Shown: positions 1 through 64,000 of the stretch, piece by piece
Position numbering within the stretch: the stretch's first letter is position 1
Layout: each line of letters opens with the position of its first letter
From: Ylistrum balloti
Taxonomy: Eukaryota
Direction: 5' to 3'
Length of the DNA: 64,000 nt
Assembly (NCBI RefSeq): GCF_031769215.1
Contig: NW_026782193.1
Span: 1,054,001-1,118,000, forward strand
Notes under the pieces: generated by a model
What the model saw: the letters and a program-made list of their open reading frames with translations, nothing else
Told to the model about the DNA's origin: nothing
Database searches by the model: none
Position numbers and translations under genes: made by a program

Positions 1-330
1 AAATTATATAACTGAGATTATCACCCTTACCAAAGTAGAGTTGATACTTGAGGTTTTCTCCCTTACCAAAGTAGAGTGTATACTTGAGATTATCTCCCTT
101 ACCAAAGTATAGTGCTTACTTGAGATTATCTCCCTTACCAAAGTAGAGTGCATACTTGAGATTATCTCCCTTACCAAAGTATAGTGCATACTTGAGATTA
201 TCTCCCTTACCAAAGTATAGTGCATACTTGAGAGATTTTTTACCTTCCAAAAGTAGAGTATATAACTGAGATATTATCTCCCTATCCAAATTATATTTCA
301 TAACTGTGATTTTCTCCCTTACCAAAATAC
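1..330. repeat. 36-bp minisatellite (CTTGAGATTATCTCCCTTACCAAAGTATAGTGCATA-like), about 9 degenerating copies, in DMXL intron 2
   Basis: Tandem unit directly visible; it explains the 12-aa periodic ORFs 4..225 and 116..325. Confidence 0.9.
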
Positions 331-597
331 AGTGTTTACATAGAGCTGCTCATTAAGTGGTATCAATCAGTCTGGATAATTAACAAATACAGAATTAAAA
401 AAGATTCAGAGCTTCTCATAAACCAATAACATTATTTCAATATGTACAATATTTGTAATGCAAGAAACAAACAACTTGAACTATTTTACAGGTAATGTAT
501 GAAACTTACATTGATAGATTATTGTGCAGTCAATTATCAATTATAAAACTAGAACCCATTCTCATCATTGATAATCTCCCCTCTCAAAATACTTTAC

Positions 598-3500
598 CTT
601 GCCTGTGTCTGTAGAACAATCGATACAGTTGACCTTAACATTTCCATGAGTGACACCTGGGATGATCTGAACTCTTTGGAAATCACTGGCTAAAATCACA
701 ATGTCACATCCTGCAGCATATGCCTACAAATACAAAGGGATCATGTATTTTACTCCTGGAAATACAAAGGGTCATACCTTTTACAGTGGAAAACAAAGGC
801 AGCATACCTTTTACAGTGGAAAACAAAGGCAGCATACCTTTTACAGTGGAAAACAAAGGCAGCATACCTTTTACAGTGGAAAACAAAGGCAGCATACCTT
901 TTACAGTGGAAAACAAAGGCAGCATACCTTTTACAGTGGAAAACAAAGGCAGCATACCTTTTACAGTGGAAAACAAAGGCAGCATACCTTTTACAGTGGA
1001 AAACAAAGGCAGCATACCTTTTACAGTGGAAAACAAAGGCAGCATACCTTTTACAGTGGAAAACAAAGGCAGCACACCTTTTACAGTGGAAATACAAACA
1101 TGTTTTCTATCTTTTCAGATCTGTTATTGTAGAGCATACTTACAATCAAAGCAGCAACAGCTTTTTTCCTATCATTACATCTTGTGATAATAACAAATAT
1201 AACTGCACATAAAATAGTAACTGAAAGAATGTATTTATGTAAACAAAATTCACATACTATGACCTCTTAGGCAACCACACAATTAAATGTGTTAGACAGT
1301 GATAAAACAGTCAATCATGTTTATTGTGATGCAAAAGGAAGCTTGATTTAGGTAGAAGACATATTCAACCCAAACAGGTTCTCACAATATATAAGATGTT
1401 AACCTAGATAACAGACACAGGGTTTTAAAAGATGAAGGTTATAATGAAAATGATTGAAAATCATATGGTCTCCCTATTGATCTCATTTCATGTACAATAG
1501 GAAGTTAAACATGTTTGATTAAGTCTAGTGATTATGTTATTTTTAACCTTGTTTTCATTTGGGAATACACCAGCCCAACACCCTGAGCTACCAAATCTTC
1601 AGATCGAGCTAGTGGACAGGTCAACTAGCAAGGGGCTAGTGACTTTCTGTACACATTTGTTTTCCCAAAAACATCCTGAAGAATTTATGATCATTTCTAA
1701 TATCTGAAAAGCATATAGAATAGAATTGCTTTCCTTAATCATGAACAAGAGTAATTTCACCAGAGATTTTACTGATACCCTTACTACAATGTCCTGTCTG
1801 CTTGTAGGAGTTATATATACCAAACAAAAAACTTAGGAGGCAATACTAACCATCAAAATAGCAGTCATCTGTCATTTAATCAACAATTTTTATTTGATAT
1901 AAGAATCTTGGTGAAGAGCTGAAGTTCATCAATCCAAAAGTCAGCAAGAGACTTGCTAAAGCAGAGGCAGCCATGGTTGTTTACGGGCATTTTAACCGCT
2001 GGAGCCAGATTTCAAACATAATATCCTATAATCTTTCTTTGATTTTCAGTGGAAGAGTAATTTTTTTTCTTATTTCTGAAGATAAAGACACAATTTGCCT
2101 TTCTTTCCTTCAGAGGTTAGCCAATTAATCTATTAACTGATTAAAATATCAACATGTTATATGACTGCAATATTTCATGTAATTGTGGAAATATTTGGGA
2201 CTAGCAGAATATCATTTTTGGGTTAGTGGATTTTAGCAGACAACTAGCCTTGCAATGAATTCCTAGCCCGACATTTCTTAATTTGATTGATCAAGATTTA
2301 CAATGAGTGTTGTCAATGAATCTGAAGTCACTAATTCTCCTTGAACACCTTGTCTTAATCTCCTTGTATTTTTTAAGGATTTCTGTAACAATCTTTCTTT
2401 TGTTCAAAATTAGTTCATAATTTTAATCAAATCTGAGTCAGAATGCAGTGGTAATACTGCTGTCTATACTTTACAAGGCCACTAGGGTTTAATTCTCTGA
2501 GCAAACATGAAAAGGTATGGTCACTTGCCTGACCACATGGACAACTGCAGATATTTTACTGAAGAATCATTTAGCAATTAGTGTTTGTGATAGTTAATTA
2601 TGAAATGTAATTTCTACCAAGTCTTGAGATTTATTAAACATATATATCTGAAAAGACCTCATGTGTTTGGATTTTATAAACCAATAAATGGATGCAGGTG
2701 TACATATGCTGTCCCAATTCTTCATAGAATTCTACATGCCATGCTGAAAATATTGTTTGGCCCTGGTTTGAGATTAACCATCACATCCATCTCTTTGTTA
2801 ATGATACATACACATGAAGTGAAGCCTTAAATTTTGGTAAGTTCAAATAATAACCAGAGTAGGGTATTATAAAGCCATTTTATTATTCAAAGACAACTTG
2901 TATAAGCCAAAATGTCAGTCAATCTAGCCATTTTACTTCAAGCATCTCATTTTATTTTCTGATTCACTTTTGGAAACAAATGCATTTTCTTATGATCAAA
3001 GATGTCTATTGGAATTGGATTTTTTTTTCTTTGGGGGCGTGGGGGATGGGCGGGGGCTTTACTTTAGAATTAATCCTAAAAAAAATCAAATAAATCCTCA
3101 TTCATAGAAATTTTCCGTCACTATTTTCTCCAAATATAGCTGATACAACACGACATCCCAGTGTGAAACTAATTGTGTTCCCAAATAACTGTCACTGTGA
3201 TCTGTCTTTCGAACCTTGTAAATAGATCTGCAAAATGTCTACTCTCGCCCTGTCTATAATGGTACAGATTTCTTACACTGATCTAAATATCAACAGTAAT
3301 AGTCAAATTAAATGCAACAAAATTAATCCTAGTATTTCACTGATGTGTTTTACCTCATATATAAAACATTCCTTTTATAGATTTAATGAAGTCCATTTTA
3401 CATGTAATACATTAAAAATTATCAACTAATCCCATAAGTTTGCTGTTAGCAGTGTAATATAACTCAATACAACAATTGTAATCATGACAATGCTGGAATG

Positions 3501-6500
3501 TGAATGACTGAAGGTTCCCATTGTTTCCATTAAGAGATCATAATAACGTCATGGTTTCATTTGCAATGTGACATTGTAAATGTAGGCATTACAGACTGAA
3601 ATACCAGGTAATCACCATTTCAGATTTTGCATCAGTCTTATTTGATTTTTTATTAAATATGATGTTCATGAAATTTATCTCATATCAAAGAAAATGAATG
3701 TATGGTCCTTGATACAGAATCTCATTTCAGGAGTTTGATACATTTTTCAAATGTCACCATATCAGCACTTTACAATGATTATCATAATGGTTTTTAAAAT
3801 AAGAAATACTAAGGTTAACAACAACACTTATAATTTCAAATCTTTGTTTTTCTGGGGGGAGGTGGTTTAACATGATAAAGAAATGAATTGCCAAACAAGA
3901 CATCCAGGTGACAGTATGGTACGACCATATGATATGTCTCCAGAAATTAACATTATGTATGTAACATAAAGTACCTACAGTTGCTAGTAAAAGAGATGGC
4001 AAGCTATTTGAGAGATTAGTGCGAGAGACTGGCTATAATCAATAACATGTAAAATTCGTTCTTCTCGAACTGCAATCTCAGCATATTGTCAGCCAGAAAA
4101 AGTCATAACAATGGTCTGTAGCATAGAACACACTGGCATGACTGGACCAAGAAACATATTTTCAGGTGAAATTGTGGATCTTTACAGAGATGTGGAAATA
4201 ACTGTCAGATAGGACAGAAAAAAAGAAAAAAACTATAGACCATTATTCTAGTGATCAGCACCTAGAGCCTCGTCTGTTTAGTACATTCTCAGGCACAGTG
4301 CAGCTAGCTTAGTCAAATCAATGGCTCCCTTGTCTTTCAGGAAATCTGATCATCTGAAGCCACATAAGCAATATAATACATTTTTTCTCATAGAAAATAT
4401 TGTCTAGACTGAATTCTGATACATCATAGGAATGGCCAAAGGAATAATATTGATCCTTAGGCCTTGGTTTGTAATGGTGTCACATAAAGCAATGTTTTAT
4501 TCAGGAAACGCAGAAAATACAACTAACCTTACCCAGCTATTTCACATTAAAATTTGATGGTTAAGTGTCCAAATCAAGTTTAGACAAAGGTCCACTCATA
4601 TCAATGTGAAATTAGTTTTCAAAATGTAAATCAGTTTAACTGTCATTTTTTTCTGCTCCTTTTATAAAAACATTTACAAATATACAAATTAAAGAAGATT
4701 TGGCAAATTATATTCCCCCATTAATACACCACTTCACCAAGGTGGAACCATATCCCAAGTATGAAGATTCAGTGACTTACACACCCCTGATAAACTCTGA
4801 TGTTGGTCAGGAATCAAAATGTAGGCCTAAGTGAACTATTATTTTTACCTGACACACCACCCTACATCTGTAGGTGTAGGGCCCAGTCTGCCCTACCAAA
4901 CTGAATCCATATCCCAAGTATGAAGTTCCAGTGACAAGGTATGTCCTTTGATGTAGATCAAAGGTCAAAATATAGGTCAGACTGACCTACATTTGATGGG
5001 TGACACATTGTCTCACTAAGGTGAACCCATACCCCAAGTATAAATTACAGGTAGTGTAGGAAGTAGAATCTAGACAAGATGGGAACTATAGTTTTGTGTT
5101 AAGTTGATCCATCCTTCTGTCCACAAAATGGCTTTTAATCTCAAGGCTATGAAGTCTCAAGACAAACAAACATATAATTACACAAACTTGCATGTATGTG
5201 AATAACAAAATCTTATTATCAAACTTATATGAATTAATTGCACAAACTTGTATGCTATGAAACTTGTATAAGCTTTTCAATCTCTCTGCAATATTTGCAT
5301 GCATCTGCCACCAGAGCATATTGTCAAACATGTATAGCTCTGCCAGCACTAGAATTATTTGGAGATGTGAAGTATGTATACATACATGATGCCGTGATTT
5401 TACACTGTTCTTACAGTATACCACTTAAGGTTCAATCTATTGTATAAATTTCCAGCTAGAAAATAAATGGTTTAGGCAAAACAAAAGAGAATCTCAAGAA
5501 TCGTCTGTCTGCTTTTTTCTCCTCAGAGCATCAATAAAAATATCTGTGTTTCAGCCTCATAGTTTGATTGCAACTGGAAGGCACACACAGTGATGTGTGG
5601 GATGTGCGTGGGTGGCATTAACACAGATATTCCATCAATATTCTTGCTCTGTCACAGTCAACAACAGACCATTAATTTAAAATCTGATCAGCAACAAAGA
5701 CAAATCGTTGCATAAACCAAATCTTACAATCATTTCAACAGAAACATTCCACATTTCAAATCTGATGAAAAGTGCTAGGACTGTAAATAGAGAATGTATC
5801 AACCATTTCAACAATGTCAGACTATCGTACTGTTATAAGTAAATAGAGAATGTATCAACCATTTCAACAATGTCAGACTATCGTACTGTTATAAGGAGCA
5901 AATAATGTATTTCTATCTACTTATAAAAAATGAATTTAATGAAGCACTGTTGGTTAAGATTTGAGATCTATATACCAACTGGATCAAAGGGCTAAAGGCC
6001 CTGATAAACATCAGAGTTGGTAAATTGTTAATTTGGATCAAGGAATTTCAGTGCTAAAGATTTCAGTTAACTTAATGATTCTATTTATTTACAGTCAACA
6101 ATCAAATAGTATCTTATTTAAATCAATTAAAAACACTGAAATAAAACTCTATGCAATACAAGAATGTCAGTGATACTGATGAATGCTCCTCGAGAACAAC
6201 TTTATTTGAAATAAAATTGTCATAAAGGGAATTAACTCTGCAGTTAAGGAGTTTCTGGTCCTCACTTTGGTACATGAGTACATGTTGTCTTACTATGACC
6301 AATGTATACACCCAAGTTTCATTATGCTAGTTAAAATGTGAGCAAAGCCATGCTCAAAACATGATATTTTAGCAATGGACAATACAGTGATTACAGGGTT
6401 ATGGACCCTGAATTTGGGATATCTTCTTTATATGACCATAGTATGACCAATGTATACACCAAGCTTCATTATATTAATCAAGTATGATCAATATCATATA

Positions 6501-9500
6501 TATACCAAGTTCCATTAGCCTTGTTTAAACACAAGCTAATTTATGCTCCAGACAAAAAATCCAAAAAAGGGTAATAACTCTGTAATCAAGGAATTGTTGG
6601 CCCTAGATTTAAGTTAAGTTTACTTCCGGGCCAGGATTTAGAAAATCCTCTTCGCCCAACTCAAAACATATATGAATACACAGTACATAATACTGCATGG
6701 TACACTGCAGATTATTTAAATATGACCAGTGATCACATCAAGTTCCCTGACCCTTGCTGTGGACAAATAATTACAATTACCTAGGTACAACATGTAAGAT
6801 GGTTAACCTCTACAACATATAAGGAACATGCTCCTCGACACTGAAAATTGTGTTCTTTATATAACAACCAATGCATGCACTGAGCATTTATTTTTTGCAT
6901 CCATAAACTAAAATTTCATAATAATATGAAATATCAAAACATTTAATTTTGGTACAATAAAATCTAAATTTGACAAACATATATGATTCAGAGAGATTCG
7001 TGAGGTATTTAACATGCTAGTAATCATAATTGGCCTGTGCCATATAACATGATGATATACATGTGATATTTTGTGCACATGCTTTTTAATAAAAAAAAGT
7101 GAACAAATATAATTTTGTGACTCTTGACTCTTAAACTGTTACCAAAATCCAATCAGGTGTAAAACTGTTGAAGTTGAGAGTACAGGTTTCCTTACTAGCC
7201 TCAGCTGGTGGGAATTTCCCTTTATCAAGCAGTACAGTGTCTAGCTAGATATTCTAAAGTCTCTTGTTCAAACCCTGATGGGGGTAGGATATTTTTCATT
7301 ACTCTTTCCTAATGCTATTACAAATTTGGTGCCATTAACCACTTCAAGGGTAGAAGCTAAAGGAGATGAAATGCTTTCTTGGAGATATTCAACCTGGGTT
7401 GTTAATGCTTGAACAACCATCTTCGGAGTCACAGACTTTGAGAAGGAATGAGTTGTATAAACGTTGAAAGTACCCGTTTTCTTTCTAGTCTTGGCTAGTG
7501 AGAATTTCTTTTCATTCATGTAGTGTGTTTTCCTATAGGCAAAAGAGTCACTAGTTCATACCTAAGCTAGGGTAGAGTGTTTTGTATTACTGTAAACAAC
7601 CTTATGTTGTAATACTATGCTATTGTGTGACTATATGTACTGAATCTGTGGAGGGGTTCATGAGATATCAAGCTTTGTGTTATGGATGCACAGATAATCA
7701 TGGAGACTTATGCTTGGATACACAGACTAAGTGATTACTAAATAATACATCCCACTCCTTACTTACTAAGTGAGGGGTATAAAAAGACAATATTGTCTCT
7801 GTAATACATCATTGTATTGATTCAAGTTGAGGCCTGGAATAAGGTTAACCTATATAGCTATTTATCACAATTCAGGAAAAATAAACCCTACCTGTTTTGT
7901 ATCAGCGCACATATCATGTGTTTCAATCAACTTAAAATTACTCTGTAGGACTTACTGCAGGAAGCAGGAAGCATACCATCATTACAACATATCCTCAAGT
8001 AACCAATATTTTCTTGATAATGAAGATAACAATATGCTTGTCATCTCCAGGGATCTAGCAGGGCCACTACTAAAGTCTAACACTGTATTAGTTTTACGGT
8101 GACTTCACCCTGGGAGTAATGAAATGTTCCAACATCTGCAATAATTACAGTAACACTGTCAGTTGGATACTGTCAGTAGACCAGTCTAATTAATCTGATG
8201 GCTGTGTCAGTACACATACCAGTTCAGGTAGAAACCATTGAATACATGACATACAAATGAAATGTTATCCCTCCCCTTAGAGAACACTTAACACGAGGAG
8301 TCCTTTAAAAACCTCTTTCAGCTGAAAACATGCACATGGGCCTATGCATTAAACAAGCTGAAATTAAAGTATCATATACCAATATTGGATCATAATTTTC
8401 GAGTACAGAGTAGCCCTATCTACAAATCAAACAATCTATCAAATCTAGAACTAGAAATAAACAAATATTACTTAAAACAATAAAAGCTTGAAACCAGATT
8501 CACATTGATATTTCCCCCCCCCCCCCCTCCTCCAATGTTGTGGGGTATGTCAGTGATATCCAGCGATTTTTTTCATGTTTGACATTTGAACTCTTACCTT
8601 GATCAATGACAAAGGAATTCTACATCACATGAAAAAAGCTTACATTACTTTACTTTGAGCTTGTTAGCTTTTTTTATTTCAAAAGTGATCAGGCATTACC
8701 TTTGACACTTCAACCTTGACTGACAGCAACAAAATCAAATCAGGCTTACATTGTAGATCCTGTATATCTATAGGTAAATATGGACTAAAGCCATTGAAAG
8801 TTTAATAAATATGAGATATTATAAGAAGGCCGCATGGACAAAAGTTATTGTAAATTTTAAACTTTGATAAATTCACGACAAAAAGAATAAATAATATTAT
8901 CAATAGAATACATTCCTGTAGTTACAGGATGAAGATAGAATGATAAATTCAATATTTATAGCATGTGTACTGAATGGGATGAAAAGATGAAATGATGGAT
9001 TCAATATTTAGAACGGCATAATTAAATAGGCAGACAGTTAATTAAGATGATCAAGTAGGACAATCTAAAAAAAAAACCAAAATAAAAATAATCGTCATCA
9101 TCAATCATCCCACTGAAAGCATCACACTTATACAGGTGCCTGTGTGCAGTCATTACACCTGTGTATACTGTCTTATATCTCATCAATATGTTCTCCTACT
9201 TCACTCTCTTTAATTTTTTCATCATCATAATGTACATAGACAACAATACTATGTTCAATGTTATAAGTAGCTTTTGTTACTTAAGTTTTGTTATCATTCA
9301 GTTAACATTGTTAGCGATGACCTAGCTATATAGCTCACTGCTGATTTTGTTTGTTTGCCGGGTAAATCTCCAAATAGACAGCAAAGGTCAAATCTCAAAG
9401 TTTGACATTTGCAGATGGCAGAAAAAACAAACAAATGTACATTGAACATGTATGTATTTACACACCAAGTTAGTAAATATTGATTGAAAAAAAAATGGTG

Positions 9501-10731
9501 CAATGCTGTAATGTTGGCCATTGATTAGGGAGGTCGAGAGATACAGAGCATCCTGAAAATTTTCACAAAATGTCCCAAAGGAAAATTAGTAAATAACTCC
9601 AAGTTCCTTAATCAAATATTCTATAATGGGAATAACAAAGGTGTATATGTAGGCAAATTTGAGAACAAGAAATTATATCAAGCCTCAAGCTATACATTAC
9701 TACTAGTCATGGCTACCTGTCACAAATTAGATGTGTGTTAGTTATTTGATTTACAGAGACTTACCTGTATTTAGGACAAACTTCTGTTGTATGACATCTA
9801 AACTAATTCTTACAATATCATTATTAGCTATCTGAGTTGATAATTAATTGCCTTTTAATTCAAAATACCTAAATTATCAAATATTTGAGACACTGTGTTT
9901 GTATAGAAGCATTACAGGTTATTATTTGTAGTCACTTGTTCTTTAAACTTGTAAAAACTATTGTATGTTCAATGCTATATTCAGACGAATAACGCCTATA
10001 TATTCACTGCTACACATGTACAGCTAAATGATAAACATTTCAATTTTGTCTGCTATTAATAACACATGAACACTAACAGATATACTGATTTGTTATGCTT
10101 TATAATTACATTTATACTAGCTATATAAAAAGTGAATAGCTGTACAGTGATATTTAGTTATTGACTATGTCCTCATTTTTTTTTGTATGTGGAATTCCCT
10201 ATTGACTGCAATCGGCGATTGTCGAATGTGAATGTGCTGTGACACATATATATATAAATTCAGTTTCTAACCACAAAAGGAAACCAATTACAAGTGGAAT
10301 CTATTGAATGATGACATAAAATGACAAATACAAAATCGAAACGTACTGGAAGTAGTATATGAGGAAATGCCATGCGCTAACCTTAGGCATTGCTCATAGG
10401 AAGTGTCCACGGTTTTAATTTGACAGCCAACCGGTAGCTAATATGTCATCAGTCATAATGAGGATAGGGAATGATTGAAATCTTCATTTCACTACCAAGA
10501 TTAAAAAAGACGTCAATTCTAAATCTAATTAATAAATACCATCAGGTAACTGCATAGTACAATCGATTGTACGCCCTTCGAAGACTCTCAATCAATCAAT
10601 AAAAACATAAAATATCGATACCGAAACATATTGTCGTAGCTTACCGTGAAATGGATTCCTTCGACGCTTCCAACCGAATAACACTGATCTCCAGAATTGC
10701 AAGCACCCGTGAGTACTTGATGTCGGTTCAT
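598..10731 (-). CDS. DMXL2: DmX-like protein / Rabconnectin-3 alpha (WD40 V-ATPase regulator): coding exon 1 (10645-10731) and exon 2 (598-723); gene continues beyond the left edge
   Basis: Exon 1 reads MNRHQVLTGACNSGDQCYSVGSVEGIHFT|gtaagc. Exon 2 reads tgtag|AYAAGCDIVILASDFQRVQIIPGVTHGNVKVNCIDCSTDTGK|gtaaag. These match the recalled N-terminus of human DMXL1/DMXL2 (MHLHQVLTGAVNPGDNCYSVGSV...AYGSGCDIVILANDFECVQIIPG). Phases are consistent (0/0). Invertebrates normally carry a single co-orthologue of DMXL1/2. Confidence 0.95.
773..1098. repeat. 30-bp minisatellite (CATACCTTTTACAGTGGAAAACAAAGGCAG), about 11 near-perfect copies, next to the exon 2 acceptor of DMXL
   Basis: Directly visible; it generates the 10-aa periodic ORFs 701..1132, 704..1075, 720..1187 and 750..1097. 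Confidence 0.95.
2440..2590 (+). mobile_element. Highly decayed SINE-like remnant
   Basis: CATGAAAAGGTATGGTCACTTGCCTGACCACATGG preceded by a degenerate B-box-like GGGTTTAATTCTC resembles mollusc tRNA-derived SINE bodies from memory; unverified. Confidence 0.3.
5784..5895. repeat. Tandem duplication of a ~56-bp segment (GTAAATAGAGAATGTATCAACCATTTCAACAATGTCAGACTATCGTACTGTTATAA x2)
   Basis: Two adjacent identical copies are visible. Confidence 0.85.
7605..7989 (+). mobile_element. Putative solo LTR (about 385 bp) in DMXL intron 1
   Basis: Termini TGTTGTAAT...ATTACAACA form a perfect inverted repeat with TG...CA ends; an internal TATAAAA is followed by AATAAA in U3-R-U5 order. No matching 4-6 bp TSD, PBS or PPT was seen. 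Confidence 0.5.
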
Positions 10732-10754
10732 TGTTAAAACTGAAGTCGGCTTGT

Positions 10755-10826
10755 TTATTCCATTAGGCCGACAGAAAACATGGGAAATATCCAGCTACAC
10801 AGAACCTCCTCCTCGGTCTCAGCCAT
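10755..10826 (-). other. Upstream ORF (23 aa, MAETEEEVLCSWIFPMFSVGLME*) in the DMXL 5' leader
   Basis: Strong context caagATGG; stop TAA ends 23 nt before the DMXL ATG at 10731; out of frame with the main CDS. Confidence 0.65.
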
Positions 10827-10875
10827 CTTGGATCAATTTATTTGTAAGGGGAACAACTCTACACTTCCTGTTCTA
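10815..10875 (-). promoter_or_regulatory. DMXL promoter/TSS region with a YY1-like (CAAGATGGC) and an ETS-like (CACTTCCTG) motif
   Basis: Motifs are visible immediately upstream of exon 1 in locally CpG-containing sequence. Confidence 0.45.
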
Positions 10876-12374
10876 CTGAGAGCCATCGGGCATCACCATT
10901 TGGGTTAGTCTCGTAGTATAATGAAGTTTTGATCGATCACTTTTACAGTACAATCAAAATCGAGTTGAGGGAAGGTACACTAACCTCATCATTCAGTAAT
11001 TTTCGTTATTTTCATATATCATAATTCGATACATTTCGCAATTTGCTTCATAGCTGTTTTACATGTGTTGAGGATGGTACACCTGCCACTAGGCCAGTTC
11101 GGATGACTTTGAACGTGGCGTGCAGAACCTCGGGTTACTTCGAAGGTCCGTTATCTAGAAGGTCTATTACTCAAAGGATCCAATATTCTGAAAATACGTC
11201 GATCAAAACGGACAAAAAACATCGTAAACAAGATGTTAACAAAATAATGTATAATTTTGAAAGTACCTGATCATAAATTTAGGGCAGTGATCAGGGTCTG
11301 TCAGTATACCCGTAGTATAGGTTTAGTCTAATACGACACTGGTCTCAAGAAACCGAAATTTAATTCGTTGGAGTCATAATTACCACTCTCGCATAGATAA
11401 TTTAGATAAAATAGACGATACCGAAATGAATTTTTAAAAAAATGGTGTACAAGAAAGTTAAGATTACCACGGGCTTAAAATTCTAAGGCCGTGATATTAC
11501 TATTTTTATTCGATTATAACATCTTAAGCTCATCTTGGAATTAATGGCATCAGTTCATTAAATAAAACTTGTTCTCGATTTTAACAGGGACATATATAAC
11601 ACATATTTACGTCTCTGATTTTAATATGATATTTGGTTTTTTTCTCACATTTCCCAAAATGAAAAAAAAACAGTCAATATTCAAATTGGCCTTACTGTTA
11701 TATATCGTTGTTCACATGCCCGTTATTTCTGATGTATATTGAGAATTATTGTCTTTTGCAAAGGGGACCTCGAATGTTCCTAAATTTTTGTTTACTTTGT
11801 TCTCCATGAGTCATGGTACTACATGATAGGCCAGTTTAATTATCTGATATTGTCTGATTACGTTTTAGAATTTCTCATTTTCTCTAGATTGTACTTCAAC
11901 AGTTGTAGATTGTCCCGTCTTCTCGTCTTCGTCTATTTCCATCCCGTTGATGCTGTTCTTGGACTTTATTGTTGTCTCGTTGTTTCCTCAGTAAATTTCC
12001 AAAGTTACTTTGTGTCATACTCAGATTCTCGTTTTCATACAGACATGACTGTTTGTCTAGTCAGATTTTTAAGACTTTCAACTTTGCAAACGCTTTGTTT
12101 TTTAGTAAACACAATTCGAATATACATGTATATACTGGTCACGATAGTTACGGAAGAAAGCTTACATACTATAAAGATGGATTATCGCATAACGAGAGGA
12201 AAATCGATAAAAAAAAATGTTTGTTGCATTAGCAAAGTCGTGATGACGTAAGAGAAATTGTAGGAATATTGGGTCTCCGGACTCTTGAAATTTCGGAATA
12301 TATGGCGGTCACCAAAAATTTACCACACAATTAATTCAGTCCGTCGATGTAAGAGACCTTATCAGAATAACAAC

Positions 12375-14180
12375 AATTACGTGTATGATAATGTCTGTAA
12401 CCAATTGTACACGTGTATGATATTGACTGTAACAAATTGTACACGTGTATGTTATTCTCTGTAACCAATTGTACACGTGCATGATATTGACTGTAACAAA
12501 TTGTACACGTGTATGTTATTCTCTGTAACCAATTGTACACGTGTATGATATTGACTGTAACCAATTGTACACGTGTATGATGATGTCTGTAACCAATTGT
12601 ACACGTGTATGATGATGTCTGTAACCAATTGTACACGTGTATGATGATGTCTGTAACCAATTGTACACGTGTATGATGATGTCTGTAACCAATTGTACAC
12701 GTGTATGATATTCTCTGTAACCAATTGCACACGTGTATATTGTCTGTAACCAATTGTACACGTGTATATTGTCTGTAACCAATTGTACACGTGTATGATA
12801 TTGTCTGTAACCAATTGTACACGTGTATGATATTGTCTGTAACCAATTGTACACGTGTATGATATTGTCTGTAACCAATTGTACACGTGTATGTTATTCT
12901 CTGTAACCAATTGTACACGTGTATGATATTGACTGTAACCAATTGTACACGTGTATGATATTGTCTGTAACCAATTGTACACGTGTATGATATTGTCTGT
13001 AACCAATTGTACACGTGTATGATGATGTCTGTAACCAGCAATAGCGTGGATGATGTATGTAACCAGTTGTACATGAGTACTTGATGTCTGTCAGCAACTG
13101 AACACGTGTATGATGATGTCTGTAACCAATTGTACACGTGTATGATGATTGTACACGTGTATGTTGATGACCAATTGTACACGTGTATGTGATGACTGCC
13201 ACGAATTGTACACGTGTATGTTGATGACTGCCACGAATTGTACACTGATGACCAATTGTACACGTGTATGTTGTGTTTGTACACGTGTATGATGATGTCT
13301 GTAACCAATTGAACACGTGTATGATGATGTCTGTAACCAATTGTACACGTGTATGATGATGTCTGTAACCAATTGACCACGTGTATGATATTGACTAACC
13401 AATTGTTCACGGGTATGATATTCTCTGTAACCAATTGTACACGTGTATGATATTCTCTGTAACCAATTGTACACGTGTATGATATTGTCTGTAACCAATT
13501 GTACACGTGTATGATATTCTCTGTAACCAATTGTACACGTGTATGATATTGACTGTAACCAATTGTACACGTGTATGATGATGTCTGTAACCAATTGTAC
13601 ACGTGTATAATGATGTCTGTAACCAATTGTACACGTGTATGATATTGACTAACCAATTGTACACGTGTATATTGTCTGTAACCAATTGTACACGTGTATG
13701 ATATTCTCTGTAACCAATTGTACACGTGCATGATATTGACTGTAACCAATTGTACACGTGTATGATATTCTCTGTAACCAATTGTACACGTGTATGATAT
13801 AGTCTGTAACCAATTGTACAAGTGTACGGTGTTGTCTGTAGCCAATTATGTATATCTATGTATCTCTAACCAGCAATAGCGTGGATGATGTATGTAACCA
13901 GTTGTACATGAGTACTTGATGTCTGTCAGCAACTGAACATGGGTATAGTTATGTCTGTAATCAGTTATGTAAAGTGATGACTGCCACGAATTGTACACGT
14001 GTATGTTGATGACTGCCACGAATTGTACACGTGTATGTTGATGACTGCCACGAATTGTACACGTGTATGTTGATGACTGCCACGAATTGTACACGTGTAT
14101 GTTGATGACTGCCACGAATTGTACACGTGTATGTTGATGACTGCCACGAATTGTACACGTGTATGTTGATGCCTGTAACT
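12375..14180. repeat. ~1.8-kb minisatellite of ~32-bp units (TGTAACCAATTGTACACGTGTATGATATTCTC and variant TGTTGATGACTGCCACGAATTGTACACGTGTA)
   Basis: Directly visible; it generates the periodic ORFs between 12331 and 14236. An interrupting ~75-bp block (CAGCAATAGCGTGGATGATG...) occurs twice, at ~13035 and ~13870. Confidence 0.95.
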
Positions 14181-14350
14181 AATATTGTCCAAGTGCCCGG
14201 TTCTAAAATTTCAATAACAATACAAACATTCAACACTGTTTTATTCGTCTTTACGACATCAAAGTATACACAATGCTCAGGATTTGTCTAAAATCGCACC
14301 ACCTTAAACTACTGGAAACAAGCAAGGCGTTCCCCTCGTCACCTCTTCTT

Positions 14351-14932
14351 CTACAGTCGAATCCAAACTCTTACTGTGTATAGCTGCATTCTGTAAATAA
14401 AACAGATATTAAAGAAATGTAACTTACTGGTATAGTCAGTGTTAAATGCAAGTACAAGACATGGTTGTATAAAGCCATAGCAGTTACTAACCTCATTAGT
14501 CACCGATGTTAAGGTCAAAAGTTCTAATTTTGGTTCCGTCTTTTCGCCATAAACCTCTCCGTCATCAGAAGAGGTACTGTAGGTCTTATGGAGACAACGG
14601 CCGAAGTTAGACAGCGAAAGTTTCGCTCGACGTCCAAAAGCAAGAACTCTTTCCAAGCTTGGTTTGCCTGTCACAGTTTTCCCGGACTTAATATTTCGCT
14701 CCAGTGTGCTTATTGGACTTGAATTTTCATTCAAAATGGCGCGTTGATGAGAACTTGGACTTTTTCTTCCCATGAATGGTATATTCGGCCAATAGTCTCG
14801 ATTAAAATCCAGACGTGGGAGTCGATGCCGTCTCCTTACTTTTTGCGTTGGTAAATGACTTTCTGTGAATTCTTCGTTTGACTCCGATGTTCGTAAATTG
14901 ATATCTTCATTACATGATTTTGAAACATTCAT
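14351..14932 (-). CDS. Candidate uncharacterised protein (Ser/Arg/Lys-rich, disordered); 193-aa ORF or first coding exon ending at donor 14428
   Basis: Non-repetitive open frame of about 200 codons with higher GC than its flanks, a strong internal donor ACCA|GTAAGT at 14428/14427, and CpG-rich promoter-like sequence at 15020-15110. No recognisable domain. Confidence 0.45.
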   Translation of the reverse strand: MNVSKSCNEDINLRTSESNEEFTESHLPTQKVRRRHRLPRLDFNRDYWPNIPFMGRKSPSSHQRAILNENSSPISTLERNIKSGKTVTGKPSLERVLAFGRRAKLSLSNFGRCLHKTYSTSSDDGEVYGEKTEPKLELLTLTSVTNEVSNCYGFIQPCLVLAFNTDYTSKLHFFNICFIYRMQLYTVRVWIRL

Positions 14933-15944
14933 ATCGAATAATCTGTCATTCTCCAATCCGCAAAACAATTGAACATGGTACTTCCTATTTGAATTTATTT
15001 ACTGGCCACGTGTTGTTCTGATGAGCGTACGCCATTTTGAAAATTACGTCACAATCTACCGTAAATCGTCACGTTCTTTTACCCGCTCCCATCAAATCTC
15101 ATGTGAATTAAACCGCTTAATGTTATTTCAGGGTTTGCTGGAACGTGAGATCAAACGTGTTGTGAAAACACAATTATACATTAAAACCTAAATTGCAAAG
15201 GATGTCAACAGGGCTCTCTACTATAGTTCCAAAAATTGGGAAACTCGAAATCCTATAAAAAGATCAATATGGAATTGATCAGTTTCAAGTAATGGTACCA
15301 TAAATTATATGTTATCGGGGAAAACAACCAAAAATCAAGAGCTCAATACAATGCAGACGTGCGTAAGTTTCGTCGGTGTCTGTGAAGAATACTTTCCGGT
15401 ATACGAAAGAAAGGCCTTTTAGTTTCTGAAACTAGTGACGTTGACCTAAATTTACAGTGAACAAGTAACATGTACTTCGCACAGGTACTCCAATTGCAAC
15501 CATTTTTTACAATGATTCAGACAAAGAAATCTACTCTTTTCTGTGGTCATCGTTATATCTAGCCAACCTTTATGGTTATGAGACAATTTGTGGCCACCAG
15601 CTTACACTCACACTTGTCCATCTTGTATGAGAAACGGATACAGATATGCTTTCTTCCGAAATTGCGCATAGTTACCTCACTTGTACGATCAGAGATAAAC
15701 ACGGTTTTGTTTTCTGGTCTCGGCACACACTAGAATGATCGCAGGTAATTGGAGATCAGAATATATGATCGCAGGTAATTCCACTTGGGGCTTTGCCAGG
15801 TATATATTATCATCCCCACTTGTCTGGGATAATTTCTACCATATCCTTAATTTATTTACTGGTATGTGTAAGGATTCGGTCAAAAATACCTTATAAAAAC
15901 CCCAGATAAATGAATTGAAGTCCACTACACAGCGGTAGTTTACA

Positions 15945-17017
15945 AGTAGCCATCTTGAAGATATGTCCCCCACTAAACCACGTACGAGTGAAATTGCTCT
16001 TCCTGAATGGTAAGTTGGATGCTTGACCGGTTTTCAGTCTCCATGACCTCGTGTACAAGTAGGATTAGGGACCTAAATAGATTTGGTTTAGGTAGGGGTA
16101 ATTTTAAAGTTCGTATAGTGCATTAAAAAAATGGTCAAAATCAGAGTTGGCCACCTGTCAGCCATGTCGTTTATTTTATCGGTCCCAAAATCAAACGGGC
16201 ACAACTAGGGACTAGGAATATAGGACACTATATATGAAATTTGAGAAAATCTATCCAGTATTTTCCCCCAAGAACTACCGATAACAAACTTTATTTTGAC
16301 AAAATCAAAGATGACCACCAGGCTGCCATTTTATTTTTCTTATCAGTCCAAAAATCAATGGGCACATCCAATCTCTTCCAGAGTGCATTGTGGTATCCCA
16401 GTAACACCTCTGTACACGTTTCATGCCATTTCAAGATTCTTGATTAATAGATAGTAAACATTCACCAAGTGCTGTTTACATTTTGTACTTTCGCTTTTCA
16501 ACCACCGACTGTTCTCTTGATACATGTCAATATACATGTGACTAAGTAATGACGGTAATTCGGCTACAATATTGGCACATTTCCGTCACACAAGCATCAA
16601 TGTCATTGTTTATGTTGATCGAAGGCATTTTTGCCAGATTTCAAACGTTAACACTGACTACGAGGACAAATACTGGTAGTCTGTGAGCCGTTTACAGAGG
16701 TGTATTGTGACCGTTAAGGAACGTCAACTCTTGTAGAGATTGGGGAAGAACTAAGGGCCAAGGAGAACCCACATATGAAATTTGAGAAAGATCCATAAGC
16801 ACTTCTCAAGAAATAGCGATAACAAAGTTCTTTGTAAAATTTCAAGATGACCATCTGTCAGCTGTATTGTTTTTTTTTCTGATCAGGCCAAAAATCAAAC
16901 CTACATGTAAACTTTGAGAAAGGTCGATCAAATACTTCAAAAATTGTTTACAGACAGACGGACAGCAGACAATGGATGAAGGGTGATTTGAATAGCCTTA
17001 CATCTGGCAAGCTAAAA
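15945..17017 (-). mobile_element. Degraded Helentron/HINE-like non-autonomous element, same family as 28257-29346, interrupted by ~300 bp of unrelated sequence
   Basis: Shares unit motifs GCACAACTAGGGAC, CATATGAAATTTGAGAAAGATCC, AGAAATAGCGATAACAAA and a terminal GACAGACGGACAG microsatellite with the better-preserved copy. Confidence 0.6.
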
Positions 17018-17657
17018 ATGTCTATGAAGAAAACAAAATATCACAGAAGCTGAAATAGAATGTGCGACCCAATGAAAATTTAACAAATGTAAGAAGTAAC
17101 GTTTTACTCTCTGTGCTGTAGATACCGATGTGGAATTTATTGACGTTTCTAAATGTAAAATCAGCATTGATGAGAGCATAAGCACTTGATCATTTTTTTT
17201 TCAATATTTCAGTATCAGCACTTGTACCAACTTTCGAGGAGAGAATTTAAGTTACATCTGATCACACTGGTTTAGATTCAGGTGTCTAGAAGTTGGTTCA
17301 TGGGTGCACTGCATATCAAACATGCACTTGAATCCATCCATGATTTACATTCTCGGCCCCCATCGGCTGTCAAGCTTTTGTTATTCCATACCGTCGGAGT
17401 AAAACTAAGGGCAGAAACTCCAGAAGATTAGAGTGTTTTTTAATGCATATTGCTTCAGGTAACAACTTCTTCGATCTGTAGAGAACAACACAACAGAGAT
17501 AAAAGATATTTTTTTCTGGTGATTATTATTTGATATAACTCATTGTAATTGCATTTCATTTCGTTGTTGGTTATGTTTAGGTTGAATCAGGTGGTTATAG
17601 GCCATACCTTTTTAATATCATGTGCAGAAACGAAAAGTGACAAAAATAGAGAATTTT

Positions 17658-18434
17658 CATATTGTGAGATAAGAATTGGAATATTACTGATGTTTATACC
17701 CTTAATGTTTTTGTTATGTTTTAGTTTAATGGCCAAAATTTCAACACAGAGAATAAAGATATATGGCGCGATTGGATCACCTTGTCGACAGCCCCTTCTT
17801 ATATTGATGGATGAAGATACATTACCACCTTGATTAACAAAAGCACTGACATTAGTATGAAAAACTTTTATCCATTTACGAATATCTGGACCAAAATTAA
17901 AGAATTTGAAAACCTTGTCAATAAATTTCCATGAAACGGAATCAAATGCTTTCTCAAAATCTATCATTAACAGCATTCCGGGAATATTTTTATCCTCTAC
18001 ATGTTGCATAATGTCATATATTAATCTTGTGTCCTCCCCAATATAACGACCTGAGATAAAACCTGACTGATCCTCACTAATTAATGAGTCTAAAACTTTC
18101 TTAATTCTTCTAGCTATGGTTCCTGATGCAATTTTATATACTATATTCAACAATGTAATTGGTCGCCAATTCTTAAGAAATTGTCTAGACTTATCTCCCT
18201 TTGGAATACATACTATAACCCCCTGCCTTTGTGTTACCGATAACCTCCCTTTTTCATAACCCAAATTAATAGACCTTAAAATGAACCCCCCCCCCCCCCC
18301 CCCCAAGATATTTCCAAAAACATTTAAAAAACTCGACAGTAAAACCATCCGTACCTGGGCTTTTATTATTTTTCATACACTTCAAAGTAATTGTTGCTTC
18401 CTCCAAAGTAATTTGCCCTTCTAAACTTTCTGAA
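17658..18434 (-). pseudogene. Inverted segment of LINE ORF2: RT subdomains from SESLEGQITLEE...KSPGTDG through NWRPITLLN, IDFEKAFD, RGCRQGDP to ISQY
   Basis: ORF 17587..18348 plus manual extension. A 19-nt C run (18286-18304) frameshifts the segment. The ORF tail after ISQY is read-through into flanking DNA. Confidence 0.9.
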
Positions 18435-20139
18435 ACACCTCTCTTATATTAGATGGCTCTGAAATATCATTAAAAGAATCTATTTTAGAATTGAATGCTT
18501 TCGCAAAATTCTCTGGTTTGAATCTAAATATTGACAAAACACAAGTGATCTGGATAGGAAGCAAAAAATATAGTGAAGATACTTTGTTACCTGACTTGAA
18601 ATTACAGTGGGGAAAGGTCAAATTCACGCCTCTTGGAATTTAATTCAGTGTCAATCTTCATGAAATTCCAAAATTAAACTATGATAAAAAATTAATTAAA
18701 TTGAAATCTATCATTAAGATGTGGAATAGGAGATCACTGACTCCAATTGGGAAAATTCATCTTATTAAATCTTTAATGATATCACAGTTTAACCATTTAT
18801 TTATGTCTTTGCCAAACCCAGACAACCAGTTCTTGAATAAGCTCAATTCCATCCTTTTTAGCTTTTTATGGAACAGTAAAACTGACAAGGTAAAGAGAGA
18901 TATTGTTACCCAGAATTTTGATAACGGTGGACTTAAAATGGTAGATATAAAGTTGTTTATAGATAGTCTGAAATTAGGCTGGATTAGAAGATTACACCAG
19001 AAATCTGCTAAATGGCAAGCAATTCTTCAAACATATATTGACCTACATATGCTATCTTCCTGTGGAAGTGATTACATTCAGAAATGTTGTAATATCTGTA
19101 GAAATAATTTCTGGAGTGATGTTTTCAAAGCCCTGTTGAGGTTCAGTGAAAGGGTGGGGGTAGAATATGTTAAGAAAAATATTTGGAAAACTCCTTTATG
19201 GTATAATAAAGATTTGTTGATAGGGAAGACAAGTATATTCTACAAGACATGGTATGATAAGGGAGTGATGATAGTTAATGATTTATTCAAAGATTTTTCT
19301 ACTGGCACTTTCTACACTTTTCAAGATTTTAAGCAAATTTATAATGTAAATTCAAATTTCCTTGAATACCATGGTGTAGTCTCTGTGGTTAAGTCATATT
19401 TAGCTAGATCTGACTTTGTAAGAACATGTACCTCTCAAGTTTTTCCAACCATTCCAAGTAGTATTGAGTGTTTTGTAAAAAAAGGAAATGGGTCAAAAGA
19501 TATATATATAATCTTTTAGTAAAAAACGATATAATTTCTACTGGGAGGAAAAGATGGGAAGAAATATTAGAATTTGATGTTCTAAATTGGAGGGATATTT
19601 ATAAAAATTGTTTTCGTGCAACAAAAAATACAAAACTTCAATGGTTTCAGTACAGAGTGGTTCAACACATCTTAACAACAAATTTATACATGTTTAAAAT
19701 TCAACTACTGAATAACCCACACTGTACATTCTGTAACTTAGAAAAGGAGACAATTATTCATATTATGTGGGAATGTCCAGAAGTTCGAAAATTTTTAGAA
19801 AGTGTAGAAATTTTGCTGGAGGCTCTTTTTATTCCATTTTCCTTCAATAAAATAAGTTTTCTGTTTGGTTTCATTGCTAATAAAAATCAGTTAATCAGTA
19901 GCAAACTTGACAATGAAATCTTAATTATCATTAAATATTACATATATAAGGCAAGATGTCAACACAAAGCCTTAAGTGTATATAGTCTTATTTATTCAGT
20001 CAGGGAATTTTATACCTTTCAGAAATATATTGCCAATAGTAAAGGTGAACAGGCACAGTTAAGTTTTAATGAGGAAGGAATGGAGAAAATTATTGGACTT
20101 GGCCAATTCTTAACTTTAAATACATTTACTGTCATGTAG
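18435..20139 (+). pseudogene. Forward segment of LINE ORF2: post-YADD RT, thumb and C-terminal CCHC zinc knuckle (CTFCNLEKETIIHIMWEC)
   Basis: Manual translation from 18437 gives TSLILDGSE...FSGLNLNIDKT...LGI*FS..., continuing into ORFs 18701..19519 and 19468..20139. One in-frame stop and a frameshift at an (AT)n run near 19500. Confidence 0.9.
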
Positions 20140-20303
20140 TATGTTTTACCGTATTTTAGTATTCTCTGCCTTTACAGTATAGCAGGCCCCTTGCTTACCC
20201 TTATAGTATTTATTTATTTATTTATTTATTTACCAGGTATTTTTCTTTATACTCGAGTCCCTATTGTTTCGCTGATTATTGCAATTTTTACTAACCCAGA
20301 TCA

Positions 20304-20312
20304 CCTCTCTCT

Positions 20313-20364
<52 letters not shown>

Positions 20365-20365
20365 C
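20304..20365. repeat. (CT)n microsatellite with a C run inside the LINE 3' UTR
   Basis: Directly visible. Confidence 0.9.
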
Positions 20366-20730
20366 TCTTTATCTTTATGTGTAGTATTGATGTATGTGTA
20401 GGAGTGGGTGTGTAAGGGTAGTGTTGTGATGTTAGTAAGGGTGTTGATGAAAATGCCAGGCGATGATGTATGGATGGATTTCAAGTTATAATGACAAATT
20501 GTGTTGATAGTTAGGTTGATGATGAGGTGCATATGTGATAATGAATGCTGAGGATGAATCTATTGACATGAAGGTGGTGACAAAGGCATATTGAATATGA
20601 CAATGATGAAGAATGTATTGACATGATTACTTGATTGAGATCATGATGACTGATGATTATGATGAGGAGGTAATGTTTATAATGAGGAGGATAATGATGA
20701 TGAGGTAATGTTTATAATGAAGAAGATAAT

Positions 20731-20903
20731 NNNNNNNNNNNNNNNNNNNNNNNNNNNNNNNNNNNNNNNNNNNNNNNNNNNNNNNNNNNNNNNNNNNNNN
20801 NNNNNNNNNNNNNNNNNNNNNNNNNNNNNNNNNNNNNNNNNNNNNNNNNNNNNNNNNNNNNNNNNNNNNNNNNNNNNNNNNNNNNNNNNNNNNNNNNNNN
20901 NNN
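20731..20903. other. Assembly gap (173 N) in a (GAT)-rich low-complexity tract of the LINE 3' UTR
   Basis: Run of N. Confidence 0.99.
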
Positions 20904-21531
20904 ATGGTGATGTGTGAGTGAGCATATTGTATGTTGTATGTTTGATGATGTTTTGTTGATGTAATTGTTATGTACATTAAAAACTCTTGAAAAATAAAAA
21001 AAAAAAAAAAAAATAGAGAATTTTGATTGACAAAATTACCTGGACATTTCAGCAAATGCAACTAAACGTTTTGTTCCCCGTTATATGTTTATAATTTCCT
21101 AAAAGATTCATTTCTGCTTTTCCTATTGGGCCTCTGCAGGACAAGATTCTCCATTTAAACCTAAGAGTTCCCTTCACCCAAGGATATTACTCTTAGACAA
21201 AATTTGGTAAAAATCCCTTCATGGTGCCAAAAGACAACAAATTTTCACAGATTTCCATCTATTCCCCCTATTAAGACCAACCTTCTCCATCCAGGGGTCA
21301 GATTCATGTTGATACAAATTTCAATTCCCCTTCAACGTTCAAATCTAGACCTATAGTAGAGAAAAGCATTTTAACGAATTTGTAAAATTTTTCCTTCTTC
21401 CTTGTTTGTGACTGCATTAAGACTAAGTGACCAGATAAACCGTGAGGCTTTGTAGTGAATCTAATACACTTTGATAATAAACTATTACTACCAGTAATCT
21501 ACTGAGGTATGCCAGGGAGGGTATCATGAAG

Positions 21532-21910
21532 AACAAGAGTACCGCAAAGCGGAACAAATACGCCCGTGAATATCCAAAACAGCAAAGGGGCATAACTCTT
21601 ATACAAATCGTCTAATCAAAACCCCGATCAGGAACACATAATTTCATATCATGGTGATTAAGCCTACCAGGTTTCATAAAGATCGGCTGAAAAATGTTGG
21701 AGATCTCCAGGCAAGATTTCTATAGTGAAATAAACAAAGGGCCATAACTCTTGTTCAAATCACCAAATCAAAACCCTGTTCAAGAAAACACAACTTCATA
21801 TCATGGTGATTAAGCCTACCAAGTTTCATAAAGATCGGCTGAAAAATGTAAGAGATCTCCGGACAAATAAAAGTTTAAGACGGACGCCGGCCGGACGGAT
21901 GGACAGCACC
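21532..21910 (-). mobile_element. Second HINE/Helentron-like non-autonomous element with two ~150-bp internal repeats
   Basis: One end is AACAAGAG plus a short hairpin (CCGC-AAA-GCGG); the unit AAAGGG(C)CATAACTCTT...GCCTACCAAGTTTCATAAAGATCGGCTGAAAAATG is duplicated; the other end has a GACGGAC-type microsatellite. Confidence 0.6.
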
Positions 21911-24418
21911 AGTAAGATCTCTATCATGATGGAATTATGATTCGGTAAAATTTGTAAGCCTTTATTTTAAAGGTTTGCCCGAGTATTGTGCTTTACCTTA
22001 TAGATTCTCTTTGCCTTCTAATTGATTTTAATAACCAAATTTGCCTTTATACATTTTACCTCGCTCACTAATAACTAGTGAGATAACCCAGTCTGGTAAA
22101 ACTAAAAACCAGAACAGAAAGTGACCGGTGTATCGGACTGATTTATAGATGTTGTTTACTGATTATCCAATTAGATGTCAACTGTAAAGAATGAGAGGAG
22201 AAATACTGTTTGTTCAGGCATTTAATGTGTACAAATCTGGAGGAGCATCATCACATCGCTTGTCATACATACTGATTATGTCATAACATCCATGTCCCTT
22301 GCATAATATTTAAATGTACCCTACATACAAGTAAAATTAGTGCATTCAGTAGCCATGACAATACAAAATACAGACACGCTTAATGAAACATATTTTAAAA
22401 AGCCTTTCTCTTTCAACTTTCATCATAATTATGATGTCAGAAGGCTCCCTCTTGTAAAGCCTTTCATCAGCACTTAAATATGTACAGTACTGCTCTGCAA
22501 TTTGCCTTTATCAGATGTGATCTACATTTGTACCTCAAAATTTTAATAGGAATATTTTGGGAACCAGAATTTGAATAGTTTTATAACTTACACAACTAAA
22601 CAAGGGGGATTTCTATATACTACACACTTACATGATTTTGTGTTAAACAAATGTTATAAGTGCAGTCACATTTTAGCACAATCTTTCAGTGCTAAACTAA
22701 GACTAGCACTAAATTGTGCAACTTAACTGTGCTTTTTATATTACCCAACCAGTTGTGAAGAGTTTAGTCTCTTTAGTCATATCCATACTGTGTATTCTTA
22801 TGACTTCTATCTAATACCAAATGTTCAACACTATCTCTCTCAATGCCAAATTCTAATATACACAATTCTGATTTCATTTCAATAACTCACATTTTGTATC
22901 CATAACTGGCATTTCATACCCACAATTAATAGACCAACCACTCAAATTTCACGTCCAACATCTACTTTTCAAATGCAGAAGCACCACATAAAGTTTCACA
23001 ACAATTACTCAAAGCTCCTCCACCTCTTTCACATGCATACAATTATAAAAATATGTATCTATATATAGCATTTCTTTTGAGAGACAATTACATATAGGGA
23101 ATATAACGACAAAGTGATTAGATTTCATCAAGTATCTTAAATAAAAAACGCAACAGGTAACTGAGTCAAGTATACAAACAAACTCACATTAGCACTTTCA
23201 TAATTCTGCATAATAGACCACATTTTTCAAATTACATGCAACATATGTATGACTATATGTAAGATAACACTTATCACCAGGAAATTTAGATAAGGTTATT
23301 GTGTTATCACTGACAATCAAGCAATTCAAATACAACTTCATCAAATTTTTGCACAATATGACTTTTTAACAAATAGGCTCAATTTGTGTATCCACAATAA
23401 CTGATATTTAAAACTATTTATTGGCACGATCCTATTTCAGTATAATTTTCCACTTTAGAAAGTGCTAATGTAAGATAAGTGCTAAAATATGCACTGTATG
23501 CTTACAGTATGCCTACACCAGAAGTATATCACTCTTTCTCACAAATAAAAATGAAATTAACCCTGTCTCAATTAAGGTACAACATTATCATGAAAGTAAC
23601 AAATCACATGATCTGACAAGTACTGCACAAATAAACACTTCCAAGTTCTGATTATAAAGAAATTTAGCCCCAACAAAATAAAATATCTATAAAAAAAACA
23701 TTAATTTTCAATAACATATTCTACTTAATAGATTGTCAACAATATTAGGTAAGAAAAATAGAGCAGTTTAATGCTTTTAAATACTACACTGTAGGTGTTG
23801 TTAGTGAACAGAATCTGTCTGCTACTATATAACCAAAATCACTGGTACATTTTTCATAAAAAAAAAAAAAAAAAAGGAGATAAAATTCACAATTTCTAAA
23901 TTGATGTAAAACAAACTTCCATATCAAGTATGATAAAAATAACCTTCAGTTAAAGCAAAATAAGAAATTCAAATTTAAAACTGGAAAGTAATACTGTGAC
24001 CAATAATTTTAATCATTTTTTATCATAATTCAAATGCAGAGCTTATGTCAAACTATAAAATCTTAAATGTACGTAGAAAACATACCAATTCCTATTAAGG
24101 CAGTCCCAGTTTTATGATGAGATTTTAATATTGTAGTGTCAGTGTCAAAGTTTGGCTGCGTTAATTATATGAAGTCCTCTATCTAGAGGAGAGATTAAGC
24201 AGATTTGAGAAAATCAATCATTCTTCTTGTTTAATGTTTTCAAGATGACACCCAAAATTCACTAGAATATCTCACATTTTGAAGTTAATATCCAAAATCC
24301 ATATTTCTCATGCTTTTAAGTTAATATCTGAAATTCACTGGAATATCTATCATGGGGACTTTGTTAATAATCCTGGGATGAACAAAGAAATTTTTTAACA
24401 TATAAACTTCTTAAACTA

Positions 24419-25189
24419 CTGTGGATTCATTTATTTTCGTTGGGTTCAATTTTCGTTGTTTCTACAAATTAGACAGTTTCGTGGACTCATAACTTCGTGG
24501 ATTTTTGATTCTGTGGGAAAAAAATAAAAACGTTAGAATTTTCTCTTTTTGCTTCCAGTCGAATTTTTTTCTGTTTGTATTAAGGCTATGTTCACAGGAA
24601 TTAACACTGATGACAAGAATAAAAGAACGTTTTTTTCCAAGATGGCGTCCTGTGTCTCGCATTAATATCAAACCACAAATCAGTATATATCCAGGCGTGT
24701 AATCAATTGGTAATTACCAGAAACAATTGTTTTCAGTGGATAAACATTGTGTGCTGATCAGTCGGTGTACCGCAGTCATATGAAAACACCACGCGTATCG
24801 ATTGGACCATGTGTGTAAACAGGTGTGTAAACAAGATCTGCAGAAACAATTATGAAGTAAAAACACAACTCACTGACGATAGTATAAAGAAATCACAGTG
24901 ATGAACATATCATTATGTATCTTATCCATCATGTCGTTAACACAGTGGTTAAAATCCGGGAAATTGAATCTGCGAAAGCCTGACGTTCCTGGGCTACCCG
25001 ACTCCCGACTAATTACGGGGCTTCTGTCATTACCGGTGGACGTTTCCGGTGTCGGCAAAGATTACTTGGTCAAATTCCAAAATTACTTTAGTAAGTAGTT
25101 CATATTTCGTTGTGTTTTTAAATTCGTGGATTTGCTCATCCACGAAAACAACGAAAATTGGACCCCCACGAAAGAAAATGAATCCACAG
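24419..25189. mobile_element. 771-bp MITE / non-autonomous DNA transposon with ~45-bp imperfect TIRs and a TA target duplication (Tc1/mariner-type signature)
   Basis: Left end TA|CTGTGGATTCATTTATTTTCGTTGGGTTCAATTTTCGTTGTTT; right end ...AAACAACGAAAATTGGACCCCCACGAAAGAAAATGAATCCACAG|TA. No transposase ORF inside. Confidence 0.85.
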
Positions 25190-26039
25190 TATAGTTAATT
25201 CTGGTTACAAAGAGAAGACTCATCTAAGGAAGAATCCATAAGGCTTCACAAAGAGTGGCATAACATTAAAAAAAGTATACATAAGTTCACATTTGGTTGA
25301 ACAGAAAAATCAATCTGTACTGTAAAACACAGCCAATTCTCCTGCAGCTGAATTCCATTTTCAGCAGATCAAGATTACACCTTACAGTAATAAAGAAATG
25401 CTATGAAAAGTTCAGCTGTTGTGTCACCATCATTGAATACAAGAAAAAGTGGACAGTACCTATGTCACATTTAGTCCTGGATCATTGCAAAACACACAAC
25501 AGCTGACAACAGCATCACCTGTTACACCTGTTGTTGAAGCTTATAGGCAAACACATCCAGAGGTCACATTGGTGCTATAAGGTCAAGAACCATCACAATC
25601 TGATGTCCACTACATCAGTGTATAATTTATTTAAGAGTAGATAGAATTGGTGCTATACTCTTCATTGGCACTTTGTCCACTACACCAATTCAATTCATAG
25701 GATTCATAGCAGACATCATCACAATTTCGATTCTGTAATGAAAGACCATTTTGTGTTTGATCACAAGAAATCCATAATATATCACATAGAAGTTCAGGAA
25801 CAATGACTGAAACACTTGTTTCTAGCACTGTTACATCATATCTAACTTCACTGGCTTACAGGGTATCTTACTTAGTTGCAGAACACCTGTCCAATGGTTC
25901 CCTACATTCTGGTAAATTGTTCACTGATGCCTGTATCATTCGTTTATATCTTCCACATTGTACATCACATAATTCTCTTGCATTGATCAGTAACATGTGT
26001 CCACTGATTCTCTTCTTTCTCACAAAATATTCTGTTACA

Positions 26040-26185
26040 CTGTTCAATGTTCAGTGATGCCTGTCCATTGGTTCTCTCCTTCCACAAACAATGAACATTC
26101 TGTAACATTGTTTGATGTTCAGTGATGCCTGTCCATTGGTTCTCTCCTTCCACAATGAACATTCTGTAACATTGTTTGCAGCACC
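26040..26185. repeat. ~65-bp tandem duplication in the KHDC4 3' UTR region, with more degenerate copies to its left
   Basis: TTCAGTGATGCCTGTCCATTGGTTCTCTCCTTCCACAA...TGAACATTCTGTAACATTGTTTG occurs twice. Confidence 0.75.
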
Positions 26186-26518
26186 TTGCCATCAGTTCTT
26201 TTCTTCCTCGTTTAACATTCTTGTTGCTTAACTCATCCACAGATTCCAGTCTTAACTGGGTCTTCCTTCAAGACATTGAACTTTCTCTTGGAATCACAGT
26301 CCTGATATGAGTCCGTCAAACACATGGTTTCTTTCTTCACGGAAAACCTTTCTCATCATTTTCCATCATTCATGGAATCCTGCGCTCACTAGGTTAGCAA
26401 ACAAGACAATGAATGTTCTCTGGGCATTTTGCAGGAATGGAATGCATAATTGTCCTTTATGCATTATCCTTACTACACCAGAGGAGACAGCCTTTTCCTC
26501 CTACAGAAACATTCTATA

Positions 26519-29500
26519 TCAATTAGGCATCCAGAACTGTATAGGAGGCTGTGGCTGCATGCTACTATTTGGTGGGGGAGGAGGTGGCAGTGGTTGCTGA
26601 GGTTGAAACTGCTGTCCAGGGCCAGGGGCGAACTGTGGAGGATTTTGAGGGGCATATTGGGGGGCAAACTGAGACTGATTTGGTGGGGGTGGCGGTATAT
26701 TAGCAAAGCTTGGAGGTGGTGGCTGGAGCTGTTCTTGTGGTATTCTCTGGCCCATTCCTGGATGTGGGGGTGGCATCTCCTCTGGAGTGGGAAGACGCTG
26801 CCCTGGCAAAGGCATGATTTGCTCCCCAGGAATCCTCTGTATAGGAGGTGGGGGCCCAGCCACTGTAATAGCCTGTGAGACATTGACAAACTGTGGAGAA
26901 GGACTTGGTGAGGAGTGTTGAGGATATGGGTGAGCCTGTTCTTGGCCTGGGTTGCCAGCCAGCTGTGGCTGTGGGTAAGGCTGATTGGGAGGGGGCTGAT
27001 TTGGGAAGGGCACTTGGGGCTGGAGTTGGTTGATCTGCATTATCTCCTGTTGTTGCTGAGCATTTGGAGACTCTGGGAGTGGGGGATACTGTCCCTGTGG
27101 AAACTGTTCCTGTGGAGGTGGTGGAGGAGGCATTCCTTGTTGCTGAGGAGGAGGGGGCATGCCCTGTTGTTGGGGTGGGGGAGGCATGCCCTGTTGTTGG
27201 GGTGGCAGGATGTGCTGTTCAATACCTGGGGGCAGACCCTGCTGTTGAGGAGGTGGGGGTAACATGTGAGCTTCCCCAACAATAACAGGAGCAGCCTGCT
27301 GGTAGATCTGTGGAGCATTGGAATACTGGTTGTATTGATATTTCTGAGCCTCCTTCTGCTGTTGCTTCATTGAAGAATTGATTTCATCATCATCTTCATC
27401 TGAACCATAGGCTGCAACAAAGATCAAACAACATCTTTTATCTGGTCAATTTAACTTTTGTCATTTACTAACATCACTTTCCCTCCTTAAATATAATAAA
27501 TTGTCTGAAATATGATATTTAAATACAAAAATAAAAACAACTAGGGATTACAGGTGATTTGTGAAAAATATGAACCCATCAGGTCTAACCATTAGGCTGA
27601 ATCTGTATATGTGTTATGTTTAGTCTAAAAAGTTCGGTCAAAATTGTTATTAAGGTTTATCCAATATTTCCCCGTCTACACTGATATCCCTACACCAATG
27701 AGATGCTTACCTGAGACACTGCCTAATGCACCTTTGGACTTTTTCCTCTCCATTCCACCTTGCCTATCACCTCCTTGTCTTTTTAAATTCATTCCTGGAG
27801 AGAAAGATATTAACTTTAAGCATTCTATTGAAAATTCTGTCATCATCGAGTGTGACATTCCAATTGAGTGATTTCTCTGGATGATGACATGTATAATGAG
27901 AAATTTTAAAGCTTAACACAATTGGACAACATGGTAACAAAGATATTAAAAATGCTATCACAGAAAAATCTTTGGTGAAAATATTAATCTCCTGAAGATA
28001 AAAAACAATAACTTCCAATTCAAACAGAACAGCAATCGTGAGTGAAAGTCATCCATTGCTAAATACTTCCCCCCTCTCCCATGTCTATAAAATAAGAAAA
28101 TAGATGTCATGGTTGTATTGGTGATGGAATGATGTATCAAATTTCATCAATTTGGATCAATGTTTAAACTTCGACCAATTAGAGGTCATTGCAGCCATGT
28201 TTAATGTCATGTGACAAAAAAAAATAAAAAAATGTCAGGAAAGAAAAATAATCATGACAAGAGATCCCAGAGGGATCTTGGCGCCCACCATTTGAGGATC
28301 TGTTTTCAGTTCTTGAAGATTTGTTTATTTTTTTTTGTTTGTTACAGGTGTTGTAAATGTTCATGAACTGGTCTTCATTGAATGTACTCAATGATGGCAC
28401 AAGACATTTTTATTAAGCACCTATTTGCAAATATCATTTGAAAAAAAACCCAAAGTATTATTAGATAGCAGTCAGTTACAGGTGGATAATGGACAATATA
28501 CTTGTGCTGTATTACTGTTGACATCCAAGATGGCTGCCTGTGGGCCACCTTGATTTCAAATCAGTCTAAAAAAGGTACAAGGCACAACTAGGGACCAAGG
28601 GAAACCAATATCTATGAAACATCAGAAGGATCCATCCAGTACTTCCTCAGATATAGCAGTAACAAGATTTTACTCTCAAAATCCAAGATGGCTGCCTGTC
28701 AGCCATCTTGATTTCGGATCAGTCCAAAAAGGTATAATGCACAACTTGGAACCAAAGGGAACCTGCATATGAAATTTAAGAAAGATCCATCCGTACTTTC
28801 CAAGAAATAGCAGTAACAAACTTTTACATTCAAAATCCAAGATGGCCACCTGTCTGCCATCTTGAATTCGAATCAGTCCAAAAAAGGTACAATGCACAAC
28901 TAGGGACAAAGTGGAAACTGCATATGAAATTTGAGAAAGATCCATCCAGTACTTTCCAAGAAATAGCAGTAACAAACTTTTACTTCCAAAATCCAAGATG
29001 ACTGCCTGTCGGCCATCTTGAATTCGAATCAGTCCAAAAAAGGTACAATGCACAACTAGGGACCAAGGGGAAACTGCATATGAAATTTGAGGAAGATACA
29101 TCCAGTACTTTCTCAGAAATAGCGGTAACAAACTTTTACTTCCAAAATCCAAGATGGCCACCTGTCGGCCATCTTGAATTCGAATCAGTCCAAAAAAGGT
29201 ACAATGCACAACTAGGGACAAAGTGGAAACTGCATATGAAATTTGAGAAAGATCCATCCAGCACTTTTCCAGAAATAGCGGTAACGTACGGACGTACGGA
29301 CGGACAGACCACGGACGCAGGGCGATTTGAAAAACCCACCATCTAAAAAAGGAGAATTAAGAAAGGGAACAATAACATTGTCCAACTGATTTCATCTGGA
29401 GTGACTTATCATAAACATTGAACTGTGACTTACCAGGTAGTGGGGGAGGAGGCATTAGTTTTTTGTCCTGGTCTGATATCTCCTGATTCGGGGGATGAGG

Positions 29501-32500
29501 AGAGCTGGGAGCATGTGGTGACTGTTGAAGACCATTACTACTGACTCCTCCAATGATATTCCTGAGATTATAGATTATTATATAGAGAATACATGGTCAA
29601 TGTCTTAAAACATAAGCTGTATTTTGGAGAGGGTAACTACTGGTAGCCATTTCTGTCTTTCCATCCAGAGTCAAAATGCAGTTTATATTCTTACATAATG
29701 ACCACATATTCTGTTTATCCTGCAACAATTCTGATAATTCCGGCTATTGAAATTTAAAACAGTTCTTATTCAATCTTTGTTTATGCTAAAATTTGCTAAA
29801 TGATATATGCCAAAATAATTGTTTTCTTTTGAAATATAGCTCTAAATTTCAACTATTTTATGTATTTTCATAAACTTGTTCCTTACAACAATCTGCTTGA
29901 TTAATCAGTTATTTGTGCTTCCAAATGTAATATTTAAGTAAATCAGAAAGTTACTTTGTCAATTTAATGCTAAAATAGAGCTGTTTTCTGTCACTGCCAA
30001 ATACAGAGAAAATGAATTTGGAAAGTGTATTATGCTGATAAGGACATTTCAGCAGTAACCTAAAATCACAGAACACCAAAAACATGACATATCTTAATCA
30101 TCTAATAAAGATTACTAATCTACTAGATTACAAAAGGGCTAAAAGCATTATTATGTAGTTTTGCCTTGGCTATATGAATTGCAATAATTTTCCTAATTTA
30201 TCATAACTGCTCAATAACAGCTCAATAAAAATCTTCACATGTATCTCTTTTACCAACAAAATGTTATATGGTTCATTAAGTGAAATTGACAATAGACTTA
30301 CCTATTTTCTTCAACAGGCAAGCCAGGTGGAGCCACCGACACCATTGGCAACCCAGGGGGAACACCATGCATTCCAAGAGGTGGCACATCCCCACTTTGA
30401 GGGGGAGAGATTTGAAGTTGTTGTTGAGGCATAGAGGTGTTGGGAGGTGGGGGCCCCTGTACCACTAAATTTGTCAGATGAGGCGGACCATGCTGAAAAA
30501 TTTCACTTGTTTTATAAGCGTTGTTTCTCAAAGAAAATCAAATACATGTCACTAAAAAATCTTGCCCAAAAAAACTGTTATCTTTGAGTTCTACCTAAAT
30601 TGGTTCTTGTGTCTGTAGCTTGGTGATAATAGAGGACATCAGTAAATCAGTCAAACATACAGTAGGGATCTGGCAGACATATGTCACTGTTCTGGTTTTC
30701 TTTGTAATCAATGTTCATTGCTAAACATTAGAACTATTTTACTTTCTATTCTTACATCACTGCAGATATTCAATATATATACAGGTATATCTTTAATTGA
30801 AACATCTTGATTCATCCAACATTTTATTTTCCTGCCAAATACTGTTCCCATTTATATCCAAAGTACATAAAATTGGTTGTGTCTATAATGATTTCTACTA
30901 TGAATGGTGATTTCATTGGCATCAGAATGATTAGAGTACAGGACATACTTCATATCCTAATAAATTCTCTGGTACTTTTTCTTCCTGTTTTTCCTCAGTA
31001 AATCTCCTCTTTGGCTCCTCTCGAGGCATAGTTGAGTATGTGTATGTTGACGAAGTGGTAACTATCATTGGTGCAGAGGTTGCAAAAGTCATAGCAGGAC
31101 TTGACTGGCCATTCACCTATTTGAAATAGGTAAACAAAAGAGATAAACAAATATGAAAAATTTATTTCAATCCAATAAAACAAAGGTAAAAAAGCTAATC
31201 TCACAAGCTAATTTTAAAGGTTTAATGAAAACTGAACCTCAGCCCATAAAACTGAACTGTTTTTGGTTAGAATTGCTTTTTTCCAATTATGCAATGATGA
31301 TTAAATAATGCAGCATTTTTGTCTCACCTGGGCATATATGGAGCTTGGTGGGAGAGGCTGAGGAGGGGCACCCCATATAGGCACTGGCTGAGAATGTGAT
31401 ACCAACTGTAATTCTGGCTGCATGGTTGTAACCAAGGCTGTTGTAGGTACAGGTGCCTCTATCTGAGGAGGACCCATGGGGGCCAGAGTGGTCAACTGAT
31501 GGGGAGGTGGAGGGCCTGTTGTCTGGACCAGAACCTGAGGAGGTGGGTGTGCCCCTGTAACAGATGTCCCTGTTCATACAAACAATTCCAGTAATTATTA
31601 TAACAGTAAACAGTGAAACTCCTTTAAATATGCCACAATTGTTTATTGATAATAAAGCTTTCAGGAAAGCTATTTCATAAAATAGCATATAACTAAACCA
31701 AAATTGATTATGACAACTATTTTGTTACACATATGTTTTTTTTTGTTTTACTTTAACATACTCCAGGTCTATATACATATGTATTTACAGAAACCAGCAG
31801 ACAATAAAACTGAACTCTCTCCTCTCTCATAAAAGTAAGACCAATGTTGTTTTATAAAACTTCATTTCAGGTAGTCACATGATAAGTATTGTGGCCTTAA
31901 GTTTCCTGAAACTTACAAGATATGAAAAGCCCTATACACATTAATAATAGTTTTTACTCAAGTGCTCATCATTTTTACATTATCTGTCAACTAACAATTA
32001 TTGAAGGCTTTTATTTTGCAAACTTATTGCCCAGACACATTTTGAGGTGGGGTCTGCTTGTTGTAGTAGGTGGCCACCTCTTGCAATATTGTAACACTAA
32101 ATATAACAAAGTAGCTTCTAACTTTCATGACACTTGGCTTTCTTGAAAAATAGATTTTATCCACAATATGTAATATGTTAAAACGATGAGTCTGTATGTC
32201 TATATACTATTAAGCACAAAGCTCTAGAACTTTGTTGATGCTTTTTATTTTTTCTTTTAATTTCTTCGTTCTTTTAATAACTCCTATGAATTGCATGAAA
32301 TGCCTTCATTGACAAACCTACCTGGTGCAGCAGTGAACACAGTAGTGGATGCAGCTAGGGCAGAGCTAGAGGGCATCACCACTGATGATGCTACTTGGTT
32401 GACTAGTCCAGGGAAGGAAGTGACTGGTTGGAGACCTACAAAATGAGCAAATCTGTTTTTATTACTGTAATCTTGACTACACCAGCATTTACCTCAAACC

Positions 32501-35500
32501 CAACTGGCTATATACTGAAGTTTGATCTTTTCTATTCTTTCTAAATCATCACTCGTAAAGACAGGCATTGCAGTAAATAAATTATGTGCTATCATGTTAG
32601 AAAGTTTCTACCATTATGTTGGAAACATCCTATTAAATTGAGGTCCTTGTTTGATCTACTTAAAACCCATACTTGGTGTACAATTTAAAATGTATAAACC
32701 ACTTGTAGAACCTACACCTGTATTTTGTTAATGCTTGATAATCATCCTCTGCAATATTACTTGAATAACTAATTCAAAACTCATGAAACACCTACTGCAT
32801 ACAACGTTTTGTCTCAGCATCCTATTTTTTAAGAACCAGTGAGTGGCAGCCATCCTTTAGTATAGAACAAACCTGGGTGGCTCTCTACCATATTGTCACA
32901 GTCAGCTGGCATTCTATGGAATCCTTTTAAAGGACATATTAGTGGCAGCAACCCTTACACATACCTGGATGGCTCTGAATTGGTGGCTGTGCAACAGATG
33001 TTAGAGTGGCTATTCCTGGCTGTTGACCCATCATACCTGGAGGTGCTGTTGTTAGCATAGAAACACATGCAATTAACAATAGAACATTCATGAGGTAACA
33101 TCACAAAAAAAACAACAACAAAAAAAATTAACATCAGAACAAACCAATGCTGGAGAATGATATTAATAGCAAAGTATGATTCTTCTGATTTTTCCTGCAA
33201 GAAGAATTAGATCACCTGTTGAGAAATTATTTGAAAAATTATTGAAGAAAACCTGGATAGAAAAGAACAAAATAAAGATAGAAAAGATACACATTAAACA
33301 CACAAGAATATTTATATAGTAAAAATTCTTAGTCTCTTATATAGCAATTACAATTTTTCCTACAGAAACATGTGTCTTTCTATTGAACACAAATGAAACA
33401 CACAAACTGGCTGAATTCTGCAACATCTGGAATATCAAAACAAACTCTGAAACATGGGAAAATATAAGAACCAGAAGCAAAAATGTTCCTCAGAATATTT
33501 GGTGGCAAGAAAAATCTTAATTACCTGGTAACATATAAGAAATAATCAGAGAAATATGTTAAGCACACAAAAATATTATTGAAAACCAATTCATAATGTA
33601 AGTTCTATGATATATCCATCACAATAGTACAATATACACTCCTTATGGAGATATACAACATATATAAATACAATACTAAGGAATGTTTTGTTATTTTTAC
33701 ATTTTGTAAAAGTATCATTAATCATTTTGCACACAAGCATATCTGTGTTCTTATAGACAAATGGATCAACAAAAATCAACTGATACGATTACATACTGAC
33801 CAGACACAGTCAGTGTAAATAACACCATTAGCACAATAATTTTAGCATTCCAGTACATCATGATCAGCTAGCTGACAGGATTACCTATGTTAAGGTTTTG
33901 GTATTTATCTATAACCTCCAACTTTGGGTCCAGTTTATAAACATATTCAAATATTGATTGATAAATTCCATAAATGGACCTGTTTTTGGATGTCTCGATA
34001 TCTTGATTTCAAAGAAGCTGGAAGGTTAAATATGTCGTTTCGTGTTTATCACACTTCCAGAACACTCCATCAACCAAATATCTTTGGTTATAAAATTAGA
34101 GGAGGAAACATCATATATTTGACTCTTTTCCTTAAGTCAAAGTTCTTGTTTTTGTTCTCAAGGCTTTTCTAGATCTGTAGACCAATTTTTCTATTGGAGA
34201 GGAATATAAGTATGGTGATGTTAGGTCCATTCTTATCTATCTCTTATTTTATCTCCTAACATTATCTATCTCTTATCTTATCTCCTAGCATTATCTATCT
34301 CTATCTCCTAGCATTATCTATCTCTATCTCCTAGCATTATCGATCTCTATCTCCTAGCATTATCTATCTCTATCTCCTAGCATTATCTATCTCTATCTCC
34401 TAGCATTATCTATCTCTATCTCCTAGCATTATCTATCTCTATCTCCTAGCATTATCTATCTCCTATCTTATCTCCTAGCATTATCTATCTCCTATCTTAT
34501 CTCCTAGCATTATCTATCTCTATCTCCTAGTATTATCTATCTCCTATCTTATCTCCTAGCATTATCTATCTCTATCTCCTAGCATTATCTATCTCTATCT
34601 CCTAGCATTATCTATCTCTATCTCCTAGTATTATCTATCTCCTATCTTATCTCCTAGCATTATCTATCTCTATCTCCTAGTATTATCTATCTCCTATTAT
34701 TATCTATCTCCTATCTTATCTCCTAGTATTATCTATCTCCTATCTATCTCCTAGTATTATCTACCTCCTATCTTATCTCCTAGTATTATCTATCTCCTTT
34801 CTATCTCCTAGCATTATCTATCTCCTATCTTATCTCCTAGTATTATCTATCTCCTATCTATCTCCTAGTATTATCTATCTCCTATCTTATCTCCTAGCAT
34901 TATCTATCTCTATCTCCTAGCATTATCTATCTCTATCTCCTAGCATTATCTATCTCTATCTCCTAGCATTATCTATCTCCTATCTTATCTCCTAGTATTA
35001 TCTATCTCCTATCTATCTCCTAGTATTATCTATCTCCTACCATAACAGACTTACGACGAGATACAAACAGAGTTGTGTGTCAACAAGTAGCCTCTAGTTA
35101 CAACTTAAGTCCTGGAGACTGTTCTGTAGACAAATTTTCTATAGGAGAGGCGTATAAGTATGGTGATATCACTACTATACACCAACCTTCTTACTCTCCT
35201 GCTACACCAAGACCCAAGTCTTGTATAAATATTTGTGTGGATATGTTACAAATGTGAAAACATATCAATGATTTGACATCTGGAGTAGTCTTCTTTTGTT
35301 TTCTAACAAGGGATAAGAATTCATCTCTGAAATTCAGAAACAAACTGCTGCAGCCATTTCCTAGTACTGACTATCAAATAAATAAATACAGTCAAATCAC
35401 CAGCGTCATAACTAAGTCTGAATACTGACAGCCTGGACTAAACATTTCAAAAGCAAAAAGATTAGGCCTGAAATCAAGATCAAATAACCAAATCTGTAAC

Positions 35501-38500
35501 AAGAAACAACTTCCGAGTCGAAAATTTCCTGGTAATAAGATTTCAGTAACACATATACAGATGCATGACTTTCATTTCTTCTCCTAAAATACAGTTGATA
35601 TGAAATAAAATTAAAGAAAAAATATGATTGAGATCAGTAGATTTGACAGCTAGTTGTAAGGAAACAAATTTCAAATCAAAGATCAAAGGACTCCTTCAAC
35701 TCAAGAAACTGATAGGACTGACCCAAAAGAATATGAGGTGGAAGAAAACATATCTCATACTGTAATACTAAAGTAAATGCGAGGGGTCCTTAATGTTAAG
35801 GAGTACAAGCCTTAGAAAAAAAAAGAAAATATCAAAAGGATCTGAACAAACAAAAAACTTCAACCTGTGTTCTTCAGCTTCTACCTCGAAATGCCTATGT
35901 GTAGTGCAATCAAAACTGCTACTGCCAGAATTGCCCCTATTAATCTGATCTTGTACTCCAAGAACATATAGAACAGTAAATTTTGAAAGAAAATATAAAG
36001 TGAAATACAGGGTAACCCAAAGTCCAGGACATTGCACTGAGGAGTGACATCTTTTTCTTCTCATTATCAGGACCAGCCATCACCTACAAATAAAACATAC
36101 CATAACACAGTTGCTGCCTTACCACCTTGCCACAGGTGGCAGATGGAAACGTACTACCTGAGCTGCTGGGAAGGCACTTACACTGATGTGGAATGCCGGC
36201 GAGAATGGTGGCCGGTCCTGGGGCTATGGTTGGCGGCATGGCAACCAATGCCTGCTGAAACTGGGCATAATCGTGTTGTACCTAGAAGAGAATAAGTGTT
36301 CTGGCATGATTACCGCTCCATTGGACTACAAACCAGAAGTTATGTATAATTTGTTGACACCAGTGGATGTCACATTAACCTGTTTAGGTATACATATTGA
36401 TATCATCAATAACACCAGACAAACACATTCACAAGGACAACCTTCCAAACATCAACCCTGTATCAAAGGCTTTCTGAAAACTTCCTGTTTCTCTATTAAA
36501 GTTCAGAATACTGTTCTATCAGATCATTTTTCAGATAATTAAGATTTTGAACTGTGATCGGAAAGGTGTCCAAATTTCCAACCCTAAGGTTCTATATCAT
36601 CACACAGATCTCTTCCCTTTTAAATGAAAGTCATGTTTCTAAGAAAATATACAAGTTTGACAAAAATTAATTTATGAACTTTCTACAGTACAGTATTTCT
36701 GTGAACATTATTTACAATGCAGGAAAACTTAGATACATTCTTTGTCCTTCGGAAACTTTAGGACTTTCGAAATGAGGAAAAAGAACTTGTATGATAAAAT
36801 TGATTCACAACTGTTTTACATCAGCCAGAAAGGGTGAGCTAGTGAAAGCAAGTGATAATAGAAAAACACAAAAAAAACAACAGTTAAGCATGCTTGAAAG
36901 AATTGTAACATGAACTATTACAGCTGTTAATGTAAGGATAAAACTCAGTTAATTTAAAACCATTTGTTGCCTGATAAAGCATGACTAGCTACAGTAACTA
37001 TGTTAAATGATTAAGTGTGCTTCTGTAATAATTCTACTTCATTTTTTTCCCAAACATCGTTGAGTATTGTTTATTTTGTATATAAGTATTGTGTAACAGG
37101 AAAAACTCTTTAAAACATGAATGCCCTCATTCCTTTGCCTATCAAAACCTGAAAGGCGATACTTGATGTTATGATACTATGGAGTAAATATGAATCAAAT
37201 CTGTTGAGAGGTCCTCATGGGACACAAAAGGATATGACAATGTGACAGACTGACATGGGTATTACTGTATAAATGTGAGGGCATAAAAAAGCAGGGGATC
37301 ACAAAGATATATTCAAACCCTCTGGTACAAGTGATTTTTAACTTAATCTGTTGAGGGCTCATGAAGTATCCTGTACACAAGCTTTTTATTTCAAATGTGG
37401 TTAGCTTACAATTGTGTCCAAATGATCCTTTAGCCTTGGCTAATAACCTACAAAATCTAACAGGTTAAGATCTGAATTATGTGACAATATGGTGTGAGTA
37501 TAAGTCTGCGTAGGTACTAATGCAACAGCTTATACACAAGCTTTTTTATTTCCAAAGCTGTTAAATGTGACTTGTGTCTAAATGGTCCTTCAATCCTGAC
37601 GGTGTGATATTTATAAAATCTGGTGAGAGTTCATGCAATATCTTCTGTACAGAAATATTTTCTATATGAAGTTTGTGTTACAGACAGATAAGCCTCAATA
37701 CTCGTGGGGTTATGCTCACAATTGCTATCTGCATCCCTTACACATTTCTTGACAAAAATTGCAGGTTCAAGGTGCAACACCTTGTGGATAAAATGAGAAG
37801 ATTAGTTTGGTCCTTTGATGTACATCATGAATCAACGAATGTTGTACTGGCTTTAAAGTTGGTTGTCACTCCTTTATAATTTTCAAAGAAGAATGTCAAT
37901 CTGTGATTGATCTTTTTTTCCTCCTGAATCCCAGTATAGACTTATCAAATTACTTTGTGCCTTCAATTTTGCAAGGAAATGTTCCAGGGGTACAGAGAGC
38001 AAATGTGATCATAACCCCTGGAGTATTGAGGATGGTTCCAGGGGTACAGAGAGCAAATGTGATCATAACCCCTGGAGTATTGAGGATGGTTCCAGGGGTA
38101 CAGAGAGCAAATGTGATCATAACCCCTGGAGTATTGAGGATGGTTCCAGGGGTACAGAGAGCAAATGTGATCATAACCCCTGGAGTATTGAGGATGCAGA
38201 CAGATTGACAAAGCAATTTCCTGAATACTTTTCTACTTTTCTGCAACAAATGTTGGTACAAATAATTCTTATGGTAGAATCAACAGCAGGCAGACACTTT
38301 GTGTGCTACTGCAGAAAATGAGGGAAAGCCATAAGGAATAATTGAAAGCTAATTCACAACAGCCAAAATTTCCAAACAGCATCAAATAAAGAGGCATGAG
38401 AGTAAGCCATTTGCAGTTAAGAATAACTGGCAATTCAATGAAAGCTATTTTTATTTTGCCAAACTGTGATAGAGCTGATCTAGCTAAAAGCATGCCACAG

Positions 38501-41500
38501 TTATAATGTCAATATTCAAGAGATTAAAAGGTATTTTAAATAAATTTTTTCTTAATCAAATTTCTCTTCATAACTGAATTATCTTAATGAAATCTGAATT
38601 GTTTGAATCAAAATTGATATAAACAAAACAAACCATGCCAATATAACTGGTAATGAGAAATTTGGATTGTATTTAATTCACTTTGATATTAGTACAATAT
38701 AAACTAAATCTTTGGCCGTATTACCACCAGATCTGTATCTAACTCACTCCCATGTTAGTACAATATAAACTATGTCATTGGCCGTATTACCATCAGATCT
38801 GTATCCAACTCACTCCCATGTTAGTACAATATAAACTATATCATTGGCCGTATTACCACCAGATCTTTATCTAACTCACTCCAATGTTAGTACAATATAA
38901 ACTATATCATTGGCCGTATTACCACCAGATCTGTATCTAATTCACTCCAATATTAGTACAATATAAACTATTGTTGGCTAGACAACCATCAGATCTGTAA
39001 TCACTGTTGGTCAAGTTATAACTTCTAATGAATAAACACCTCTTTGTTTTGTTCAGATTCTATCACAGAAATCAGACAGTTTGAAAAAATTCGAAATCAG
39101 ACATGAAAGAAGAAACTGGTGTTTTATCTTCAAACTAATTATGTAAGATATTGTTAATATCACATCATTATATATAACAGGACTTAACATGTGGTAACTT
39201 ATGATATTCACCAAAATTGAAACTTCTCTCAATTTCATGAGAGTTATTCACAACTCATGAAACTAAATATTACATGAAAAATTACCTGATACTACTGGCC
39301 GAAGTTTCATTATACAGTAAAATACATTGGACAGTTTGAAACAAATATTGAAAGAATCAATATATCTTACCAAGCACATACGGACACTAATAAAACATGT
39401 ATGTACACACAGATTATAAACTATTGGGACTTTCATGAAGGTATTATTTTTTCAGCCTTACACAGATCAAACCTACAAAACAGCAGTCATTACAATCTTT
39501 GTACACAAATTCCAACACCTCAAAAATGTTAGCATATCAAATAAAAAAATGAAGCAGCAGAACTACAGGAAGCTGTCTGAATTTATTCCAAAAACAAGCA
39601 ACTAGGTTTATAGCGGCGTGTTCTGCCAGAGATTTCTGTAAAACAAAGTCCTGGACTGTTTGATAGACACTTGTAAATAACACAAAATCTCAGAGATTTT
39701 AGCTGCCACCATTATTATTCTTAGTTCTATTGAATTTTTATTTCTTATCTATTAATAATCTGACGTTGACAGTGATCGGATCATAAACTATCATGTTCAA
39801 AAATCTGTTTCCCAATTTTCTAGTGTCAAATCTGAAAAACGTTGCCTCTTGGTTGTCATTTGTTCTTATGACCGACAGAAACCAACATATGAAATTTAAA
39901 CTCCCTATAGCATTTCCAGGGAAATCTGAGATGATTTCTAGTCAGTTATTGTGTTCTTCATATTAATCCTACAATGTGAAACATGCCCAAATAAGGACCA
40001 TGACATAAGACAAGAATTATACGTAATTATATGTCTCATCTGTCCACTTATTGTAATTTTTAAGCAAACTGCAAAATACACTTAAATTTGCATTTATTTC
40101 CCTCAATATTCTACATATCGAAGTTAAATTTTTAAGAGTACTTAAGCAGTATAGATACGTTATGATCATGTTTGAAATAATAAAAAATATGTAAATTCCT
40201 GCATTCTCAAAATTCACTGAAATAGGACATACTTAGCGAAAGATATTGCTCTCCCCATGGCAGAACAGGAAAATTCATTTCTCAAGTGTTTATCCCAAAA
40301 TACACACACACAGATTATGTACTCAATTTGGCTGTATTTCAGGTGTGATAGGAATAGCAGATATTTTATGAGAAATTCACATTTGGTTAAAGTTAAAATC
40401 GTTCCTTTTGAACAATGGATCTAGATATAAAACATTGAAGCAAATATTGCCCATACCATTGTCACAGCTGAAGAAGTAACACTAGACTCTTGTCCAATAT
40501 ATACATATAATTTCAAAATTAATCCATAATATAGTCTGTGAAACAGAACAAAATACAAAACAGTCTTTCATCTATCTATAATTTTGTTTTTTTGGTTTGT
40601 CTCAATATCATACTTTCTGAAAAACAGTAGCCTTATAAGTGTTAAGATAAAAGATTGGTTGTATGTAAGATATTTGATATTCATGATTGAATTCAAATTG
40701 GACATAAGATGGAACCAAGAGAAGGTGTCCAAAAAGATCTATCTTGTGCTTTAGAGAATAAGTGATTATGAGAAATGTTTCAAGGTGTGAGAAAATCAGA
40801 TGGATAATCAGATGGATAAACAGTGACTTGACAATCAAACCATATGACAGTCGACTAAAAAACTGAATCCTACAAAAATCTCTGTGATTTGGATAATAAC
40901 ACCAGGTTACAGTAAAGCTGGTAAAACAGTTGTGAAGTAGACCTGAAATACATGTGGTATACAAGTTTATATTGTAAAGATGATTTAATGATTACATGGA
41001 GGTATCAAGCAAGTCTTCTGGTCAAGTAGGATACATCATAATGCATAATACAAGAAACACGGTCAATGTTTAATTAGAGATTATGTATAAATCATATATG
41101 CATAACAAATCAGGATTTTATTATTCATAATATTGCTGTATAATGAAATCGAGTTAATCTTATTCTGAAATAAAATTGCCATCAAGCTATGAATATCAAC
41201 GTCTGCTTATCACTAGCTGTGGTGTCTCTGCATTACTCGTGAATTCACCTCTAAACATCCTAAACATCTGTTTATCTTAGTACTGGAAATTGGAAAGGAA
41301 ATGCTATTATCTACATAACTGAAAGGAATTTGAGGTGAATAGAAAAAAATCACAATCTCTTAGTTATCCTACAATACTGAAAGTTGAATCATTTGATTAA
41401 TTTTCAACAAAGGAAAAGGAAATAGCATATATCATATGTCAAAAACCTATAAAAGCCAATTCAAACTTGCATTTGTATCAAGAAGTGTACAACACATTAT

Positions 41501-44500
41501 ATTTACAATTTACTATTTTGTATTTAAAATTATATAACATATTAATCCTGCTCTCTGATGGCACTCCTTCAGAGGATTCAAAATATGCAAGTGTAAATTG
41601 GCAAGAAATTGATGCAAGAAAATCTCTGAAACAAAACTTAAGATTAATCACAGAATGCAGAGATCAATATAGAGAACAAAAACTTCCCACACTATATCAA
41701 ACTTACCGTTTGAATGAGATTTTCCGCCAACTGCTTGGCTTGCTGTAGACCAACAACATTTTGGTGCCTGTAGTAAAAATACAAAATCATAATAAATCAT
41801 TAAAACCAGTAAATTGAACTTCTTCATACTAGTCAAGAACGATAATTCTGTACCATCTAAACCCACTATATGTATAATGGCATCAATCATTTCCTATCAT
41901 TATCACATATCTGTCTCTTGAGGTCAGTGTGATTGTTCAGTAAGAACATTACCTATCACCAGATTTTGTTGATACTTTATCTTACATTTGGTACTATAAG
42001 TGTATGTATACTTTATCATACACTTTTTCACTCCTTCAGTATAAAGCAACATTTTATATCATAACAGGTGGCTAATGTATCACATAGAAGACGTCCATGT
42101 GACCAATATCTTTATAGTTCTAACAATTGAGAAGGACATTTTTTCCATTAACTGGCTTTTTATTTTTATAAGCAACTTTAACTCAAATTTTGCACATGTT
42201 CACTGATTCATTAGTAAGTATAACACAACTGTAAAATATTCTTAAGCAAGATACTGACTGGATATGAATCTGCATTGGTTCAAAGGCTTCGCGGCCAGAT
42301 AGAGGTTCTATGAATCCAGATCCTTTGCCCCGCAATGTCACTCGTGCTCCTGTCTCTGCTTGTATGTGTTGAAGATAGGATCCCTACAAAATACAGGAAA
42401 ACTACCTGCCATTCCAATTTTCAAAAATAATCTTACTTATCTATTCCTTTCCCATCATAAAATGGATTTAGAAAGAAATCAATCCAAACGAGAAATACTT
42501 TTTTCTAATGGTACTTACTCCTGGTCCCATAGTTTTGCCCTTAACATCAAAAGTTGGTGGTGCATGTTCTAGTCCAATAAACAATTTTTCTTGAAGAAAC
42601 ATCATCTGAAATAATAAAATTTCAAGTTAGAAAAATGTGAAACTCAATTATCTTTATTGCTGCAAGTAATTATCATGCAATTTAAGCTGTGTAGATCGCT
42701 ATTCTAACTGCTCTCACTAACTTTGTAAAGCTACCTCAGTCACTAAATGAAAAAGCCTGATTCAATGTTCTTAGATAATGTGAGAATCGTTTTCAAACAT
42801 GAAGAGTGATGCAAGCTCATTAAGATGGTTTTCTTCTATTAACGCTGTTGAACAGGCAACACATTTCCTGCACTTAATATTTAATTATCACATACTTATC
42901 ACGATAAGAGGTAGCTACACAATGTATTTATGGCATTGTGGACAGCACTATATTGTAAAATAACAATCTCTTGTCAACAATACAGGTCCAACATTCTGTA
43001 CAATATACTTCCTCTTATATCTATACTGACCCCTGCTGGTAAACTAGGAATTGACATCAAAGGTGGTGGCTGGTTAAAAGCCGGACGCTGCATGGGAGGT
43101 GGCGGTCGTATCGCTGGAGAAAAACGTGTCCCTTTTGTCTTCATCCCATTGGTGATTATTTCATTGATTCTACCAACAGCCACTGGAGAAAATGCAATGA
43201 AGATTCCATTTTTTTTTCTTTTTAAAGTTTTCATCATAATAAGATTGAGAATATTATTCAATATGAATACTTTTGTTTGCTTGCAAAGCAAATATATTTA
43301 CTAACCAAAGGACTTTAGTATCTAAAATCACACAACCAACAGATGGAAAAAAGCAAGGAAACAAGGATTCACCCAATACTGTAACTAGATTATAGGAAGG
43401 ACAGAGCTCTCTACTCTAGTCAGTGGTTGTGAGAAACAAGTCATAACTGTAACTAGGATGGATGGTTAGTCTATGAGTGGTATCTGAACAAGGCAGGTAG
43501 CTATACTTACTGTCTACAGACTCTTGGACAGGACCCTGGACACAGAGATACAATGGACGGTCCCTGAAATTGATGCATAAATTATTACGTCATAAAACCA
43601 ACATAATCAAGTTTGATTTCTATATGCTTTGTGATTTATGACTTTGGCCTGATGGGATTTATTTTCACTACCAAATACTTTAAGCTTTCATCTTGCCAAT
43701 ATAAAATGATCACATTCTGAAATAATTCCTTTTAAAGCTAGAAACTTTTGTCAGAAAAACATTTACACTAATGAAATTTTTGAGACTTCATCTTAATAGC
43801 TTTTCCATGACAGTCTCATTTCTAACTCTGTCCTCAGGATTGAAATATCTACCTCTTGCACAATATGTATATATACAGACATGTTAAATTCCAAATTCTT
43901 ACCCCATGTTTCTAGCTCTGTCCTCGGGACTAAGATATCTTCCTCTGGTGGACACTGCTGCGCCACTAAATTTTGAAATCTAGGGGAAACAATAATTGGC
44001 ACAACTAATTAAAACAAAACAGTGCTTTATTTCACAACAAGAACCCAAAGCTAAAATTGTGCTTTATACATCCTGGGGGCAGAAACTATAAAACATTGAT
44101 ACAAGTACTCTAAACATGTAATGCCTATTTCTTCATTCCTTCAAATAACCAATCTGAGGCATATAAATTTGCAGTCCAATTCATCAGGTCCCTCTGGGTT
44201 TGCTATTGTAATGCGGTGCCTTAGGTAAACTAAGCACTGGGCATTCATTAATCTGAGACCACTGGTCAGATATGCTTCATTCAAGTTACTTATTTGCAGT
44301 CTAAACTGTAGATAGCATTCTAACCATTTCTTATGGAAAGTTAGTCCTTGATATATGTATAATTTCAAACAAATAATTACCAGGTAACATTCACCACTTC
44401 ATCAAAATGAAATAATAATTGCATACCTGTAGCCTATTTATCAAAATGAAGTCATTCATTTTTATTTGAATACTTCATATTTTTTAAAGTTGGACTTTTT

Positions 44501-47500
44501 AATTCATTAAAACAAAATCACTAGTTACAAAATTAAGATTTCCAAATGGAATATGTATATGTATATGACATAAATTGCTTGAAGATGGATATAAGACTGG
44601 AAAATATTAACTGATTTCCTTGGTCTTCAATTGATTTGACTTTATTTACAAACCAACAGTAAAATTAATTAATAAAATTTAAATTGTAAAATTTTTGACC
44701 AAAAGATTCTGATATTTTGACTCCCTGGATTTTGATTTGCCTCTCAGAATTCAGAGCTGGGAGTTAATAACTTTTGAGATTTTTATCCAACTGAATGCCT
44801 TGTAAGCAGATTTAATTGTATAGAGTTACCTCCTCCTGTGTTGATCCTCGAGTGAGCATGTTTCTACAGCCAATAGGCACATCATTGATTTCCACCTCTG
44901 CCACCACAAGGTTGTTAATAGCGCCGACCTAAAACACAAGATAAACACTTGAATATATTATCCATTGTATGACTATTTTCTTTATACTATGTTAATCATT
45001 TTTCCAGCTTCATAATACGTCAACTTCCATTTGCCCTTTCAAATTGGCATTTTTTATCTAACAGCAGATTGACTATTTGTAGTACCTACAAAAAAAGTAA
45101 TTGTCAAACATGCTAAATCTTCTTGTTTTTGAAGGAGATTCCACAATTTTTTCCTGCTTTTACATATTATAGAGACAACTTCTCCATTCAAAAATACAAA
45201 ATCTTAAAGAGTCTACAAGAAACCATTAAAATTCTCTCCAAGTCCAATGAACACGCAAAATCTACCTTCTTGAAATGCCAAAGAGTCAAACACTTTTCTG
45301 TCATCACTTTATTTAGACAACAATGAACATGTTTTAAACAGCAGAATTTAAAGAGGCAACAAATCATTATTTTTGGAATCTGGCAATAATGATGCGGCTT
45401 GAGGCCAGAAAACTACTACCAAAACCTGCATAATATGTAATGTCAGCACAGGTACTTTTTGGGGTTAAAAATGTTGAAAATATACTTCTACTTACATAAT
45501 TTGTGCATCCAAAAATTTGATCATAAACTATCTCTGAGAGCAAAGAAAACTGATTTTTAATCCAAAACATGAAAGCATTCTTTTCAAAATTTGTTTTCAT
45601 CTCAATTATTGGCTTTGCATTACATTCTCTTTAATTACAGAAACAATATAATTGAAGAAGAAAACTAGAAAATGTCTATAAGACATAAATGCTCTACCAC
45701 CAAGGCCTTGACCCTTGACCCCTGAAACACAACAACTTCCAAAGTATCCTCATATTTCATATTTTATCTTATTCCATAAAAGAATAAAGTTGCAAAATGT
45801 TTGAATTGAACCAGTTGATGATTTTCTTTATACAGCAAACAGTGACTTTGGCCTTGAGCCCCTTCATCACAATTATGTCCAAAGTATACTTTTAGTTAAC
45901 CCTTATATAAAATTTTACCAAAATCTTTCTCACCAAAAAAGAATAACGTTGCTGTTATTTGAATTGTGACTGCACGGACAAGGGCAAAGCTATATCTCTC
46001 CTTCCATCCGTTTTATGGCAGAGGCATCTTTGACTTCAGAAAAGCTATTTACCTCCAACTAACCCCGATCTATTTATCTTGTGTAAACAATCAATTGTCT
46101 TCACATAAGGCCTTCAAATCAAGGTCCCAACTCTGTATTGTACGTGATCAATATAGCAAACACAGAATGTTGACAATGATTATGTATTCAGTAATTATTT
46201 TATTTTCTTATCTTTGCTTATAAATATGTTGAATCCTACTTGTGACAATTTAATCCCGAAAATCAACCATAGCGGCCTCTTAGAACCTTTGATCTTCACA
46301 AAAAAAAAAACTTGAAAAATCTTAAAGCTACTTGATGTGCACATCCTCCTGCTTTGGACCTTTGTCAAGTTTTTAATAGTTTACTATCTTACCTTCATTT
46401 GTTTGTTGCTGTGCTGTTGAGATAATTGTGAAGGTTTGAGTTTGCCTTTAGCAATTAACATAGTATTAACTTTGGCTGCAGCTTCCCTAGCTGCGTCTAG
46501 ACTACTTTTGTTGTCGTCACTCCACCTGCTGACTCTGTTCAACCTAAAACAAGCAACAATAATCACTTATAAAAAATAATCCAAAGCTATGTGACTATAA
46601 AGACAACTGTTAGTCAATAGTCAATATGAATTCTGAATCAATTTTGTGAAAGATTTTCTATACACAGTGGACCAGCAATAAATCTGGATGTAGATAGTCT
46701 GGAAAACTCGCAATTCAGATGGAAATTTTTGAGAATGAATTTCCCTAATATACATTAAACTCACCAGTCTGGAAATTCTTATTCTGGTTCCAGAAATACT
46801 TTTAGGGGATGCATATAGTAATATTCCTGCAATAGTTCAGATATTTTTATTACCACCTTCAAAAATTGTGTTCAAATTTGTTCATCCATGCCCGAGGTGT
46901 ACATCATACCACTGGATACTGTGTGTGATCATAGTGACCACTCCCAGATCATCGACAGAGGTATTCACTTGTGGATTTGGTGCGAGGGTTAATAGTGCTT
47001 CTATACAGGCCAAAGGAAACTAAAATATCACTGGACTTGTTTTCAAACATTTGGCAATCAATCCTGAATTCTCCAAAATATTTATCAACATGGTAAATGG
47101 CAAGTTTTATACAGTGAGAAACGTAGGTATTTGGCATGATTTCAAACATTTGTAGAAAACAGGATATAACTTTATTTAAATGCAAATTGGTCAGGAGTTA
47201 AAATAAACAAAACATGTAACAAACACTTGATATAAATTATCAAAATACCAATTTCATTACACTTGACTATGGGTCAGTTGTCTCTATGTACTATGTACTG
47301 CATATTTAAAGTAGAAAAACACTGCACTGACAACTGCATTATCAACTGATGCATATGGAAGTGAATTGAGAGAAAAACTAGGTACCTATCCGGGGTATTT
47401 ATTTCTAGTTTTCAGATTACAGTATCTTTTTTAGTTCTCAAATCAAGGAGTCTCCCATGTGTATTCAAGTATAAATATGCTAATTTATCATCACACTGTC

Positions 47501-49912
47501 AACTTAACAGACTCAGTTAATTATCAACAGTTTCAGATGGCAACGAATTGTCTTATTCATCTGTGAGTTAGCCCAAATAGTGTCAAATTAAACAACATGT
47601 AAATAGACTGTATTCAGTGCATATACAATCCACAAAGTATAAGTCATTTAGTATTTTTTATAAAGATTCTGAGCAGACATTTGATGAATCGTTAATGCTA
47701 TTGGACTTGAATAACACACCTTTCACTTTGGAAATTTAAATTCATATGCAATTATTTATGAAAATGAAACTTACTTAGACTATGAAAGACATTTATAAAT
47801 TCCTGTATTCATAGTAAATACCATAAAGATATTCTAAAAAAACCTTACAGCTTATTAATGACTGTGATCAAGAAAGATAACTCTGTTTATATTGGCCAGT
47901 TGACTCACTCGCCAGTTTGGAAAACTTGTAATCCTGACAATTTTGGATGAGAATGAAGGTGTCAGGGTTATCAAGGGTCCACAGTATTGTATATTGTAAC
48001 TCCATAAATAATTTTTTTTTTTTTTTTTTTAAATAAGTTAAGTTTCATAGAATACACAATCTTGTATGAATATCATAGTGAAAAATAAGATGCAAAAAAG
48101 ATTCATATACACCTACTAGTATACATATGAATTTGTTTAAGATTACCATATATGCAAACATCATTAAAAATTACTTTGAAAAAACGGATACTTGATTCCA
48201 ATCAGAGCTGAACGGTCACATCTTATAATGTCTAATAACTGTCATCACAGTAATTTCAGTCAAGTATACCATTTCAAATAGCAGTTCCAGATCTTATACA
48301 TTGATGGGTAAAGTCAATTGTTGGCAACCATTGACTAATGTACATGTATCTAATATGATATAACAGCCCTTTTCTAATTAAAAAGAAAATCCAAAGGCTG
48401 GGGAACTATTTTTGTGCAATAACCATAATCAACCATATCAATGAAAAGACAACATGACTCTAAAATACAAATAATGGCCAATATTAAGTATTGGATCTGT
48501 CATTTTACCAAATCAGACCATTCGTGTCAATATGTGAATTTAAGAAAAAAAAAACGACAAAAAAACCCAAAAAATTCTTTACACAGAATTAACTTTCAGT
48601 TGGGGACAGTGGAGGAGGTATTTAAAAAAAAAATGTCATTTTAGGTTCCTTGATGATATAAAGCCACTACACATTGAATACTTATCAGGTACTGGCTATG
48701 TAGACAGATTTAGCTTAATAATCCACTCTGACAACACCTATATAAAGCAAATATAAATAAACAAGAGAGGCAAAAACACATTTCTCGTGCAGATCGAAAA
48801 AACTGATAACTGATTAAGCAAGTCAATGACATGAATATTTTTGGCACATTTGCTAAATTTCAGCGAATTTTATTGGAATTTTACCAACACGATTTTTCAG
48901 TATTCATATATCAGGGCTCTCACACCCCATTTTGGGACTGGGGCCCGGGGCCCTTTGAATTGGGGAAAATAATGGTGTTTTCCTTAGAATTGGGAAAACT
49001 TGGGGTCTAAATTGGGAAAAAAAGATACTATTTTGCATTGGGAATTCAGCCCCAAATCTGACAGATCGAGAGCCCTGTATATATACTCCATATTTAAAGG
49101 CAAACTATACAGCAGGTCAATTAAATAAGATAAGAATCTTTCAGCAGTTTTCATGCAAGGAATGCGAACTGTGCAGTGGATGCGACAAGCTACATGGTAT
49201 TTTGATAATGGAATAGGAAAATTTCTTGCCTTACCGTTGAAACATCGAGATAAAGGGTGCAAGTACCAAACTTTGCACTGACAATATTTAATCAACAGTT
49301 ATGTCTTATTTGCCCTTATTTGTCGTACAGATGTTTAGTTATATTTTACTATACAGTAAAGCCAAATTTGACTATACAGCAAGATTTGCCGGTGTTCCGG
49401 TACCTGTATGTACTGGACATATATCTAAACAAGCCACTGTGCTCAAGCAGTACTGTGCAGTAGGCATTTAATTTGTAACGAACCCCATTGCAGTAGTACC
49501 AAGCTGAACAAGCTATAATTAGGAGGATTATGGGACGTTAATTAATTAATTTGGGAGTTTGCCGTCTTTGAATATGATATTAGGAGACTGCTCCCTTTTA
49601 AGGAGAGACAATAATAGCACATATAACTTTAAACTGACATGTTATGTGACCAAAAACCATCAGCTCCGTCGTTGTGTGGAAAGCAATAAGGGCAAGGTTA
49701 TTGCAGCGTAAATCCAAAACAAAGTCATGTGCGATCACGAGGAAAACTTGTCCATGCTAGAATGCGGCATTTTGCTCCAAAGCTGGTTGCTTCTGTTCAC
49801 AAATTATGCAAGACAATCTCCAATTAAACGATTTCATAGTAAAATTCACAGAATATATGTCAACGAAATTAAATGAACAACAATGATCAGCGTACCCCTC
49901 GGTGGTAGCCAT
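26519..49912 (-). CDS. KHDC4: KH domain-containing protein 4 (BLOM7/KIAA0907), pre-mRNA splicing factor; 18 coding exons, about 940 aa
   Basis: Manual exon chain (all GT-AG, phases consistent, 2823 nt): 49896-49912, 46393-46543, 44830-44928, 43903-43979, 43511-43563, 43031-43182, 42519-42605, 42259-42383, 41707-41767, 36182-36281, 32965-33045, 32322-32435, 31328-31569, 30949-31116, 30302-30492, 29434-29561, 27711-27794, 26519-27411. Motifs match recalled human KHDC4: [104 protein letters not shown], terminal FWM. The 17-nt exon 1 and the low-complexity exons 11-13 are less certain. Confidence 0.93.
28257..29346 (-). mobile_element. Helentron-associated (HINE/DINE-1-like) non-autonomous element with five ~156-bp tandem units, in KHDC4 intron 16
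   Basis: Minus-strand head TTTTAGATGGTGGG...CGTCCG/GTCC microsatellite; units starting CCAAGATGG at 28525, 28683, 28837, 28993 and 29149; tail TGGTGGGCGCC followed by the hairpin AGATCCC-TCT-GGGATCT and TCTTGT. The architecture matches HINEs described in bivalves. Confidence 0.75.
34233..35039. repeat. GATA-rich minisatellite of mixed 23-bp and 29-bp units (ATTATCTATCTCTATCTCCTAGC / ATTATCTATCTCCTATCTTATCTCCTAGC) in KHDC4 intron 10
   Basis: Directly visible. Confidence 0.95.
37981..38196. repeat. 54-bp unit x4 perfect tandem repeat with an internal 9-bp inverted repeat (TCCAGGGGT...ACCCCTGGA)
   Basis: Directly visible; it explains ORFs 37903..38208, 37950..38261 and 37963..38211. Confidence 0.95.
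38689..39000. repeat. 66-bp tandem repeat, about 4.7 copies (TTAGTACAATATAAACTAT...CCAGATCTGTATCTAACTCACTCCCATG)
   Basis: Unit starts at ~38689, 38755, 38821, 38887 and 38953. Confidence 0.9.
45690..46030. mobile_element. Degenerate non-autonomous repeat of the bivalve TGACCTT/GGACAAGG type in KHDC4 intron 2
   Basis: CCTTGACCCTTGACCCC, GACTTTGGCCTTGAGCCCC and terminal GCACGGACAAGGGCAAAGCTATATC motifs; family assignment is from memory only. Confidence 0.35.
48912..49077. mobile_element. 166-bp MITE with 10-bp TIRs (CAGGGCTCTC...GAGAGCCCTG) in an (AT)n context, KHDC4 intron 1
   Basis: Perfect terminal inverted repeat; a related left end (CAGGGCTCTC...AAATTGGGAAA) occurs at 15209. TSD is ambiguous. 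Confidence 0.65.
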
Positions 49913-49985
49913 CTTGTCATATTGAAGCATGTGTGACGTCAGTGTTCTGAAAGACTATAGCCTATTTCACTTTCCGCCCAAAAAA
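49905..49985 (-). promoter_or_regulatory. KHDC4 promoter: YY1-like CAAGATGGC overlapping the ATG, perfect CRE TGACGTCA (49934-49941), TTTCCGCCC E2F-like site
   Basis: Motifs are visible directly upstream of exon 1. Confidence 0.5.
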
Positions 49986-50353
49986 GCAATATAGTCCATT
50001 TCAAAATAATTGCTGCGTGTGTAAAGACAACGTCGAATGACATTTTATATTGAATGAAATCGTGAAAGTGATCGAATTTCTGACTGGCAATATATATTTT
50101 TGAATCTTTCGCTTTAAGATTTTTATGAATAAAACACTAGGCGCAGAGGCGACTTATGTTTGTTTACCGAGTCGTGAAGTCATAATACGTCTCTGGATTT
50201 ATTGACGTAGTATGCCAGTGTTCTTGATCGATTTTAAACAACAAGAAATTAGTTGAATATATTCATCGTATACACTTATCAGAATTGAAAATCAAGGACA
50301 CGACCAGACTCGTCTACATATGCCACTTTTCTGATGACGAACCAACATGGATG

Positions 50354-52448
50354 ATATTTTCAAGAAGATAACTTGTGATCAGGATAGAGTCCAGCTACAA
50401 CATGACTTAACATCACTTCAAAACTGGTCGGACAAATGGCTATTGCGATACCACCTAGATAAATGTGTTGTGTTAACAGTTGGTAAAGACACAATTAACG
50501 GTACACCTGTGTATTTCCTGAGTTCTGGTGATGAGACGCATTATCTACGCCAAGTTGATAGAGAAACAGACTTAGGAGTAACCATTGACTCCAACTTATC
50601 GTTTGAACATCACATACAGGAGAAAAAAGAAAAGATAGACTGCAGGCGGAAAATTACCGTCCTGTCAGCATTTTAAGCATCGTGTGACCTCCGCAATGGA
50701 CAACATCCATTGTGGGGTCCCCCAGGGTAGCTTACTGGGCCCTCTTTTATTTCTGATTTATGTAAATGACATGCGGATAAGTATAGACATTTCCTGTAAA
50801 CTACTTCTGTATGCTGATGACAGTGCAAATATTTTTTCACATCACTGTCCCAAAACAATCTCTTCAAAATTATCCTTAGTTTTGGAATCATGTCATGATT
50901 GGCTTGTTGACAACAAACTATCATTACATTTAGGTAAAACAGAAAGTATTTTATTTGGACCAAAGAGAAAATTAGGACAAGTACCCGAGGGTGATTTCAA
51001 AATTTCATGTAACGGTCAAAACATTTTTTCGCAATCTTCAGTAAAATACCTCGGTGTTACGATAGATGAATTTCTATCTGGAGAGGAAATTGTCTCCAAC
51101 ATTATCCACAAAATCAACCAAAGACTTAAATTTTTGTACAGAAATAGTAAATGTCTATCTCTAAAATCTCGAAAAACTTTATGTTCTGCTCTGATTCAGT
51201 GCCACTTTGATTATGCGTGCACCTCCTGGTATGAAGGAATTACTCAGAAACTCAAAGGTATACTCCAGACTACCCAAAACAAAATGGTCCGCTTTATTCT
51301 TAACCTTGATAACAGAACAAGGATCACTCTCACTGAATTAGAAAAACTAGGCATGCTAAATGTAGAAAGGAGGGTCCGTCAACTTCGCCTCAACCATACT
51401 TTTAACATCTATAATGGTAAATGTCCACAATATTTATATGAACTTTTCTCTCTAAACAAAAACTGTTGTGGTACTAGATCTGGAACGATGAACTTCTCAA
51501 TAAAAAACGTTAAAAGCATAGAAAGTTCTTCCTTTTCTACTTCGGCCGCAAAAGATTGGAATTCCCTTCCAGAAAATATTAAAAATTCTAAAAATAAATA
51601 TCATTTTAAAAACAAAGTAAAACAATTTCTGATGCTACAATCAAAAGGCGAATTTGACAACCCCTTCGTCTACTGTTGAGCTCAACCTCCACTTCTTTGC
51701 GTCTGGTTGAACGGGTAGTGATGTTATATTATTGTTCATATTATGTTATATTATTGTTCATGTTATATTATTATGTAATACCTCTTCAAATCCCATCCTT
51801 TTTCATAAATGCCCTGAAATGTGCCAAAACATTTTATTCACTTTCAGTATTTGTTTTCATATCTTCTATGTAAATGTAATTTTCTTTCAAATGTAGTGCT
51901 CTGTTTCATTTATAGTTAATGAAAATTAGATAAAGAAAATTAATTCAATCTCATTTCCATGGCTTTACATCTCAACCGGAAGGATTACACCTTAAATGGA
52001 CCCCATTGGAAATAAGCCTATTTTATAGGCTTTATGGGTAATCCAAGGCCAAAGGCATTTTCATCTGGTTTTATCAAATTTCTCTCTTTTTTATTTATAT
52101 TTCTAAATTTTCAACTATTTTACTTAAAAGATTTGCAAGCAGAGTGAAATTTAATTTCTGCGATACTAGTTTAAATTGTGATATTGTAAGGTATGTGAAA
52201 TACTTCTGTGATATCTTATATTTTATAATTAATAATTTTAAGAAATCCACAATAATTTATTACTGATTTTAATTGTTATGGAATTGCTTATGTAATATTT
52301 GTAATGTGCAATTTTATTATGCCTTTGACTGAATAAACAAATAAAAAAAAAATAAAAATAAAAATTAATAAAGCTAACAATGTTATGGGACTCATTAGAA
52401 GAACTTTCACATATCTGGATAATGACAACTTTATTCTTTTATACAAAT
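50354..52448 (+). mobile_element. CR1-clade LINE RT fragment split in two (50354-~50626 and ~52361-52448) by a younger insertion
   Basis: The left piece encodes LQHDLTSLQNWSDKWLL...DKC...ETDLGVTIDSNLSFEHHIQEK; the right piece resumes INKANNVMGLIRRTFTYLDNDNFILLYK, the expected continuation. Confidence 0.85.
50627..52360 (+). mobile_element. 5'-truncated L2/Crack-like LINE with an internal RT deletion, 3' UTR, AATAAA and A-rich tail, nested in the CR1 fragment
   Basis: ORF 50684..51679 has CGVPQGSLLGP, LYADD, LSLHLGKT, KYLGV and HFDYAC. An upstream AENYRPVSILS motif at ~50645-50680 abuts it directly. AATAAA at 52332 is followed by an A-rich tail. Confidence 0.85.
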
Positions 52449-52472
52449 GATTCTTTTCACCTCCCTCCATCC

Positions 52473-52474
52473 CC

Positions 52475-52514
<40 letters not shown>
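52473..52514. repeat. (CT)n microsatellite
   Basis: Directly visible. Confidence 0.9.
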
Positions 52515-54100
52515 GTGTTTGTGGATGAATTCTTTTATTTTTATGACATAGTGTAAACAACGTTGATCCAAATGATACGATTCCTTTTTTTCTGTATTAT
52601 AAGAGTTATCAACCGTTGGAGAGATAAAGTTGGCTTTAACATTGTGAAATCTGACGGTCACTCAGAACCCAAATTCGATTCCTGACGGAACGGCAAGTGC
52701 AGCAGGATCCATATGTTTTGCACTTTCCCATTGTCCTCATGGGAGACAGGTCTGAAAAAGACCAATTCTATGGCAATCATGCCACGATTGTTTTATGGCA
52801 TGTTCAACATATTGATACTAATAGTAAAAGTAGTACTTTCGGTCTTAGATTCGTTTCGATTTTATTTGTAATTTAGGAAACTTGTCACATTTTATTTTAA
52901 AGATTTATTTCCTGGATCACCAACGAAATAGACACTCGATCCTGTATAGAAGGACTGGGTGTGACTATAGTAAGAATATTAATGAGTGACACGTATACAC
53001 GTTTGTGTCGGTGCAGTAAATTGTTTAAAGAAAATAATAATGAAGTAAAAATGACACATGCGTTTTCCCAATTAAATACTTACGATTAAAAGAAATGTTT
53101 TAGTCAAACTATAAATGAAATATTAATGAGATTGAAGTGTCAACGATCAAAATATAACTTAACAGAACTCAATACAAACACTAAAATTGTATACAGCTGT
53201 TGCTTTGACCGTCTGTCAATAAAAATCGTCACTTCATTTAAGACGTTTGTGTTCTGAGGTACAGCAGCTGGGCTGAGACAGACTGATCTCAGGACACGTT
53301 GATGATGCCGTCAATCAATGACTACCAGCTGATATCTTGCCGACGTGTACTAGGTACAGATACTGAGACAAACGTGCCCCTTGGGGCCCAACAAATGATC
53401 CTAATAATTACTTTTTCTCTTTTCCCGTTTTAATTCTACCTTTCATTTCCAAAAAAAAAAGAAAAATAAATACTTACGCTTTATGTACTTAATAGATAGA
53501 ATTTTAAAGAATACTTTTGAAGTTTTGATCCGAATATTAATGGAGTTTGTGTTACTCAAAATTTCCCTCCGATCCTCAAACTATGGTGGCCACGTCCCTG
53601 TCTTCGTGGACGATAAATGATATATAAAGCTTGTTTGCGTCTCTTTTGTCCACTAAAACCCCGGACAACTTACCCGCGTTGGATTAAACGACAGCAAGGT
53701 AAAACGATTGAAGTATATGTACTTTTGTACTTTCACAGAAATAGTTTGATATTAATCTTTAATGTATTTGTATATGGAGATTTTTTTTTATCACGGAAAT
53801 GAAATTGCAATGCATGGTTATATTCAATGAACGTTACATATATACAGCTAATTAACTTTACTGATTTTACGTGTCAATTGCAAAGACAATAACTGTGTAG
53901 TGTCCATAGACAATTATAATTAAATTTAGAAAATCAAGCTAGATTAAATGTGAACATATTAAAAAAAAAAAGGGAAAGCCTTACTAGACATATTTAAAAG
54001 AAACCTTAGTCGACAAAATAAATATATTTTCGAAATTCTAACTTTTGAGTAAATATAATACCGTAATACTTTTTTTTCGTTTCGACATTGTAGCGCGACT

Positions 54101-56986
54101 ATGAGAAGTATGAACACTTTAGCGTTACTTCTGTTAGCGGTCCTCGCTATAAGTAAAACGATATCTGCTGACAATGATGACAACAAGAAGAAGGTAAGGT
54201 CCTAATATTGTGTAGGATGGAGACTAGCTTCCGTTCATTATACTGTAAAGTACAAGTGGTTATTTTATAAGCAGTTGTATGTAAAAGTGTTAATATGTAA
54301 ATGCAACTGTGAAAATTGACAAATGCTGTAATTTGCTTGAACTTTTGAATTATAATGTTGAAATGGTATACTTGTGGAAAAAGGGATTTCTGAGTGGAAT
54401 TTAGTGGTATATATGCAGCATTTACCTAATATTTTTTCCCCGATAGATAAAGAACACAGTCACAGAAGAGGTATGGTTTGATGTGGCGGTAGAAGACGGC
54501 GACGAAGTTACGTTTCAAGGACGATTCGTCGTCGCTCTTTTCGGTGACATTGCACCTATGACAGTAATGAACTTTCAGAGCATTGTTCGGGGGTACAAGC
54601 GAGGTAAGAAGGTAAGCATATGATTTCCTAATTTTTTTTCGTTATCATCACTCTTAATTTTAAACGAGGTTGTCAACATTCTCCGACACAAAGTTAACTC
54701 ACTAAAAACATTTCAGTCAGATAGCCTGCGTCGCGACTCAGAAATTTCTGTCTCGTCTAAGTGAAGACTTAGGGTAATGTAAAATGAAAGTTTACAAGGT
54801 AAATTAAATTAATATTACTAAATAGGCTATATGATACCGGGACTTTTTCTCAAACGTGGAGATGCTGATTACACGTGGCAGTTCAGACCTCGTGGTTAAT
54901 TCAGTTCACTATAAAGCAACGGTCAATACATTGTTATCGAGTCGGATGCCACTCGGTGGCAACATCTGTTGCGCCACGTAGAATCAATTGACTAAAAACT
55001 AATAGACAGCTATTTTCTTTTGTGTATGTGTGTATTTGTCTTCCTGCAGTTGAGCTTTGTAGTTTTGATTTATTTAAGCATTCCATTGGAGTGAAACATG
55101 AATCTCTGAAGATGCTTTTCAGCACACACGTTTTGATTTTAAAGTGGAGTGATATTGTATATCATATCCCAATTGAGTATTCCAACATAACCACATTAAT
55201 GTAAACAAAACAGTGTTCATTAATTATAAATATGCACCAGGAATGAATGCGGAAATTTTCGAATGTCGACTATTTTTGTTGTATGTAGCATCTCGTTTTA
55301 ATCTGATTGAACTTGAAGCATTTTCTGCCGATTGAAATAGTTGACACCAGGATGTGTCGTACACGACTATCTTGTCAATTAGGAAATAGTTTCCATATCA
55401 ACACAGCTTTTTTTTAAATATACATTTTCAGATGAATATTCATCTATTGAAATAGTATCGTTGGTGATTTCCTCAAAAGTTATCTTGCAACTTGCAGTGT
55501 TTAAAACAAGTTTATGAAGATAATTTTTCAAAACGGGGATGGCCGGGGATGTATGTGTTTTACGCCTGGCTTAAATCCGTTCTTGTGCGTGGATTAGACT
55601 TTGGGACTGTGCATTGGCTAGTTGCAAGTCTCCCTTTAATGTCTGCCTGGCTTGAGACCGGAAGGTCCCTTGTTCGAATCCCACAGGAGACAGAACAAAT
55701 TTTTCATTATTTATTTCGTGTTGTTGACCACTATAGATTGAGAAGATATATATTTTTTGAAGGACACTGCCGAATGTAGAAGTCATAAGTTGATTTCTTT
55801 GAAATTGGTTTTGGCTTTATCATACAACCACTTCCAGATAACAGGAATTGGAGAAAATCACAATCACACATAGCACGAGAAGTATAAAATTTCTGGCAGA
55901 ATTAGGTACCAACTTCTCGGAAAGATATATTGTTTAACTATAAATTTCGTATTGAATTCCCCCGATTGATCTTCCACTTTTATGGGAAATGATTCAACTT
56001 TTTTTTAAAATCTTCTTCAGAATCTTCATTACAAGAATTCCCCAATACATAGGATCGTACCCGATTTCATCATACAGATGGGTGACGTCACAGAAGGAGA
56101 TGGAACTGGAGGTATGATGCCAACAGTTTTGCAAACTGTGGACAAATTCTTTACTGTGTTGCCTTTCGTAATATTATCGCAGTTTCCTAAATACATGTAC
56201 CTTCTACAGTTATTTCTAGCAAAATATTTTCTAAGGTCTCTATTAAAATGTATAGTAGTATATGGATTAAAGAAAGATTTAGTGTCAACATTTAAAATCA
56301 TCATTACGTTGAAATATTAAATATGTTGTATTTTCAAACAAAAAATCAGCATGTTTTGTATCATTTATATATTCAATTCACAGGTGCCAGTATTTATGGA
56401 GATAAATTTGTTGACGAGACATTTGAAATATCCCACAAAGCAGCTGGCTACGTTTCCATGGCAAATCATGGTCCTGATACCAATGGATCCCAGTTCTTCA
56501 TCCTGTTGACCAAGGCCAGGTGGCTAGATGGCAAGCACGTGGCTTTTGGAAAAGTCATCAGAGGAATGGTAAGCACTTATTTTCTATTGCATCTCCTTAA
56601 AATAAACTACATACACACACCCACACATATAAATGTATGTATATATAATATATTGTAATAAACATTCAATTACATTTTAAGAGATAAAGTATTTTATTTG
56701 TAGATTTATCAAATACACTGTATAATTTAAATAACTGTATCTTATGGCTGATAAGCCCACACAATTTATGTGGTTTCATGAATTTCTTATTATTTACAAC
56801 AAATGCTTCAATACAAATGCTATTATGGTTTTACAGGACATTGTTAAAGAAATTGGCGAAGTCCCTGCTAGCAGTGTCAATGCAATTCCTAAAAAGAAGG
56901 TCTCCATAAAAGATTGTGGGGTTGTCGGAATTGAAAAGAAGTATGAATTAACAGCTCAACAAATGGAATCTGATGAAGATATGTAA
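54101..56986 (+). CDS. PPIB: Secretory-pathway cyclophilin (peptidyl-prolyl cis-trans isomerase B/C-like), 5 coding exons, 227 aa
   Basis: Exons 54101-54193, 54447-54611, 56021-56111, 56384-56568, 56837-56986 (684 nt, phases consistent). Signal peptide [23 protein letters not shown]; motifs [52 protein letters not shown]. An acceptor just before the ATG suggests a non-coding first exon (possible donor at ~53698). Orthology to PPIB versus a mollusc-specific paralogue is not resolved. Confidence 0.9.
55605..55700 (+). mobile_element. tRNA-derived SINE head remnant in cyclophilin intron 2
   Basis: A-box-like TGGCTAGTTGC (55615) and B-box GTTCGAATCC (55672) at tRNA-like spacing; no intact cloverleaf. 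Confidence 0.45.
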
Positions 56987-58587
56987 ATTCAAAAAATATA
57001 TAACTGACAGACGATGTGATATTCCTCATTTACATTAGTTATTTGATGTTTGACTTGCATGCAAATCCAATCTTTAAAAAAAAGATGTGGATAGTCTGAT
57101 TCAGTTGAATGTTTAACTTGTTATGGAGTATACCATACCATTCATTTGTATGAAGTTTGAATTTGTATTTTCATATTTGCGTTCATGTGTTGTTTTTGTT
57201 CCTTTTTCCATCTACAGATGTTTCTTTTTCATTGAAGCTTTTATCAAACATTTTCTGTCACAAATTTATTTTGTACTTCTTTTAAAATTAATCATTAGAT
57301 TTTATTTTATGATCATAAAACTTATAATTTGGTCATGACATTTTAAAATGAAAGAAAGTTTATTTACATTATTTTATCATGGAGTAAATGACAATCCATT
57401 ATCACTTAATTTAAGAAAACCTCAACTACTCAACAGTTCATCAGTTTGAAGAATGCATACAACTCACCATTAGCAATGCATTTAGTAGCTGGTATATTCC
57501 ATCAATATGGGCATAGTTGCATTTTCTACAGACTGTTGTAGGAAAACCTATCCATGCTAATCTTCACATGAAATTAAGTCCTTGCTTCTTAAATAGAGAT
57601 ACTAGATTGCAAATTCATATCTGGTCAAGCCATTCTAAAAGCAGAAGCAAGGTTCAGAATGCTGACCAAATAAAACTATGAGAACATCTGTTTCAAGGTA
57701 ATCTAGATTTATCATATTATGACTCTAAAATTTGTCAATACATTGGTTTACTACCCAAATTGTTCTGATCAGTGATTCCAACTTCAGCTGAGGTCAGCAG
57801 AGCAGATGTCTAGTGATTTTGTCATTCTAATTTGGGTGTAAAATATCAATTGTATAAAAAAAATTTAGTTACAAAGCAACACAAAACATAGAATTTTACA
57901 CTCATGCTTAATACGAAATAACACTGAAGACAATGGTAGACTTGGATCTAATCTGTCCATAGAATTAGAGAGACTTGTGTAGTTTACCTTGGTACTAAGT
58001 ACACTATGTTTGACCCTGCGGATCTGTACTTATGAAATTACATGTAAATATTCTGGCAGCAAATGACAAGATGACTTGATGTTTGTTTTTCACCTCATTA
58101 AAATCTTGTAAAACAATAAACAAACTTCAAAATATTAATAGTATTTGTGTTTGTATTTATTAATTTTGAGACCTGTAAGAATTAGTTGAAGGAACCCAGT
58201 TTCTGCAAAATACAAATGTGAAAAAGTGTTTATTGTTCCATAGCGCTGACTTAGATACTTCATACGCTGTATTGCTAAGTCTGTGTTCTAAACCATGGGG
58301 ATTTGAGTTTGTGTCACATGTACACAATGTTCCAGAGACGAGAATAGTTGGTGTTGATTACCTACCTTATCACAGGGGCTACATTGATCCCAAAAATGAC
58401 TTTCTTGCTTAGTTTTTATGCCAATCAGTTAGATATCACTCTTACCACACTCTACCAGATTCATTTCCTTCCTCCACAAATATTTAACATTCTATCCTCT
58501 ATACTTCACACTCTATTATAAATTTTATAACAATTTTTTGACCAGTCATACAAAAGCACAATATCGATTTAATCAATCATTACTGAC

Positions 58588-59208
58588 CAGTTCTGCTTTA
58601 CCATACTTGTGTAACTATAGAGCAGTTTCATACAAGGATATAGAGCAGTTCTGCTTTACCATACTTGTGTAACTATAGAGCAGTTTCATACAAGGATATA
58701 GACCAGTTCTGCTTTACCATACTTGTGTAACTATAGAGCAGTTTCATACAAGGATATAGACCAGTTCTGCTTTACCATACTTGTGTAACTATAGAGCAGT
58801 TTCATACAAGGATATAGAGCAGTTCTCTTTTACCATACTTGTGTAACTACAGACCAATTTCACACAAGCATTCAGATAACTTCTACTTTACCATACTTGT
58901 GTAACTATGGACCAATTGGACATCAGCATACAGAGGAATTTCTGCTTTACCCTTCCTTATGTACCCATTGTAGATCAGTCTACAGAGAAGTTCTACTTTA
59001 CCACACTTGTGTAACTATGGACCAATTGGACATCAGCATACAGAGGAATTCTGCTTTACCCTTCCTTATGTACCCATTGTAGATCTGTCTACAGAGAAGT
59101 TCTACTTTACCACACTTGTGTAACTATGGACCAATTGGACATCAGCATACAGAGGAATTCTGCTTTACCCTTCCTTATGTACCCATTGAAGATCAGTCTA
59201 CAGAGAAG
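58588..59208. repeat. Compound tandem array: 58-bp monomer x5 (58588-58877) followed by a related ~110-bp dimeric unit x3 (58881-59208)
   Basis: Unit starts measured from the sequence; both parts share the core TTCT(G/A)CTTTACCA(T/C)ACTTGTGTAACTAT. Confidence 0.9.
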
Positions 59209-59804
59209 GTGAGAGGCTGATATGCTCCTTTGAAGGTAGCAAAGAAGCGACACGCGACCCCCAACTTCAACTATATACTGTTATGAGACCTCAGGATTTG
59301 TTTAATGTACATCAAAGGATCCAACTAGTTTTTTCATCTTGTCCACAAGGTGTCGCACATAGGACCTTCAATGTTGCCATGACATATTCCAGGGACACAC
59401 AGAGCGAAAGTTATCGTAATACCTCGATTATTGAGAATGTAGTCACATTGGTTATCAGTACAGTAGCCTTGAGATTATAATGGTGAAGCTTCAAGGAATT
59501 GATGCAATTACATTGTTTTGAAGAATTACATATTGAAAACATTTCTGAGAAATATAATAGCAAACTGTCTTCAAAACAATATACCGGTACTACAAAAATT
59601 AGAAAACATTTCTTAGATAAATATCAGTGTGGTACACATGAACCCTATCACAATGATTATACCAGTTCCATTGCACTGTTCCTTGAATGATACTGCTATG
59701 GTTAAAACATTATCATACAGAAAAATATCTTCAGCAGTTAAAAGGAATCTGGATAGTTAACAGCATTGTTGAGCTGTAGCCTTATACAGTGGTCAGCAAC
59801 AGTG

Positions 59805-60492
59805 TGTAACAAAATGACTGAACGTGGTGTTTACTTGGGTTGACCGAAACGTTTATTTCATAGTATAGTGGTTTTCCATAGTTAGTACTTCGCGCTAATA
59901 TCCATTACAAAAGATAGTTCCTAATCAACATACAGCAGCATGTCGTGGCACCAAAAATAAATACCTGTGTAAGGCAGACAAAAACTAAACACCTGCCCGT
60001 CCATATCAAAGAGTTCCATACAAATGTCCATGGGCCAACTTGGCCAGGGCCTGCTCCATCGCGGAGCAGGTCCCATACGGGACTCTGCCCGTCTCCACGT
60101 CCGACTACCAACTCTCTCTAGCTACTCGATCCCAGACTCGATTAACTTCTGGCTATTGTCTTAGAATAAATAATACCCAAATACCTAATTTCAGCCTAGT
60201 CCCTATTGGACAACAATAACCCAACCCACGGACCATCTAATTATGAAGGCATGTGCGACTAGGAGTACCCGTTATCAACTGTAGTTCCTACTGTAATTAA
60301 CATACAAATACATTCGCCAGCGCGAGACATACAAAAGAGGGCATCTATCTGTCCTGATCAATCATACTGGCGATATTCTGCCACGGTGCTTCAACACTGC
60401 GGTACACATCCCGCCTGTTATCAGGCGTGCATCACTACCTGTCACTCACGGGATTTTTTCCTCGGTCCAGCATTGACTGACTTTTGACCTCA
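59805..60492 (-). mobile_element. CpG-rich repeat-like insert, possibly a solo LTR or DIRS-type terminal region
   Basis: Abrupt GC/CpG rise, hairpins (CCTGCTCC-ATCGC-GGAGCAGG; GTCCC-ATAC-GGGAC), minus-strand AATAAA ~60 nt before a TTGTTACA end. No TSD found. Confidence 0.35.
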
Positions 60493-60614
60493 TGTACTTT
60501 AAACTAAGACGCTGCTCTCTACGATACACACCATTCCAAAGTTATCATTAAACCTATTTTTTACTTATTTTGTTACAAGTGCTTGAAAAACAGGAAACCA
60601 AGACCAAACAAACA

Positions 60615-62315
60615 TCACAAATTGCTGTATTTACTCTTAAGGTATTCATCTGCATCATTTAAAACTGCCTGCAGGTCTTTATATTGTGTGATGAGTTCAT
60701 TTGCCTCTTGCACTTTTAACCACTTAAAGTCAATGTGTTCATCAGACAGAGTAACAGCCATCTCAGGATCTTTCATTTTTGCCAGCCAGTATACAACCCT
60801 TTTCGGTCTTCCATTCACGGGATAATTCAATGTTTTTTTGAAATTGTCTATGACCTCCAGATGGGATCTGTTCAGTCCTGCCTCCTCTGTTGTTTCCCTC
60901 AATGCAGTGTCAAACTCAGACTCTCCAGGGTCAACGTGACCTGTTATAAGATGTACCAGATGTATGAAAATTAACTGAATGACACTACTCTGAAAAAATT
61001 TCATTAAACAAATTTCAAACAAATATATTCTTTTTACTGTGACAGACACAAATCAATCAGAAGTGGTTTACCAGTTATGGTGATAGGATGCTGTGACTGA
61101 ATTGAAATTCAATAATAAAGAGACGCACTACAGTTTGACCCACAGAAGCAGAGTGATTTGTGGGATATGGCTATGTAAGTAACTTTGCATGCCAATGGAT
61201 CTCTAGTCATAATTAATTTTCCACTTCATACAAAAAAAACACAAACCCATCATCATCACTACAAACATCCTACAATTCAAACAAGGAATAGTAACTCTTT
61301 GTGCATTCACCATATGATTTCAGTTAAATCCATCCATACCTGGAATTTGTCCATTTCCATGAGACATGTTTTATATAGTCACAGGCATTGTGAAGAAAAA
61401 CAGAAAATTGTAGGGAAATTACATCTATGTCTTTTTCTGTGATCATTATTATTTGGGTAGCCAAACTTGCAGGGGCCATTAGGGAGTTTCAAAATTCTGA
61501 CTTGTTAAAAATTACATGTTTATATGCAATTAGTAACAACTTTTTTAGTTTTTTGAATATTGAGTATTGAATAACTTTCAGCAAATGAACATCATTGGAT
61601 TTTCATACATTTGATATAAGAAGTCTAAATGACATTTATACTGCTTTTTTATTGGTATTGAATGCCAACTAATATCATTAATAACTTATTAAGCTTGTCT
61701 AAAGATTGGTCTGATCATCAAGCTAAAACAGATGGATGTAATTAAAGGTATAACAATGATGACATGGAATAAATATGGAGGATATAAATGTCGGCTGAAT
61801 AGGCAAGCTAAGTAAGGTCACTTGCAACTCTTTCTGAAATATTAACCTATAATAAAAACCAAGTAAAATTCACAATCTACTATATAAACGTCTTTGGTAT
61901 AATAATCATACAACATTGTATTTGTATAAAGTGGACAGATTTTTTTTGTTTTTTGTTTTTTTACACATGTGACTCAATTCTTGAACATTGTATCAGAGTG
62001 CAGCAAAAATGGCTTCTAAGCTAATTAATCAATGGTATATTTCAGAATGACTCTGCATTTGAGTAACTAATTGATTACTCAAAACTATCTTTCAAATGTG
62101 TCCAACCTGTTCAAAGTTTACTATCGAGATACAAGTGTCTGTTACATTAGTCTCATGATTAATGCATCTTCTCAAATGCAGGCAACATTTAATCAACCTT
62201 TTGGTGGCGTCCAGTGGTGTTGACCATATGATGTTTGCAGCAGTAAGTACTGTATTTCAGATGATATTGTCCGAAAAACAATAAATCCGGCTGCAACAAC
62301 CTCCTTTCCTGCCAT
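60615..62315 (-). CDS. NUDT2: Bis(5'-nucleosyl)-tetraphosphatase [asymmetrical], Ap4A hydrolase; coding exons 62198-62315 and 60615-60940; 147 aa
   Basis: MAGKEVVAAGFIVFR...QYLLLQTSYGQHHWTPPK|G HVDPGESEFDTALRETTEEAG (intact Nudix box GX5EX7REUXEEXG) ...PKRVVYWLA...LSDEH..FKW. The phase-1 intron falls in the KG codon; the length equals recalled human NUDT2. Confidence 0.95.
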
Positions 62316-62739
62316 CTTAAATACGGAATTTCTCTAATTCACAAATGACTATCGGTTACGTTCTGAGGAGTCTCGAATGATATCTGTCTCATATTAGTTT
62401 TGGAATCCAACACAGAATAGAGATAGAAAAACTCCGGATAATTAATTTCAAATATTTCCCTTAATCAAATACACATCAAATTACACACAGTAATAAGTCA
62501 GTTTTACAGGAAAAAGGAATTAGTACACAACATAATGTGAAACCATTAAACAGTTCTTATAAAAGAAATTCTTTTATATTATCCAAGTTGCACATTACTC
62601 GATGGATCGTTCTCATTTTCATGTTAGATCCAATATAAGCTACTTTAGAAATTAATATATCATTTAATTCTCGACCATTAACAACAATGAGTAATACAAC
62701 CGCTATTTACAGATTTAAACAAAAATAATTCGACAATGC

Positions 62740-62840
62740 CTCGGTGATTTTTTATCCGGAATATTCTATCCGGTATTTCCAAATTAGAAAATGCCTTGCC
62801 GACCTGTCGCGTCGGAAAATGGCGGCCGTATGAAAAACAT
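62740..62840. promoter_or_regulatory. Bidirectional promoter between NUDT2 and the KIF24-like gene
   Basis: CpG-rich patch with CCGGAA/TCCGG ETS-like sites and the YY1 motif AAAATGGCGG (62816-62825). Both flanking ATGs are preceded by splice acceptors, implying 5' UTR exons that start here. Confidence 0.6.
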
Positions 62841-63876
62841 TAGCTCCCCTGTGTAGAATGTATAGACACTAAAATATTCATGAAACAGCTGTCACCACAA
62901 GCTTTCACCTAGGTGGTATTTTAAGTCCTCTTCTTAAAGATGGATATTGTCGTGGCGTCCGGAGTTACTTTCATTTTTGGAATGCATAATTAAGGTGAAT
63001 ATACAATATTCTCTTAAAGATTTTTTTTTCAATTTTGTTGCTAAGGCCGCCAAAACATTCAATACATTATCATAGGATCTTATAGATATGATGATGAAAC
63101 TGCAATAACCACTTTTGTGACATTTTTGTTTTGTCCAAATTCAAAACGCACCATTTTGACTCATGAACTTTAAATTGTCGTCCAATGATTCTTAAACTTC
63201 TGTGACATGTTGAGACAGGCAACATCTCGAAACGCTACAGGAAGTCTCGAACACATTGTGCTTTTATTCAGGTTATCAAGATGAACTTTGTTCCAAGATA
63301 TTTGACTCATTCACTTGATATGTGACTATTATTTACTTGAAAAGGGTTAGTATATTTCTATGTATTTCACATTGAAGATACAATATCATTGAAGTTGATG
63401 CAAGAAAATCAATCTACTGAATCCTGTTGTAACTCCATTCTCAGAAAGTAATTGACTTTAGTTCTTTTAATTATGATAAGTCACATGTGAACTAACTTTG
63501 ATTTGACTTGTTTTACTGGTATTGTAAGACTACAATACCTAGAAGGTACATATAGAGTACTTACAGTCTTAAACAAGATCAAATGGTAAATCTTCAGACA
63601 CAAACCATTTTGTTATAGTTGTCATCTTTTCAAAACAAATTCACTACACTGTTATAGATTATTTAGAGTTATGTGAAGTTTACATTCCTTTTTGTAAAAT
63701 CTTTTTGAACATTTTCAGAAGATGACAACATCGCTGACATAGCATTACAGTCCCTGGTTTGCCAATGATTTTCGTAATCTCATCAAGTAACTCATTTCTG
63801 TATGGTTGTTTGCATTGCTATTTTTTTGTTTGTTTTGTTTTTAGGTCAAACATCAGGCTGTGATATCTTTAAGAAC

Positions 63877-64000
63877 ATGGGGACTTTATTTGAGTGTCTT
63901 CGTGAAGCACGTCTTGAGAAATACTATCCAACTCTACGAGTAAATGGGATCACAAAATCTGAATCACTGGCAAAACTCACCCTAGAAGACTGTGAAGCTA
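63877..64000 (+). CDS. KIF24: N-terminal SAM-like domain of a KIF24-like kinesin-13 gene (partial, runs off the right edge)
   Basis: MGTLFECLREARLEKYYPTLRVNGITKSESLAKLTLEDCEA aligns with the recalled human KIF24 start MASWLYECLCEAELAQYYSHFTALGLQKIDELAKITMKDY. Acceptor ttttttag at 63844 precedes it. The head-to-head position next to NUDT2 matches human. Only 41 codons are visible, so another SAM protein cannot be excluded. Confidence 0.75.
   Translation, partial: MGTLFECLREARLEKYYPTLRVNGITKSESLAKLTLEDCEA

What the first reader, a model, noticed from the sequence alone, without database searches (positions are those of the whole stretch)
17642..21024. Complete twin-priming signature in an invertebrate L1/Tx1 LINE, with the inversion breakpoint inside the YADD catalytic motif
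Seen: the structure is TSD (AAAAATAGAGAATTTT, 17642-17657), then an inverted RT segment whose outer end stops at ...ISQY-G, a junction at ~18435, a forward segment starting (D)TSLILDGSE, the CCHC knuckle, 3' UTR, AATAAA-poly(A) and an identical TSD (21009-21024). The two halves are contiguous in ORF2 except for about 6 nt of the A-D-D codons. The 5'-most part of the inverted piece faces the junction, exactly the geometry predicted by twin priming; a later chromosomal inversion would not be expected to end precisely at the TSD. Established: twin priming is well described for mammalian L1 and much less documented elsewhere; A-rich targets, ~16-bp TSDs and AATAAA fused to the tail are L1 hallmarks. 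Inference: this mollusc-type family uses the mammalian-like two-primer integration route, and this copy was dead on arrival.
Basis: partly seen in the sequence, partly recalled or inferred. Interest (0 to 1): 0.75.

Follow-up and report, generated by a model that had tools for sequence, protein, structure and literature searches.

The report
Twin-primed L1-like insertion in scallop
A dead-on-arrival copy of an L1-like jumping gene in a scallop genome has its front part flipped exactly as the "twin priming" integration mishap known from human L1 predicts; the mechanism is well known, so this is a clean new example in a mollusc and not a new kind of thing.

Summary
An exact 16-nt target-site duplication (17642-17657 and 21009-21024) brackets three parts. 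First comes an inverted ORF2 piece (17658-18434, minus strand) that ends at the Y of YADD. Next is a forward piece (18435 onward) that starts inside the second D codon. Last are a CCHC finger, a 3'UTR and AATAAA plus A-tail.

Contigs from four public runs carry the family's normal, uninverted form. They join 17658 to 18435 on opposite strands with exactly 6 letters between, at about 17-21 times the depth of the flank contig. So the two halves are neighbours in the source element and 6 nt were lost. Both halves differ from those family contigs by about 0.55%.

Flank contigs from three other individuals leave the window exactly at 17657|17658. This suggests an empty allele, but it is not proven because their letters were not shown.

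The N gap lies in a tandem-repeat, C-poor part of the 3'UTR, not in coding sequence. The TSD ties its two sides together.

Best reading: twin priming by an L1-like LINE (confidence 0.85). The Tx1 placement is untested, and microhomology at the priming site is not shown.

The scan has one similar, unchecked note elsewhere in this genome (s1-237072, an I-group LINE). Interest is modest.

The parts
17642..17657 (.). 5' copy of the target-site duplication (AAAAATAGAGAATTTT)
   Evidence: Exact 16/16 match to 21009-21024; these are the only two occurrences in the window. Flank contigs from three other samples stop matching the window exactly after 17657.
17658..18434 (-). Inverted arm: ORF2 from upstream of the RT fingers (…SESLEGQITLEEA…) to the Y (plus one G) of YADD. 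Its RNA-3' end abuts the TSD. It carries a 19-C homopolymer at 18286-18304 that breaks the frame.
   Evidence: RVT_1 profile 1-145/205, E 8e-25. Human L1 ORF2p is the best solved relative, 4e-24. P0001 aligns up to Y235. Family contigs match with 0-4 differences.
18435..18437 (.). ACA: possible 3-nt microhomology at the inversion junction, shared by the end of the inverted arm and the start of the forward arm
   Evidence: An uninverted family contig in X5 follows the inverted arm up to 18437 before running on into upstream ORF2 sequence. The family joint puts the forward arm's first base at 18435. This rests on one low-depth contig; the chance of 3 nt matching is about 1/64.
18435..20139 (+). 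Forward arm, coding part: ORF2 from the second D codon of YADD ((D)TSLILDGSE…) through thumb/wrist and the CCHC finger (19723-19776) to the stop at 20137-20139. It is broken by a stop at 18641-18643 and a frameshift near 19500.
   Evidence: P0001 aligns from D238. zf-RVT E 2e-6. L1 ORF2p residues 797-899, E 6e-5. Family contigs read another letter at 18641 and lack 2 letters at 19500.
20140..20992 (+). 3'UTR: (TATT)n at 20207-20232, (CT)n at 20322-20368, a C-poor block from about 20390, a 35-nt tandem repeat at 20655-20730, and an assembly gap at 20731-20903 (length only estimated)
   Evidence: High-depth family contigs cover 20470-20730 with 0 differences.
20993..21008 (+). AATAAA (20993-20998) fused to the A-tail. 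The A run is 20996-21013; its last 5 A are counted with the TSD.
21009..21024 (.). 3' copy of the target-site duplication

Best explanation
This is one retrotransposition event of a young, multi-copy, poly(A)-tailed L1-like LINE of a scallop, and it went through twin priming.

Inferred steps:
1. The element's endonuclease nicked the bottom strand at TATTTTT/G. The T-run primed reverse transcription on the poly(A) tail, which gave the forward arm.
2. The top strand was nicked 16 nt away, at AATTTT/G, before the first cDNA was finished.
3. The freed top-strand 3' end primed a second reverse transcription inside the same RNA, at the G that follows the Y codon of YADD. This cDNA ran about 780 nt toward the RNA's 5' end and gave the inverted arm.
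4. The first cDNA stopped 6 nt short of that priming point.
5. The two cDNAs were joined, possibly over a 3-nt ACA microhomology.

The product lacks ORF1 and the endonuclease and has the RT split in its catalytic motif, so it was inactive from the start. That the break lies in YADD is a coincidence of where the primer landed and has no functional meaning.

Shown: the anatomy, the adjacency of the two arms in the source element, the 6-nt loss, and the equal divergence of the arms. Inferred: the order of nicks and priming.
For: - An exact 16-nt TSD bounds the composite.
- The forward arm ends in AATAAA plus an A-tail next to the 3' TSD.
- The inverted arm's outer end is …ISQY+G, and its inner end is the more 5' part of ORF2.
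- The uninverted family form is present in four runs from three studies: a joint 17658<->18435 on opposite strands with exactly 6 letters between. Its depths are 346, 285 and 178, against 16.8, 16.7 and 9.8 for the flank contig.
- Both arms differ from the high-depth family contigs by about 0.54% (4 of 739) and about 0.56% (9 of about 1600).
- The arms do not overlap, so this is not a fold-back duplicate.
- Neither junction shares more than 3 nt, so a k-mer assembly join is unlikely.
- The 16-nt TSD falls in the 10-20 bp range reported for human L1 5' inversions (PMC4245944).
- The defining features of twin priming were taken from PMC2912911.
- The first 16 nt of the forward arm are complementary to the 16-nt overhang at 10 of 16 positions; only 1.1% of windows in the element score as high.
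Against: - No listed contig from any run bridges 17657/17658 or 18434/18435 in the window's own arrangement. The two locus-specific junctions therefore rest on the reference assembly alone.
- By codon logic (Ala = GCN) the base next to the priming point does not match the TSD's last T. That means zero terminal microhomology at the 5' junction, where human 5'-inverted L1 copies often have some.
- The 10/16 complementarity sits 6 nt away from where a simple model needs it, and it was noticed post hoc.
- The 3-nt junction microhomology rests on one low-depth contig.
- An in-place inversion of the 5' part of an ordinary truncated copy would give the same final map.
- The gap hides part of the 3'UTR.
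Confidence: 0.85

Rival explanations
1. An ordinary 5'-truncated insertion whose first ~780 nt were later inverted in place by two breaks and rejoining.
For: It would give the same final map as seen. A small loss at a breakpoint is also possible.
Against: One break would have to fall exactly at the TSD/element boundary, leaving the TSD intact to the base. No inverted repeats are present that could drive recombination. The prior is far lower than for twin priming, which accounts for most short inversions in human genomes (abstract of 10.1101/2021.12.20.472354).
Confidence: 0.04
2. An assembly artefact: the reference assembler joined pieces of different copies of a ~20-copy repeat in the wrong orientation.
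For: No independent contig covers the two locus-specific junctions. The assembly has a gap in this element and a suspicious 19-C run that family contigs do not have.
Against: The joins share at most 3 nt, so a k-mer graph could not make them. A misjoin would not place the break at the same ORF2 position in both pieces with a 6-nt loss. It would also not produce a perfect 16-nt TSD at the outer ends together with a poly(A) tail.
Confidence: 0.06
3. Two separate insertions of the same family, head to head or nested.
For: The family has many near-identical copies.
Against: The inverted piece has no 3'UTR or A-tail of its own; a T-run at 17658 would be expected. There is no second TSD pair. The two pieces meet at the same ORF2 position to within 6 nt, and a single TSD bounds both.
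Confidence: 0.02
4. Twin priming in which the second cDNA was copied from a different RNA molecule of the same family, or a template switch by one RT.
For: The sequence cannot tell one RNA from two. Both arms are close to the family majority.
Against: Adjacency to within 6 nt is what a single RNA predicts. With two RNAs the two end points would be independent.
Confidence: 0.03

Closest known systems
Twin-primed (5'-inverted) L1 insertions of human and mouse (Ostertag & Kazazian 2001; features as summarised in PMC2912911)
   Same: One TSD of about 15 bp around the whole. Sense 3' arm with a poly(A) tail. Inverted 5' arm whose outer end is adjacent in the RNA to the start of the sense arm. A small deletion at the inversion point. 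Short microhomology possible at the inner junction. A T-rich/purine nick site.
   Different: The host is a bivalve mollusc, and the element is only 25-30%-level related to human ORF2p (E 4e-24 over the RT). No terminal microhomology is evident at the 5' junction. This is a single case, so no frequency can be given.
5' inversions in cell-culture assays (Yamaguchi, Kajikawa & Okada 2014, PMC4245944)
   Same: There, inversions came with TSDs of 10-20 bp, and the authors argue that a long 3' overhang is needed. The TSD here is 16 nt.
   Different: In that work inversions were seen only for human L1 in human cells, plus one zebrafish Nimb-2_DR insert in chicken cells. The authors concluded that inversions depend on host and LINE species. 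Here the event is natural, germline and in a scallop.
L1-clade ORF2 proteins (human LINE-1 ORF2p; PDB 8c8j, 8uw3, 8sxt)
   Same: Best solved relatives for both the RT piece and the thumb/wrist piece. C-terminal CCHC finger (zf-RVT). Poly(A) tail with AATAAA.
   Different: The 5' half (endonuclease, ORF1) is absent from this copy, so it could not be compared. Placement within L1 versus Tx1 was not done.
Tx1-group LINEs (site-specific; earlier notes in this genome report tRNA-gene-targeting Tx1 families, s1-234354)
   Same: Same broad L1/Tx1 superfamily features (RT plus C-terminal finger).
   Different: This copy sits in an anonymous A/T-rich site with an L1-type nick motif, and no specific target gene is evident. 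No phylogeny was run.

Membership tests
Twin-primed (5'-inverted) LINE insertion | A single target-site duplication bounds the whole composite | tested here: met
   16/16 exact, only two occurrences in the window, not extendable; chance about 1e-9.
Twin-primed (5'-inverted) LINE insertion | The 3' arm is in sense orientation and ends in the element's tail next to the 3' TSD | tested here: met
   ORF2 rest, 3'UTR, AATAAA at 20993-20998 and an A run up to the TSD. An N gap inside the 3'UTR was not read.
Twin-primed (5'-inverted) LINE insertion | The 5' arm is inverted, with its RNA-3' end at the 5' TSD and its RNA-5' end at the inner junction | tested here: met
   The minus-strand RT ends at …ISQY at 17658 and begins at …SESLEG… at 18434.
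Twin-primed (5'-inverted) LINE insertion | The two arms adjoin in the source element, with only a small deletion or duplication | tested here: met
   Uninverted family contigs in 4 runs join 17658 and 18435 with exactly 6 letters between. Relatives read QYADDTSL without a break.
Twin-primed (5'-inverted) LINE insertion | Microhomology at the inversion junction (frequent, not obligatory) | tested here: inconclusive
   3 nt (ACA, 18435-18437), supported by one low-depth contig of X5.
Twin-primed (5'-inverted) LINE insertion | Complementarity between the top-strand overhang and the RNA at the internal priming site | tested here: inconclusive
   The 6 family letters were not shown. By codon logic the terminal base mismatches. 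There is 10/16 complementarity to the RNA starting 6 nt downstream, in the top 1.1% of windows, but noticed post hoc.
Twin-primed (5'-inverted) LINE insertion | The empty site holds one copy of the duplicated target | tested here: inconclusive
   Flank contigs of about 1430 nt in X1, X2 and X9 match up to 17657 and then run on for 532-533 letters unlike the element. Their letters were not shown. Scans for the empty-site pattern found nothing.
L1-clade LINE | The RT and the following domains are closest to L1 ORF2p | tested here: met
   Among solved structures, human L1 ORF2p scores 4e-24 against 1.8e-17 for R2. The thumb/wrist piece hits L1 ORF2p only. No comparison was made with a curated LINE clade library.
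L1-clade LINE | C-terminal cysteine-histidine finger after the RT | tested here: met
   zf-RVT PF13966, E 2e-6, above Pfam's cut-off; CCHC at 19723-19776.
L1-clade LINE | Poly(A) tail, ~15-bp TSD, nick at T-run/purine | tested here: met
   Both inferred nicks read TTTT/G. The relative L001 also ends in a 27-A tail. This is a single insertion only.
L1-clade LINE | APE-type endonuclease at the ORF2 N-terminus, and an ORF1 | not testable with these tools
   This copy lacks the 5' part, and no full-length family copy could be fetched.
Tx1 group within L1/Tx1 | Phylogenetic placement with Tx1 elements; site-specific targets | not tested
   No reference clade sequences were on hand. The target here looks unspecific.

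The most novel reading that the evidence does not exclude
Twin priming may be a regular outcome for long-TSD LINEs in scallops: this L1-like family, and perhaps an I-group family noted elsewhere in the genome. That would mean the host-and-element conditions that cell-culture work found almost only for human L1 in human cells are also met in a lophotrochozoan germline. The family appears young and the insertion probably polymorphic, so it could serve as a natural non-mammalian system for studying second-strand cleavage timing.
Probability: 0.5. Interest if true: 0.45.

Novelty: new member of a known kind. Interest (0 to 1): 0.35.

Why it matters
Twin priming is documented almost only in mammals. 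All 22 papers in the held library that use the hyphenated term 'twin-priming' concern human, mouse or dog, apart from methods papers. None of the papers found with 'twin priming' plus 'invertebrate' or 'Tx1' links it to an invertebrate LINE. Experimental work concluded that 5' inversion depends on both the LINE and the host (PMC4245944).

A textbook-clean natural case in a mollusc, with a 16-nt TSD, supports the idea that a long overhang and early second-strand cleavage are properties of L1-like elements in general. For annotation, it also warns that head-to-head LINE fragments in invertebrate genomes can be single events. The mechanism itself is not new.

Tried and rejected
- Other copies of the family in the window: none by blastn or tblastn.
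- Pfam on the 69-aa start of the forward arm: no hit, too short.
- Word-indexed protein search with the RT piece: the best hit is 66% identical and no same-family protein appeared, so full-length family copies could not be fetched.
- Exact-protein look-ups of two flank ORFs, hoping to reach contigs of the empty allele: not on record.
- Fold-back (self-primed) cDNA: rejected because the arms do not overlap.
- Position of the flank contigs' ends: an empty-allele contig would end near 21557. An internal repeat starts at 21583, and the left ends (16754-16763) lie at a repeat boundary at 16749. This is compatible but too loose to count as proof.
- The big representative protein search and structure prediction were not used, because the protein's identity was not in doubt.
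Full report
**What is there**

The 16-mer AAAAATAGAGAATTTT stands at 17642-17657 and again at 21009-21024, and nowhere else in the 64 kb. Neither copy can be extended. At the window's base composition a chance match of 16 nt has probability about 1e-9. For the 11 nt that cannot be confused with the A-tail it is about 7e-7.

Between the two copies lie, in order:
- **An inverted piece, 17658-18434.** Its minus strand reads a reverse transcriptase that hits Pfam RVT_1 at profile positions 1-145 of 205 (E 8e-25). It ends at …ILISQY plus one G, right against the left 16-mer.
- **A forward piece from 18435.** It reads (N)TSLILDGSE… and runs through a zf-RVT finger (E 2e-6; CCHC at 19723-19776) to a stop at 20137-20139.
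- **A 3'UTR** with simple repeats and the N gap.
- **AATAAA at 20993-20998**, fused to an A run.

**Are the two halves neighbours in one element?**

Yes, by two independent lines of evidence.

1. *Relatives.* Five relatives at 57-66% identity from the word-indexed protein search read …SQYADDTSLILDGS… without a break. In BLASTP the inverted piece matches P0001 up to Y235, and the forward piece matches from D238. All five relatives split at the same window position in tblastn. In the DNA of one relative the stretch reads tat-gcc-gat-gat-act.

2. *Contigs of public runs laid on 17300-20730.* In four runs from three studies, a contig matches the minus strand from 17928 down to 17658. It then has six letters of its own and continues on the plus strand from 18435. 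In X1 this is record 2, positions 271 to 278; in X5 it is record 16, positions 84 to 91.
   - This is the family's normal, uninverted form.
   - Its depth (346, 285, 178) is about 17-21 times that of the flank contig in the same runs (16.8, 16.7, 9.8). The family therefore has tens of near-identical copies.
   - The loss at the break is exactly 6 nt. By the reading frame these are the last two bases of the Ala codon, the first Asp codon and the first base of the second Asp codon.

The high-depth family contigs differ from the window by 4 substitutions in 739 nt of the inverted arm and by about 9 in about 1600 nt of the forward arm. Both arms are thus equally close to the family's majority sequence, as one event predicts.

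**State of this copy**

Compared with the family contigs, the window has 13 more C in the homopolymer at 18286-18304, another letter at 18641 where the window has a stop codon, 2 more letters near 19500, and 4 more near 20072. Where this copy is broken, the family's majority sequence reads on. Some of these differences may be errors of the reference assembly. With or without them the copy could never have worked, because it lacks everything upstream of the RT and its catalytic motif is split.

**The N gap**

The gap (20731-20903) lies about 590 nt after the ORF2 stop, so frame is not at stake.
- Both sides are strikingly poor in C (4.7% and 4.4%, against 13-28% in neighbouring parts). They share 6-mers far above controls (27 of 85, control mean 8.3, P about 0.006).
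- A 35-nt tandem repeat runs up to the gap's left edge. That is a common reason for a short-read assembly to break.
- The left TSD copy lies on one side of the gap and the right copy on the other, which ties the two sides to the same insertion.

A family contig runs 19 letters into the gap; these letters were neither shown nor sought. The element's length (3351 nt as written) is therefore only approximate.

**Is the insertion polymorphic?**

In X1, X2 and X9, a contig of about 1430 nt at single-copy depth matches the left flank up to 17657. It carries two shared differences from the window (17406, 17526). It then continues for 532-533 letters that do not lie on the element.

A contig that entered the repeat would share at least a k-mer with it. 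Leaving exactly at the TSD's last base is what an empty allele predicts. The letters were not printed, and my attempts to reach them failed. I rate this as probable, not shown.

The other side of this result is that no listed contig bridges 17657/17658 or 18434/18435 in the window's own arrangement. The two locus-specific junctions therefore rest on the reference assembly alone. A misjoin is still unlikely for three reasons:
- The junctions share at most 3 nt.
- Both pieces break at the same ORF2 position.
- The outer ends carry a perfect TSD and a tail.

**Mechanism**

The map is the one twin priming predicts (features as summarised in PMC2912911).
- The bottom strand was nicked at TATTTTT/G and primed on the poly(A) tail.
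- The top strand was nicked 16 nt away at AATTTT/G.
- Its 3' end primed a second cDNA inside the same RNA, at the G after the Y codon.
- The first cDNA ended 6 nt short of that point.
- The two cDNAs were joined.

An uninverted family contig in X5 follows the inverted arm to 18437 before it continues into upstream ORF2 sequence. Since the forward arm starts at 18435, up to 3 nt (ACA) may be shared at the inner junction (one low-depth contig, chance about 1/64).

At the outer junction the genetic code (Ala = GCN) implies a C in the RNA opposite the primer's last T, so there is no terminal microhomology.

The first 16 nt of the forward arm pair with the 16-nt overhang at 10 of 16 positions, and only 1.1% of windows in the element do as well. 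That pairing, however, starts 6 nt downstream of the first copied base. One possible reading is that the overhang docked there through AGAGA/UCUCU while its frayed 3' end primed 6 nt upstream. This is speculation and was noticed after the fact.

**Rivals**
- *In-place inversion of an ordinary truncated copy.* It gives the same map, but it needs a break exactly at the TSD boundary.
- *Two separate insertions.* This is excluded by the missing second tail and second TSD.
- *Fold-back synthesis.* This is excluded because the arms do not overlap.
- *Assembly artefact.* See the section on polymorphism above.

**What kind of LINE**

The best solved relatives of both the RT piece and the thumb/wrist piece are human LINE-1 ORF2p (4e-24 and 6e-5; R2 proteins score lower). 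Together with the zf-RVT finger, the AATAAA plus A-tail, the 16-nt TSD and the TTTT/G nicks, this makes the element L1-like.

The closest relative found (P0001) comes from a marine metagenome. It has the same RVT_1-then-zf-RVT order and a 27-A tail.

Whether the family belongs to L1 proper or to the Tx1 group was not tested. The target here shows no sign of site specificity.

Earlier notes of this scan say the genome is a scallop's (s1-254187, s1-240613) and that Tx1-like families in it target tRNA genes (s1-234354). I did not check these.

**Novelty**

The mechanism is well known in mammals.
- The held library has 22 papers that use the hyphenated term 'twin-priming'. The 17 listed all deal with human, mouse or dog, or are methods papers.
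- No paper found with 'twin priming' plus 'invertebrate' or 'Tx1' reports a case outside vertebrates. The library is incomplete, so this is not proof of absence.
- Yamaguchi et al. (PMC4245944) saw 5' inversions only for human L1 in human cells, plus one zebrafish Nimb-2_DR insert. They tied inversions to TSDs of 10-20 bp and concluded that inversions depend on host and LINE.

The present case fits their overhang-length idea and extends the host range to a mollusc. The scan holds one similar, unchecked note in this genome (s1-237072, I-group LINE).

**Verdict**

This is a new member of a known kind, of modest interest.

Noticed in passing
window 50347-51679 (+): Another LINE-type RT fragment (RVT_1 profile 116-205, E 7e-13) with an intact …LLYADD… motif. 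It is unrelated at tblastn level to the family studied here. It looks like an ordinary 5'-truncated forward copy.
   Followed up: partly
window 16135-16358, 16749-16898 and 28581-29285: A satellite-like repeat of about 150 nt, 71-83% alike between copies. One unit lies about 750 nt left of the insertion, and a short array lies at 28.6-29.3 kb.
   Followed up: no
window 21583-21714 and 21735-21866: A direct repeat of 132 nt (87% identity) lies about 560 nt right of the insertion. It is close to where the putative empty-allele contigs would end (about 21557).
   Followed up: no
window 18286-18304: A 19-C homopolymer inside the inverted arm. Family contigs from four runs have 12-13 fewer letters there. 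It is either a real expansion in this copy or an error of the reference assembly.
   Followed up: partly
window 17653-17660 and 21005-21027 (target site): Both inferred nick sites read TTTT/G: the bottom strand TATTTTT/GTCAC and the top strand AATTTT/GATTG. The second-strand cut may therefore also have been made at the endonuclease's preferred motif. This is a single case.
   Followed up: no
window 12331-13845 (-): A long ORF (504 aa) with weak, repeat-like hits to the Sushi/SCR domain (E 2e-7, with no single stretch passing on its own). It may be an exon-rich or repetitive coding region.
   Followed up: no
L001 3064-3336: In the Tara Oceans contig that carries the closest relative, the 27-A tail is followed by odd A/T-run low-complexity sequence and then a 19-nt tandem repeat (…GTAGCCGGGTCAGACTGA…). 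The host organism is unknown.
   Followed up: no

What the first reader, a model, noticed from the sequence alone, without database searches (positions are those of the whole stretch)
62198..64000. NUDT2-KIF24 head-to-head pair apparently conserved between a mollusc-like genome and human
Seen: NUDT2 (minus) and a gene starting with a KIF24-like SAM sequence (plus) diverge from one ~100-bp CpG patch with ETS-like and YY1 motifs. Both ATGs sit behind 5' UTR introns, and the plus-strand leader has a minimal uORF ATG GCG GCC GTA TGA (62819-62833). Established from recall: human NUDT2 and KIF24 are divergently transcribed neighbours a few hundred bp apart at 9p13.3. Inference: a bidirectional promoter retained since the protostome-deuterostome split, linking Ap4A/cap metabolism with a centriolar, cilium-disassembly kinesin; such ancient pairs are rare and imply regulatory constraint.
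Basis: partly seen in the sequence, partly recalled or inferred. Interest (0 to 1): 0.7.

Follow-up and report, generated by a model that had tools for sequence, protein, structure and literature searches.

The report
Ancient NUDT2–KIF24 head-to-head gene pair
A scallop keeps two unrelated genes, NUDT2 and the cilium-control kinesin KIF24, back to back as in amphioxus, an acorn worm and human, but several other invertebrates, including a related scallop, have split them, so this is a good example of a known kind of ancient gene neighbourhood and not a new phenomenon.

Summary
The window is Ylistrum balloti (saucer scallop). NUDT2 (Ap4A hydrolase, 147 aa, two coding exons) lies on the minus strand. 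On the plus strand, 1,561 bp from its ATG, starts a 1,421-aa protein with an N-terminal SAM domain and a kinesin-13 motor, i.e. a KIF24 orthologue.

The same divergent arrangement occurs in Branchiostoma floridae and Ptychodera flava. Human NUDT2–KIF24 is catalogued with TSSs 238 bp apart. The genes are also adjacent, in other orientations, in a sea star and a coral. The neighbourhood is therefore probably pre-bilaterian and retained here.

It is not tightly constrained. The pair is split in Pecten maximus (same family, about 33.6 Mb apart on one chromosome), Mya, Lineus, Owenia and Batillaria.

The CpG/ETS/YY1 patch is real. It is 88% conserved with Pecten, where it stays with KIF24, so it is at least KIF24's core promoter. 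Whether it also drives NUDT2 is untested, because no RNA run was available. The "uORF" is the ATG of the YY1 motif.

Verdict: a new member of a known kind (conserved ancestral head-to-head pairs; nearly 600 ancient pairs are described), of modest interest.

The parts
60615..60940 (-). NUDT2 last coding exon (Nudix box GHVDPGESEFDTALRETTEEAGL; stop at 60617-60615)
60941..62197 (-). NUDT2 intron (phase 1, GT..AG). The same split near residue 40 is seen in amphioxus and the sea star.
62198..62315 (-). NUDT2 first coding exon (MAGKEVV...HHWTPPK + G)
62316..62753 (.). Stretch between the NUDT2 ATG and the promoter patch. It has no detectable similarity to Pecten upstream of either gene. It is presumed to hold the NUDT2 leader/intron, and the Pecten breakpoint maps somewhere inside it.
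62754..62846 (+). Conserved CpG-rich core-promoter block (88% identical to Pecten KIF24 upstream). ETS core CCGGAA at 62756-62761; YY1 motif at 62816-62826; 4-codon ATG..TGA at 62819-62833.
62870..62994 (+). Presumed rest of non-coding KIF24 exon 1 (conserved block 62870-62905, 89%). It ends at the conserved donor AAG|GTGAAT (GT at 62995-62996).
   Evidence: inference, no RNA
63150..63345 (+). Second strongly conserved non-coding block (79-89%). It holds a CCAAT box (~63190), CAGGAAGT (~63238) and a 14-codon uORF/hairpin at 63281-63325, and ends at donor GG|GTTAGT (GT at 63346-63347). It is either an internal leader exon or an alternative first exon with its own promoter.
63845..64000 (+). KIF24 first coding exon. 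It follows a polypyrimidine tract plus AG at 63843-63844, and the ATG is at 63877. It encodes the SAM domain and continues beyond the window to about residue 263.

Best explanation
The end of the window carries a genuine divergent gene pair in the scallop Ylistrum balloti. NUDT2 (asymmetrical Ap4A hydrolase) is on the minus strand. The KIF24 orthologue (N-terminal SAM, kinesin-13 microtubule-depolymerising motor) is on the plus strand. Their ATGs are 1,561 bp apart.

This is the ancestral layout. The same <-NUDT2 KIF24-> order is present in amphioxus, an acorn worm and human, and the two genes are still neighbours in a sea star and a coral. The adjacency therefore most likely predates Bilateria and has simply never been broken in this scallop's lineage.

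A short CpG-rich block (62754-62846) carries ETS cores and a sense-strand YY1 motif and is under purifying selection. It is the KIF24 core promoter. Transcription probably starts just upstream of the YY1 site, runs through a non-coding exon to a donor at 62994|62995, and reaches the coding exon at 63845, possibly via a second conserved leader exon. NUDT2 probably starts on the other strand within a few hundred bp of the same block. That would make the pair a bidirectional-promoter pair by the usual criterion of less than 1 kb between TSSs.

Shown: gene identities, layout, cross-phylum synteny, and conservation of the promoter blocks.
Inferred: TSS positions, leader exons, and any sharing of the promoter.

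The linkage is not obligatory. Five other protostome lineages have separated the genes.
For: Gene identities.

Layout and contiguity.

Synteny:
- Branchiostoma floridae: NUDT2(-)/KIF24(+), 2,122 bp between ATGs, with UBAP1 downstream of KIF24, as in the human order UBAP1-KIF24-NUDT2.
- Ptychodera flava: divergent, about 9.6 kb.
- Patiria miniata: adjacent in tandem, 2.9 kb.
- Oculina patagonica: adjacent and convergent, 2.6 kb.
- Human: inter-TSS distance 238 bp.

Promoter:
- CpG statistics and a unique YY1 match.
- 88-89% identity of the blocks against 46-54% background in the Pecten comparison.
- A YY1 core on the KIF24-sense strand within 2 kb of the KIF24 ATG in five of nine loci, against a background of 13 hits in 334 kb.
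- Amphioxus shows the same geometry: YY1, then about 150 nt, then a GTAAGT donor.
Against: No RNA-seq or CAGE run was available, so no TSS, leader exon or co-expression is demonstrated.

In Pecten maximus the conserved patch stays with KIF24, while NUDT2 lies about 33.6 Mb away with no recognisable copy of it. The patch is therefore not demonstrably NUDT2's promoter.

The pair is absent within 10 kb in Mya, Lineus and Owenia, and lies on different contigs in Batillaria.

In Xenopus laevis no NUDT2 lies within 10 kb upstream of the KIF24 CDS. This is inconclusive because of UTR introns. The human pair is also not in that study's vertebrate-conserved list.

Only one species was sampled per phylum, and flanks were limited to 10 kb.
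Confidence: 0.8

Rival explanations
1. Neutral relic. The adjacency is ancestral but is kept only because no rearrangement has yet hit a 1.5-kb target in a slowly rearranging genome. The two genes have independent promoters and there is no selective coupling.
For: The pair is split in Pecten, Mya, Lineus, Owenia and Batillaria with both genes retained. Orientation has changed in Patiria and Oculina, which destroys any bidirectional promoter while keeping the genes adjacent. The conserved patch travels with KIF24 alone in Pecten.
Against: Adjacency survives in at least six widely separated lineages: coral, sea star, hemichordate, amphioxus, mammal and scallop. Irimia et al. 2012 treat this pattern as beyond neutral expectation. 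Head-to-head orientation with a short spacer is the class they found enriched among conserved pairs.
Confidence: 0.35
2. Convergent re-association. The pair was lost early in protostomes, and NUDT2 landed next to KIF24 again in the Ylistrum lineage by chance.
For: Only 1 of 6 protostome lineages sampled has the pair, and the closest relative sampled (Pecten) lacks it.
Against: Re-creating the exact neighbour, side and orientation among about 20,000 or more genes is very improbable, whereas independent losses are routine. In Pecten and Mya both genes remain on one chromosome, as expected after intrachromosomal breaks of an old linkage. The NUDT2 intron position is ancestral (shared with amphioxus and the sea star), so the gene is not a retrocopy.
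Confidence: 0.04
3. Assembly or annotation artefact joining two unlinked genes.
For: None found.
Against: There are no N between the genes. An independent DNA run has a single 5.4-kb contig spanning NUDT2 exon 1, the spacer and KIF24 exon 1 with 12 substitutions.
Confidence: 0.01

Closest known systems
Human NUDT2-KIF24 divergently paired genes (9p13.3), PMC12672016 Table S1A
   Same: The same two orthologues in the same 5'-5' orientation. The human inter-TSS distance is 238 bp, and the gene order UBAP1-KIF24-NUDT2 matches amphioxus.
   Different: In the scallop the TSSs are unknown and the ATGs are 1,561 bp apart. That study does not list the human pair among its vertebrate-conserved pairs or its pairs conserved in fly, worm or yeast, so the deep conservation is not recorded there.
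Conserved ancestral microsyntenic pairs (CAMPs) of Irimia et al. 2012, e.g. HSPE1-HSPD1
   Same: Unrelated genes kept adjacent across phyla, predominantly 5'-5' with short spacers.
   Different: HSPE1-HSPD1 is kept in nearly all species with conserved orientation and proven co-expression. NUDT2-KIF24 is patchy, changes orientation in two phyla, and has no expression evidence here. Whether it is in their list could not be checked, because the supplement is not held.
YY1-type core promoters (motif AAGATGGCGGC just downstream of the TSS on the sense strand; own knowledge, Xi et al. 2007)
   Same: A sense-strand AAAATGGCGGC about 1 kb upstream of the KIF24 ATG. It is followed by a non-coding exon, is conserved in Pecten, and recurs in amphioxus, a coral and a nemertean.
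   Different: No binding or TSS data exist. The recurrence test was post hoc.

Membership tests
NUDT2 / asymmetrical Ap4A hydrolase (Nudix) | Nudix box GX5EX7REUXEEXGU within a protein of about 147 aa | tested here: met
   GHVDPGESEFDTALRETTEEAGL in exon 2. Pfam NUDIX 1.1e-13.
NUDT2 / asymmetrical Ap4A hydrolase (Nudix) | Closest solved relatives are animal Ap4A hydrolases, not other Nudix subfamilies | tested here: met
   Human NUDT2 3U53/1XSA/4ICK at E 1e-27, then C. elegans Ap4A hydrolase 1KT9. NCBI names the protein bis(5'-nucleosyl)-tetraphosphatase.
NUDT2 / asymmetrical Ap4A hydrolase (Nudix) | Ap4A hydrolysis activity | not testable with these tools
   Needs an enzyme assay.
KIF24 (kinesin-13 with SAM) | Kinesin-13 type motor domain, internal to the protein | tested here: met
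   Pfam Kinesin 5.8e-101 at residues 221-537 of the 1,421-aa product. The best PDB matches are KIF2C, Klp10A and KIF2A, about 135 bits above any other kinesin class.
KIF24 (kinesin-13 with SAM) | N-terminal SAM domain | tested here: inconclusive
   On the Ylistrum product the SAM families score just below Pfam cut-offs: SAM_TNK 19.9 against 25, SAM_2 18.2 against 20.5. SAM_2 passes in a sister scallop protein at 21.0. The 41-aa exon aligns end-to-end with the N-termini of named KIF24 of amphioxus and hemichordates, whose SAM_1 passes.
KIF24 (kinesin-13 with SAM) | Orthology to vertebrate KIF24 | tested here: met
   A profile of the mollusc, amphioxus and hemichordate proteins retrieves vertebrate KIF24 at about 800 bits, E about 1e-235.
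KIF24 (kinesin-13 with SAM) | Centriolar localisation and a role in cilium control | not testable with these tools
   Known for the human protein (quoted in PMC5048446). Untested in molluscs.
Bidirectional-promoter (divergently paired) genes | Opposite strands, 5' ends facing, no gene between | tested here: met
Bidirectional-promoter (divergently paired) genes | TSSs less than 1 kb apart | not testable with these tools
   No RNA run holds the stretch. The ATGs are 1,561 bp apart and the CpG patch is 440-520 bp from the NUDT2 ATG.
Bidirectional-promoter (divergently paired) genes | Shared regulatory sequence or co-expression | tested here: inconclusive
   The only conserved promoter blocks stay with KIF24 in Pecten, and none is found upstream of Pecten NUDT2.
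Conserved ancestral microsyntenic pair | Adjacency of the orthologues in several distant phyla | tested here: met
   Mollusca (Ylistrum), Cephalochordata, Hemichordata, Echinodermata and Cnidaria, plus mammals from the literature.
Conserved ancestral microsyntenic pair | Conserved orientation | tested here: inconclusive
   Divergent in four lineages, tandem in Patiria, convergent in Oculina.

The most novel reading that the evidence does not exclude
The NUDT2-KIF24 neighbourhood predates Bilateria and is kept by shared cis-regulation from a YY1/ETS bidirectional promoter. Under this reading Ap4A turnover and centriole/cilium control are co-expressed as one ancient unit, and the recent split in Pecten is a natural experiment that would show what uncoupling costs.
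Probability: 0.15. Interest if true: 0.55.

Novelty: new member of a known kind. Interest (0 to 1): 0.35.

Why it matters
The finding adds a well-documented case to the catalogue of ancient head-to-head gene pairs. The layout is traced across six phyla, the core-promoter block is defined, and two confamilial scallops differ in having the pair intact (Ylistrum) or split (Pecten). That contrast makes it directly testable whether such pairs are held together by shared regulation or are only slow-decaying relics. It does not reveal a new mechanism. No functional link between Ap4A metabolism and cilium disassembly is supported by anything found here.

Tried and rejected
RNA evidence. Laying that run confirmed contiguity but gave no transcript information.

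Joined NUDT2 model. The database protein P0001 served as the spliced product.

Literature.
- No paper discusses the pair as conserved.
- The Irimia 2012 and Li 2006 supplements are not held.
- Supplements of PMC8851819, PMC11175523 and PMC7817982 do not mention either gene.
- The apparent co-mention in PMC6753476 is a list entry and a NUDT21 match.

Synteny look-ups.
- The Stylophora KIF24 was not on record.
- Xenopus laevis was inconclusive within 10-kb flanks.

NUDT2 promoter. Sensitive blastn of 62317-62900 against 10 kb upstream of Pecten NUDT2 found nothing.

The conserved block 63150-63345 as an RNA gene. There was no Rfam match, and the consensus fold is weak, -21.5 kcal/mol over 230 nt with two sequences. 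This reading was rejected as unsupported.

The 14-codon uORF peptide. It was found only in Pecten and in none of seven other phyla's loci.

Searches not run. I ran no further search on more NUDT2 orthologues. It would have given only contig lengths, not adjacency.
Full report
**What is there**

The last 3.4 kb of the window carry two genes facing away from each other.

NUDT2 lies on the minus strand with two coding exons. The first runs 62315->62198 (MAGKEVV...HHWTPPK plus one base, donor G|GT). The second runs 60940->60618, with the stop at 60617-60615.
- The second exon contains a complete Nudix box, matches Pfam NUDIX (1.1e-13), and has human Ap4A hydrolase structures as its best solved relatives (3U53, E 1.7e-27).
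- A word-index protein search returned a 100%-identical 147-aa protein named bis(5'-nucleosyl)-tetraphosphatase [asymmetrical]-like from Ylistrum balloti.
- Fetching its locus gave DNA identical to the window over 11,301 bases. The window is therefore from the saucer scallop assembly GCA_031769215.1.
- The database protein maps at 100% to both exons.

The plus-strand gene has its ATG at 63877 and opens a 41-codon stretch to the window's end.
- On its own this stretch scores weakly for SAM families.
- An exhaustive HMMER search with the 41 residues found 26 proteins. The long ones are all matched at their extreme N-terminus. They include proteins that NCBI names KIF24 in Branchiostoma floridae, Ptychodera flava and Glandiceps, and kinesin-motor proteins of many molluscs.
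- The public gene model on the same contig starts at exactly window position 63877 and encodes 1,421 aa (P0072). It has SAM-like residues 4-55 and a kinesin motor at 221-537.
- The motor of a sister-scallop orthologue (P0036) matches KIF2C, Klp10A and KIF2A (kinesin-13) about 135 bits better than any other kinesin class.
- A profile of these proteins retrieves vertebrate KIF24 at about 800 bits.

**Spacer anatomy**

The ATGs are 1,561 bp apart.

The CpG patch.
- 62740-62835 has 9 CpG in 96 bp, observed/expected 1.87 against 0.42 for the window, in the top 0.5% of 96-bp windows.
- AAAATGGCGGC at 62816-62826 is the only match to the YY1 consensus in 64 kb, with 0.03 expected.
- A CCGGAA core lies at 62756-62761.
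The same ATG opens a different short ORF in amphioxus.

Comparison with Pecten maximus. This is informative because neutral DNA between the two scallops no longer aligns. Only the coding exons and a few blocks do. The blocks, with their identity to Pecten against a 46-54% background, are:
- 62754-62846: 88%.
- 62870-62905: 89%.
- A donor AAG|GTGAAT at 62994|62995.
- 63150-63345: 79-89%.

The block 63150-63345 has a CCAAT box and a CAGGAAGT site. It also holds a 14-codon ORF at 63281-63325 (MNFVPRYLTHSLDM; in Pecten MDFVPRYLTHSLDM, with two synonymous changes and TGA->TAA) enclosed in a hairpin. It ends in a good donor at 63345|63346. The coding exon is preceded by a long pyrimidine tract and an AG at 63843-63844.

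I infer that the KIF24 leader has one or two non-coding exons. No RNA run was available to confirm this. No Rfam family matches the region.

All of these conserved blocks lie upstream of the Pecten KIF24 gene. Nothing from 62317-62753 is found upstream of either Pecten gene.

**Is the pairing real?**

The spacer has no N. An independent DNA run contains one 5,452-bp contig covering 62054-64000 with 12 substitutions.

**Synteny survey**

The survey used 12 locus look-ups with 10-kb flanks. Nudix neighbours were checked by tblastn against scallop NUDT2.

Head-to-head:
- Ylistrum: 1,561 bp between ATGs.
- Branchiostoma floridae: 2,122 bp, with UBAP1 convergent downstream of KIF24.
- Ptychodera flava: about 9.6 kb.

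Adjacent in another orientation:
- Patiria miniata: KIF24-> NUDT2->, 2.9 kb apart.
- The coral Oculina patagonica: KIF24-> <-NUDT2, 2.6 kb apart, with an intronless NUDT2.

Not adjacent:
- Pecten maximus: NUDT2 at 5.15 Mb on the minus strand and KIF24 at 38.73 Mb on the plus strand of the same chromosome, with HSP70 upstream of KIF24.
- Mya arenaria: two tandem NUDT2 copies, with TAF1C upstream.
- Lineus longissimus: an OTU gene upstream of KIF24.
- Owenia fusiformis.
- Batillaria: different contigs.

Inconclusive: Xenopus laevis has UBAP1 downstream but no NUDT2 within 10 kb of the KIF24 CDS.

Human and other mammals, from the literature:
- NUDT2 TSS at 34,329,506 (+) and KIF24 TSS at 34,329,268 (-), 238 bp apart (PMC12672016 Table S1A).
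- Gene order UBAP1-KIF24-NUDT2 in human and in sheep (PMC5048446, PMC9179888).

No human sequence was fetched or compared.

**Interpretation**

The same side-and-strand arrangement in a mollusc, a cephalochordate, a hemichordate and mammals, plus adjacency in an echinoderm and a cnidarian, makes ancestral retention far more likely than re-association. Independent breaks are routine. Re-creating a specific neighbour in a specific orientation is not. In Pecten and Mya the genes remain on one chromosome, as expected after intrachromosomal breaks.

The further claim of regulatory constraint is weak.
- Five of six sampled protostome lineages have lost the pair, one of them within the same family.
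- Two phyla keep the genes adjacent in orientations that abolish a bidirectional promoter.
- When the pair splits in Pecten, the conserved CpG/ETS/YY1 block goes with KIF24.
- A YY1 core on the KIF24-sense strand recurs within 2 kb of the KIF24 ATG in Ylistrum, Pecten, amphioxus, Oculina and Lineus, against a background of 13 hits per 334 kb. This test is post hoc. Three of those five have no NUDT2 upstream. The motif therefore looks like an old feature of the KIF24 promoter, not of the pair.

**Novelty**

The phenomenon is well described. Irimia et al. 2012 report nearly 600 ancient unrelated gene pairs, and 54.8% of them are 5'-5' in humans. The human pair is catalogued, but not as vertebrate-conserved or invertebrate-conserved in the one study whose tables I could read. 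I found no paper noting its conservation outside vertebrates. The Irimia supplement could not be checked.

I therefore file this as a new member of a known kind. Its most useful aspect is the contrast between Ylistrum (pair intact) and Pecten (pair split).

Noticed in passing
window 63150-63345: A non-coding block as conserved with Pecten maximus as the coding exons (79-89%). It holds a CCAAT box, CAGGAAGT, and a 14-codon uORF at 63281-63325. The Pecten copy of the uORF differs by two synonymous changes, one N->D change (which keeps a G-U pair in a surrounding hairpin) and TGA->TAA. It may be a conserved-peptide uORF, a leader hairpin, or a second KIF24 promoter.
   Followed up: partly
window 62816-62826; L003 8353; L005 8899; L008 9770; L012 8133: A YY1 core (AA[AG]ATGGCG) on the KIF24-sense strand within 2 kb upstream of the KIF24 ATG in two scallops, amphioxus, a coral and a nemertean. 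Background is 13 hits in 334 kb on both strands. The test was post hoc. It suggests a very old YY1-type KIF24 promoter that does not depend on NUDT2.
   Followed up: partly
L002 and L005 (Pecten maximus LR736846.1): NUDT2 (minus strand, 5.15 Mb) and KIF24 (plus strand, 38.73 Mb) keep their relative orientation although they are about 33.6 Mb apart. One simple inversion cannot explain the split. HSP70 now faces KIF24.
   Followed up: no
L011 5108-11276 (Mya arenaria): Two tandem NUDT2-like genes (141 and 152 aa).
   Followed up: no
L008 24669-25130 (Oculina patagonica): The coral NUDT2 is intronless, whereas scallop, amphioxus and sea star share an intron near residue 40. It is convergent with KIF24.
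   Followed up: no
L003, L009, L010: UBAP1 lies convergent just downstream of KIF24 in amphioxus and Xenopus, matching the human order UBAP1-KIF24-NUDT2. This is a three-gene chordate block.
   Followed up: partly
window 60500-60616: Contig word depth of about 826 in the DNA run, against about 10 for the unique sequence. This is a high-copy repeat directly 3' of the NUDT2 stop. A GC-rich stretch (47% GC) lies at 60000-60499.
   Followed up: no
window 54101-56986 (+) and 50684-51679 (+): A cyclophilin-type PPIase gene (227 aa model) convergent with NUDT2, and a reverse-transcriptase fragment further upstream.
   Followed up: partly
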